This document shows positions 1 through 64,000 of a stretch of 64,000 nt of DNA, piece by piece; the first letter of the stretch is position 1; each line of letters begins with the position of its first letter. Under the pieces are notes generated by a model. It saw only the letters and a list, made by a program, of their open reading frames with translations. It had not been told where the DNA came from and ran no database searches. Location of the stretch: IMG/VR virus record IMGVR_UViG_3300035701_000008, positions 49,587 to 113,586 of that record, one strand, 5' to 3'. The position numbers and the translations under genes are program-made. Origin of the DNA: a virus.

Positions 1-8009: not shown

Positions 8010-9533
8010 CTATTTAATCGTAACTATACGATTAACAATTTTAGCTTTCATCTCGCTAAGAGTGTTAACAATAGAGTTGATTTCTGAAGCTGATATAGCT
8101 GGCATATTGAATTCATACTTTGTAGACTCAGTAGCAAATCCTTCTTTAGCTTTCTCTGCAAGAGATTCTAATTCACGAATAGCATATTCTTCATCCAATT
8201 GTAAGAAATCAAAGCTTCTATCATTCATAATCTGATCTGCTTCAGCAACAGTGGTAAGCATGAATGGAAGATATTCCCAACATCTACCTTTCTCTCTACC
8301 AATACCTACCACTTTCATAGGATTGTGAAGAGTCATAACAGTGGTATCACCACAAAGAACATAAGGAGCTGTATAACCTGCAAAGTGAAGACCTGCTGTA
8401 GCACAATCTTGTGTACTCCAGTTACAATCTTCTTTAGGCATAGCTACAACTTGTCCTATACGGATATCAAATGTTCTAGACCAGTTGTCAGTAAATCTAT
8501 TTTCTTCTCTATTAGGAAGATCTAGATATAATTCTGTCAACCCACCAATCTTTTGACCATGGTCTACATAAACAGTTTCTGTGTACTCATATTCTTCCAC
8601 TTCTCCTGTTCCATTACAATGTCCACAATCATGAGTATCTCCATCAAAATCTTCCCAATAACCATCACCATCACACTCTGGACATCTTGTGTCAGTGAAT
8701 GTTTTATCTTCTTCTAATTTATCATCATGTACAAGTTTGTACTCTCCATCCTCTAAGAATATAGTGTATTGATCTGGATTCTTCTTCCATACAGCTTTCA
8801 CCTTGTTGTAAGCATTACTTACAAAATGTACAAGCTCAGGAGATCCATGTAATGTAACAACATTTCTAAGAGCTACAAAGAATCCTTGTTTAGTGATTTT
8901 GAACTTATTTTCTGTTAAGAATCTGTATAGTTCATTAGCCACTTCAGCTCTTGGATTAAGACAACACCACATGAAGAAGTTCTTATGTGCCATGAAATCA
9001 TCATCTTCGTTAAGAGCTTGTTCAAAAGTTCTGTGATCAGCAAATTCATTTCCCACTCTATTCACTATCTCAATGAATTTCTCTACAAGTAATTGAGGCA
9101 TACTTCTAGATGTTCCTTTTAGATAAACACTATTACCCTCTACAGTGAAATCATCAATGTCTGCAAGTAATTGAATTCCTTTGTGAAGAGCTTTGATTCT
9201 CTCTGCTTCAGCTTTGACTCTCTCTACATCTTCTACAACATCTTTACATCCTACAATAGCATGTATTTCATAAATAGTCTTTGCTTTTTGAACAGCAAAA
9301 TAATCATCTTCTGTAGCACCAGGCTTACTGAAAATAGTTCCATCTGCTAACACTACAGTGAGTGTATCATTTACTAATTTAATAGCAAAATACGGTTTAG
9401 CATGACATTGTTGTTCTACAGGAACATCTTGTTCCATTAAGCTTTCTAGCTTGTTAGCTACCACTGTAGCAATTGCACTCTCTGCTGTTTCTTTGAACCA
9501 GTCTAACGATAAAAATTTGTTTGTACTCATCAT
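8010..9533 (-). CDS. rIIB: rIIB-like protein
   Basis: FFMWCCLNP..EVANELYRFL....ITKQGFFVALR and QDCATAGLHF match rIIB-type motifs; lies directly downstream of an rIIA-like gene. Confidence 0.75.
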   Translation of the reverse strand: MMSTNKFLSLDWFKETAESAIATVVANKLESLMEQDVPVEQQCHAKPYFAIKLVNDTLTVVLADGTIFSKPGATEDDYFAVQKAKTIYEIHAIVGCKDVVEDVERVKAEAERIKALHKGIQLLADIDDFTVEGNSVYLKGTSRSMPQLLVEKFIEIVNRVGNEFADHRTFEQALNEDDDFMAHKNFFMWCCLNPRAEVANELYRFLTENKFKITKQGFFVALRNVVTLHGSPELVHFVSNAYNKVKAVWKKNPDQYTIFLEDGEYKLVHDDKLEEDKTFTDTRCPECDGDGYWEDFDGDTHDCGHCNGTGEVEEYEYTETVYVDHGQKIGGLTELYLDLPNREENRFTDNWSRTFDIRIGQVVAMPKEDCNWSTQDCATAGLHFAGYTAPYVLCGDTTVMTLHNPMKVVGIGREKGRCWEYLPFMLTTVAEADQIMNDRSFDFLQLDEEYAIRELESLAEKAKEGFATESTKYEFNMPAISASEINSIVNTLSEMKAKIVNRIVTIK

Positions 9534-9564
9534 ATTTATTAATTAATTGTTACTTGTTAAATAA

Positions 9565-9582
9565 GGGGACATTTCTGTCCCC
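9565..9582 (-). terminator. GC hairpin between rIIA and rIIB
   Basis: GGGGACA-GAAA-TGTCCCC followed by TTATTT. Confidence 0.6.
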
Positions 9583-9590
9583 ATGTTAAA

Positions 9591-11885
9591 TTATGCTAAT
9601 TGGTCTATTGTTTCTTCTGTAAGCACTTCATCATTGATTTTGATGTTATAATGCTTTAAATCCACTCTGTGTTTGTAATACTTGAATAAATCAGTCATTA
9701 CATTAATCATTGGATCACCTTCATGGTAATAGCCCATTGATCTACATAAAGGATTTAAGAATTTAAGCTTATCTATAATATCTAACATCTCTAAATACTC
9801 TGGATATATAGCTGGATCAAATAACTTATTCTCATAAGCCACTTCTAACATTGCTTTTCTTATATCATCATTTGTTTGTATAAAATTCTTAGTTCTATAC
9901 TCAGCTAATCTTTCTAGTTTATTATAAAGATCTATAGAGGTATGTTTGATTAATGTTCTTTTCTCAAATATATATCTATAATTAACCATCAGATCATTGA
10001 TTAGTCCAGATGTTACGATTCTTTTAAATGGTGTTGTTTTCCCTTCCATAAATTTGTCATAGGATATTAAATTGTGTATATCTAATTGCTCTACAATCTT
10101 TAGTTCTCTATCAGAAAATGTAATCACTTCCATCTTCTGTTTTTGCATAATTCCATAGAGAGCATCAAGTTTTGGTGCATCTTCATGTCTACCATACACT
10201 TTTAATCCTTTATGTCTATGAAGTTCTTCTAACTTGTATAATTGTGAGTCAAATTTACAATTTTTACCACTGTATCGCATTAAATCAACACCTTTTTTAC
10301 AAACAATCTCTCCTTGAAGCTTTAGTCTTTTAGCAACACCTAATGCAGATTTAGTTATCTTTGCTTTTTTCTTGCTATCAACAAACTCTTGAGGAATATC
10401 ATATTCATCAAGATTGATGAAGTTTGATTCAACCATAGACATAATGTGTTGATACTCTTTAATAGCATCTCTCCATTTAGATCTTGGAAGTTTAGCAAGA
10501 TTCAATAAATGATAATATGTTTTAAGATTAAACTTAGAAGCCACTCCTAATTCCATAGGTTTGCCTCTCTTAACAAGAAAGTTGTAATCACTCTCTACAC
10601 ATGTAGCTCTTAAGTAATCCTTTTTGATTTGAGGAATTCTATCATTAAACACCCACACCTTACAACTTCCATTACATATAGATTCTAAATTATATCCCCA
10701 TACATAATGTTTATCTGCATCAGCCATTCTTTTATATCTCAATGAATATCTAGTAGGAAATGCATCTTGCAACATGTTTTGTTTGTGTTGCTTATACAAA
10801 GAAGGAAAGTTCAAAATCTTAACTCCTTCCAATACTGGAACAGTAGGTTTCACTGTGGCATATCTAATAAACTGATCAATGCTACGTTTGTTACCATCAG
10901 CCATTTCAATCATATGTCCATTCTTCTCAAGATAGTTAATCATAGACTTAATATCATCACCATTGTTTACAGATTTGTTGTAAAATTCAACATACCAATT
11001 ACCCACTTCACTAAGTTTACTCATGATGATTTTCTTAGCTTCTTGTGTATATCTCAATGATTCTCTGTTTGGTGTTGGATAGAGTCCATCACTCAATGAA
11101 AATCTAAGACCTACAGGAAAATCAATTCTATCAATACCAAGCTTCTCAAAATCTAAAGGATAGTACACATTGTCTAAACAGATGTGTAAATATGGATCTG
11201 TAGATAGTTCAGAGAACTGAAAGTGTTCATGTCTACTAATAATAAAATCATTAACAATACTTCTATCATCTGGTACATCAAAATACACACTCTCGAAATA
11301 ACAAAGTTGTTCTTTGATTTTCTTCTTGAACTGCCAAAGATCATTGTATTTAACAGGAATAATGATTTTTACACCATTAGCTTCTTCTGTCTCTTTTTCA
11401 TATAAAAGATCAATAGTGTTAGCATCTTCTCCTTCATACATCATATACTTACGTTCCATTCCATCTTTTCTACATACAAAATAAAACGAAGAAGAATAAG
11501 CTAATGGTGCCTTAAATCCGAGTCCCATCATACCTAACTCATTGTTACTCAACCGTTTAGTAGATTTACCATACTTACTAATAATGTTTCTTACATCATC
11601 TGCATCTAAGCCTATACCAAAATCTTCTACACAAAACTCATAATTGTTATATGAAGCAGCTTTTAGTGAAACTACAATTGGTGTATCAACACCAGCTCTT
11701 CTATGGCTATCTAGTGCATTACTTGCACATTCTCTGATAGCAGAGCCTATATCATCAGAATATAAATTCTTACTTAACATCTGCATCAATATCTGTGCAG
11801 AATCTAAGTCTAGTGACATTCCAATTGATTCTTGTGATTGTCCTTCTTCTAGGACATTTGCTTCTGTCTGTTTTTCTAATATCAT
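9591..11885 (-). CDS. rIIA: rIIA-like protein with GHKL (HATPase_c) domain
   Basis: LYSD...IRECASNALDSH, EDFGIGL, YGKSTKR..N..GMMGLGFKAP, PNRESLRY. Confidence 0.8.
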   Translation of the reverse strand: MILEKQTEANVLEEGQSQESIGMSLDLDSAQILMQMLSKNLYSDDIGSAIRECASNALDSHRRAGVDTPIVVSLKAASYNNYEFCVEDFGIGLDADDVRNIISKYGKSTKRLSNNELGMMGLGFKAPLAYSSSFYFVCRKDGMERKYMMYEGEDANTIDLLYEKETEEANGVKIIIPVKYNDLWQFKKKIKEQLCYFESVYFDVPDDRSIVNDFIISRHEHFQFSELSTDPYLHICLDNVYYPLDFEKLGIDRIDFPVGLRFSLSDGLYPTPNRESLRYTQEAKKIIMSKLSEVGNWYVEFYNKSVNNGDDIKSMINYLEKNGHMIEMADGNKRSIDQFIRYATVKPTVPVLEGVKILNFPSLYKQHKQNMLQDAFPTRYSLRYKRMADADKHYVWGYNLESICNGSCKVWVFNDRIPQIKKDYLRATCVESDYNFLVKRGKPMELGVASKFNLKTYYHLLNLAKLPRSKWRDAIKEYQHIMSMVESNFINLDEYDIPQEFVDSKKKAKITKSALGVAKRLKLQGEIVCKKGVDLMRYSGKNCKFDSQLYKLEELHRHKGLKVYGRHEDAPKLDALYGIMQKQKMEVITFSDRELKIVEQLDIHNLISYDKFMEGKTTPFKRIVTSGLINDLMVNYRYIFEKRTLIKHTSIDLYNKLERLAEYRTKNFIQTNDDIRKAMLEVAYENKLFDPAIYPEYLEMLDIIDKLKFLNPLCRSMGYYHEGDPMINVMTDLFKYYKHRVDLKHYNIKINDEVLTEETIDQLA

Positions 11886-11895
11886 TTCTCTAGTT

Positions 11896-12230
11896 TTAAA
11901 TTATTTCTGTTCTCTTTACTAACCAAATCTGTCTACCACTAAGATCTACTGACACTCTAAGATTATGATCTTCAGGTGTAGGTATCCATGTTTTATACAC
12001 TCTATTGTGAACTTTTCCTGCACCATCAGTATAAGAATGTGTTACCACTTGATTTTGTCTTGTTGTACATCTAAAGTTTGCAAGCAATGGTTGTTTTGTT
12101 TTCCAATGCATTTTAGTTTTACTCATTGTTGGTGGTGTTAACACCCTTAAATACTTGAAATAAGACTGACAAGATATCATTATCTCATCACCTACTTGTA
12201 CATCTTCCACTTTAATTAATACGTTTTCCA
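11896..12230 (-). CDS. hypothetical protein, probable start MENV
   Basis: KVEDVQVGDEI, SH3-like pattern. Confidence 0.5.
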
Positions 12231-12241
12231 TAATTTTAATT

Positions 12242-12961
12242 TTAAAAGGGCACATCTACAGGCAACCATTGCACTGTGAACCCATTGGTTTCTTCTAATA
12301 ACACATCTACTTTACTAAATACACCTTCTGTATCCCATTCGCTATTCTTATAAGCTGCAGATGCTGGATGACTAAGTTCAAACACATGAGCAAATATGCC
12401 TGTGTATTTTTTATACTTAGCTGCATCTTTGCCTAAGAATATAATTGGAACACCTAAGTGATTTATAATTTCCTCAAACAGATATTTGATAAATGGTTCC
12501 CATATTTCTAAATGAGAACCTGCTTTATTAATCTCTGTTGTTAGAGCTGCATTTAACATTAACACCCCTTGATCTGCTAAATAACTTACGTCTGGAGCTG
12601 GTGTGTAGTTTAGATTTAATCCATTATAGAATTCTTTCTCCAAACCTCCATAAAACTGTTCTAGTGTAGGTTGTAATTTACCTGTAATAGAACAACCCAT
12701 AAGTAATCCATCTGCAACTGGTGCATCGTTCTTAAGAGTGTGGTATGGACATAGTCCTACCATCACTGCTTTAATATCATCTAGTGGTGTTTCCAAGAAA
12801 CATCTCCAAACATGCATAGATAGAGGAGCAACTCTTTTACCTCTCTTACTCTCTGCTTTTAGATATGCATATATCTTATCACATTCTTCACTCTCGATGA
12901 ATGGTCTCATCCTAGATCTCCAAGATGGATGAAACTGATGTTTAAAGTTTTCCCAATTCAT
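12242..12961 (-). CDS. ung: uracil-DNA glycosylase, family 1
   Basis: VMVGLCPYH (variant of GQDPYH), ADGL, QGVLMLNAALT, GSH..IWEPF, SHPAS. Confidence 0.9.
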   Translation of the reverse strand: MNWENFKHQFHPSWRSRMRPFIESEECDKIYAYLKAESKRGKRVAPLSMHVWRCFLETPLDDIKAVMVGLCPYHTLKNDAPVADGLLMGCSITGKLQPTLEQFYGGLEKEFYNGLNLNYTPAPDVSYLADQGVLMLNAALTTEINKAGSHLEIWEPFIKYLFEEIINHLGVPIIFLGKDAAKYKKYTGIFAHVFELSHPASAAYKNSEWDTEGVFSKVDVLLEETNGFTVQWLPVDVPF

Positions 12962-13115
12962 AATGATAATGATATTTTTCTATGAAAGAATTTAGTTAAT
13001 ATTCCTTCTAGGTTTTCTACACTTATACATTCTATTTCATCTCTTCCAGCCATAAGCCATTCAATGTTCTCTTTAATCTGTTCTTCGAGTATTTCTAACT
13101 CATCATCTGTTACTC

Positions 13116-13379
13116 TCATAATCCTTGTTCTTTTTTATAGATTTCTAATAGCTCTTTTGTTGTTATCCATTTTCCTGAATCAAAATGATACCATTTATTT
13201 TTACCTTCATGATAGCCTAATCTATTTTCTGTTTTATTCATCCACTCTGCAAATCCAATAGCAAATTCATCTGCTATCAATACACATCTTATAGCTCTAT
13301 CAAGACAATCTTCTTGTCCTAACTTCCATTGAACATTTGGATAGAATAATTGAATCAGTTTGTTTTCTTTTGTTGTCAT
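13116..13379 (-). CDS. small hypothetical protein
   Basis: ADEFAIGFAEW...TTKELLEIYKKE. Confidence 0.55.
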   Translation of the reverse strand: MTTKENKLIQLFYPNVQWKLGQEDCLDRAIRCVLIADEFAIGFAEWMNKTENRLGYHEGKNKWYHFDSGKWITTKELLEIYKKEQGL

Positions 13380-13382
13380 AGT

Positions 13383-13781
13383 TTAATATTCTAAAATTCC
13401 TGAATCTCTAATAGCTTCATAAAGCTCTTTCTTCTGTGGAGGAAATAACACTGTAGCATCAATCAGAGCTTCTAAATATCTCTTTCTAGTTGATATGTCT
13501 AATATGTTATTCACCTTAAGTGCACTATCTATTCTATTTGATAGTTCTGTTATCACTGTAGCTCCTCTTTTGAAATGTTCTGCATCTTCCTCATCTCTCA
13601 CTTCAATAAGTTTACCTACATATCCTTCAATGTGTGGAATAGTTTGTTTAAGAGACTGTTTAGCTCTATGTGTAAACAAATTATTCTCATTCATTGTTTC
13701 GAATCTCTCCAATAATGCAACAGAGAGGGATAAGCTCTCTATCACTATATCATTTAGTTCATCTGATGTTAATTTACTCAT
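13383..13781 (-). CDS. hypothetical protein
   Basis: ORF within the operon. Confidence 0.55.
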   Translation of the reverse strand: MSKLTSDELNDIVIESLSLSVALLERFETMNENNLFTHRAKQSLKQTIPHIEGYVGKLIEVRDEEDAEHFKRGATVITELSNRIDSALKVNNILDISTRKRYLEALIDATVLFPPQKKELYEAIRDSGILEY

Positions 13782-14160
13782 ATTTCTTATTTTTTATCTG
13801 TATTAGCATTTTTGTTGGGTTTACAGCTGTTTTTATTCTCTGTATTTTAAAATTCTCTTCCAAATATAAGTATTCCATTAGCATCTTTACGAACTGCAAA
13901 ATGAAAATTTAAAAATGGAATACGCAATAAAATTTGTCCGTATTCAAAACTTATACTTAATCCAATTTGTCTTTTAAAATAAACTGAAAATCTATATTCT
14001 CCTCCCATAACTTATTTATTTAAAGTTGTTACATTCACTACATTCACTTCTTTCTTCTTTCTAATCTTATCAAATGCTTTCCAATCAACACTAAATGTTC
14101 TTCCGTATTTATCAGTTAGTTTACCGTTATTCATTTGAATATTAGATGGGTTTCTTACTC

Positions 14161-15165
14161 TCATATTATATCTCTTTTAGTTAAATATTCTTCTATAACT
14201 TTTAATCCATGTGCTTTAGCAAGGTCACTCCAGTCTTTAATTCCTTCTTCTAGATATATCTTTGGTACATTACAATACTCAAACCCAAACTTATCAGTTA
14301 TAAGCTGAGAATTCTTTACACCAGTCTCATCACTATCAAAGCTCAATATCTGTCTGTCTGAGTTCTCTTTTAGATATTCAATGTTCTCTTCAGAGAAACA
14401 TCCCATACCCTCATTCTGAACTGCACAACAACATGGATAGATCTTTTTCATCACCATGTAATCCTTCTTACTCTTATTGATGAAAGCAACATCACAATTT
14501 GTGATATCATCTAGTCCATCCATCATAGTGATAGGTACATTATTAGGCATCCACTTATTCTTCTTATCTGCATATGGTCTGTAGATTTTCCAATGTCCTT
14601 CATATAGATAACCAAATCTCAATTCAGAGTCCTTTATAGGAAACTTTTGTTTATTTAGATATACAGTGTCTATTGAATACACATTGTTAGCTCTAAGATC
14701 ATCTATGTCCTGATAATACATATTCCAATATGCTAGTTCTTCATTAGTAAACTTTCTTGTCTTCACTTGAATGAAAAACTCACGTTTAGATGTAGCAGTT
14801 GGTTGTGCATAATCAGAAACAATCCTCTCATAGTTTTTTGTAGAGGATGCAGATATAATCCCAAGATCAAAATCTCTATCAATCATCAACATTGCTTCAC
14901 GCAATGATATATTGAAAAGCATCATGACAAAATCAAAACATCCACCTTTCTTACTAGAATCTCCAAAATCACAATATTTCAATGATCCTGCTCTATATCC
15001 TATAATGAATGAAGGATTCTTTTCATTTCTAAAGGGTGAATAAGTAACTACATTTATTTTCCAATTCTGATGTGGCATATAAAACTTATAAATATCATAT
15101 TCAGATATTTTATTCAATATGCTATCAGGTGTCAAGTTGATTCTTTTTTTCCCTTGTATACTCAT
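14161..15165 (-). CDS. DNA primase, crAss-type with TOPRIM domain; probable start MSIQ at 15165
   Basis: SPFRNEKNPSF..YCDFG, KIYRP, INKSKKD, FDSDETG, IKDWSD. Confidence 0.85.
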   Translation of the reverse strand: MSIQGKKRINLTPDSILNKISEYDIYKFYMPHQNWKINVVTYSPFRNEKNPSFIIGYRAGSLKYCDFGDSSKKGGCFDFVMMLFNISLREAMLMIDRDFDLGIISASSTKNYERIVSDYAQPTATSKREFFIQVKTRKFTNEELAYWNMYYQDIDDLRANNVYSIDTVYLNKQKFPIKDSELRFGYLYEGHWKIYRPYADKKNKWMPNNVPITMMDGLDDITNCDVAFINKSKKDYMVMKKIYPCCCAVQNEGMGCFSEENIEYLKENSDRQILSFDSDETGVKNSQLITDKFGFEYCNVPKIYLEEGIKDWSDLAKAHGLKVIEEYLTKRDII

Positions 15166-15177
15166 AGCTTTAAATAT

Positions 15178-15209
15178 AAAAAGCCTCATCAAATTAATGA
15201 TGAGGCTTC
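15178..15209 (-). terminator. intrinsic terminator
   Basis: AAGCCTCATCA / TGATGAGGCTT followed by TTT. Confidence 0.8.
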
Positions 15210-15227
15210 TTACAGAATTAACAATTA

Positions 15228-16097
15228 TTAATAATCATCCCCATCATCAGAAATAAATGCATCAGAAGCAACTAAGTTATCATCTGCATTATAATCCTGA
15301 AGATCTTTAAATGTATAATAGTCTTTACAACCATATTCACCTATAACATTCACTACGAATTTCTCGTGTGCTTTCAAATCTTTAGGTTTCTTGTTTTTAA
15401 GAGAGTCTTGTGTTTTTCTGTTTCCATAATCAACAAGTCTAAATTGTTTCAAAGCATAACCACCCAAGAAGGCTTTGTTATATATTCCTTGATATTCTTT
15501 AGATTCTCCATCTCTTTCTTTAACAATCACTGTTGCTAAAGCTACAACAGATTTAGCCCATTCTCCACCAACTTGATCTCTAAGGTCTTTTACATTACCT
15601 CTCATCAACTTCTTCCATTCTAATTGTAGAACAGTGTCTGCATCACGATAATCAAGATCAGCTAACCATGTTCTCATGAAGTTGTAAAGATCTTCTTCTC
15701 CTGTATATGCCACTCTGAAATCTCTTCCTTTAGTAAACCATTCAGCAAGATTATTTTCATCATCTGCCCAAGAACACATACCAATAGAATTGATATATTG
15801 TTTCTTAGTACCATCTTTGTTCTCTCTTTCCTTATCTTCTAAGAAAAAGCTCACTTTAAACTTGTCTTCTTGATTAACTCTCTGTAACCAAAAATCAACA
15901 CGTAGATAGCTATTACCATCTTTAGTCTCACCTAAATACTCAGCAGCTTTGCTGTCTTCTTTAAGCTCCATACCAAGCTTGTCTTTAAACTCTTCTAGTG
16001 TTGGATTAATTGCAATCACGTTAGCCTCGAAGAGGCCTACTTTCTTTCCAAAGTCTCCACTTCCTGTGTTTTCTCTCTTTTTTCCTCCGATGTTCAT
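15228..16097 (-). CDS. probable ssDNA-binding or annealing-associated protein
   Basis: VIAINPT..E, RVDFWL, acidic C-terminal tail SDDGDDY; sits between the AAA_24 and primase genes. Confidence 0.55.
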   Translation of the reverse strand: MNIGGKKRENTGSGDFGKKVGLFEANVIAINPTLEEFKDKLGMELKEDSKAAEYLGETKDGNSYLRVDFWLQRVNQEDKFKVSFFLEDKERENKDGTKKQYINSIGMCSWADDENNLAEWFTKGRDFRVAYTGEEDLYNFMRTWLADLDYRDADTVLQLEWKKLMRGNVKDLRDQVGGEWAKSVVALATVIVKERDGESKEYQGIYNKAFLGGYALKQFRLVDYGNRKTQDSLKNKKPKDLKAHEKFVVNVIGEYGCKDYYTFKDLQDYNADDNLVASDAFISDDGDDY

Positions 16098-16115
16098 AAT
16101 TTTAATTTATTTAGT

Positions 16116-16787
16116 TTATTTATAATAATTTGTTAAGTTGTCTACTACCAATTGTAAATTGTTTGGTATTTTGGTTTCTGCGAACATTCCATCAGGACTT
16201 TTAGCTGGTATTTTTCTATAACGATTAGTTACAAGTTGATAGTTAGCTGTTCCATCTTTGTTCTCTTCTACAAGTGTGTATAAACACACAGTTAACAGTC
16301 CTTCTAATAACACTTGATTGTCAATTAGCTTACCTGCTGTCTTAATTTTATATCCTATAACATCTTGTCCATCCATCACTTCTTCTGGATGTGTAAGATA
16401 GAATACAGTGATATCTTCTCTTAGTTGTCTAGCTGTTCTAAATAGATCCACCATGTCTTTAGCCATAACACTAAATTTAGTAAATCCTACCTCTGTAGCT
16501 TTTGCCACCATATTGAATCCCATAATGTAATTAGAGTCTTCAATGATGATGTTCTTGATGTGAGGAGCTTTGTCTGAAATAGTTTTTAATAATCTACTGA
16601 TTTCATTTGCATCTTCAATTTCCTTGTAATTTTTGTTTTCAGCATTGTAAAGTTTTTCAGATCCTTTGAAAGGAAGCTCTTTCTTTGCAACATTAATAAT
16701 GTACGTTTCTTCTGGATTTAGATGTTTGATGCTGGTTGATTTACCAGTTCCCGTAGCACCTACAATCCCTACTAGCTTTGAACTCAT
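16116..16787 (-). CDS. AAA_24/Sak4-like ATPase
   Basis: GATGTGKSTS, KELPF, IIIEDSNY, LEGL.T..L, AKSP.GMF. Confidence 0.8.
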   Translation of the reverse strand: MSSKLVGIVGATGTGKSTSIKHLNPEETYIINVAKKELPFKGSEKLYNAENKNYKEIEDANEISRLLKTISDKAPHIKNIIIEDSNYIMGFNMVAKATEVGFTKFSVMAKDMVDLFRTARQLREDITVFYLTHPEEVMDGQDVIGYKIKTAGKLIDNQVLLEGLLTVCLYTLVEENKDGTANYQLVTNRYRKIPAKSPDGMFAETKIPNNLQLVVDNLTNYYK

Positions 16788-16847
16788 AGTTTTTAATTTA
16801 TTTAGTTATTTAATTTATTCTATAAAGATACGAAATAATCTTTTTGA

Positions 16848-17921
16848 TTACAAGTATTTTATTTTGTTTTTATTAATACTCTCTAAGCTTTTTTTGAGCC
16901 AATTCTGTTGGAATGTTTCATTACTAACAAAAATATGTATGTTAGAATGTTCTGTATCATCTAATAATGATCTACCTATCATTTGTTCAAGGTTTTCTCC
17001 ATTACTATTAATGGCTGTAATAAGAATATTAGAAAGATTAGGAAATGTAACACCTGCAGATGCTTTCTTAATAAGACAAAGTTTATTTATATCACCATCT
17101 TGAAATGATTTTAATACAGAGTCATCTTTACTTTTACTATTAAACATGGGAAGTTTGTATTTCTCTCCTGTTTTCTCACTAGAACTAAACAATATGAATC
17201 TTTCATTAGGATTAGACTTTATCCAATTACTAACTGCATTAAATAAAGAATCTGTAGAATTGATAAATCTCATTCTTTCCAGAGCAGCAAACATTTTTTG
17301 TTGTCCATTAGTATTAATAATTCTATTACCAAGTCTATTACATTCTTTCTTTTCTGTAGATTTCCATTTTTTAGTTTTACCATATTCTACAATAGAAGAA
17401 GAATCTAAATCATACTGATGAACAAATATACTAAAATCACTAACAATACCATCTTCAATTGCTTGTTCCGTACTATAATTAACAATCATTTTCATTCCTG
17501 AATATAATTTTATATTAGAAAGAGTTTCTTGATTGTATGTACCAGAAGCAAATATTACATGTTTATTATTTTTAGCTATTTCTCCTGCTATTGGTAATTG
17601 ATTCTCTTCTCCAAGCAAATGAGCTTCATCAAATATATAATATGATGCTTTTACACTCTTCATTTTTTCTAAAGACATAAATGTAGAGAATATAAACTCT
17701 GGATGATAATCAATCAATTCACATTCCTTTTCCCAAGAATTTTTGATATCTATATTGGGATAGGCTAAGAATATTAACGGGGCATCTTCTAAAGAATGTT
17801 TTCTAATAGATTCTAAAATCATTCTTGTTTTTCCACTTCTAACAGAAGATAATACAATTCCTTTACAATTAGCATTTACAATTGTATTTATTATTCCTTT
17901 TTGTATTTCATCTTTTGTCAT
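16848..17921 (-). CDS. superfamily 2 helicase
   Basis: RSGKT Walker A, FDEAH, SGT, EQMIGR. Confidence 0.85.
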   Translation of the reverse strand: MTKDEIQKGIINTIVNANCKGIVLSSVRSGKTRMILESIRKHSLEDAPLIFLAYPNIDIKNSWEKECELIDYHPEFIFSTFMSLEKMKSVKASYYIFDEAHLLGEENQLPIAGEIAKNNKHVIFASGTYNQETLSNIKLYSGMKMIVNYSTEQAIEDGIVSDFSIFVHQYDLDSSSIVEYGKTKKWKSTEKKECNRLGNRIINTNGQQKMFAALERMRFINSTDSLFNAVSNWIKSNPNERFILFSSSEKTGEKYKLPMFNSKSKDDSVLKSFQDGDINKLCLIKKASAGVTFPNLSNILITAINSNGENLEQMIGRSLLDDTEHSNIHIFVSNETFQQNWLKKSLESINKNKIKYL

Positions 17922-17935
17922 TATATTTTAATTTG

Positions 17936-19000
17936 TTATCTTAAAAACCAACTTTTATTAACAACTGATTCATAATCTGCATCAGTCATATCTTTTTTCC
18001 TATTTAATTCCTTGAACATTCCTATTTGGCCAAAGAAACCAAGACCAATTCTTACATCATCTTCTCCATAGCTATTCTTGATTAGTCTTAAGCTTCTGAA
18101 ATACTTAGCACCATATTGATCTTTTAGTTTATCTAGGTCATATCCACTAGGATCTGCCACTTTATATCTCATAGGATCAAATAAGGCCATTACAACATCA
18201 GCATCATTCTGTGTGCTAGAGCTATCTGCAAAATCTTCTAGTTGAGGTTCAACATCACCATTCTTTATCCTAGATGGATTAGAAATACTTCTGTTAAACT
18301 GAGAGACCACTACAGGACTATATCCATAGAAATCTCTAGCATATCTGAGTTCATCAGACATCTTATCAATAGCATCTTTCTTTGTAGGTTGAGCTGTTGT
18401 TGTTTTTAGAAGACCAATGTGATCTACAACCACCATAGTGATTTGTGTTGGATCATTAGGAACATATATTTTGTTCCATTGGTCCATTTGTTCTATAGAT
18501 CCATTATCAAGAGCATAAGCTTTTAGTTCTTTAGCTATACCTACAGGATTCTCTGGACCATCTATGATGGTAACTATTTCACTAAGCTGATCTACATAAT
18601 CTTTATAATATAAGAAAAGATCATGTTCATCTTTAGTCATCTTTTCATTCCAACCAAGAAGCTTACCTACAGGAATAATGATTCCCTGGTCTAGAAATAT
18701 TTTACGAGATACCCATTTAGCCATCTTGTATGTTCTACTTCTCTCCATAGATCTATACCACACCTTCACTTTAATCCCTGAAGCAATTCCTTCTTTAGAA
18801 AGAGCCCAATCAACAGGATTAAGAACAAAAGCATCATCAATAAAGCTTGTCTTACCTGAACCAGTGTTACCACCTATCAAATAATACATACCCTTACGAA
18901 TACCTACATATCTAGTCAAGCGATCAAAGCCCATTGGTATCCCTCTATTGAAGTCACCTAGACCTTTCTCAACTTCTGCATTTAATAGTTCAAAACTCAT
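17936..19000 (-). CDS. dnaB: DnaB-like replicative helicase, probable start MSFE at 19000
   Basis: GGNTGSGKTS, SMER, VVVDHIGL, VSQFNR, DADVVMALF, KNSYG. Confidence 0.88.
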   Translation of the reverse strand: MSFELLNAEVEKGLGDFNRGIPMGFDRLTRYVGIRKGMYYLIGGNTGSGKTSFIDDAFVLNPVDWALSKEGIASGIKVKVWYRSMERSRTYKMAKWVSRKIFLDQGIIIPVGKLLGWNEKMTKDEHDLFLYYKDYVDQLSEIVTIIDGPENPVGIAKELKAYALDNGSIEQMDQWNKIYVPNDPTQITMVVVDHIGLLKTTTAQPTKKDAIDKMSDELRYARDFYGYSPVVVSQFNRSISNPSRIKNGDVEPQLEDFADSSSTQNDADVVMALFDPMRYKVADPSGYDLDKLKDQYGAKYFRSLRLIKNSYGEDDVRIGLGFFGQIGMFKELNRKKDMTDADYESVVNKSWFLR

Positions 19001-19118
19001 AGTTTTACTATTTTCCAGCCATACTTTGACCAATTTTTTAAATAAGCTCCATACGAACAATACGAAGTTTTATTCAATCTTCTCTCGTAGATTGTAATAA
19101 TATCATTTTCTTTTGCTG

Positions 19119-19316
19119 TCATAATTTTTCTATTTCATTTTTAACTTCTTGCCAAAATGGTTTCATCACTTCGTAACAGTTTTCTGATATTTCTTTTACC
19201 GCTATTAAAGCAAATTCTTTAGATATTTCATAGCCTACATGCCATAAAAGACTATCTTCTATTGGAACTTCTCTAAATTTAAGTATAAGTTCCTCTGCTT
19301 TTTGTTTACTATTCAT
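19119..19316 (-). CDS. small hypothetical protein
   Basis: KQKAEELI.KF...ALIAV.EI...FWQEVK.EIEKL. Confidence 0.55.
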   Translation of the reverse strand: MNSKQKAEELILKFREVPIEDSLLWHVGYEISKEFALIAVKEISENCYEVMKPFWQEVKNEIEKL

Positions 19317-19319
19317 AAT

Positions 19320-19949
19320 CTATATATCTGTACCTCCTGTTGGTTTTTGTGGTGCTACATTCACTGTAGATCCATCATTAATTAATTCAATATAAGCTTC
19401 GAAAGCTCTTTGGTTTAGATAGGTGACACTGTTTTGCATGAATGTCATTCTATTACTATTGGTATCAACAGAACTTTCTTTCTTCTGCAAGAGTTCATAT
19501 TCAAGAGCAGATATGAGCTGTTGAGCTGTATATTCTCCTTCTAAAAGGATTTTATCAAACTTAAGTCTACATTCATCCTTACCCTTTCTAATAGCTCTGG
19601 TACCTTTAAATGTTTTACCCTTATACTCAAATCCATCAGTGCCTGGATAGTTCTTCCACCATTCTTCAAAATCTGTTGTGGCAGGCTTTCTCTTTATTAG
19701 TTTTCCTGTGCTTTTAGCATTCATGAATTCTAACAAATCTTTGCCTAATGTTGTGAGCTTTTCATCATTATTGGTTATCAATGCTTTTCTTATCAAAGAC
19801 TGATAGACAGAACTAATTCTCATACTTCCCTCACATAGTGGAGAAACATCATATTGTTCTTCTATCAGCTTTAATAAGAATATTACATCTAAATTATAAC
19901 CTCTCTTGATGAGCTCTTCGAACTGTTCTGGTGTTACTGTTAGCTTCAT
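19320..19949 (-). CDS. putative replication initiator or helicase loader
   Basis: FEEWWKNYP...MQNSVTYLNQRAFE resembles phage initiator C-termini; lies upstream of DnaB. Confidence 0.55.
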   Translation of the reverse strand: MKLTVTPEQFEELIKRGYNLDVIFLLKLIEEQYDVSPLCEGSMRISSVYQSLIRKALITNNDEKLTTLGKDLLEFMNAKSTGKLIKRKPATTDFEEWWKNYPGTDGFEYKGKTFKGTRAIRKGKDECRLKFDKILLEGEYTAQQLISALEYELLQKKESSVDTNSNRMTFMQNSVTYLNQRAFEAYIELINDGSTVNVAPQKPTGGTDI

Positions 19950-20106
19950 CTGTTGTTATTGGTTTTACTATTTTAATAATTGCAGGAAGTCTATTCTTAG
20001 CTTCTTGCTTCTCTTCCCATTCATGCCATGAGTTAACAATATCTCGTTCTCTTTCCATAGCATAAATATGATCGTTGGGATATTCCCAGTCTTCATACCA
20101 ATTCAT
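19894..20106 (-). CDS. hypothetical protein
   Basis: Coupled ORF. Confidence 0.45.
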   Translation of the reverse strand: MNWYEDWEYPNDHIYAMERERDIVNSWHEWEEKQEAKNRLPAIIKIVKPITTDEANSNTRTVRRAHQERL

Positions 20107-20348
20107 TATGAAACAGTTTTTCTAGGTCTTCCAACAGGTCTTTTCTCAATATTTGCATATTCAGAAAGAGTTAGTTTTTTCTTTCTTTTAGGTTTTTGTT
20201 TAGTAAAAGAAGTGTATGTCACCTTTCTAGCTTCATGTTTTGGTTTAACTTCTTCTTCCTCTTTATTTTCATGTGCACTCTTAGCTGCAACATACAGCAT
20301 TACAAGTGATATAATGAAAATAGATCCAATAGCGATGTATAAATTCAT
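20106..20348 (-). CDS. small membrane-anchored basic protein
   Basis: N-terminal TM helix, Lys-rich tail and AT-hook-like RPVGRPRK. Confidence 0.55.
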   Translation of the reverse strand: MNLYIAIGSIFIISLVMLYVAAKSAHENKEEEEVKPKHEARKVTYTSFTKQKPKRKKKLTLSEYANIEKRPVGRPRKTVS

Positions 20349-20353
20349 AATTT

Positions 20354-20611
20354 CTAAGATTTAATTCTTAAACCGAACTGTAAATCAAACCATCCAAATG
20401 TTTCTTCAGCTCTTGATTTGTTAAATTTAAATATTTTCTTTAATAGAGGCATAGCATATGCTTTAAATTCCTCATGTTGTTTTTGAGTCATGGTCCAATT
20501 GAAGTACCACATGTCATCATCTAGTGTGTCCACTAGTCTTTTACCTACCATATCAAGTTGATACTCGATGAGGTGTCTGGTAATGTTAGCTCTGTTCACT
20601 TTAGCTTTCAT
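20354..20611 (-). CDS. hypothetical protein
   Basis: WFDLQFGLR C-terminus. Confidence 0.6.
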   Translation of the reverse strand: MKAKVNRANITRHLIEYQLDMVGKRLVDTLDDDMWYFNWTMTQKQHEEFKAYAMPLLKKIFKFNKSRAEETFGWFDLQFGLRIKS

Positions 20612-22578
20612 TAGAATAAATTTAATTGATTAGGTATAAACACTGTTTTAATTCTTTTTCCTTCAGTCTGAATCTTCAAGACTAATCTATTAGCTTTCTC
20701 AATGTAATAATCATAATTTACATTATCAGTGCTACTGTTCTTAGGTAGAAAGTTACAAACTTTACACACCCATTCACCAGCTTCTATCTGACTGATTGCT
20801 GCAGCTCTGGTTTGACATTCTGGATTTTTGATTTTGAATATCTTGTCTCCTTCATTAGATACATAATACCGTATGAGTTTATCATACACTGTTTTCTTAC
20901 CAGTTGATCTATTAGTTCCTTCATAATGGAAACTTCTTGTAGCTTTTTGTCTTAAGCAAAAATCGTACAGATTAGTATGATTTCTGATAGTCTCATCAAC
21001 AGGTACACCATCAACAAAATAACGCTCAAGAGCAATAGGAACAATCCTCGCACTCTTGTTTTTATGTAACTCAAAATCTGTGAGGAAATCACCTTTCTTT
21101 TTAATTTCTCCATTGGTCATAATTGCTAAATAATCATTGACAGTACTAAATATAATCTTTGAGTAGTCTGTTCTCTCCAATTCATATTGTGTAATGTCAC
21201 ACCACCATGCATTGATTTCATGCATCAAGGGAATCATGTCTTTTTTAATCCTGATAGTTACACCATCTGTATTTGCAGAGATCACATGTATGCCATTCAA
21301 TTCATATCTTTCAATAAGCATCATTAAGCTAAGTTCACCTGTAATTGTAGTGAACATAGTTAATTGCCTATCATATATCCATGATTGCATATCAGATGAT
21401 TTACCATATACAGAGTTAACTGCAAGTTTAAGAGCACCAACAATTCCTTTAATCTTCTTATCTTTCTTTGCAAGAGGTTTAAGCTCCAATCTTTTCTCAA
21501 ACATCTGTTTGTATCCCCTAAGGAATTCTTTGCCTAAATGAGCAGGAAACTTACCATTATTGATGATGATGGCAGGATAGTAAGAACTGACATCCCAATC
21601 TATTATCTCGTACTCTTCATCAGCTTCAAACACCTTAGGTGTATTCTCTGTATGAAGACCACCTTTCATAAAAGAATACACATTTCCATAGAAATCTATA
21701 TGCTCTTTGAAATCATCTTGCAGACCAAGCTGCATTTTATTAATTTTCTTTAAGAACTCTTTAAGTTGAGGTGTTTGGAACATTACATATTTAGCAATGC
21801 AATTCTTTACATCAATGCTTTTTCTGAAATATCCTTTCTTAGGAAGTTCTCTGTATGTAATTCCTTTCTCTGAACAATAATACTTCTTAATCATTTCATC
21901 CCCTATCTTAGAGTCTGAATAGTTCATACAAGGGATACCAAATTCAGCTTCAATATCTTGTCTCAGCTCTATTTGATTATTCCCTTTATACAGTGGATGA
22001 TCTGTATCACCCATAGTTATCTTGTAGAATTCATAAGTTGCATCTACATCATTATAACAATAGTCAATGGTCATTTCCACTTCTTCTTTTGTCATATTAG
22101 TTTTGGTATGATGTATAGGCATTTCTTCTATATTCTCAAGATCCATTTCAAACTCTAGTCTCTTCAGACTCACCATTCGATTTTTATTGTTGTAATGATG
22201 AATAGTAAAAAGATCTAATTGCTTAAGAGATAATTCATGCTCTCTGTATTCAGGAAATACATCATAGTTAGCATCATGAATAACATCTGCAGCTTTCTGT
22301 GCTATTTTTGCACATATTTCTAAGTTAGTTAGTTCATGCCAATTGTCATGATTTCTAAAGATCCACTCAACAACTTGACTATCAAAGCGTAGATTATTAT
22401 ACCCCACCCAATAAGCATCAGAATTGTCTTCTGTATATCTAACAAAAGCATCAAGTTGATTCTTCCATTTAGACACTTGAAAGCTCTTACCAGCTTTACC
22501 AGGTACCATACATACAACTAAGAATAGTTCTTGCATGGTTTCTATGTCGTAACATATAATAGGCTCACATGTTTTCAT
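20611..22578 (-). CDS. family B DNA polymerase
   Basis: Exonuclease YDIE, GYNN..FD, YC.NDV; polymerase DWDVSSYYP, KLAVNSVYGK, ANTDG. Confidence 0.95.
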   Translation of the reverse strand: MKTCEPIICYDIETMQELFLVVCMVPGKAGKSFQVSKWKNQLDAFVRYTEDNSDAYWVGYNNLRFDSQVVEWIFRNHDNWHELTNLEICAKIAQKAADVIHDANYDVFPEYREHELSLKQLDLFTIHHYNNKNRMVSLKRLEFEMDLENIEEMPIHHTKTNMTKEEVEMTIDYCYNDVDATYEFYKITMGDTDHPLYKGNNQIELRQDIEAEFGIPCMNYSDSKIGDEMIKKYYCSEKGITYRELPKKGYFRKSIDVKNCIAKYVMFQTPQLKEFLKKINKMQLGLQDDFKEHIDFYGNVYSFMKGGLHTENTPKVFEADEEYEIIDWDVSSYYPAIIINNGKFPAHLGKEFLRGYKQMFEKRLELKPLAKKDKKIKGIVGALKLAVNSVYGKSSDMQSWIYDRQLTMFTTITGELSLMMLIERYELNGIHVISANTDGVTIRIKKDMIPLMHEINAWWCDITQYELERTDYSKIIFSTVNDYLAIMTNGEIKKKGDFLTDFELHKNKSARIVPIALERYFVDGVPVDETIRNHTNLYDFCLRQKATRSFHYEGTNRSTGKKTVYDKLIRYYVSNEGDKIFKIKNPECQTRAAAISQIEAGEWVCKVCNFLPKNSSTDNVNYDYYIEKANRLVLKIQTEGKRIKTVFIPNQLNLF

Positions 22579-22583
22579 AGTTT

Positions 22584-22916
22584 TTAAACTTTTTTAATAA
22601 ACTCAATAACTTTTTCACACATTTTAGATGCAGAATAATCTCTATGTTCTGTTATTTCTGAATAAAGAAAATCTAATATTCGATCTTGTTCTGATCTAAT
22701 TCCTTGATTGAGTACATCAATTGATGATGTTGAAAGTGCATTAAGAAGGATCTTTTCCATATGATTACTTTTTTTTTCTTCCCATTTAGCACCATCTATA
22801 AAATGTTCTTCACATTCTTTTAATACAATTTCCCAATCATCTCCTTCAAAGTCATCATATGGATAACTTTCAATTGCATATTCTTTAGCAACTTTTTCAA
22901 TTGTTTTTTGTCTCAT
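22584..22916 (-). CDS. small hypothetical protein
   Basis: TIEKVAKEY...FIDGAKW. Confidence 0.55.
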   Translation of the reverse strand: MRQKTIEKVAKEYAIESYPYDDFEGDDWEIVLKECEEHFIDGAKWEEKKSNHMEKILLNALSTSSIDVLNQGIRSEQDRILDFLYSEITEHRDYSASKMCEKVIEFIKKV

Positions 22917-23113
22917 TATTTATTTGTTTTTTTTTTATGTTCTTTCCAATCTAATATAAATCCTATTGCTACAATGATATTCATACCAAATGAGGCTATG
23001 ATTTCTGTTATGTCTTCATAGATGTTAATAGATAGGTGGATATGTCCTACAACCCAAAAGGGCATAGCAAGATTATTCGATATCCACCTAACTAAATAAT
23101 TTATAAACTTCAT
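22916..23113 (-). CDS. small membrane protein, probable start MKFI
   Basis: Two hydrophobic segments; TATCTTTG promoter at 23120-23127. Confidence 0.55.
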   Translation of the reverse strand: MKFINYLVRWISNNLAMPFWVVGHIHLSINIYEDITEIIASFGMNIIVAIGFILDWKEHKKKTNK

Positions 23114-23157
23114 AGTTTGCAAAGATAATTAAAAATATTATTCTTGCAATAACAAAA

Positions 23158-23625
23158 TTAGTTATTGTAATAATATCTTACATGGTCTGGATATATCACC
23201 ACTCTGCTTGGTGTTCCAGTGAATGATATAGATGATACAGGCACCTCAATACCTATTTCTGCAGGTTGTTGTGGTGCTTCATCCCATATTTTTGAGAATT
23301 CTTCCACTGTTAGTTCTTCTTTACCAACAATTTCTTCACATATATCTTTAAGAACAACTTCTTCTTTTTCATTAAGAGTCCATTCTAATGGAAGTTGTGA
23401 AGCCATAGTTGGTTTTAATCTTGGTTTATAAGTTCTTCTTTTTGGACCATTATAACCATTCTTAATCTTTCTTGTCATTTTAGAAATCTTCCAAATTTTT
23501 GCATAAATCCCTGCAATAGGTCTATTCCATTGTTTAGATAAATCATCTGCAATAATAGAAAGAGGAATTCCTTTTCTGATGTGTTGTTTAATCTCACTAA
23601 TTTCTTTTGTTGTGTACAGTTTCAT
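23158..23625 (-). CDS. putative HTH protein
   Basis: YTTKEI..IK....G.PLSIIADDL....NRP..GIY.K resembles a Myb/HTH pattern. Confidence 0.5.
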   Translation of the reverse strand: MKLYTTKEISEIKQHIRKGIPLSIIADDLSKQWNRPIAGIYAKIWKISKMTRKIKNGYNGPKRRTYKPRLKPTMASQLPLEWTLNEKEEVVLKDICEEIVGKEELTVEEFSKIWDEAPQQPAEIGIEVPVSSISFTGTPSRVVIYPDHVRYYYNN

Positions 23626-23650
23626 AATTTTAAAATTTAATTGTTTATAT

Positions 23651-24076
23651 TTATTCTTGTTCTAATTCATCATCAATAAGAGATAGCACTATTCTACCAT
23701 CATATGTAACTATTGTAAATTCATCATCATCATCGTCTTTTATTTCAATATCAACATAACCATCAAGTTCTCTTAATATGTAATTGATATCATCCAATGT
23801 GATGTCTCTAAGTTCATCTGATTCAGGTCCATCATCCCACCAAGCTATTTCATCATGTTCAGCAAGCACATCATCATCTTCATCAATGATTGCTAACCTC
23901 ACAGGAGCTCCATGTTTAGACATAAATGCATCAGAGTCTTCTGGTATCTCTTCAAGCTCAAAGAGCTCTATATAAGGCTCTATTACACCAACAGATATTC
24001 TGTTAATAAAAAGCATACCTTCCTCTAATTCAAGAGGAAGATAGCTTGTAAATGATATTTCAGCTGGATACCACAT
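23651..24076 (-). CDS. acidic hypothetical protein
   Basis: Very Asp/Glu-rich. Confidence 0.55.
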   Translation of the reverse strand: MWYPAEISFTSYLPLELEEGMLFINRISVGVIEPYIELFELEEIPEDSDAFMSKHGAPVRLAIIDEDDDVLAEHDEIAWWDDGPESDELRDITLDDINYILRELDGYVDIEIKDDDDDEFTIVTYDGRIVLSLIDDELEQE

Positions 24077-24432
24077 TAGAATAGTTTTCTAGGTGCTGGT
24101 TCACATATTTGGTATGTAGAGTTAGAGCTAGATAGTCTTAATAGAATATGAAGATGTTCAGCTTCTAGATAGTCTAGTTTAGTTTTTTCTATTAAACCAA
24201 TAATTTCTATACCATTACCTGTGTCCACTAATTGCATAGCAATAGCTTTCTTCATTTTATCATCCCATCCATCATCATCACTAAAATATAATGTATGAAC
24301 TGTTGCATTTGGTGCAGCACTGAGTTTGTGATAATCATATTCATGAACATTATTAATGTAGATTTCTTCTCTGTATAACACCTCACTTGTGTTATCAATC
24401 ATTTCTTGTATTGATTTTGCTAGTTTTCCCAT
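24076..24432 (-). CDS. hypothetical protein
   Basis: DTGNG motif. Confidence 0.55.
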   Translation of the reverse strand: MGKLAKSIQEMIDNTSEVLYREEIYINNVHEYDYHKLSAAPNATVHTLYFSDDDGWDDKMKKAIAMQLVDTGNGIEIIGLIEKTKLDYLEAEHLHILLRLSSSNSTYQICEPAPRKLF

Positions 24433-24548
24433 ATTAGTTATTGTTTACAGGTTTAGGTGTACATACATGACCATCACTCCATTTGATTCCTGGAGGTGGT
24501 GTTGTTTCTGGTGAGCTGTATTTACAACCACACTCACTACATATAAAT

Positions 24549-24857
24549 TTATTCATCAGATGATTTGTTTACAAGGTTTAACGCTTTTTGATGTCCTTCT
24601 ACAGCATCTTCATAAGATGTGTATCTATCCATATATTGATCATGTTCTCCACCAAATATCATAGTTTCCCATAATAGAGGAATATTATTATCTCTTGGCC
24701 AAGCATGATCTAATCCAAGAAACACTGTTGATATAAATACATCACCAACATTATCTTGTTTAACCACTCTTTTTTCTTGATTCTCTTCTAACCAATCACC
24801 ACAATCAACAACAGGTGATTGTACAGGTTTGTTGTTCTCGTCTAATATATACCACAT
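24549..24857 (-). CDS. conserved phage protein
   Basis: ISTVFLGLDH...LWETMIFGG...RY.S...A..GH. Confidence 0.7.
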   Translation of the reverse strand: MWYILDENNKPVQSPVVDCGDWLEENQEKRVVKQDNVGDVFISTVFLGLDHAWPRDNNIPLLWETMIFGGEHDQYMDRYTSYEDAVEGHQKALNLVNKSSDE

Positions 24858-24859
24858 AA

Positions 24860-25165
24860 TTATTGAAATAAACTTGCAGGTGCTCCTACGTTATACATTA
24901 ACATTAAATAAAATCTTATACAATGGACATTTATATCATCAGCTCTGCTGTATGATTCACTTAAATTGTTATCCACTATAGCTTGAGCAAAATGCCCACC
25001 TGGACAACCTACATCCCATTTAGTGCATAATACACTAGTTCCAATATCAATAATGTGTTCTTTTTCAAGCAACATTAATGCTTGTGGAATATACTTATTT
25101 GCATTTTTGTTGAAATAGTCAGAAACCAATGTTCTGACTATTTTTTGTTGTTCTTCTGGATTCAT
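24860..25165 (-). CDS. hypothetical protein
   Basis: PGGHF.QAI.DNNL....RAD..N. Confidence 0.6.
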   Translation of the reverse strand: MNPEEQQKIVRTLVSDYFNKNANKYIPQALMLLEKEHIIDIGTSVLCTKWDVGCPGGHFAQAIVDNNLSESYSRADDINVHCIRFYLMLMYNVGAPASLFQ

Positions 25166-25196
25166 ATTTGTTTTGTTAAATTTTTATATTTTATGA

Positions 25197-25430
25197 TTAA
25201 TAGCCTGCAAGTTTAGATATTGCACCTTCTTGATTCAATAAGAATACAAGATTACTTTCTTCTTTTGGTGTGAGAGACTTAATAGCAGACATAAGTGATA
25301 TTCTACTATATGTAACATCTTCTCCATACACATTTGTAACATTATCTGCTATTTCTAGCAGCTCTGATACATTAAAATTGTTTACAGGATCACCATTGTT
25401 GTCCTGCCATTTTCCGTTGATAATTTGCAT
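25197..25430 (-). CDS. hypothetical protein, probable start MQII at 25430
   Basis: The longer track start would overlap the lipoprotein gene. Confidence 0.5.
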   Translation of the reverse strand: MQIINGKWQDNNGDPVNNFNVSELLEIADNVTNVYGEDVTYSRISLMSAIKSLTPKEESNLVFLLNQEGAISKLAGY

Positions 25431-25444
25431 GTTTTCTTTATTTT

Positions 25445-25558
25445 TTAGTCTATACTTGAATAATATTTCCTTCTGTATTGTGAACTCTTGCACGTTGTGC
25501 AACTGCTCACTAAAATTGATAATATTAATATTACCAATAGAGTTTTGTTTTTCTTCAT
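25445..25558 (-). CDS. small lipoprotein, 37 aa, not in ORF track
   Basis: MKKNKTLLVILILSILVSS-CTTCKSSQYRRKYYSSID: basic n-region, hydrophobic h-region and lipobox. Confidence 0.65.
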   Translation of the reverse strand: MKKNKTLLVILILSILVSSCTTCKSSQYRRKYYSSID

Positions 25559-25559
25559 T

Positions 25560-25832
25560 TTATTTGTTTTTAAATAGTTGTAAAGTTTCTTTTAATAAAT
25601 CTAATTGTTCAATATTAGTATTACCAAATTTATATTGCTGAATAATAGTTTGTGTAAAGTTCAATACTTCTTCCTCACTATAACCTTGTTGTTCCTTTTC
25701 TAATTCTTTGACTTGTTCAAGAATATTATTTCTTTTAACCCAATAGTTTGCTCTATTAATTAACATAGAATCAAATTCTATGTCTAAATTAAGTAATTGT
25801 TCTGATAACCATTCTACTGCTGTTTGTTTCAT
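25560..25832 (-). CDS. small hypothetical protein (MKQTAVEWL / YSEEEV type)
   Basis: Start follows the TAAAATG junction; shares a C-terminal module with 25834..26127. Confidence 0.6.
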   Translation of the reverse strand: MKQTAVEWLSEQLLNLDIEFDSMLINRANYWVKRNNILEQVKELEKEQQGYSEEEVLNFTQTIIQQYKFGNTNIEQLDLLKETLQLFKNK

Positions 25833-25833
25833 T

Positions 25834-26127
25834 TTATTTGTTTTTAAATTGTTCAAACCATTTTTTAGCTTGTGTTACACTTCCATCACAATCAGCTATT
25901 ATATTTAACACTTCTTCCTCACTATAACTTCTTTCTTGTTGAGCTAACCAATAACCATCAATAAAACATTTTTTATACATCCATTTATTTTCAGAGTATG
26001 GTGCTATGTTTTCTTGAATATAATTTTCAGCAACTTCTTCAAGAGTTGTTTCTTGTTTAGATACTAAAGCAGTACTACCTCTTGTAACAGGGTTGTTTTG
26101 GTCTATTTGTTTAATTGTTTCTTTCAT
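25834..26127 (-). CDS. small hypothetical protein (ETLEE / YSEEEV type)
   Basis: ETTLEEVAE...FIDG.W..QQERSYSEEEV...WFEQFK. Confidence 0.6.
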   Translation of the reverse strand: MKETIKQIDQNNPVTRGSTALVSKQETTLEEVAENYIQENIAPYSENKWMYKKCFIDGYWLAQQERSYSEEEVLNIIADCDGSVTQAKKWFEQFKNK

Positions 26128-26206
26128 ATTATAATGTGATTTTATAGTTAAATTGTCAGGATAAACCTGATATATAGTATATAAATGATACTATAATGTG
26201 ATTTAT

Positions 26207-26237
26207 AAAAGAATAAGGGCTCCACAACAGAGCCCTT
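26207..26237 (-). terminator. intrinsic terminator
   Basis: AAGGGCTC-TGTTGTG-GAGCCCTT followed by ATTCTTTT. Confidence 0.75.
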
Positions 26238-26249
26238 CAATTCCCCTCC

Positions 26250-26396
26250 TTAATAACCCAACTGTTGTAGTTGGTCTATATTGGCTTCTACAATATACAC
26301 ACTTTGTGCTATTGTACATGTAAATGCAATTGACATTGCAAATGCTAATTTTCTGAAATGCCAGAAATCTACTGGACTTAAACTGATTGTTTTCAT
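26250..26396 (-). CDS. 48-aa small protein, not in ORF track
   Basis: MKTISLSPVDFWHFRKLAFAMSIAFTCTIAQSVYIVEANIDQLQQLGY; A-rich leader, lies between two terminators. Confidence 0.6.
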   Translation of the reverse strand: MKTISLSPVDFWHFRKLAFAMSIAFTCTIAQSVYIVEANIDQLQQLGY

Positions 26397-26426
26397 TGTT
26401 ATTTAGTTATTAAGGAATTACAAAAT

Positions 26427-26455
26427 AAAAAAGCCTCTAGGCAAGTAGAGGCTTT
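26427..26455 (-). terminator. intrinsic terminator closing the tmRNA/ncRNA unit
   Basis: AAAGCCTCTA-CTTGCC-TAGAGGCTTT followed by TTT. Confidence 0.85.
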
Positions 26456-26680
26456 AGTCGAGAGTTTATTCATTGCAACTCACAAGTGTTCCCTATCCAC
26501 AGAGACCATAGATTACAAGTTTAATGTGGATGTAATACCACGATTATTGAGATTGGCACTAGTAAAACCCAAACCATAAAGTACTCAACTCCTTCTCTGC
26601 GTGGAAAGGACTTAACATTCATGAGAAGCCAAATTTCTCTAATGTCTGTTGCTGTACATATTTGACATCAAGCAACTGCT
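26456..26680 (-). ncRNA. unidentified structured RNA downstream of tmRNA
   Basis: No long ORF; several stems and two possible pseudoknots (see findings). Confidence 0.5.
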
Positions 26681-26681
26681 G

Positions 26682-27003
26682 TGGAGGTGGGGAGAGTCGA
26701 ACTCCCGTCCAAACTACTTTCATTAATACAATTTATACAGCTTATGGGGTCAAGCTCAGCTCAACGATTCCACCACTCTGTTTAATCTTACTACAGAGAA
26801 GAATAATTAATTTAGGCTGCTACAGCAACTTCTTCTCTAATTAAAGAGAATACTCTGTTCATGTTAGCTACTACTTGTGCGTTATCTCCTAGAGACACTA
26901 CACGACTTGTGTTTTTGCCATTTAATCTATTCACCTTAGTTTACAGTTATCTCTCTGGCTGATTGTACTAACTATTGGTAACCTGTCAAATCCAGTCACC
27001 CCC
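26682..27003 (-). ncRNA. ssrA: tmRNA
   Basis: 5' GGGGGTGACTGGATTTGAC and 3' GGACGGGAGTTCGACTCTCCCCACCTCCA; acceptor stem with G3:U; helix 2 GTTAGTACAAT/ATTGTATTAAT and CAGC/GCTG; tag ORF 26919-26812 ends VAVAA-TAA. Confidence 0.95.
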
Positions 27004-27009
27004 ATTATG

Positions 27010-27156
27010 TTTTGTATCACTCTAGTGAGTTTAAAACTGACTACACTGATATGAAACATAATATGCATAATATAGGTAAGTTCAATGATACGCAGCACAT
27101 ACATTGACTATTTAAACTGATGTGTGGCGCTTATAGTCCCCAGTGATTATACAAAA
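27010..27156 (-). ncRNA. unidentified pseudoknot-containing RNA upstream of tmRNA
   Basis: Closing helix TTTTGTA..TCACT/AGTGATACAAAA, inner helix AGTTTAAA/TTTAAACT, and an H-type pseudoknot. Confidence 0.55.
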
Positions 27157-27229
27157 TTATAACCAAGTCACTTACTGTCCTTCAAGAGAGTATCCTAATA
27201 ATACTCCAAGTTATAATTTAATATCTCTG

Positions 27230-27237
27230 CAAATATA
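27230..27237 (-). promoter_or_regulatory. Bacteroidota sigma promoter (TATATTTG) for the ncRNA cluster
   Basis: Exact TAnnTTTG, with TTTG about 20 nt upstream. Confidence 0.75.
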
Positions 27238-27273
27238 ATTTACAGGGATAAATAAAACAAACAAAACAATCAA

Positions 27274-28668
27274 TTATATTTTAATCTCTTGTTCACCTAC
27301 ACCTTCTGTATAGCTGTACACTCTGTCTTCACAAGTCACCTTAATCTGTTTACCACCTGTAGCAAGACATAAATCTCTCAATTCATCATTAAATTCTATC
27401 AATGATACAGCATTCACCTTATAAGGGAATTCATCTGTATTGATTCTATCTTGACCATCGTTCAAAATTAATATCTCTGGTTTCTCATGTGATAGGTCAA
27501 TATCAAGATTACATAATCTACCACTAGATATCTCATCAGAAATACGTTCAACCATAGCAGCAACAGCTGTTTCTCCACCATTAGGTTCATTAGAGAATGT
27601 TTGCCAAAATTTAATTACATCCTCTTTGTTCTTAATGTGTTGAAATTCTAATTGGTCTGGATCATGAACAAAATAACTAAAGAACACCTCAGCTTCTCCC
27701 TTCATTACATACCTGAATCTGTCTATTAATATAGCATTCACCCAAGTTTGTTTACTATCCTCCCACATAGAACCAGAGAAATCTAGAATGATGATGATCT
27801 TTTGAATCTGTTCTTTTCTATCAACTGGTACATTAACTGTCAAATCTTTAGTTAAGAACTTAGTTCTGAAGTTAGGGAACATCTTTTGATAAAGATCCAT
27901 CATATGCATTTGAGCATAGTCTCTCATAATCATCTTAGAATACTCATCAGAATTAGCCACTATCTTTTCAGATATTTCCTTTTCCACTTTGAACTCACTA
28001 CCAAACTTACCAACAAGAGACAAATGGTTCATAATCTCCATCTTTTTATCTCTACTTCTATCATTTAGTTCTAGTTGTTCATTGATGTCTGGATCAGCAT
28101 ATATTTTTCTGTCAAAATCTAATCCTTTCTTGAGATCTAGCTCATCATCTTCTTGTCTTTCACCATCTGAGTCTTCATTCTTACTTGCTAATTTCAAATA
28201 AATAGCAACAGCTTGTTCAAGAGGTGTAAATCCAGGAATGTATTGCCCATAGATAGAATCAATCAATGGTTTCTTTCTATCATATTGTGCTCTATCTTTA
28301 TCAGTGAGTGAATCAACATCTAGATATTTATCATCCAGATAATTAGGTTCTTCGATCATCTTGAAATAACATGCACGTGCTAACTCTTTGATCATATCAA
28401 TACTCTCTTGACTCTTGACATATCTAAGTTTCTTCTTTATCTCAGTGGATGTTGGTGTAATGTAATTAACTGGATCTTTAACAAATAAGTTGCTATCATC
28501 ATCCTCATCAACCTCTTTAATAAATGAATATGTAGACCAGCTATTTTTAGACCAACTACCACCACCATACTTACTCTTCCAACTTCCTACACTCTTTTTG
28601 GGAGTGTAGGTTGGAGTATAATAATCACCATAGTAATCATCATCAATGTTATCAAATAATGTTCTCAT
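27274..28668 (-). CDS. vWA-domain protein, ViaA-like partner of a MoxR AAA
   Basis: MIDAS motif ILDFSGSM, PNGGET, ILILNDG, ATGG; coupled to the AAA gene. Confidence 0.85.
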   Translation of the reverse strand: MRTLFDNIDDDYYGDYYTPTYTPKKSVGSWKSKYGGGSWSKNSWSTYSFIKEVDEDDDSNLFVKDPVNYITPTSTEIKKKLRYVKSQESIDMIKELARACYFKMIEEPNYLDDKYLDVDSLTDKDRAQYDRKKPLIDSIYGQYIPGFTPLEQAVAIYLKLASKNEDSDGERQEDDELDLKKGLDFDRKIYADPDINEQLELNDRSRDKKMEIMNHLSLVGKFGSEFKVEKEISEKIVANSDEYSKMIMRDYAQMHMMDLYQKMFPNFRTKFLTKDLTVNVPVDRKEQIQKIIIILDFSGSMWEDSKQTWVNAILIDRFRYVMKGEAEVFFSYFVHDPDQLEFQHIKNKEDVIKFWQTFSNEPNGGETAVAAMVERISDEISSGRLCNLDIDLSHEKPEILILNDGQDRINTDEFPYKVNAVSLIEFNDELRDLCLATGGKQIKVTCEDRVYSYTEGVGEQEIKI

Positions 28669-29978
28669 TAGATAAATGCATTTATGGTTAGATTTTTATC
28701 AAATTTGGTTTTAGCTTGTGTAGCACTCTTAACTAATTGTGAATGTATGTGTGCTATATCATCACCTACAGTGAGGCCTTTGATGTCTGTAAGTTGTTTG
28801 TTAAGATCACCAATTGCATCTTTGTACATCTTCTCATCCTCTCTTGTTACCAATGGTAGGTGATTTAGTGTCTCAATACTATAAGTGATAGCTGCAGATA
28901 AGTCTCTAAACTTAATTGTAGCTTCGAACTTCTTAATCACTTCAGCAATCAATGCTGGTTTCTTAGCAAACTCTGCAATGAAACCTAATGAATCTGGACC
29001 ACATTGATCATACACTGAATAAGCTGTTACAGCTACACGTGGACTAATTGTAATACCATTCTTAGCATACTCTTGTAACAAGTATGGAATCACTGGATCT
29101 ACATTATCTACACCAAACTTACTTTCTAGTAATCTGTTATAGGATATTTCTGTGTAGTTATCCCATACAACATTCAATTCTAAAGGAAATCTCTCCATCA
29201 ATGCTTTTAATGACATATTCTTAGAGAATTCATCACGAGTTCTATTTGTACAACAAATGATGAACTTAGTAGCAATAGGAAATATCTGTGTACCATTTCT
29301 GAATACACCTGATGATAAAATATCCTTCAATTGCTCTAGAATAAAATCTGGTGCATCGAACAACTCTTCGAACACTACATATTCATGGTTCATGAAAGAA
29401 TTCTCTACAAGATATTCTATCTTACCTGTTTTCTCGAATGTTGGTATATCAAGACCACCAAACAATCTGTCTGTTGTCATACCTGTACCCATTGTAATAA
29501 TGTAAGGAGTGATTCCTTTAGATTGAAGAAAATCAAGTGTTATTTCTGATTTTCCATGACCCCCTGCGCCATATAAAACTACATTCTTACCTGTTTGAAA
29601 TCCTACATTAAGAATGTTAACTGTTTTGTCCATAAATACGAACTTCTCTGATACTGGATTTGCTTTTGCTGATCTCTTTGCTGTTGTTTTCATTTTTCTT
29701 TCTGTTATTAGGTTGTTGTTTAATTTAATTTGTTCTAAAATTTCTTCGATTATTATTTCTTCTTCTTTGAGAATACATTGTGATGGTCTAAATGTCCAAT
29801 CATTTATACGAAATTGTTGGTTAGATTCAATACTACTATTACATCCATCAGGAACATCTTGTCCCATGAAACGATCCATTTTATTGTAACTATTCCAATG
29901 TTTTGGTACATGAGCAATAGTATCCCAAAGACCATCTCTTTTGAATTCTTCCTCTGTCTTAAATCTATATTTACTCAT
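28668..29978 (-). CDS. MoxR/RavA-like AAA+ ATPase with N-terminal extension
   Basis: VLYGAGGHGKS, LFGGLDI, VFEELFD, CCTN, ALMERF, ISPR. Confidence 0.85.
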   Translation of the reverse strand: MSKYRFKTEEEFKRDGLWDTIAHVPKHWNSYNKMDRFMGQDVPDGCNSSIESNQQFRINDWTFRPSQCILKEEEIIIEEILEQIKLNNNLITERKMKTTAKRSAKANPVSEKFVFMDKTVNILNVGFQTGKNVVLYGAGGHGKSEITLDFLQSKGITPYIITMGTGMTTDRLFGGLDIPTFEKTGKIEYLVENSFMNHEYVVFEELFDAPDFILEQLKDILSSGVFRNGTQIFPIATKFIICCTNRTRDEFSKNMSLKALMERFPLELNVVWDNYTEISYNRLLESKFGVDNVDPVIPYLLQEYAKNGITISPRVAVTAYSVYDQCGPDSLGFIAEFAKKPALIAEVIKKFEATIKFRDLSAAITYSIETLNHLPLVTREDEKMYKDAIGDLNKQLTDIKGLTVGDDIAHIHSQLVKSATQAKTKFDKNLTINAFI

Positions 29979-29989
29979 AGCTTTTATAT

Positions 29990-30015
29990 AAAAAGAGAGC
30001 CATTACAGCTCTCTT
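29990..30015 (-). terminator. intrinsic terminator
   Basis: AAGAGAGC-TGTAATG-GCTCTCTT followed by TTT. Confidence 0.75.
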
Positions 30016-30020
30016 ATTAA

Positions 30021-30458
30021 TTAGTCTTCATCTTCTTCAATTCTTCTTCTGATGAATTCATCTAATGCATCTTTGATCTCTTTAGGAAGATCTTCTCCAT
30101 TGATAGTGGAAACATCATGACCCATAGATTTAATCTTATCTAATAGTTCACCAGCACCACCACCAATCTTAAGTTCTGCATATTGACGCATTGCATTTTC
30201 TTCCATTTCTTCTATCCTACTTTTAAGATAGAATCCTGCAAGGATAACCAATTGAGAATAACTATACTCATTCAATGCAGCTTCTACAAGCTTGCTTGTT
30301 TGACAGTCTAGTATTTTCTCATTCACTGTGTCCACTTTAAGATTAAAGATAATATCTTTGGTCTTATCGTTTAACTCATCTAAATAGGCTTGATTTACGC
30401 CTAAAGCTTTGTTGATCTTTGTTTCTTCGTGATCAAATGTAAAAATTGTTGCATTCAT
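30021..30458 (-). CDS. early hypothetical protein
   Basis: FDH......ALGV; leader TCCTTAATAAC. Confidence 0.65.
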   Translation of the reverse strand: MNATIFTFDHEETKINKALGVNQAYLDELNDKTKDIIFNLKVDTVNEKILDCQTSKLVEAALNEYSYSQLVILAGFYLKSRIEEMEENAMRQYAELKIGGGAGELLDKIKSMGHDVSTINGEDLPKEIKDALDEFIRRRIEEDED

Positions 30459-30622
30459 GTTATTAAGGATTTATTGTTCTATTGTTTGTCTTGTATTTAT
30501 TATCTTTTCTCTTATAATTCCTTTTCTGAAATTATATAACACTTCAATTATCAACCTTCTAGCTTTAATTGCTTTAAATCTATCTGTTGATCCTACCAAT
30601 GTACCTTTATACACCCTACGTC

Positions 30623-30853
30623 TCATATCAATTTAATAACAGCTAGTATTATATCAATTACTATGATTGCAGAAAAACAAAATACAAGAATCCTATTTGT
30701 TTTAGACAAATGTTCATTATGTTTTTCTAGCAGTTCTACTCTTAGTTCTTTTAGACTAATAAGTCTATCAGATGTTTCTAAGCATCTCTGTTGAGCTTCT
30801 ATCAATTTTGTTAGTTGATCGAATGTTTCTTCAATTCCTCTTTGTTTTTGCAT
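30623..30853 (-). CDS. coiled-coil protein with C-terminal TM segment
   Basis: Heptad pattern followed by a hydrophobic tail. Confidence 0.55.
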   Translation of the reverse strand: MQKQRGIEETFDQLTKLIEAQQRCLETSDRLISLKELRVELLEKHNEHLSKTNRILVFCFSAIIVIDIILAVIKLI

Positions 30854-31025
30854 ATTATTTTATATTAGTTTTTACTTATCATCATACCAATAAGAATTGG
30901 TAATACTAAAGGACTGAACACAAGACATACATAATGTCTAAACTCTAGATCATCTATATGCTTATAAGACTCAATAAAAATTCCTACCATAACTAAATAT
31001 GATAGGAATATATATAATGTGATTA

Positions 31026-31217
31026 TCATAATCCAATAAGATCATCAAAACAACTCTCTAACAAATCTGTTAGCTTTTGTCTCTCGTGTAACAATACATC
31101 TATTTGTTCTTCTATCTCATGGATGTTTGTGTCATCATGAGCATCTCTAAGGCTATCTAATGAATGTATTTCATTTTTGATAACTTGTAACCTCTGTTCA
31201 ATAATTTCTGTTTTCAT
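31026..31217 (-). CDS. small coiled-coil protein
   Basis: Helical hairpin pattern. Confidence 0.55.
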   Translation of the reverse strand: MKTEIIEQRLQVIKNEIHSLDSLRDAHDDTNIHEIEEQIDVLLHERQKLTDLLESCFDDLIGL

Positions 31218-31231
31218 TGTTATATTTGTTA

Positions 31232-31435
31232 TTAAGAATTAAAATTGTTATCAAGATCATTTCCAATTATAGCACTTGGTATCCAACCAAATGTCATCAT
31301 AAAGAATAACATTGCACCATGTGTCATGCATTGTTTGTACGTTACATCAGATAATAAATATCCAATAAGACCGAAAGACATCCATGTAAGGAGTAGTGAA
31401 GCTATTACAGCTAACATAATTTTTGTTGATTTCAT
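31232..31435 (-). CDS. small two-TM membrane protein
   Basis: Two hydrophobic segments and GWIP. Confidence 0.6.
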   Translation of the reverse strand: MKSTKIMLAVIASLLLTWMSFGLIGYLLSDVTYKQCMTHGAMLFFMMTFGWIPSAIIGNDLDNNFNS

Positions 31436-31451
31436 AATTATTAAGGATTTG

Positions 31452-31661
31452 TTATTTTATATAAATACTACAATGACTGAATTCTTGTTCTTTTATAATC
31501 CAGTCAACATCTATTACTGAACAATTATGAATTACACCTTTATGTGTAACATCAAAATTGTTATCTCCTTTAACTGGAAGTGCAGGTAATAGTATTTCTA
31601 ATTGATCTATTTCAGGAAATTCACCTCCCATATCTATTAAGAAGCATTTGATTAAATTCAT
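31452..31661 (-). CDS. hypothetical protein
   Basis: LPALPVKGD; leader CTCCTTAATAAC. Confidence 0.55.
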   Translation of the reverse strand: MNLIKCFLIDMGGEFPEIDQLEILLPALPVKGDNNFDVTHKGVIHNCSVIDVDWIIKEQEFSHCSIYIK

Positions 31662-31689
31662 TTTGTTTGTTATTAAGGAGTTTAATTAA

Positions 31690-32016
31690 TTATTGAACAA
31701 CATTAAAATGTATTCTTTTAGGAAATATCCCATCAAATACAAATTTAGTTACATTACATAACCACACAGGAGTAAATCCTAAATGATAAATGCATCCATT
31801 TGGTGGTGTTTGTATTATTCTTTTAAGAGTTTCAAATCCATCAGGACATTCTTTGTCTGTTGATAGATCTATTGACACTGTGTCACCATTGTTTGATAGA
31901 TGGTCTAATAATGTATCAGCACCACCAACCATTTGTAATTCTGCTTTTGTTCCTGTCCATTCTGGTAAATCTATATACCAATTGTTGTTTTCTTTGTTAA
32001 AACGGTAATTCTTCAT
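31690..32016 (-). CDS. DUF6717-like protein
   Basis: WYIDLPEW.G.KAELQMVGGADTLLD...WLC.VT.FVF.G.FP..I. Confidence 0.65.
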   Translation of the reverse strand: MKNYRFNKENNNWYIDLPEWTGTKAELQMVGGADTLLDHLSNNGDTVSIDLSTDKECPDGFETLKRIIQTPPNGCIYHLGFTPVWLCNVTKFVFDGIFPKRIHFNVVQ

Positions 32017-32200
32017 CTGTTTGTCTGTATTTATTATTTAATATTTCGTCTGCCATTTCTATAATCTCAAACTCTTGTTGTTGCACTGTATCCAAGAGTT
32101 CAAGACATAGATTGTATTGTCCTAGATAATATTCCCAATTGCTTGCATTATCTTTTAGATAGTTAAGCTCTTCTAGCTTTGATTGTAATATTTCTAACAT
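31997..32200 (-). CDS. small hypothetical protein, paralog of 33301..33441
   Basis: EYYLGQYNLCLELL. Confidence 0.55.
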   Translation of the reverse strand: MLEILQSKLEELNYLKDNASNWEYYLGQYNLCLELLDTVQQQEFEIIEMADEILNNKYRQTDEELPF

Positions 32201-32643
32201 GATTGTGTATTTAATTCAGAGATTCTTCTCTGCCATATTTCTCTAAATCCTTCTATTTCATCAGATGTAAACCACATGCTGTCTGTATGTAATACATTCT
32301 TACCAACCCACCAAGAATAATGATAATGCTTGTTATACATATCACTAATCTCTTCATGTTTGTACATAGCAAGATCACTATTATGCATAGACCATTCATC
32401 AATATACCAATCTTCATCATCATGATAACTTTCATAATAATCATCATCATCATAATAATAAGTTTGTGGACTATATTGATCAAACACTGTTTCTTCAAGA
32501 ATGTAATAGTTATCTATACCATCATAGTTAATAAGATCATCTAAGAACTTATCAGCATCTTCTCTATTGAGAAACATCTTTCTATTGTGCGAAGCATAAT
32601 AATCATCTGTATAATGTCTCCAATGTGCTGTAAATATCTTCAT
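32194..32643 (-). CDS. acidic Tyr/Asp-rich early protein
   Basis: YYYDDDDYYESYHDDEDW. Confidence 0.55.
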   Translation of the reverse strand: MKIFTAHWRHYTDDYYASHNRKMFLNREDADKFLDDLINYDGIDNYYILEETVFDQYSPQTYYYDDDDYYESYHDDEDWYIDEWSMHNSDLAMYKHEEISDMYNKHYHYSWWVGKNVLHTDSMWFTSDEIEGFREIWQRRISELNTQSC

Positions 32644-33053
32644 AATACGTTGTTTAAAAATGACTACCTAATGCAGCATCAATTTGATTATTAATATGTC
32701 TTTGTTCCCAAATGGTAAGCTCATCATATGCTTTACCATAATACCTCTGTGCAAATTCTTCTTCCATAATATATATGTATTTGATTTGTGTTTTACACCT
32801 AAAACTTTATTATCTCTGTATCACTATTGAAAAGTTGGATACTTGACCATAATTTGTATATATGGAAAGAAACTGGTGTCCTCAACATCTTGGAAGGTTA
32901 TTGAGTTTTTTATGAGAGCTTGATTTCCTCTCTTGTGTTATGTTAGCCTAACAGAACCTCTTTCTCCACACCTAATCCTTGGATTATACAGTGGCTGGTT
33001 GTTAACACAATGTAAATGTGAAAGAATATTCTCTACATTGTGTACTAGTATTA

Positions 33054-33287
33054 TTAATCACACCAACTTCTAGAACAAGAAGGACATGATGTTATGTGTG
33101 AACCAGAAGACATTTTAAATGCATCATCCTCTCCATATCTATCAACTAACATTTCTCCTAGTGTTTCAAGTTTACCATATTTATCATCTCTAACCCAATT
33201 ATACATGTGATTACATGATTTATATGCGAATAGAGGAACTTTGTTGGTTTCACAATATATTCTCTGATTGTCGTAGTGTATATCCAT
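33054..33287 (-). CDS. small Cys-containing early protein
   Basis: C-terminal CPSC...WCD. Confidence 0.55.
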   Translation of the reverse strand: MDIHYDNQRIYCETNKVPLFAYKSCNHMYNWVRDDKYGKLETLGEMLVDRYGEDDAFKMSSGSHITSCPSCSRSWCD

Positions 33288-33300
33288 TGTTATAATGTAT

Positions 33301-33441
33301 TTAAAAAGAATTGTTATCTATATATGATAATAGTTCAAGAACAATATCTCGTTGTCCTAAGAAGTATTCATAATCTAGTATATTATCACTAAGTAATATA
33401 TTATCTATTTCTTTAAGCTTGTTATGTAACCATGTCTTCAT
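33301..33441 (-). CDS. small hypothetical protein, probable start MKTW at 33441
   Basis: Paralogy with 31997..32200 sets the start; the longer track N-terminus is AT-rich non-coding-like DNA. Confidence 0.55.
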   Translation of the reverse strand: MKTWLHNKLKEIDNILLSDNILDYEYFLGQRDIVLELLSYIDNNSF

Positions 33442-33668
33442 GAATGCTATATTTATTGCTTTGTTTATTGTTATTTGTGTTTGTTCTTGATTGATGTTTA
33501 TGCTAATGAGGTGTACGCTACAACATATATATACACCCAAAAAGTTTTTTTCTCCCTCGTAAAAAGTTTTATTACATATATATATAGGTATAAACTTTTC
33601 CACTAGGAAGAAATAAACTTTTTTCCACTCCTATATATATAGGAAGGATGAATATAGATTTATATACG

Positions 33669-33696
33669 TAAAAAAAAAGGCTCGTTAGAGCCTTTT
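33669..33696 (-). terminator. intrinsic terminator
   Basis: AAAAGGCTC-TAAC-GAGCCTTTT followed by a T run. Confidence 0.85.
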
Positions 33697-33698
33697 CA

Positions 33699-34052
33699 TT
33701 AACCTAAATCATTGTATTCTTCTACTGAAGCTTTAGCTTCAGGCTTGAAGTTCTCAATAGTCATAGATTCAAGCGTAATTTCATTACGTTTCAATCCTAT
33801 TAACTTCTTAAATGTAATGTAACTTACCATAGCAAGTTTACCATCATCATTAGTATCAAGTTTTAAGCTTTCAATACCACCATCTTCTAAAGCAGTAAAG
33901 AAGCTTTCATCATTGCTGATAAATACTTTACCATCATAATTAAATCTACGATAGAATTGTCCTTCCATTTTTGTACCTGTTGCGTAAGGTAATAATCCAC
34001 TAATTGTTTGAATCCCTAAGATGTCTTTTGCATTCACTGTTTGAATAGCCAT
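33699..34052 (-). CDS. first gene of the minus arm, monocistronic, function unknown
   Basis: Own terminator; CGT Arg codons as in the capsid gene suggest high expression. Confidence 0.75.
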   Translation of the reverse strand: MAIQTVNAKDILGIQTISGLLPYATGTKMEGQFYRRFNYDGKVFISNDESFFTALEDGGIESLKLDTNDDGKLAMVSYITFKKLIGLKRNEITLESMTIENFKPEAKASVEEYNDLG

Positions 34053-34212
34053 AATTTCTGTTTTTTAATTGTTTAATGGGGGAGCACCCCGCTCACCCAA
34101 ACATAGGTGGGGTAGTTGATTGGAAGTGGTCTCACATCCCACATACACAATGGGTTTCCAAATTTTGAAAAAAAATTTTAAAAAAGTTTTGGCTGGTATG
34201 TATTTTATGCAT

Positions 34213-34220
34213 TACCTTTG
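34213..34220 (+). promoter_or_regulatory. TACCTTTG promoter element
   Basis: Exact TAnnTTTG, with TTTG upstream. Confidence 0.55.
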
Positions 34221-34345
34221 GTGGGTGGGTGGGTATGTCTATATAAGTATATGTTATCTGTATACATCTATAGAGAAAGTTTTCATAATATAGCATAGGT
34301 ATTAAATATTTTATCTATATATGTATTTTATATATCTTTATTGTA

Positions 34346-34353
34346 TATCTTTG
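34346..34353 (+). promoter_or_regulatory. TATCTTTG promoter of the plus arm
   Basis: Exact consensus 26 nt upstream of ATG 34380. Confidence 0.65.
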
Positions 34354-34379
34354 TCATATGATTAGATAAAAACTACATT

Positions 34380-34769
34380 ATGATTATACAAAAACTTAAA
34401 AGATCTATTGATACAGACATAGAATTAGCTGAGAAATATTATAGTTTATTATCAGCTGTTAACTCTCTTAAACTAACAGAGAGAGAAATACAACTCATAG
34501 CTTTTACATCTATTAAAGGGAATATTACATATGCTAATGTTAGAGAGGAGTTTTGTAATAAGTATAATAGTACATCTCCTTCTATTAACAACATTATATC
34601 AAAGCTTAAGAAGATAGGTATATTCATCAAGGAGAATGGTAAGGTGAAAGTTAATCCAATTATATCAATTGATTTCACAAAAGATTTAACGTTAGAAATA
34701 AAACTAGTACATGGAGAAACCACCATCAATGTCAGTAAAGGAGTGGATAATAAAAAGGATGTCAATTAA
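34380..34769 (+). CDS. winged-HTH DNA-binding protein
   Basis: LTEREIQLI...SINNIISKLKKIG..IK..G...VNP. Confidence 0.65.
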   Translation: MIIQKLKRSIDTDIELAEKYYSLLSAVNSLKLTEREIQLIAFTSIKGNITYANVREEFCNKYNSTSPSINNIISKLKKIGIFIKENGKVKVNPIISIDFTKDLTLEIKLVHGETTINVSKGVDNKKDVN

Positions 34770-35100
34770 TATGGTGATATCTGAGAAGGTGATTGAGCAA
34801 GTGGTTAATCATCAGTTTGATTCTGCCAATGATGCTCTCACATCAAATGATACATTAGAGATATCTGGGTTTGGGAAGTTTTTGTTTAATAAGAAGAAAG
34901 CTCAGTTACATTATGAGAAGCTTCTTAAGATAAAGAAAGCTTATGAGAACATGTTAGAGGATCCATCTATTACAGATAAGAAAAGACATTCTACAGAGAT
35001 GAGAATGTTGACAGTGACAAATGATTTAAGAATATTAAAACCAAAAATAAATGAAGCTAACACAGATATACGAGGGATGGAAGAATCATCTTCTTCCTGA
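34711..35100 (+). CDS. HU/IHF-like protein
   Basis: LEISGFGKFLF. Confidence 0.65.
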   Translation: MEKPPSMSVKEWIIKRMSINMVISEKVIEQVVNHQFDSANDALTSNDTLEISGFGKFLFNKKKAQLHYEKLLKIKKAYENMLEDPSITDKKRHSTEMRMLTVTNDLRILKPKINEANTDIRGMEESSSS

Positions 35101-35323
35101 AGAGAGAACAAAAGCTTTCATTGAACATGTAAGCTCAGAAAGAATTAGTATATGTGAAGCATGTGATAAGCATTCTTCTAAACATTCTACAATAAGACCA
35201 GATGCACATTGTGTAGAATGTGGATGCACGCTTTCAGCTAAAACAAAATGTTTAACATGTGAATGCCCATTGAAGAAATGGTTAGCACAACCAATACCAA
35301 TAGAAGATGTTAAAACTACGTAA
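35051..35323 (+). CDS. Cys-rich zinc-binding protein
   Basis: RISICEAC...CVECGC.L.AKT.C..CECPLKKW. Confidence 0.7.
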   Translation: MKLTQIYEGWKNHLLPEERTKAFIEHVSSERISICEACDKHSSKHSTIRPDAHCVECGCTLSAKTKCLTCECPLKKWLAQPIPIEDVKTT

Positions 35324-35591
35324 GATACCATTAGGACCATTCATTGAAATGCTTCAAGACCTATGGGAGAATGGGGCTGATTTTATTGATTTATCAGGTG
35401 AGCAAAGCAATGATAATGATCCATTAGCAAGAGACACAATACAGATAACAGTGAAGCCTGAATATTTATCTAATGAGGAGGAGGATGTAATAGAGCTTAT
35501 ACAAGAAGTGGAATTAGATTATTCTAATGATGATATACCAAGCACTATTAGAAAGACATTATCTGATGATGACATAAATGAATTAATATAA
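35307..35591 (+). CDS. acidic hypothetical protein
   Basis: Coupled ORF. Confidence 0.6.
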   Translation: MLKLRKIPLGPFIEMLQDLWENGADFIDLSGEQSNDNDPLARDTIQITVKPEYLSNEEEDVIELIQEVELDYSNDDIPSTIRKTLSDDDINELI

Positions 35592-35860
35592 TGGCAAAAC
35601 CAAACTATTATCGTCAAATTATACAGACATTAGGAAGATTGTATAAAGCCCATCCCTTCTATAATATGGGACAACATATATCTACAGCAGTGGATGGTTC
35701 TGAGTTATGGGGAGTGTCAGATAAAGAACTATTTCTTTCCTTACAGAAATATGAAGCAAACCTAGAGATGGATGTCAATCATAATGAAGAAGAAATAGAA
35801 GCCATTATAAAAGATGGCATGAATTTGGAAAGAACATTATTTGAAGAGGAGGAAGATTAA
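35591..35860 (+). CDS. hypothetical protein
   Basis: TAATG coupling with the upstream gene. Confidence 0.6.
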   Translation: MAKPNYYRQIIQTLGRLYKAHPFYNMGQHISTAVDGSELWGVSDKELFLSLQKYEANLEMDVNHNEEEIEAIIKDGMNLERTLFEEEED

Positions 35861-35886
35861 TAACACAATATAATACCAACTACATA

Positions 35887-36438
35887 ATGATAATTGTAAA
35901 TAAACTTTACAGAAAAAATTTCAATCAATACAATGTAGAAGATTGGAAGTATATATTCTCAATATATGCATTAAGAGATAGATACAACTTTACAGAAGAA
36001 GAATTTTTAGCTGCTGAATTAATAGATAAAGTTGAGATGATGAAAAAAATGGATGATAATCTTTTTGTAAAAGGAACCATCGATATTGATTCACTACATA
36101 AAAACGAATCAGTGTTTGCACCATGTCCAGAAGATGAAGGATGTAAAGTGATTCAAGATTTTTTAGAGGATGAAGATGTAAAAGATAAAAATCCATCTAA
36201 ATATGAGATACCAGCATGTGATCCAGAAAATAGTTGTGATGTAATACAAGATTTTTTAGAAGAAGATGGTATAGATAAATTTGCTATATTTCGTAATATT
36301 CAAAGTGACTACTATAGTGAGATTTATCAATGCCAAAATAGAATAGAAGAATGTAAAAAGAAAATCAGAGCAGAGATACAAGATATACAAGTGTATAGAC
36401 AAAAATTGGATGAAGCATTTAACCAATATATAGAATAA
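35887..36438 (+). CDS. hypothetical protein with an internal Cys repeat
   Basis: PCPEDEGCKVIQDFLEDE and PACDPENSCDVIQDFLEED. Confidence 0.6.
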   Translation: MIIVNKLYRKNFNQYNVEDWKYIFSIYALRDRYNFTEEEFLAAELIDKVEMMKKMDDNLFVKGTIDIDSLHKNESVFAPCPEDEGCKVIQDFLEDEDVKDKNPSKYEIPACDPENSCDVIQDFLEEDGIDKFAIFRNIQSDYYSEIYQCQNRIEECKKKIRAEIQDIQVYRQKLDEAFNQYIE

Positions 36439-36770
36439 TGGCAATAAAGAAAACTACATACATAAATACAGAACTTGATTGGGCTGAAGAACAATTATCA
36501 AGCTGGAAGCAATACGTTGATGCTAATCCCTTACATACATTAGAGGATAGAATCAAATGGAAGGAAACTAAAGCTGGTGGTGCTATGCCTATGGTGATAG
36601 CAAGCATTGAAGCTCAGGGTAAGTTTGTACAAGAGACAATGAAAAACTATCTAGCTCTCCTTGAACAAGTGGAAAAGCTTAGAGAGAAAGAAGAAGCAAA
36701 GGTGGTTCCTGTTAGAGGTGGTGCTGAGCTTGGATCTATGGCAGAAGATTTTTTAAAAGGTAGAAGATGA
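36438..36770 (+). CDS. pre-terminase protein, possibly terminase small subunit
   Basis: Overlaps the TerL start (ATGA); helical. Confidence 0.45.
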   Translation: MAIKKTTYINTELDWAEEQLSSWKQYVDANPLHTLEDRIKWKETKAGGAMPMVIASIEAQGKFVQETMKNYLALLEQVEKLREKEEAKVVPVRGGAELGSMAEDFLKGRR

Positions 36771-38794
36771 TAGATGGTTTACAAAGTATTGACTACAAAG
36801 ACTGGTTCATTAACCAAAAGAGAGTTCCACAAAAAGATTCAGAGGAATATAGGGAGTTCTATGCTTTTCATAAACAACTATGTATTGATGGCTGTACAAT
36901 GGGAGGAGTTTATATCAATCCTTTTCTATATTGGCATTTAAACTTCTGGAATACAGAGGTGGATACAATAGATGAGAGAGGAAGGATTAATCAGAAATAT
37001 GCTAATCCATATCTACGTGATAACGAATGGATTATAACAAACGAAATAGATAGAGCACATATAGAAAAGAAAGGCCTAGTTATACTAGGCATTAGACGTT
37101 TAGCTAAGTCAGTAATTGAGAGCTCTTACATAGGTCATGGGGCAACGTTTGATGAAAACTCCCAGAACATTATTGCAGGATTGAATGCTCCCGATATAAA
37201 GCTTATTACAGATAAGATTGACAAAGGATTAAACTTCTTACCTGAAGCCTGGAGATGGCAGAGGGTAGAAGACAATTGGAAAAACCAAGTTACATTAGGG
37301 ATCAAGACAAAAGCAGGAGAGAGAATCCCCTTTTCTCAGATCCTTATTCGTAACTTAGATGGTGGTAACAATGAAGAAGCTATTGCAGGTACAAAACCTA
37401 GAAGGCTTATCATTGATGAGATAGGTAAGGGTAATTTTCTCAGAGGATTACAAGCTGCAACACCAGGTTTCACCACACCATTTGGATGGGGATGTAGCCC
37501 TATACTTACAGGTACAGGTGGAGATATGCAGAACTTCATGGATGCAAAAAGCTTAATGTTTGATGTACAGAATTTTAACTTCCTAGAATACAATAGTGTA
37601 AAGGATGATCAAAGAATCCATGGACTATTCATCTCCCATAAATATAGAATGGAAGCTAAAGAAGAATCTTCATTAGGAGCTTTTTTAGAACAACCAGCAG
37701 AATCAGAACTGCATAATGTAAAAATGCTAGTCTCTAATGAAGAGAAAGCAGATAAGATTACAAATGACAATCTTGAAAGATTAAAGAAAGCTGGTGATAG
37801 ACTAGCTTATTTAAAAGAGAAAATGTATTATCCACAAGAGGTGGATGATATATTCTTGAATGAAGATACAAACATATTTGATATAGAAGCATCTAAACGT
37901 CAGAAGACTAGACTATTAGCACAAGAAAGAACAGGTACACCTGTTATTTTATTTGATGATGGTGATGGTGTTAAACATGAGTTTACAGATAAACTTCCTA
38001 TATCAAACTTCCCACTTAAGAATAGTGATAACAAAGATGCTCCTGTAGTGATATATGAGTTTCCAGTTGAAAGTCCTCCATATGGATTATATGTAGCAGG
38101 TATTGACCCTTATAGACAGGGTAAGTCTGCTTATAGTTCGTCTTTAGGATCTGTGTATATATACAAACGTATGCACGCAATATCTGGAGAGAAGTATCAA
38201 GATATGTTTGTAGCTAGTTATTGTGCTAGACCAGACAAGAAAGAAACATGGGAAGAACAAGCTCGCTATCTAATTAAGTATTACAATGCTAGAGCACTAT
38301 GTGAGAATGATGAAATCTCTTTTATTGATTACATGATAGCTAAAGGAGATAGCCACTACCTTGAGAGACAACCAGATTGGTTAAAAGAAATAGTTCCAAA
38401 CACCACTGTTAGAAGAGACTTTGGAATACATAGATCTTCTGAGAAAATACGAGACTTCTTACATGGATGTCTTAAGAAATATACAGAAGAAGTTATACAT
38501 ACAGAGAAGGATGATAATGGAAACATTAAGTCTGAGATAAAGGGTATGGCTAAGATATTTGATCCTGTTCTACTTGAAGAAATGATTCAGTATAATGAAC
38601 AGGGTAACTTTGATAGAATTATTGCAGCAGAGCTTGCAATAGCTCTAGCAATGAAACTAGATCCCATTATGGGAAAAATAGGGGGAGAGCAAGATGTAAG
38701 AATACAATCAATGTTCAAGAAGAACAAAAAGAATAGACTGTTTACAGAAAGCAGAACAATGTTTAACACACCAAAAAATAAATTGTTTACATAA
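36767..38794 (+). CDS. terL: terminase large subunit
   Basis: LYWHLNF, LRDNEW, Walker A-like RRLAKS, Walker B LIIDEIGK, GTGG, AGIDPY, NFDRI. Confidence 0.92.
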   Translation: MIDGLQSIDYKDWFINQKRVPQKDSEEYREFYAFHKQLCIDGCTMGGVYINPFLYWHLNFWNTEVDTIDERGRINQKYANPYLRDNEWIITNEIDRAHIEKKGLVILGIRRLAKSVIESSYIGHGATFDENSQNIIAGLNAPDIKLITDKIDKGLNFLPEAWRWQRVEDNWKNQVTLGIKTKAGERIPFSQILIRNLDGGNNEEAIAGTKPRRLIIDEIGKGNFLRGLQAATPGFTTPFGWGCSPILTGTGGDMQNFMDAKSLMFDVQNFNFLEYNSVKDDQRIHGLFISHKYRMEAKEESSLGAFLEQPAESELHNVKMLVSNEEKADKITNDNLERLKKAGDRLAYLKEKMYYPQEVDDIFLNEDTNIFDIEASKRQKTRLLAQERTGTPVILFDDGDGVKHEFTDKLPISNFPLKNSDNKDAPVVIYEFPVESPPYGLYVAGIDPYRQGKSAYSSSLGSVYIYKRMHAISGEKYQDMFVASYCARPDKKETWEEQARYLIKYYNARALCENDEISFIDYMIAKGDSHYLERQPDWLKEIVPNTTVRRDFGIHRSSEKIRDFLHGCLKKYTEEVIHTEKDDNGNIKSEIKGMAKIFDPVLLEEMIQYNEQGNFDRIIAAELAIALAMKLDPIMGKIGGEQDVRIQSMFKKNKKNRLFTESRTMFNTPKNKLFT

Positions 38795-41379
38795 TGGCAA
38801 TAATTAGATATACAAAAGATGCTACCATCAGGTATGCATATTTAAACATCTTCCCTGATCAATTCAAAACTGAGAAAGAAAAGCAAGATGAGAGTTGGAT
38901 CAAGAATACAATGGATTATTTCTCAAACAAAGCATACGCTGAGTATATAAAGAATAGAGATACATTTGTTCCTAATTATGATCTTATGAAAGGAATCCTT
39001 CGTATGGAAGATTTCTATCAAGAACCAGAGGTGAGAAGCTTTACAGATGTTCTTACATCTGATCTTGAGCTTCCTGCTTATGTAAAAATGTATTCAATTA
39101 TCACCACTCCTGTAAATGAGTTAGTTGGAGAAATATCTAAAAGACCTGATACATTTAGAGTGAAAGCTTTTGATGATGATAGTAAATCAGAAGAACTTCA
39201 ATTTAAAACTGATACATTACAACAATATGTAATTAGTCAAGTTAAACAACAGCTTGCTCAAAAAGCAGCAATGGAAGGAGAAGAAATTGATGATGAGCAA
39301 TTACAACAAATGACAATGGAACAGGTTAAAGATGAGCTAGATAGCTATACATCTGTTGCAGAGAAATGGGCTAACCATATTCTTACATGTCAAAAAGCTG
39401 AGTTCAATCTTAAAGAAAAAAGTGAAGATGCATTTAGAGATATGTTAATATCTGCTAGACAGTTCTATCACATATATGAAGACAATAGCAAACTTGGATT
39501 TAACATTGAAGTGGCTAACCCAAAGAACACTTGGTTCCTCACTACACCAGATAGAAAATGGATTTCAGATCCAACAGGTAGAGCACAAGGAGCATATGCT
39601 GCTGGTACTGTACAAGTTATGGAACTTTCAGAAATTATTGAAAGCATACCAGATCTTACAAAAGAAGAGATAGACCACTTACGTAGTTCTTTGCAGGATT
39701 ATGGATTAATCAATGTACGTGAATCAAATCTTGGTAATCCAGATGCTGTTCCAGGACAAGACTCTGTAATGTATGATACATTTGATCCATTAGTTCTTCA
39801 GACAAGAATGATCATTGAATCAGAAATGAAAGAAAACAATGATGGGCTAAAAGACTTCTTAGGCTTAACTAATAATGTAAGCTCATTTGGATATAAGTAT
39901 GTAGTGGTAAGAACCTATTGGATATCTAAAAGAAAAATAGGTAAGTTAATCTTTATAGATGAGATGGGTAATGAGCAATCAATACTTGTTAGTGATGATT
40001 ACAAATCAGGAACTATACCTACACAACAATCATTAGAATGGGGATGGATTAACGAATGGTATCAAGGAACAAAGATTGGTCCAGACATCTATCATATAAA
40101 ACCATTCAAGTTATTAAATTATTGTCCTATTATAGGAACAACATATGAGGTGAAGAATACAGAAGCAAGAAGCTTAGTAGATCTTATGAAACCTTTTCAA
40201 GTGCTATACAATGTTTGTATGAACCAGCTTTACAAACTACTTGAGAAAGAAGTGGGTAAAGTGCAACTTATGTCATTAAGACATATTCCTATTCCTAAAG
40301 ATGGAGATGCACAAGATGCTCTTGATATATGGGAAATGGAAGCACGTAACAGAGGAGTGGTGTTTATTGATGACTCTCCTGAGAACATGAAGAGTCCTAG
40401 TTCATTTAATCAATTTACAGCTCTTGATCTTACACGTACACAGGAGATACAATCTAGATATACATTAGCTCAACAAGTTAAAGCTGAATGTTGGGAACTT
40501 GTAGGTATGTCTAAACAACGTATGGGATCTATTTCTGCCTCTGAAAGTGCAACAGGTACTAACACTGCTATGCAACAAAGTTATTCTCAAACAGAGCCTT
40601 TATTTGTTGCCCATGAATATGTTATGGGACAATTATATCAAGCTATCATAGATGCTGCTTTATATGTAGAATCATCCAAACCACAATCTACATTATCATA
40701 TATTACATCTGAAGGACAATCTGCATTTGTACAAGTGAATGGATCAGATCTCAAATTCAGAGATTTAAAAGTGTTCCTTACTAATAGACCAGAAGATACA
40801 CAGATGTTTAATGAACTTAGACAGCTTTCTCAAGCTATTATTCAAAATGGTGGCACACTTTATGATGTAATAGAATTGTATTCTACTAAGTCTCAAAGAG
40901 AACTTAAGAAAGTGTTCAAAGATCTTAGAGACAGACAAATTGCTCAACAAGAACAAGCTCAACAACTTGAACAACAAAAACTTCAACAGCAACAAGAAGC
41001 TCAACAAGCACAGTTACAACAAGCTATTCAAATGAAGCAAGCTGATCAAGCTCACGATGATTACCAAAAAGAACTTGATAGATTGTCTAAAAAAGAAATT
41101 GCAATCATTCAAGCTACAGGATTTGGTAAGGTGGAAAGTGAAGATGTTAATGATAATACCATCCCTGATGTATTAGAAGTTAGTAGACTAGCCAATGACC
41201 AAGATAAAGTTACAAAAGACTATGGCTTAAAGATGGCTGATATTCAATCTAAGAATAAACAAGCTAGTGATAAATTCTCTATAGAAAAAGAAAAATTACA
41301 AGTGGCTAGAGAGAATATGGCAAACGATCTTGCTGTTGCAAAAGAGAATGCTAAGGGCAGAAATAACAAAAAAGGTTAA
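38794..41379 (+). CDS. portal protein
   Basis: Follows TerL; NYDL..G, LVGE..KRP, EWYQGTKIG, SLVDLMKPFQ..YN, G.SKQR.G, Gln-rich barrel. Confidence 0.88.
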   Translation: MAIIRYTKDATIRYAYLNIFPDQFKTEKEKQDESWIKNTMDYFSNKAYAEYIKNRDTFVPNYDLMKGILRMEDFYQEPEVRSFTDVLTSDLELPAYVKMYSIITTPVNELVGEISKRPDTFRVKAFDDDSKSEELQFKTDTLQQYVISQVKQQLAQKAAMEGEEIDDEQLQQMTMEQVKDELDSYTSVAEKWANHILTCQKAEFNLKEKSEDAFRDMLISARQFYHIYEDNSKLGFNIEVANPKNTWFLTTPDRKWISDPTGRAQGAYAAGTVQVMELSEIIESIPDLTKEEIDHLRSSLQDYGLINVRESNLGNPDAVPGQDSVMYDTFDPLVLQTRMIIESEMKENNDGLKDFLGLTNNVSSFGYKYVVVRTYWISKRKIGKLIFIDEMGNEQSILVSDDYKSGTIPTQQSLEWGWINEWYQGTKIGPDIYHIKPFKLLNYCPIIGTTYEVKNTEARSLVDLMKPFQVLYNVCMNQLYKLLEKEVGKVQLMSLRHIPIPKDGDAQDALDIWEMEARNRGVVFIDDSPENMKSPSSFNQFTALDLTRTQEIQSRYTLAQQVKAECWELVGMSKQRMGSISASESATGTNTAMQQSYSQTEPLFVAHEYVMGQLYQAIIDAALYVESSKPQSTLSYITSEGQSAFVQVNGSDLKFRDLKVFLTNRPEDTQMFNELRQLSQAIIQNGGTLYDVIELYSTKSQRELKKVFKDLRDRQIAQQEQAQQLEQQKLQQQQEAQQAQLQQAIQMKQADQAHDDYQKELDRLSKKEIAIIQATGFGKVESEDVNDNTIPDVLEVSRLANDQDKVTKDYGLKMADIQSKNKQASDKFSIEKEKLQVARENMANDLAVAKENAKGRNNKKG

Positions 41380-41385
41380 AAAACT

Positions 41386-41403
41386 TCTCCTCGAAAGAGG
41401 AGA
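41386..41403 (+). terminator. hairpin after portal (terminator or processing site)
   Basis: TCTCCTC-GAAA-GAGGAGA with no U tract. Confidence 0.45.
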
Positions 41404-41521
41404 TAAAAATATTAATGCTATATTATCAAGAAAAACAGATCACATTGATACATAAGTCTTTGATATTAGAAACTCTTATTATACTTTTACAGAAATAAAC
41501 CAAACATAAATACAACTACAT

Positions 41522-42772
41522 ATGGCTGATAATTTAGATAACTTTAGTATCCAAGGTACTATGGAAATGGGAATGGGTAATCAAGAATTACTACAAGGGT
41601 TATTTGAACCTGAAACAGCATCATCTAATCCAGAAGATGTCACTCCAATTATTAAAGATGCTGATGCTCCTGATGCTCCTGCAGCACCAGAAGTAAAAAA
41701 AGGTAAGGATATTATTCCTCCTAAAAGCGTTGATGGTAAAACAGATGAAGAGAAAGCAGAAGGACAATCTATGATTGCTGATTTCTTAAGTGATGATGAT
41801 GATGATGAAGATGATGACAACACTCCTGCTCCAGCAAAACCTGCAAAAGCTCCAGAAGCTAATGCTGATGATGATGATGAACCACAAGGTACACAATTCA
41901 CTGCTCTTGCAAATGATCTTTATAAATTAGGTGTTTTCACATCTGATGATGAAGATGATCAAGAACCAGTAAACACTGCAGAAGAATTTTTAGAAAGATT
42001 TAATGAAGAAAAGAAAAAAGGTGCTAGTGAGATAGTACAAAACTTCATAGGACAATTTGGAGAAGACTATCAAGAAGCATTTGATGCCATATTTGTAAAA
42101 GGAGTTAATCCAAAAGATTACTTCACTACATATAACCAAGTAGTTGGATTTGCTGAGATGGATCTTGAAGATGAGGATAATCAAGTTAGAGTGATGAAAC
42201 AAGCTTTGACTAATCAAGGATTTGATCCAGAAGATGTAGAGACAGAAATTGAAAGATTAAAGAATTATGGTGATCTTGAAAATGTAGCTGCTAAACATCA
42301 CAAAGTGTTAGTTAAAAAAGAAGCTGCTAAGTTGCAAGACTTAGAAGCTAAATCTGAAGCTGATTTAAGACAAAAAGCTCAAGTCAGAAATCAATATATA
42401 AATAACGTGCAAACCATCTTAAATGATAAGGTGAAAGCAAAAGAGTTTGATGGTATTCCTATCAATCCAAAATTAGCAACAGAACTACAAGACTTCTTAT
42501 TAGTAGATAAATGGAAAACTCCTACAGGAGAAACCTTAACTGATTTTGATCGTGCTATTTTGGATCTTAAAAGACCAGAGAATCATGCACAGAAAGTTAA
42601 AATAGGACTTCTTTTAAAGATGTTAGAAAAAGATCCTACATTATCAACTATACAAAGAACAGGCGTTACAAAGAAATCTAACGAACTGTTTGGAGAAGTT
42701 GCAAGACAAGTAACAAAGGCTAAAACGCCTGGAGCTACAGGTGGTGCTAATTCAAAATCATGGTTCTTATAA
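41522..42772 (+). CDS. acidic scaffold-like protein
   Basis: Lies between portal and capsid genes; disordered D/E/P-rich N-terminus followed by helices. Confidence 0.7.
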   Translation: MADNLDNFSIQGTMEMGMGNQELLQGLFEPETASSNPEDVTPIIKDADAPDAPAAPEVKKGKDIIPPKSVDGKTDEEKAEGQSMIADFLSDDDDDEDDDNTPAPAKPAKAPEANADDDDEPQGTQFTALANDLYKLGVFTSDDEDDQEPVNTAEEFLERFNEEKKKGASEIVQNFIGQFGEDYQEAFDAIFVKGVNPKDYFTTYNQVVGFAEMDLEDEDNQVRVMKQALTNQGFDPEDVETEIERLKNYGDLENVAAKHHKVLVKKEAAKLQDLEAKSEADLRQKAQVRNQYINNVQTILNDKVKAKEFDGIPINPKLATELQDFLLVDKWKTPTGETLTDFDRAILDLKRPENHAQKVKIGLLLKMLEKDPTLSTIQRTGVTKKSNELFGEVARQVTKAKTPGATGGANSKSWFL

Positions 42773-42807
42773 CAAAATAAATAATTAATTAATCAAAACG
42801 AATAACA

Positions 42808-44370
42808 ATGGCAATTCAAACAATTCCTGGGTTAACTGGTTTTACTTATGCTCGTGTAGCGTCTATGGACAAACGTGCAGTAGGAAAACTAACAGACTCT
42901 AACCACTTAGAGAGTTTTCACTCTACTGAGCCTGCAGACTATGACAAGAAAATCATTTCTTTATATACACAGAGCTCGCTTTACAGTAATGACTTCTTAG
43001 ACATGATCAACAAAAGCACACCTTATTACATTGATAATAATAGTGATGCATGGAAATGGCAAATAGCAGTTCCTTACAAATTCCCAAAAATTATTGACAT
43101 TCCTGCTTCTACAGAAACTTTAATCAGTCAAAGTAAAACAGGTATTGATGGTCAAGAATTTCAATTAGTATTAGATACTAATGAGTTCTCTAAAAATGCT
43201 ATCATCTCTGTAGGTACACGTCAATATGGTCCACGTTTCTATGTGATCAAAGATCCAGTGCCTTGGAACATGGGATTCTTGTATACATTTACATTAGTAA
43301 CAGACAATCCTAAAGTAGATTTTGTTAATCCTGTATTCTTGCAATATGGTGTTGAACTAGAATTAGTTGATGCTGCTATTGGTGAATTTGATCAAGACTT
43401 ATTAGGTCTTCCAAGATTGGGTGAGCAAATCACAATGTTTGAATCATTAGGTTCTGCATATGGATATGAGCACAAAATCACAGAATGGGCTGATGACAAA
43501 ATGATGAGAGATGCTTCAGGTAAACCTCTTGACATTTTAGTGTATGCTCCACAAAGACGTAACCAATTACCACTTACACGTAATGATGTTAAATGGGAAC
43601 CGTTTATTGAATTCTGGATGCGTAAATCTATGATTGAATTGAAAGTTAAACGTATGATCTGGGCTAAACCAGGTACAGTTAAAACTAATGGTTCTAAACA
43701 AGAATTGAAACGTACATCTGCTGGTGTTTACCACAGAATGAGAAACAATGGTAACTTAGTACAATATAACAGAGGTGAATTCTCTGCTAACTTAATCCGT
43801 TCAGTATTTGGAGACTTGTTCTACAGAAGAGTGGATGTGAAAGACCGTTCAGTTAAAATGTATACTAATGAAGCTGGATTCGATGTATTCCAACAAGCTT
43901 TGAAAACAGATGCATTAAATTCAGGTCTTACATTCATGGCTGATTCTGGAAACAGATATTTGCAAGGTGAAGGACAACACATCACTTACAACTTTGCATT
44001 TGATGCAATGGTTACACGTGAGACTGGTAGAGTTGAATTGATTCACTTGAAAGAATTAGATTTACCACAATCAAACTTAGAGTTTGGACAAAACAAAAAA
44101 TCTACTCCAGTATTTATGGTGTTTGATGTTTCTCCAATGTCTGATGGTTCAATGGTAAATAACATTAGAGAAGTGAGAATGAAAGGTGCTCCTTCTATGA
44201 CATGGGGATATATTGATGGTACAAGACACCACTTAGGTTTTGCTAAATCTCAAGGAATGTCTTCTGCTAACAAATTCCCAGGATACGAAATCTGGATGAA
44301 AGACAGATGTGATGTATTTATTGAAGATTTGTCTAGAACTGTGTTGATCGAGGAAATCCCACAATTCTAA
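42808..44370 (+). CDS. major capsid protein, crAss-like
   Basis: 520 aa with optimal codons, LYSNDFL..I, LFYRR, TNEAG, YIDG..HHLG, GYE; position in the module. Confidence 0.9.
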   Translation: MAIQTIPGLTGFTYARVASMDKRAVGKLTDSNHLESFHSTEPADYDKKIISLYTQSSLYSNDFLDMINKSTPYYIDNNSDAWKWQIAVPYKFPKIIDIPASTETLISQSKTGIDGQEFQLVLDTNEFSKNAIISVGTRQYGPRFYVIKDPVPWNMGFLYTFTLVTDNPKVDFVNPVFLQYGVELELVDAAIGEFDQDLLGLPRLGEQITMFESLGSAYGYEHKITEWADDKMMRDASGKPLDILVYAPQRRNQLPLTRNDVKWEPFIEFWMRKSMIELKVKRMIWAKPGTVKTNGSKQELKRTSAGVYHRMRNNGNLVQYNRGEFSANLIRSVFGDLFYRRVDVKDRSVKMYTNEAGFDVFQQALKTDALNSGLTFMADSGNRYLQGEGQHITYNFAFDAMVTRETGRVELIHLKELDLPQSNLEFGQNKKSTPVFMVFDVSPMSDGSMVNNIREVRMKGAPSMTWGYIDGTRHHLGFAKSQGMSSANKFPGYEIWMKDRCDVFIEDLSRTVLIEEIPQF

Positions 44371-44515
44371 TAATAAAATTCCGAGAAGATTCCCCTCACC
44401 TCCTCTCCCTCCTAGAGGGGATGATTCTCAAACACTAGACTTCATGTCTGTGTATAGAGTGTTGAAATGGATAGTATCCAGGTTCAGGTTCCTTCGGTGG
44501 GACCACTCTACAAAT

Positions 44516-44589
44516 CGTGTGGTAGAGCAGTTGGTTAGCTTGCAAGACTCATAATCTTGAGGTCGTTGGTTCGAGTCCAACCCACGCAA
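44516..44589 (+). tRNA. tRNA-Met(CAT), initiator type
   Basis: CGTGTGG/CCACGCA with C1xA72 mismatch, D stem GAGC/GCTT, anticodon arm CAAGA-CTCATAA-TCTTG, T arm GTTGG-TTCGAGT-CCAAC; CCA not encoded. Confidence 0.92.
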
Positions 44590-44623
44590 CAAATTAAACC
44601 AAATTATTAAATTTAACTACATT

Positions 44624-45595
44624 ATGGGTAAAACAGGCAAAATTTCTACTATTAAGAGAGACTATTCAGAAAATTCTCAACAACAAACAATGGATAGTGG
44701 ACTATCACAAAAAGGAATGACAAGAATCCCTGGAACAGGTGTATTCAAATATCCTTATAAAGAATTGGATGGAAAGTACAGAACAGGCTTAGATGAGAAT
44801 GCTACGTACATTAAAAGAATCCAAGATCCTTTAGAAAAAGAATTAGAGATTGAAAGAGTAAAAAATCTTAGAGCAAAACTTGAGAATGAAATAGGAGATA
44901 TTGATTTAGGACCTCGTTCTAATTTTTGGAACTATGGACTATCAACTTCTACAGATGATCAAACACACGTTCAATCAGTTAAACTATTAGATGGTGATAA
45001 CTATTTTGATCTATCAAATGCTTTTCAAGAAATAGCTTTTTCATGGTTGAGAGTACATCCAACTATTGCTAGTTCATATCAAGCATGGGAAAGAGGTGAA
45101 TTTCCAGCAGATACACAATTCTATGTTGTAGATGATGAGATAGAAAATGCTGTAATCTACAAGAAAAAACAATTGATTAACAAAGCTATTGTTAAGTTTG
45201 ATTCTATGTCTCCTGAGAAGAAGAAAAAAGTTGCAAGACTTTTAGGTCTTCCAGTAACAGAAGAAACAAAAGAAGAAGTGGTTTACAACTTAGTAGATAA
45301 TGTATTGAAACAAACAGAATTCAAGAATGGTAAATATTCAGGATTGAGTCCAGTTGAAGTGTTCAATAGATTTGCAGATATGAAAGAAGCTTTACTCCAT
45401 ATAAAAGATTTAGTAAAACAAGCTGTAGCACATTCAGTATATAGAATCAAACCAAACGGTAAGGTTTATGAAGGTGAGTTTGAAATAGCTAAAGATGAAG
45501 ATGATTTAATTAAATTCCTTGCTGATGATGATAACCAAGATGAGTTATTAGTATTAGAAGGAAAATTAAAAACTAAAAAACTAGCTGCTATTTAG
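44624..45595 (+). CDS. conserved crAss-like post-capsid protein
   Basis: DGKYRTGLD, FW, L.DG.N.FDL; synteny with the capsid gene. Confidence 0.7.
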   Translation: MGKTGKISTIKRDYSENSQQQTMDSGLSQKGMTRIPGTGVFKYPYKELDGKYRTGLDENATYIKRIQDPLEKELEIERVKNLRAKLENEIGDIDLGPRSNFWNYGLSTSTDDQTHVQSVKLLDGDNYFDLSNAFQEIAFSWLRVHPTIASSYQAWERGEFPADTQFYVVDDEIENAVIYKKKQLINKAIVKFDSMSPEKKKKVARLLGLPVTEETKEEVVYNLVDNVLKQTEFKNGKYSGLSPVEVFNRFADMKEALLHIKDLVKQAVAHSVYRIKPNGKVYEGEFEIAKDEDDLIKFLADDDNQDELLVLEGKLKTKKLAAI

Positions 45596-45622
45596 TAGCT
45601 AGTTTTAAAAATATAAAAGCAT

Positions 45623-45871
45623 ATGATAACGTATGTAGTTATTAATTCAGGAAATAAAGTAAGAAAATGTTTCTTAGATGATAAAAAAGTAAATATAAAA
45701 AATGTAACACCAGTGGCTACATTAAATGAAAAAACTAATAAAATTATCTGGCTTGATGAAACATTTAAGAATAAAGAAATTAATACTCCTGTAATTGCTA
45801 TTAATTTCAATAAAAAACTAACAATAGATGACCCAAAAGGTATTTTTTGTATAGGGCATTTAAATAAATAA
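45623..45871 (+). CDS. very AT-rich inserted hypothetical protein
   Basis: Fills the gap between two conserved structural genes. Confidence 0.45.
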   Translation: MITYVVINSGNKVRKCFLDDKKVNIKNVTPVATLNEKTNKIIWLDETFKNKEINTPVIAINFNKKLTIDDPKGIFCIGHLNK

Positions 45872-45877
45872 AAACAT

Positions 45878-46609
45878 ATGATACCAGTAGATAGTTTATT
45901 ATATAAGATCGATCAGAAACTAAATAAACTATCAACTAATGAGCACCAACAGATTCAATTAGAAGACAAAATCTTAGCTTTGAATGAGGCTCAGATAAAG
46001 TTGATAAAGCAAAAGATTGATGGTATTAGTACTTCTAGTCAATTAGGGCAAGATTCATTTAAGAAACGTTATGAAGACTTACAGAGTCTTATATTAGATT
46101 ATAATCATCAACCATTGCCACTAGTATTAGAAGATCTTAATTTAAATCAATGGTCTGCTAATGTTCATGATCTTACGCCACAATATATGTTCTATGTAGA
46201 TTCATATGTTTTAGCTGATAAAGGAAGATGTAAGGATAGAAGAATATGGATTAATAGAGATCTTGCAAAGCATGGTGATCTTCAGTTTATATTAAACAAC
46301 GATCATTACAAACCAAGCTTTGAATACCAAGAAACATTTAATGTTCTTGCTTCTGATAAAATCTCTATATTCACTGATGGGACGTTCACTCCTAATAATA
46401 TACAGATAATGTACATGAGATATCCAGTTTATATAAACAAAGTAGGATATATAATGTTAGATGGTCTTCCATCATTTGATCAAGATTGTGAACTTGAATT
46501 ATATTTAGAGGATGAATTGTTAGACTTAACAGTACAGAATCTAGCAATGTATACTGAGAATGCTGCTGCAGTACAAAGTGCACAGTTCAGAATACAAACA
46601 AACGAATAA
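45878..46609 (+). CDS. head-tail ring/adaptor protein
   Basis: LNEAQ...IK, YMRYP, CEL...L.DELLDLTV. Confidence 0.65.
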   Translation: MIPVDSLLYKIDQKLNKLSTNEHQQIQLEDKILALNEAQIKLIKQKIDGISTSSQLGQDSFKKRYEDLQSLILDYNHQPLPLVLEDLNLNQWSANVHDLTPQYMFYVDSYVLADKGRCKDRRIWINRDLAKHGDLQFILNNDHYKPSFEYQETFNVLASDKISIFTDGTFTPNNIQIMYMRYPVYINKVGYIMLDGLPSFDQDCELELYLEDELLDLTVQNLAMYTENAAAVQSAQFRIQTNE

Positions 46610-46636
46610 ACTTTATTAACATTTAAATAAATTAAA

Positions 46637-55573: not shown

Positions 55574-56548
55574 ATGAGTTACTATTATAAATATGCTTTT
55601 GTTAGCCCAGAACCTGTCTACTCAACTGTAAAAGAAGAATTAAAATCTTACTTTGATACAGGTGCAGTAGATGATCTTTTATTTCCTACCTATTTAGACA
55701 AAGCTCTAAAGAAGTTAGGAAGAACTACATATGTAATTACTGATGAAGTTTTGTTTATAGAAGACTTCCAAGCTAGACTTCCTGATAACTTTTATGCTGT
55801 TAGAGAAGCATGGATGACAACAGAAGTTGCTGGATATCCATATCAATCAGCTAATTCATTTTATTCACAAGCAGCTAGTGCTACCACTATACAAGTGGCT
55901 CCATTAACTATTGGAGGAACTCCTTGTAACAATCCTGGATGTCAAAACTCACAATGTGATGGTACATGTATGCCTGTGCTTGTACAAGCTGTATATAAGA
56001 CAAACAATAGCGTAGCTAGAGGATTTACTCATGACTACTTACTTAAGCCTGGAAACATCTCTGTAAGACAAAACTGTGGAGTGGAGTATACAAACAATTG
56101 GGAGATGTATCAAGAAGCTCCTCCTATTCATCAATTCACTCCTGGCTCTGCTAGTTATGATTCATTTGATATACGAGATAACAAGTTTGTAACTAATTTC
56201 AGAAATGGTGTTGTACATTTAATATTCTATGCTACAGAGTATGATGAAATAGGAAATCAATTGATTCCTGACAACTATCGTATTAGAGAGTATGTAGAAG
56301 CATTCATTAAGTTTAAAGTGTTTGAAATGCTTACTAACCAAACTAATGATGAAACTTTCAATCAGTTACAACAAAAGATGCTTTATCATAAACAAGCTTA
56401 TGAAGAAGCTTACATTATGGCTGAAATTGAAATGAAGAAACAAACTCCTTGGGAAAAACAAAGAAGGATCGTAAATGACCTTAAGAGATTTAATATGTAT
56501 GAACTTCCTAACAGAACTAATAGAGCTGGAAGAAGACGTAATAACTAA
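55574..56548 (+). CDS. tail ring/tube protein
   Basis: ARLPDNF, TNFRNG.V.L.FY....DE.G..LIPD. Confidence 0.65.
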   Translation: MSYYYKYAFVSPEPVYSTVKEELKSYFDTGAVDDLLFPTYLDKALKKLGRTTYVITDEVLFIEDFQARLPDNFYAVREAWMTTEVAGYPYQSANSFYSQAASATTIQVAPLTIGGTPCNNPGCQNSQCDGTCMPVLVQAVYKTNNSVARGFTHDYLLKPGNISVRQNCGVEYTNNWEMYQEAPPIHQFTPGSASYDSFDIRDNKFVTNFRNGVVHLIFYATEYDEIGNQLIPDNYRIREYVEAFIKFKVFEMLTNQTNDETFNQLQQKMLYHKQAYEEAYIMAEIEMKKQTPWEKQRRIVNDLKRFNMYELPNRTNRAGRRRNN

Positions 56549-56553
56549 GCACT

Positions 56554-59500
56554 ATGGCTGATCAAGAGGATAAACAATCTGGAAATATTAAACAAGAATT
56601 CAATAGTGCAAACATTGGATTGAATATGGATCAAACTGTGAACCAGATTAAACCTGGTACACTAACCTATGCATTAAATGCTGCTTTAGAAAACTTTGAT
56701 TCAAGTTCTGTTAATTACCAAAATGAACAAGGTAATGAGTTATGTGTTACATTTCCTCAAGGGTATATATTAATTGGTACACATTTTATTAATGAAAAAA
56801 ACAAACATATATTCTATATAACTAATCCTGATATAAACAATAGTCAGATTGGATATATGGATAATAATGATTGTATCTATCGTACATTAGTAGAAGCACC
56901 TTGTCTTAACTTCAACATCAATCATCCTATACACAAAACAGTACATAAGATTACAAATTGTACTATAGAGATATATTGGACAGATGGTATTAATCCAAGA
57001 AGATATTTAGATCTTAATAATGTACCAAAACTATTACAAGTAGGTAGCACTCTTTGTGATCCTATATACACTGATGAATTAGATTGTAATCAACTTAAGT
57101 TACAACCAAACTTTAGTATTCCTCAAATCAATGTAACAGATATTACTACAGGAGGAGAACTTGTTGCTGGTACATATCAGTTTGCTGCTCAGTATTCTGA
57201 TGCATTAGGTAATCCATACACCTCTTATTATTCTGTTACCAATCCTACACCTATTGCAGACGTAGCTATAACCACAGTTAATTTTAATTACACTGTAGGA
57301 AAATCTATTGTTATTAATGTAACAGAACTAGATGTTACAGGTCAATATCAATATTTTAACTTAGCTGTGATTAAAACAGTTAATGGAATAACCTCTGTAG
57401 AATTAGTAGGAACATATTTTATTGAACAAGATAATGACCAAATTACTTACACAGGTCAAAACAAAACTCAGATACAGTTAACTATCAATGATATATTTGA
57501 AAAGTTTCCTTATTATGATATAGCCCAAGATGTTACATCTGTACAAGATATACTTGTATGGGATAACCTTACATCCATAAATAGAATTAACTATCAATAT
57601 ATTGCTTCTAATATAACTCTATTATGGGAAACATATAGAATCCCTGCCACTGAAAACTATGCTGATGAAATAAATGCTACAAACTTACGTGGGTATCTAC
57701 GTGATGAAGTGTATGCATTTGAAATTGTATTCTTATTGAAGAATGGAAAACAAACAGATGGTTTCCATATTCCTGGAAGAGTAAAAGGTTTTGTTGAAAA
57801 TACAAGTCCTAATATTCTTGACACTGATCCAGATTTTATTGGAGAACCAGAACCAGGAACAAACTATAGTCCTTATTGGAAAATATATAACACAGCTTCT
57901 GTAATAGGATCAGCAGTGGGAGATCCTATTGGAAATGCTACACCATATCAATATGGTCAATTTGCCTATTGGGAATCTACAGAAGAATATCCTTGTAATG
58001 CAGATGTATGGGGTGATCTAGCTGGACAACCAATTAGACATCATAAGTTCCCAGATATTCTTGTTAGTCCAGCATTTGAATCAAGATTGTTTACAACAGC
58101 TAGCTCATTAGTAATGGGTAATGATGCTGTATTTCCTATTGGTGTTAGAGTGGATAGTGACCAGATTAGAAGTCTTATTTCTTCTTCTCCATTAACTGTT
58201 GAACAAAGAGATGATATTGTTGGATACAAAATAGTAAGAGGAGACAGAGGAACAAACAAATCTATTGTAGCTAAAGGAATACTTAGAAATGTAGGAACCT
58301 ATGAAAGAGAAGGTCAAAACTATTACTTTCCAAATTACCCATATAATGATCTTAATAAAGATCCATTTATAAATAAAACAAACAATGCTTGGAAACAAAT
58401 ATGTGAACCATTTGTTATAAATGTTACAGAATTAGATAGCAATGGTGTTGTTAAAATAGAATACACTAGTTGCAACACTGATAAATTAACAACACAAGAA
58501 TTAAAAACACTAGGGCCTCATAATATTTGTGCTATATCAAAACCATTAGTTATATCAGGTAAAGCTACCTCTGCTTATGGTAATTATGAAATTTGGACAA
58601 TTGCTTCTGGTGGTACATTTATTCAAGCATGTGCTGGATGGAGAGCTCAATGGACTGATCAATTTGGACAAACACAAACAGAATGGGTAGAAGGATGGCC
58701 AACAAATTCTAGTTACACTATTAATGTAAAAGCTTCAGAACCAGGTTCACCACCTAATGTTTTTTGTGTAGAGTATTGCAATCACTGTGGTATAGAAATT
58801 CGCAAAATAGGTGAAGTGATTGCAGCAGATCAATGTAAAGATCCTACACCACAACCACCATTAGAAGAAACTAATGCTCATAGACAAATATTTAATTCTC
58901 CAGAAACTTCTTTTGGACAACCATTTTTAGGAAACGTTCTTAAATTAGAGAATGTAATGTTTGGTGGAGGAAAAGGACATTTTACTCAAGTGAAGAATAA
59001 TGCTAAATATAAACTTCTTACAAAGGAAGCTCAACAAGATGCATTAGCTAGTTCTTCAACAATAGGTAATATAACTAATCCATTTAATGCTACAGCAATG
59101 TTCACTGCATACCAAGCATATTTAACAATATATGTAAATGGTATTACAAGAAGAAACTATGCTCAATCATTTAACACTATAGCTGATTATAACTATTCAG
59201 AATCTATACCTAATGGTCAAGGAGTTAAACAAAGAAACTTAGGTATAAAAAGATATTTAATTCCTGGAGTTGAATCTGTAGGAGATACATTTCCTGTTAA
59301 TAACTATAGAAGAGAATCATCAGTTTATTTAAGAACTGATCTAACTAAACCAGTATTACCATTTCCAAGTAATAGTCCTAATATGATTGTTGCAGGAAGT
59401 CCTAAAGTTACAGATTATTCTAGATTTACTATTGGAGATACATCTGCATGTTCTTCTCCAGAGAAAGAACAAGACTTACGTGCAGTTTCATATTATGCAT

Positions 59501-61758
59501 CATTAAAAAATCAATTTGTAAATCAATGGGGACAAATATATTCTTATGAAACAATTGATACAGGATTCCAAAGAAACATTTATTCATCAGGAACATCAGT
59601 AGTTTTTGGTGGAGATACATTTATTTCTAGATTTACATTCAAGACTAAACTTCCTTTCTTTATAGATAATAGAGTGGGTGCTCCTGATGATAGCGATATA
59701 TTCTATGATGAAATAGGTAACATAGCTTATCCAGTGTATTGGCATTCTGCTAGATCTATATTGGAAGATTATTCATTAACTGTAGGAGGAGCAGCTACAT
59801 TAACAAACATCATATCATATAAAGCACATAATTTTGATTGCCCTAATAGTCAACTTCCTGCTCCTCCAGATACTAATCCTAATAGAACATACTATGATGG
59901 ATACTTCTATTTATTTGCATATGGTATTCCTAATTTCTATTGTGAGAGTTCTTACAATACAGATCTTAGACAAGCATTCAATAATAGAGAAGGAGATTTC
60001 TGGCCACATGTATCTACAGGTATTCCTGATGATTGGGTACAAGAAAGTTATGTATCTATAGCTAATGATAATACATATACATATAATGTAACATTCTCTA
60101 AACAGAATAAAGAAAATACATTTACACACCTTCCTCCAGATTGGACTAGTCAATTATGTTTTACATATTATCCATTTAGAGCAATCTATTCTGATTCACA
60201 AAATATAGATGCTGATAATAGAGTGAATAGTTGGTTAACATATAGAGCACTTTCATATTTTGATTTCCCTCAAAACTTTGGAAACTTAACATCATTAGAT
60301 GGTATACAGAATAAAGCTGTACTAGCTAGATTTGAGAATAAGACATTGATGTATAACAATCTCTTAACTATTGATACAAGTAATCCACAAGCTGCGTATG
60401 TAGGTAATCCAACATTGTTTAGAGGAGCTCCTCCAATAGACTTTGCTGAAACAGATCTTGGATATGTAGGAAGTCAGAATAAAATGTTATTAAAAATACC
60501 ACAAGGACAAATTACTGTTGATGCTAAGAGAGGTCAAGTGTTTCTTATACAAGGAACACAAGTGGAAGATTTATCAGCATTTGGTTCTGGAATGAATAGA
60601 TTCTTTACAGACCATTTAGCATTTGAAATTCTTAGATATTTTCCATCAAAACAAATTTTAGTTGATGGACAATTAATAACTATACCTGGAGTTAATACAG
60701 ATAATAATTTTACAGGTATTGGTTTACATGGTTTCTATGATAGTAAGTTTGATAGAGTTATTATATCAAAACTTGATTACATTCCTTTAGATAATAATAT
60801 TCAATATGATTCTGCAACTAGAGAGTTCTACATTGAAGAAACAATAAATGAGGTTGTATTTAAAACACAAGTGTATTTAACAGATCCAGAATATTTCTGT
60901 AATAAGTCTTGGACTCTATCATTCAATGTAAACACAAAAACTTGGGTGAGCTTTCATAGCTACATTCCTAATTTCTATATAGCAGAAAACAATTTCTTCT
61001 ATTCAGGGATTAATGGATGTTGTGATGATTTTGATTTAATTGCAGGAGAGATAGTTCCTACTCCTCCAACAACAACCACCACTAGTACACCAGCTCCTCC
61101 AACAACAAGTACTACCACTACAGCTAATACAAATTGTACATTAGTTGGAATAGGAAGAGTAACAGATTGTACATTAGTTGGAACAGGTGTAATTACAGTT
61201 CCCCCAGTTTGCACAAGACCTACTGGATTAAATTCATTTACATTGATTACAGGATATAATATAATATCTCCACCATCAACTGTTGTTTCAACAGGAAGTC
61301 AAATAGATGCTTGTAATGCAATTACATATGTAACAACAAATGCAGGCTTTACATATACATCAGTTATTGGAAGAGCTGCAAGTCTTATATTGTTGGAAAC
61401 AGTGTATGCAAACAATGGTACAACAGATTGTAGTGTAGTGCCTGATGGTTGGTATTTTACAGATGAAAGTGCAAATACAACAAGAGAGGTGTATCACATT
61501 GTATCAGGAGTGATCACTGATATAGTGGCATGTTTTACACCAACCACTACAACCACTACAACACTTCCTTGTACATTGTATAAAGCATCAAAAACTGCAG
61601 CTGGTATATCTACAATTAATTATGTAAATTGTGCAGGTGTTCCTACAATTACAGAAGTTGGAATTGTAGGAGGAGGATATTCAGAAGTAACATTTTGTGC
61701 ATCATGTTGTACATCAGTTCCACCAAGTGTAACATTAACTAATATAGGAGGATGCTAA
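56554..61758 (+). CDS. tail stabilisation/muzzle protein, N-terminal and central part
   Basis: GLNMD, YALNA, NEQGN, IYWTDG.NP.RY, G.L.AG.YQF, GYLRDEVYAF.IV, IRHHKFP, FGGDTFI, SWTLSF....K.WVSFHSYIP. Confidence 0.75.
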   Translation: MADQEDKQSGNIKQEFNSANIGLNMDQTVNQIKPGTLTYALNAALENFDSSSVNYQNEQGNELCVTFPQGYILIGTHFINEKNKHIFYITNPDINNSQIGYMDNNDCIYRTLVEAPCLNFNINHPIHKTVHKITNCTIEIYWTDGINPRRYLDLNNVPKLLQVGSTLCDPIYTDELDCNQLKLQPNFSIPQINVTDITTGGELVAGTYQFAAQYSDALGNPYTSYYSVTNPTPIADVAITTVNFNYTVGKSIVINVTELDVTGQYQYFNLAVIKTVNGITSVELVGTYFIEQDNDQITYTGQNKTQIQLTINDIFEKFPYYDIAQDVTSVQDILVWDNLTSINRINYQYIASNITLLWETYRIPATENYADEINATNLRGYLRDEVYAFEIVFLLKNGKQTDGFHIPGRVKGFVENTSPNILDTDPDFIGEPEPGTNYSPYWKIYNTASVIGSAVGDPIGNATPYQYGQFAYWESTEEYPCNADVWGDLAGQPIRHHKFPDILVSPAFESRLFTTASSLVMGNDAVFPIGVRVDSDQIRSLISSSPLTVEQRDDIVGYKIVRGDRGTNKSIVAKGILRNVGTYEREGQNYYFPNYPYNDLNKDPFINKTNNAWKQICEPFVINVTELDSNGVVKIEYTSCNTDKLTTQELKTLGPHNICAISKPLVISGKATSAYGNYEIWTIASGGTFIQACAGWRAQWTDQFGQTQTEWVEGWPTNSSYTINVKASEPGSPPNVFCVEYCNHCGIEIRKIGEVIAADQCKDPTPQPPLEETNAHRQIFNSPETSFGQPFLGNVLKLENVMFGGGKGHFTQVKNNAKYKLLTKEAQQDALASSSTIGNITNPFNATAMFTAYQAYLTIYVNGITRRNYAQSFNTIADYNYSESIPNGQGVKQRNLGIKRYLIPGVESVGDTFPVNNYRRESSVYLRTDLTKPVLPFPSNSPNMIVAGSPKVTDYSRFTIGDTSACSSPEKEQDLRAVSYYASLKNQFVNQWGQIYSYETIDTGFQRNIYSSGTSVVFGGDTFISRFTFKTKLPFFIDNRVGAPDDSDIFYDEIGNIAYPVYWHSARSILEDYSLTVGGAATLTNIISYKAHNFDCPNSQLPAPPDTNPNRTYYDGYFYLFAYGIPNFYCESSYNTDLRQAFNNREGDFWPHVSTGIPDDWVQESYVSIANDNTYTYNVTFSKQNKENTFTHLPPDWTSQLCFTYYPFRAIYSDSQNIDADNRVNSWLTYRALSYFDFPQNFGNLTSLDGIQNKAVLARFENKTLMYNNLLTIDTSNPQAAYVGNPTLFRGAPPIDFAETDLGYVGSQNKMLLKIPQGQITVDAKRGQVFLIQGTQVEDLSAFGSGMNRFFTDHLAFEILRYFPSKQILVDGQLITIPGVNTDNNFTGIGLHGFYDSKFDRVIISKLDYIPLDNNIQYDSATREFYIEETINEVVFKTQVYLTDPEYFCNKSWTLSFNVNTKTWVSFHSYIPNFYIAENNFFYSGINGCCDDFDLIAGEIVPTPPTTTTTSTPAPPTTSTTTTANTNCTLVGIGRVTDCTLVGTGVITVPPVCTRPTGLNSFTLITGYNIISPPSTVVSTGSQIDACNAITYVTTNAGFTYTSVIGRAASLILLETVYANNGTTDCSVVPDGWYFTDESANTTREVYHIVSGVITDIVACFTPTTTTTTTLPCTLYKASKTAAGISTINYVNCAGVPTITEVGIVGGGYSEVTFCASCCTSVPPSVTLTNIGGC

Positions 61759-61759
61759 T

Positions 61760-62626
61760 ATGTCAAAAACTATAACCATAAAATTAACAAAGGCTGGCCC
61801 TAAAGCAGGGCCATTCACCATCTCTGATCAATTTGGTAATATAATAGCAGAAGATGTTCTTAAAAAAACTCTTATTGCTGGCATTAGTTACATTGTAAAT
61901 AATAATGTAACAATTCTTGTAATAAAGTCTACAGGAAGTTGTAAGATAGAAAAGACAATAAGTCTTGCTCCTATAACAACAGAAGAATATGCTAACAGTA
62001 CTTTTTTAGAAATTATGACAGCATGTATATGGAGACATTTGACTAACATAAGTCTTTATAATACATTCTATGGAAACATAGAACCATATATTATTGAGTA
62101 TCCATTTGCGTATAAATATCAAGATGAAATCTTACAGAATGTAAAAGACTATACGAAAGCATATGAGTATATATCTATATCAGATGGTGTATTTAATGAT
62201 AATACAAGAATAGAAACAAACAATAAATATTTTAATAAGAGTATTCTATACAATGGACAACAGAGTTCAGGAGTGTTGAATCTTGTTGCTAAACCTCTTA
62301 ATGATATGCGTGCGTACATGCAATATCCAATATTCAATACAGATAGCAAAACAATTCTATATACCAAGAGTGATAACTTCTATCAGTATAATACATTCTT
62401 TGCTTTACAGAAAAGTTCTCAAGTTCCATTGTTTAATACAGGATGTGAAAGCTTATCTATTGATAAGGTGATTAACCAAAGCAATATGGATTATGGATCC
62501 AGAAGTTTCAAGAAAGCTACACTAAGAGCTAAAGAGCTCAAGATACGTCATATATTAGATGACAATTGTACAACTCATCTTGTCTCACAATTTATTATTG
62601 GAACAGCTCAAATATCATATAAATAA
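61760..62626 (+). CDS. adaptor domain fused to the probable C-terminal part of the muzzle protein
   Basis: N-terminus TI.LT.AG...GPF; then WRH...FYG...PYIIE, FNK.ILYN.QQ.SG.L.L. Confidence 0.6.
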   Translation: MSKTITIKLTKAGPKAGPFTISDQFGNIIAEDVLKKTLIAGISYIVNNNVTILVIKSTGSCKIEKTISLAPITTEEYANSTFLEIMTACIWRHLTNISLYNTFYGNIEPYIIEYPFAYKYQDEILQNVKDYTKAYEYISISDGVFNDNTRIETNNKYFNKSILYNGQQSSGVLNLVAKPLNDMRAYMQYPIFNTDSKTILYTKSDNFYQYNTFFALQKSSQVPLFNTGCESLSIDKVINQSNMDYGSRSFKKATLRAKELKIRHILDDNCTTHLVSQFIIGTAQISYK

Positions 62627-64000
62627 TGGCTAGTAAAGTAAAATGCACATGTGGATGGAGTTGGAACAAATCTGATTCCAGTAAGAAAGATATGTACATA
62701 TGTCATGAGTGTGGAAGAGACAATAGCAACAACATGAAGAATGGTGGTTGGTTAGACTCATATGCTGATGGTGGAACAATGCAAGAGCACCAAGAGAACT
62801 ATAATGATTCACAAGCTTCTGCTCCTGAAGGAATGGTGGGAGATGGATTCTCTAATGTAGGTAGAAACTATTCTCCTGCATGGGGAGGACAGTTTCAAGA
62901 AGGAGGAGAAATTCCTATGGCTCAAAATGGTAAAGCTACAAGAGCTGATAGTCTTGCTGTATATAATAATAGTAAAAAAGTAGAAAATTTTTATAAAATT
63001 AATAATTATAAAAAAGATAGAGAAGAGTTTAGTAATTGGAAAAAAGAAGACCCTCATTATATAAATGATGAAGTTTATAAAGATTACTTTAATAACAAAG
63101 GTAAAAAACTTAAATCAGGTGTTTTTGAATCTGATAAAGTTTTAAAATCAGAATATAGAAAAAATATAGATAAAAATAAGTATCTACAAAGAGAGCAGTC
63201 TAATTTTTGGTTAAATACTGATGCTCCTATGCAAAGTTTTGATAGAAGAATACGTCCTTTAGAAGGAAAAAAATACTTTCGAGGAGATGATGCTGTAGAA
63301 ATACCTACTTATAATAATATTGGTAATAAACCATTTGATTTACTTACAGATACTGAGAAAAAACAAAGAGTAGACAAATATGGTACTGATGGTGTCCCTA
63401 AAAGTTATTTAAATAAAAATAAACCTACTACAACTAAACAAACTACAAAACCTAAAAGTGGTTATGTTTTACAAGCTGATGGTACTAAATTTTATGATAA
63501 GTTTATTCCAGCAGGTAAGTATTTGGATTATAGAAATCATACTGGGGATGGTGCTCCTCCATATCAAAATGAACCACAAAAAAGAAAAACTATAAAAGGA
63601 ATAGAAAACAGTTTACAACCAATAGGAATACAAAATGATTTTAATATAGAAGCAGACATTCCACAAATAAGACAACACGTAAGACAACCAAAGTATTATG
63701 ATGTAGAAGATTATACACATGGTTCTACAAATTATAGTGGAACACAATCTAATTATAGAACATCTGACCTATCTACATTATCAGAACAAAGTCCTAACAA
63801 TACAAGAAAGATAACACCACGTTATCAAATAGGTGGATCTGTCTATCCAGTTAATTATGTTCCTCAAGCAGCCATGGGTGGTTCTATTCCAGGAGCTGTA
63901 GGATTTACATATGCTAGAACAGGATCTCCTAGTAAAGGACCACGTAGAAATCAAACTGATGTTACAGATGCTTCTGCAAAAAATGGTGATGTAATTGTAA
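62626..64000 (+). CDS. probable internal virion cargo/ejection protein, partial, not in ORF track
   Basis: ATG overlaps the upstream TAA and the frame is open to the window end; N-terminal CTCGW..CHECG; repeated MKNGG, YADGG, FQEGG, YQIGG, AAMGG. Confidence 0.75.
   Translation, partial: MASKVKCTCGWSWNKSDSSKKDMYICHECGRDNSNNMKNGGWLDSYADGGTMQEHQENYNDSQASAPEGMVGDGFSNVGRNYSPAWGGQFQEGGEIPMAQNGKATRADSLAVYNNSKKVENFYKINNYKKDREEFSNWKKEDPHYINDEVYKDYFNNKGKKLKSGVFESDKVLKSEYRKNIDKNKYLQREQSNFWLNTDAPMQSFDRRIRPLEGKKYFRGDDAVEIPTYNNIGNKPFDLLTDTEKKQRVDKYGTDGVPKSYLNKNKPTTTKQTTKPKSGYVLQADGTKFYDKFIPAGKYLDYRNHTGDGAPPYQNEPQKRKTIKGIENSLQPIGIQNDFNIEADIPQIRQHVRQPKYYDVEDYTHGSTNYSGTQSNYRTSDLSTLSEQSPNNTRKITPRYQIGGSVYPVNYVPQAAMGGSIPGAVGFTYARTGSPSKGPRRNQTDVTDASAKNGDVIV

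Follow-up and report, generated by a model that had tools for sequence, protein, structure and literature searches.

An 11-nt leader box directly precedes five start codons in the early region of a crAss-like phage, and its only inverted copy, the anti-box, ends the last gene of the same block, where in the predicted mRNA it forms the linker between two helices. We tentatively favor, at somewhat under an even chance, the reading that the complementarity of box and anti-box works as RNA, at the least as a cis fold-back lock upon the small mRNA that carries both partners, and possibly in trans upon the leaders of other genes; comparative sequence and modelled folds point this way. Within this RNA reading the cis lock is the more secure part. 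What is directly established are the sequences, the way they are conserved and placed, and the folds predicted for them; from these we infer pairing within the cell and, above all, any action in trans.

The phage and its leftward gene block

The window (the whole stretch of 64,000 nucleotides that was analysed; positions below are window positions unless the genome is named, with the strand given as + or −) is the right-hand 64 kb of a complete viral genome of 113,586 bp with direct terminal repeats and a GC content of about 32%. The major capsid protein matched the Crassvirus capsid family (Crass_capsid), the portal is P22-like, and a 4726-aa ORF outside the window (genome G000:9000-23177, +) contains a single DFDxD motif, which, judged by its sequence, is the hallmark of a crAss-type virion RNA polymerase. 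The bacterial RecA proteins nearest to that of the phage belong to Flavobacteriales and other Bacteroidota (~47% identity); the capsid, the DFDxD ORF and the RecA affinities together indicate an uncultured crAss-like phage with a Bacteroidota host. The RecA encoded by a 2.8-kb contig binned as “Aquiluna sp.” (L129) is 73% identical to the phage RecA, and this contig is probably a mis-binned piece of a related phage. Searching for isolate relatives by nucleotide sequence matched just the tmRNA region of Flavobacterium and Cellulophaga phages, and a protein search with the ATPase described below against a phage collection found no cultured relative. A T7-type polymerase was not detected in the genome, in a search whose control gave no signal and which does not establish its absence; sigma region 2 and bS21 were also not detected in the genome, and sigma region 4 gave weak matches only.

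From position 1 to ~34,050 the genes lie on the minus strand, without Shine-Dalgarno sequences and with A-rich leaders, and host-type TAnnTTTG boxes are few (examples at 34105, 27237 and 23127). This leftward block opens with ~11 kb of small ORFs of no assigned function, a MoxR-like ATPase among them; replication genes come next (a DnaB-like helicase, a primase-like protein and RecA).

Copies of the leader box in the genome

The preliminary description of this DNA had listed five leader copies of the box and one inverted copy, and all six were found where it had placed them. The five sense copies are on the minus strand, 0-10 nt before start codons, and are exact or carry one mismatch. The first, CUCCUUAAUAAC (31669..31680, −), lies 7 nt before ATG 31661; here TCCTTAATAAC at 31679-31669, together with C31680, is complementary at 12 of 12 positions to GTTATTAAGGAG of the anti-box, and among all leaders this one gives the best predicted duplex with the anti-box (-19.9 kcal/mol). 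The variant UCCUUAAUAAU (TCCTTAATAAT as DNA; 31437..31447, −) ends 1 nt before ATG 31435, the start of a gene for a 67-aa membrane protein, and the variant UUCUUAAUAAC (TTCTTAATAAC; 31228..31238, −) lies 10 nt before ATG 31217 and takes in the stop codon of the upstream gene. An exact TCCTTAATAAC (30459..30469, −) abuts ATG 30458 of a 145-aa ORF; the last copy, UCCUUAAUAAC in the RNA (TCCTTAATAAC; 26406..26416, −), stands 9 nt before ATG 26396 of the 48-aa ORF that ends in the anti-box. The boxes at 31447 and 31238 sit in gaps of 14-16 nt, with no terminator before 30015; boxes in such terminator-free operon gaps of 12-16 nt are necessarily transcribed within polycistronic RNA.

A decayed box, AACCUAAUAAC (29704..29714, −), was found inside the ORF of the MoxR-like AAA ATPase (28668-29978, −), 10 nt before an in-frame ATG (29693-29691). 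This ORF is a fusion of two cistrons. In two relatives (L029 and L032) the cistrons are separate with an exact box at their junction; in a third (L001) they form one ORF that preserves the box in frame, as Asn-Ser-Leu-Ile-Thr, ahead of an in-frame ATG; in the present genome, too, they are fused, but the junction box has decayed to AACCTAATAAC.

Four exact copies in the window compare with 0.14 expected, a number reached in 0 of 100 shuffles, and the 113,586-bp genome holds no exact copy beyond these four. The two one-mismatch copies share the same 5.4-kb stretch with the exact ones, and genome-wide all sites with no more than one mismatch fall at 26247-31679, except for one inside a gene outside the window. 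Allowing one mismatch over the whole window gave 6 sites against 2.55 expected, which 7 of 100 shuffles equalled, so this count alone is not significant; it is by their clustering, orientation and placement before start codons that the boxes are non-random.

Pairing of the box with 16S rRNA was considered and rejected. For three Flavobacteriia 16S sequences the longest perfect complement was 7 nt and the best duplex reached -7.7 to -9.0 kcal/mol, which makes direct ribosome tethering unlikely; the box has the same sense as the anti-Shine-Dalgarno sequence and is not its complement.

The leader box in related phages

A search with the neighboring ATPase fetched 53 viral loci, about 33 of which carry the box in 3-10 copies per locus of 5-13 kb. 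Copies with one mismatch or less number 193 in the sense and 39 in the antisense orientation over these relatives, the antisense ones being mostly the single inverted site that is conserved. Exact copies in five relatives with complete or near-complete genomes fall solely in the homologous region (~5-13 kb); a single exact inverted copy is present in each of four of these genomes, and in the fifth (G005) the inverted copy has one mismatch.

An ORF start lies within 13 nt of the box in 165 of 184 distinct contexts, with a spacing of 0-2 nt to the ATG in 49, of 6-13 nt in 116 and of 3-5 nt never. Within one orthologous gene (MKSTKIM..., the gene at ATG 31435 in this genome) the spacing is 1, 2, 6, 7 or 9 nt, and this variation argues that the gap at 3-5 nt is not mere shared ancestry. 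The conserved core is WAAW-TCCTTAATAAC-AA (~15 nt), beyond which upstream sequence is not conserved, and the base after the box is A in 72%. A terminator hairpin directly precedes 22% of boxes, compared with 10% of other ORF starts.

One locus with a homologous ATPase (L028) belongs to a different phage of higher GC content and has 10 sense copies of another repeat, GCTATACAC (L028:446-12739), followed in five of the 10 by CACGGACTTAC and AGATAATATA to form a promoter-like tripartite repeat. This locus was considered as a variant-box clade for covariation and set aside, as its repeat is unrelated and the peptide gene is absent; the outgroup loci L041 and L126, considered for the same use, have no box at all.

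The 48-aa membrane-peptide gene

The last gene of the box-bearing block is a 48-aa ORF (26250..26396, −) for a conserved small hydrophobic peptide. A search by peptide alignment found 57 loci, reduced to 45 distinct gene contexts (43 in the clade and 2 outgroup), over which the peptide length is constant and the substitutions are protein-like; by these sequence patterns the ORF is a real gene. Peptide identity in the clade is 65-83%. AlphaFold2 predicted one helix over residues 8-45 (pLDDT 92.7), and the core LAFAMSIAFTCTIAQSVYIV is hydrophobic enough to span a membrane (mean Kyte-Doolittle value of ~1.75 for L17-V36, calculated by hand), so that the product, as modelled, probably crosses the membrane once. 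It matched no family in Pfam or PHROG, and a protein atlas search gave no usable match.

The gene has the box in its own leader in 43 of 44 relatives; the remaining one (L076) has lost the leader box and keeps the anti-box. In two outgroup lineages (L041/L128 and L126/L127) the peptide is kept, and box, anti-box, hairpin and terminator are all absent. The opposite strand over 26100-26450 has no host-type TAnnTTTG promoter, and no Rfam antisense family scored above threshold. Two promoter candidates were dropped: a TATTTTG between the upstream terminator and the box misses TAnnTTTG by one base and lacks conservation, and TTTTAGGTGTA, considered as a general promoter, is not repeated.

The small mRNA belongs to an island of RNA genes, together with a full-length tmRNA (26679-27003, −; Rfam RF00023, 83.8 bits; ARAGORN tag ANMNRVFSLIREEVAVAA) and a ~220-nt ORF-free stretch (26456-26680, −) between the tmRNA and the terminator at 26455-26430, for which no Rfam family came near threshold. 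Nucleotide similarity (78%) to Cellulophaga phages and to the FpV4 group of Flavobacterium phages is confined to the tmRNA; a 57-aa ORF (27104..26931) overlapping it is probably spurious.

The inverted copy at the end of the small mRNA

The inverted copy is confirmed at 26247-26257 (+ strand), where it reads GTTATTAAGGA(G) in the mRNA sense and covers the TAA stop codon (26252-26250), and, as first described, 8 nt separate it from the terminator stem, which begins at 26237. In the mRNA the anti-box is GUUAUUAAGGAG (26246..26257, −), the reverse complement of the leader box and the Gly-Tyr-stop end of the 48-aa ORF. It is the single inverted copy in the 113.6-kb genome, and it belongs to one transcription unit with the forward box at 26406..26416. 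A terminator of the upstream RNA-gene unit (26430..26455, −) ends 14 nt before that box.

The proposed regulation had been made to depend upon the inverted copy being conserved, and the anti-box is kept in 44 of 44 distinct 3′ ends. It changes in two ways only, with TAG for TAA in ~5 sequences and GGG for GGA in ~4, and both changes preserve pairing with U. The matching change in the forward box, T4 to C, occurs in 0 of 165 forward copies; since it is seen in the inverted copy alone, the constraint upon that copy differs from the constraint upon the forward ones, and this argues against its being simply one more copy of the same DNA signal. All 29 sequences scored use GGT for Gly47 and TAT for Tyr48, in contrast to the synonymous sites of Tyr12, Phe, Ile4, Glu37 and Ala18, which vary freely; the non-coding anti-box bases GGRG are invariant, with variation in the adjoining spacer and leader bases. 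Eight of the 11 anti-box bases are coding, and codon bias and low divergence could explain part of this constancy.

Twelve terminator-proximal tracts were scanned for complementarity to gene leaders, and the anti-box tract alone exceeded all 100 shuffles. Four further leaders in this genome match the anti-box over 10-12 nt. Predicted duplexes of the linker with box-bearing leaders were at -15 to -20 kcal/mol, compared with a median of -7 for all leaders, and the leaders of some spurious ORFs give similar scores. Variants of anti-box G11 and leader C1 coincide in 2 loci against 0.8 expected, not a significant excess.

Other uses of the inverted copy were considered and rejected. The AAGGAGG within it, taken as a Shine-Dalgarno sequence, has 9 occurrences in the genome, mostly within genes, and the 30-codon TTG frame that follows it is not conserved in relatives. 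Site-specific inversion between the two boxes was rejected because the direct copies elsewhere would lead to deletions, and a palindromic repressor site because the box is non-palindromic and strictly oriented.

Predicted structure of the small mRNA

The anti-box is a single-stranded linker placed exactly between a hairpin internal to the ORF and the extended terminator. The hairpin, CCAACU-ACAAC-AGUUGG (26258..26274, −), occupies codons 41-47 directly 5′ of the anti-box; pairing holds in 99.6% of its alignment cells, two of its pairs have four G-U variants apiece, and one change, A-U to G-C, is compensatory. A second hairpin upstream, UAUAUUG...CAAUAUA (26277..26297, −), also inside the ORF, has 97.4% of cells paired and a U-G variant in 13 sequences. 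Synonymous diversity all but vanishes over the last third of the ORF; it is low at codons 33-41, which are nearly fixed (29 sequences scored). On the 3′ side is the intrinsic terminator with its U-tail (26205..26245, −), in which GGAAU pairs with AUUCU as an extended lower stem; some relatives have an alternative lower stem, GCAA with UUGU.

When the full small mRNA was folded, both the minimum free energy (MFE) and centroid structures paired the leader box with the anti-box over 11 bp (-59.9 kcal/mol, z = -4.4), and this predicted helix encloses the entire 48-codon ORF. The covariation alignment held 44 distinct sequences and three helices, namely box/anti-box and the two hairpins. Over these, 98.7% of cells were paired, the one-sided changes were all to G-U, and there was one double-sided change. 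Covariation in relatives had been suggested as a check of the RNA interpretation and proved not significant: 102 of 500 shuffles did equally well in double-sided changes, so that what is seen is conservation, not statistical covariation, and the reason is that both pairing partners are nearly invariant. The earlier suggestion that the RNA end acts upon its own leader in cis finds support in the predicted MFE fold, which pairs the anti-box with that leader, but not in the covariation.

Proposed pairing of box and anti-box as RNA

In the reading that we place first, the leader box UCCUUAAUAAC and its one anti-box would act upon each other as RNA. Between the ORF-internal hairpin and the terminator the anti-box would stay single-stranded; in the full-length small mRNA it would pair with the message's own 5′ leader box, closing the message 5′ to 3′ with a helix that covers -10 to -20 before the start codon, and a ribosome halting at the UAA within the anti-box could open this lock. 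The same exposed 12-mer may also pair with the identical box that lies 0-13 nt before other starts, four in this genome and up to about nine in relatives, and in a host without Shine-Dalgarno pairing such a seed-box duplex might block 30S loading. A further extension, which we consider rather doubtful, is that early timing is wholly a matter of RNA, the exposed 12-nt seed of the last early transcript shutting off up to ~10 early cistrons while locking its own message.

The RNA reading explains why the inverted copy is unique, why it is placed exactly between helices, why its variation is confined to wobble pairs, why silent sites are frozen, and why box and anti-box are lost jointly in the outgroups. 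Two features fit it less well. An identical 11-mer in the same register at all targets is more typical of a protein-read signal than of a small-RNA regulon, and the avoidance of 3-5 nt would follow from a transcription start immediately downstream of the box but not from RNA pairing. It was by weighing these features that RNA pairing was ranked first, a promoter second, an RNA operator read by protein third and coincidence last.

A promoter, an operator or coincidence

A possible explanation, to which we give clearly less weight than to RNA pairing, is that the box is a compact early promoter acting as DNA, read either by the virion polymerase or, with the help of a phage factor, by that of the host. 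Transcripts would begin at the box or immediately downstream of it and would be leaderless or have a very short leader. Where the early block ends, the inverted copy would drive convergent antisense transcription, either making an antisense RNA to the peptide gene, as in type I toxin-antitoxin pairs, or insulating the next block. The presence of a crAss-type virion polymerase makes an early promoter plausible, and in the crAss-like phage phi14:2 the virion polymerase transcribes the early genes, for which no early promoter motif was found (bioRxiv 10.1101/2020.03.07.982082). Here, too, the phage is crAss-like by its Crass_capsid major capsid protein and its 4726-aa DFDxD ORF. The motif lacks palindromic symmetry, has a strict orientation and occurs in one region alone, which adjoins the divergent start of the leftward block. 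A conserved ~15 nt with nothing conserved upstream, the A that mostly follows the box, and its excess behind terminators all suit a promoter, which would likewise account for identical boxes in the same register, and a spacing of 0-2 or 6-13 nt but never 3-5 nt suits the constraints upon leaderless or short-leader mRNA. The failure to detect a T7-type polymerase or sigma region 2 counts against it, though it has no bearing on a virion polymerase.

It is the inverted copy that fits a promoter poorly. It lacks the flanks of the forward copies, having CCCC upstream and CC downstream, so that an antisense transcript would begin on a pyrimidine; it tolerates the T4-to-C change that no forward copy shows; no convincing terminator exists for the antisense transcript; and only chance would explain why it fills the linker between two RNA helices so exactly. 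The box also stands before each of three consecutive genes of ~65 aa, which likewise counts against a promoter. A DNA site for a phage factor with one inverted copy had been the alternative offered in the preliminary description; with the giant DFDxD polymerase and the 3-5 nt avoidance this idea has become more specific and more plausible, but the differing flanks of the inverted copy count against it.

Less probable still, and in our judgment unlikely, is that the box is an RNA operator at the site of translation initiation, read by a phage or host protein that would be a RegA-like, class-specific repressor or activator of the early cistrons. The anti-box would then act in cis only, sequestering the signal upon the membrane-peptide mRNA. 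The tight tie of the box to start codons, its identity and constant register at every site, its marking of cistron junctions that fused later, and the appearance of the cis helix as the predicted MFE structure are all as such an operator would have them. Retention of the anti-box in L076 after the loss of its own leader box is not, the complementarity of the box to Flavobacteriia 16S rRNA is no more than 7 nt, no candidate RNA-binding protein was identified, and no RegA homologue was detected, in a search whose control gave no signal and which leaves absence unestablished.

Very improbable is an inverted copy without function, in which a Gly-Tyr-stop coding end plus G-rich spacer would match the box by chance and the clade would have inherited this match. 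In its favor, 8 of the 11 bases code, the 48-aa gene prefers GGT and TAT at other sites as well, and the clade is shallow (65-83% peptide identity). Against it, the chance that an inverted 11-mer without mismatch falls less than 200 nt from any of the five forward copies is about 7 in 10,000 (an estimate from base composition), the non-coding GGRG is invariant amid varying neighbors, and the outgroups diverge exactly at the anti-box (GGTTACTAA-ACTT and GGATATTAG-GAGA).

Relation to known regulatory systems

Messenger RNAs for small hydrophobic peptides are known to be locked through 5′-3′ pairing (PMC5416894). The small mRNA resembles hok/sok of plasmid R1 and aapA1/IsoA1 of Helicobacter pylori in having a short hydrophobic peptide gene whose 3′ end pairs with its 5′ leader and hides a translation signal, here by prediction. 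It differs from them in that no antisense antitoxin RNA was found, a toxin role being putative, and in that it lies in the early region of a lytic-type phage with the same box before several other genes; given a host without Shine-Dalgarno pairing, the element hidden here would be the phage-specific box.

Regulatory RNAs derived from mRNA 3′ ends and sharing the terminator of the mRNA include CpxQ, SroC and DapZ of enterobacteria. The likeness is in a seed at the end of an mRNA, single-stranded between a hairpin and the intrinsic terminator and complementary to other initiation regions; in the phage, unlike these, the seed overlaps a stop codon, all targets are one identical 11-mer, and neither a processing site nor an internal promoter is known. 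Bacteroidota are not known to have an Hfq-type chaperone. Phage antisense RNAs internal to an operon include the c4 RNA of P1 and P7 and the CI RNA of P4. These RNAs of temperate elements are processed out of the 5′ portion of a transcript and control immunity or just one anti-repressor operon. As with these, the RNA lies in the same transcription unit as short, repeated, perfectly complementary boxes near ribosome-loading sites; here, in contrast, up to ~10 cistrons, a 3′-end element and a crAss-like phage are involved.

The RegA protein of T4 binds loose AU-rich sites and represses the translation of early mRNA. It is similar in that a class of early genes is controlled post-transcriptionally through a site overlapping the initiation region, though no homologue was detected here. 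With the short promoters of phage RNA polymerases, and with the phi14:2 virion polymerase, the box shares a compact oriented motif, one temporal block and a DFDxD polymerase; for phi14:2, though, no early promoter motif was found, and the box of the present phage abuts start codons and has one conserved inverted copy placed as an RNA linker. A search of the literature for the motif or for Flavobacterium phage promoters found nothing relevant.

Gene control in crAss-like phages is largely unknown, and in the one model that has been studied an early promoter motif was not found. An uncultured clade with more than 40 distinct sequences now offers a sharply defined 11-nt element at early starts together with a matched antisense copy. 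If the element works as RNA, it would be a compact phage antisense regulon with a fold-back-locked peptide mRNA in Bacteroidota, where RNA regulators and the control of Shine-Dalgarno-free translation are poorly understood; were action in trans true, the many-target antisense regulon would be suited to a host without a Shine-Dalgarno step. If it works as DNA, it would be a candidate recognition sequence of a crAss-type virion RNA polymerase, whose promoter specificity is still an open question.

Other elements of the leftward block

The gene that opens the leftward block (34052) is preceded by a host-type TATGTTTG box and, after this box, a G/C-rich hairpin, GGGTGAGCGGGGTGCTCCCCC (34075-34112, −); both are conserved in one complete or near-complete relative (G003), and the region could be a structured promoter or leader. 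The leader of this same gene (34055-34073, −) is a perfect complement of a 19-nt tract (2737-2757, −) that immediately precedes the terminator of a small Cys-rich gene. The tract, which is of low-complexity sequence, persists in G003 and G004 and has diverged further in G005; the leader of G003 retains ~13 nt of the complement, with a bulge. Within the early block are two long non-coding gaps (33500-33660 and 32770-33055, both −) in which GGAAAAAAGTTTAT occurs twice, along with runs of TATATATATA and a long hairpin (~33000-33045). In the 120-nt gap between the terminator of the small mRNA and ATG 26127, AATCACATTATA occurs twice (26130-26205, −); its first copy is kept in four relatives (L010, L075, L092 and L107), and the next block probably has its promoter region here.
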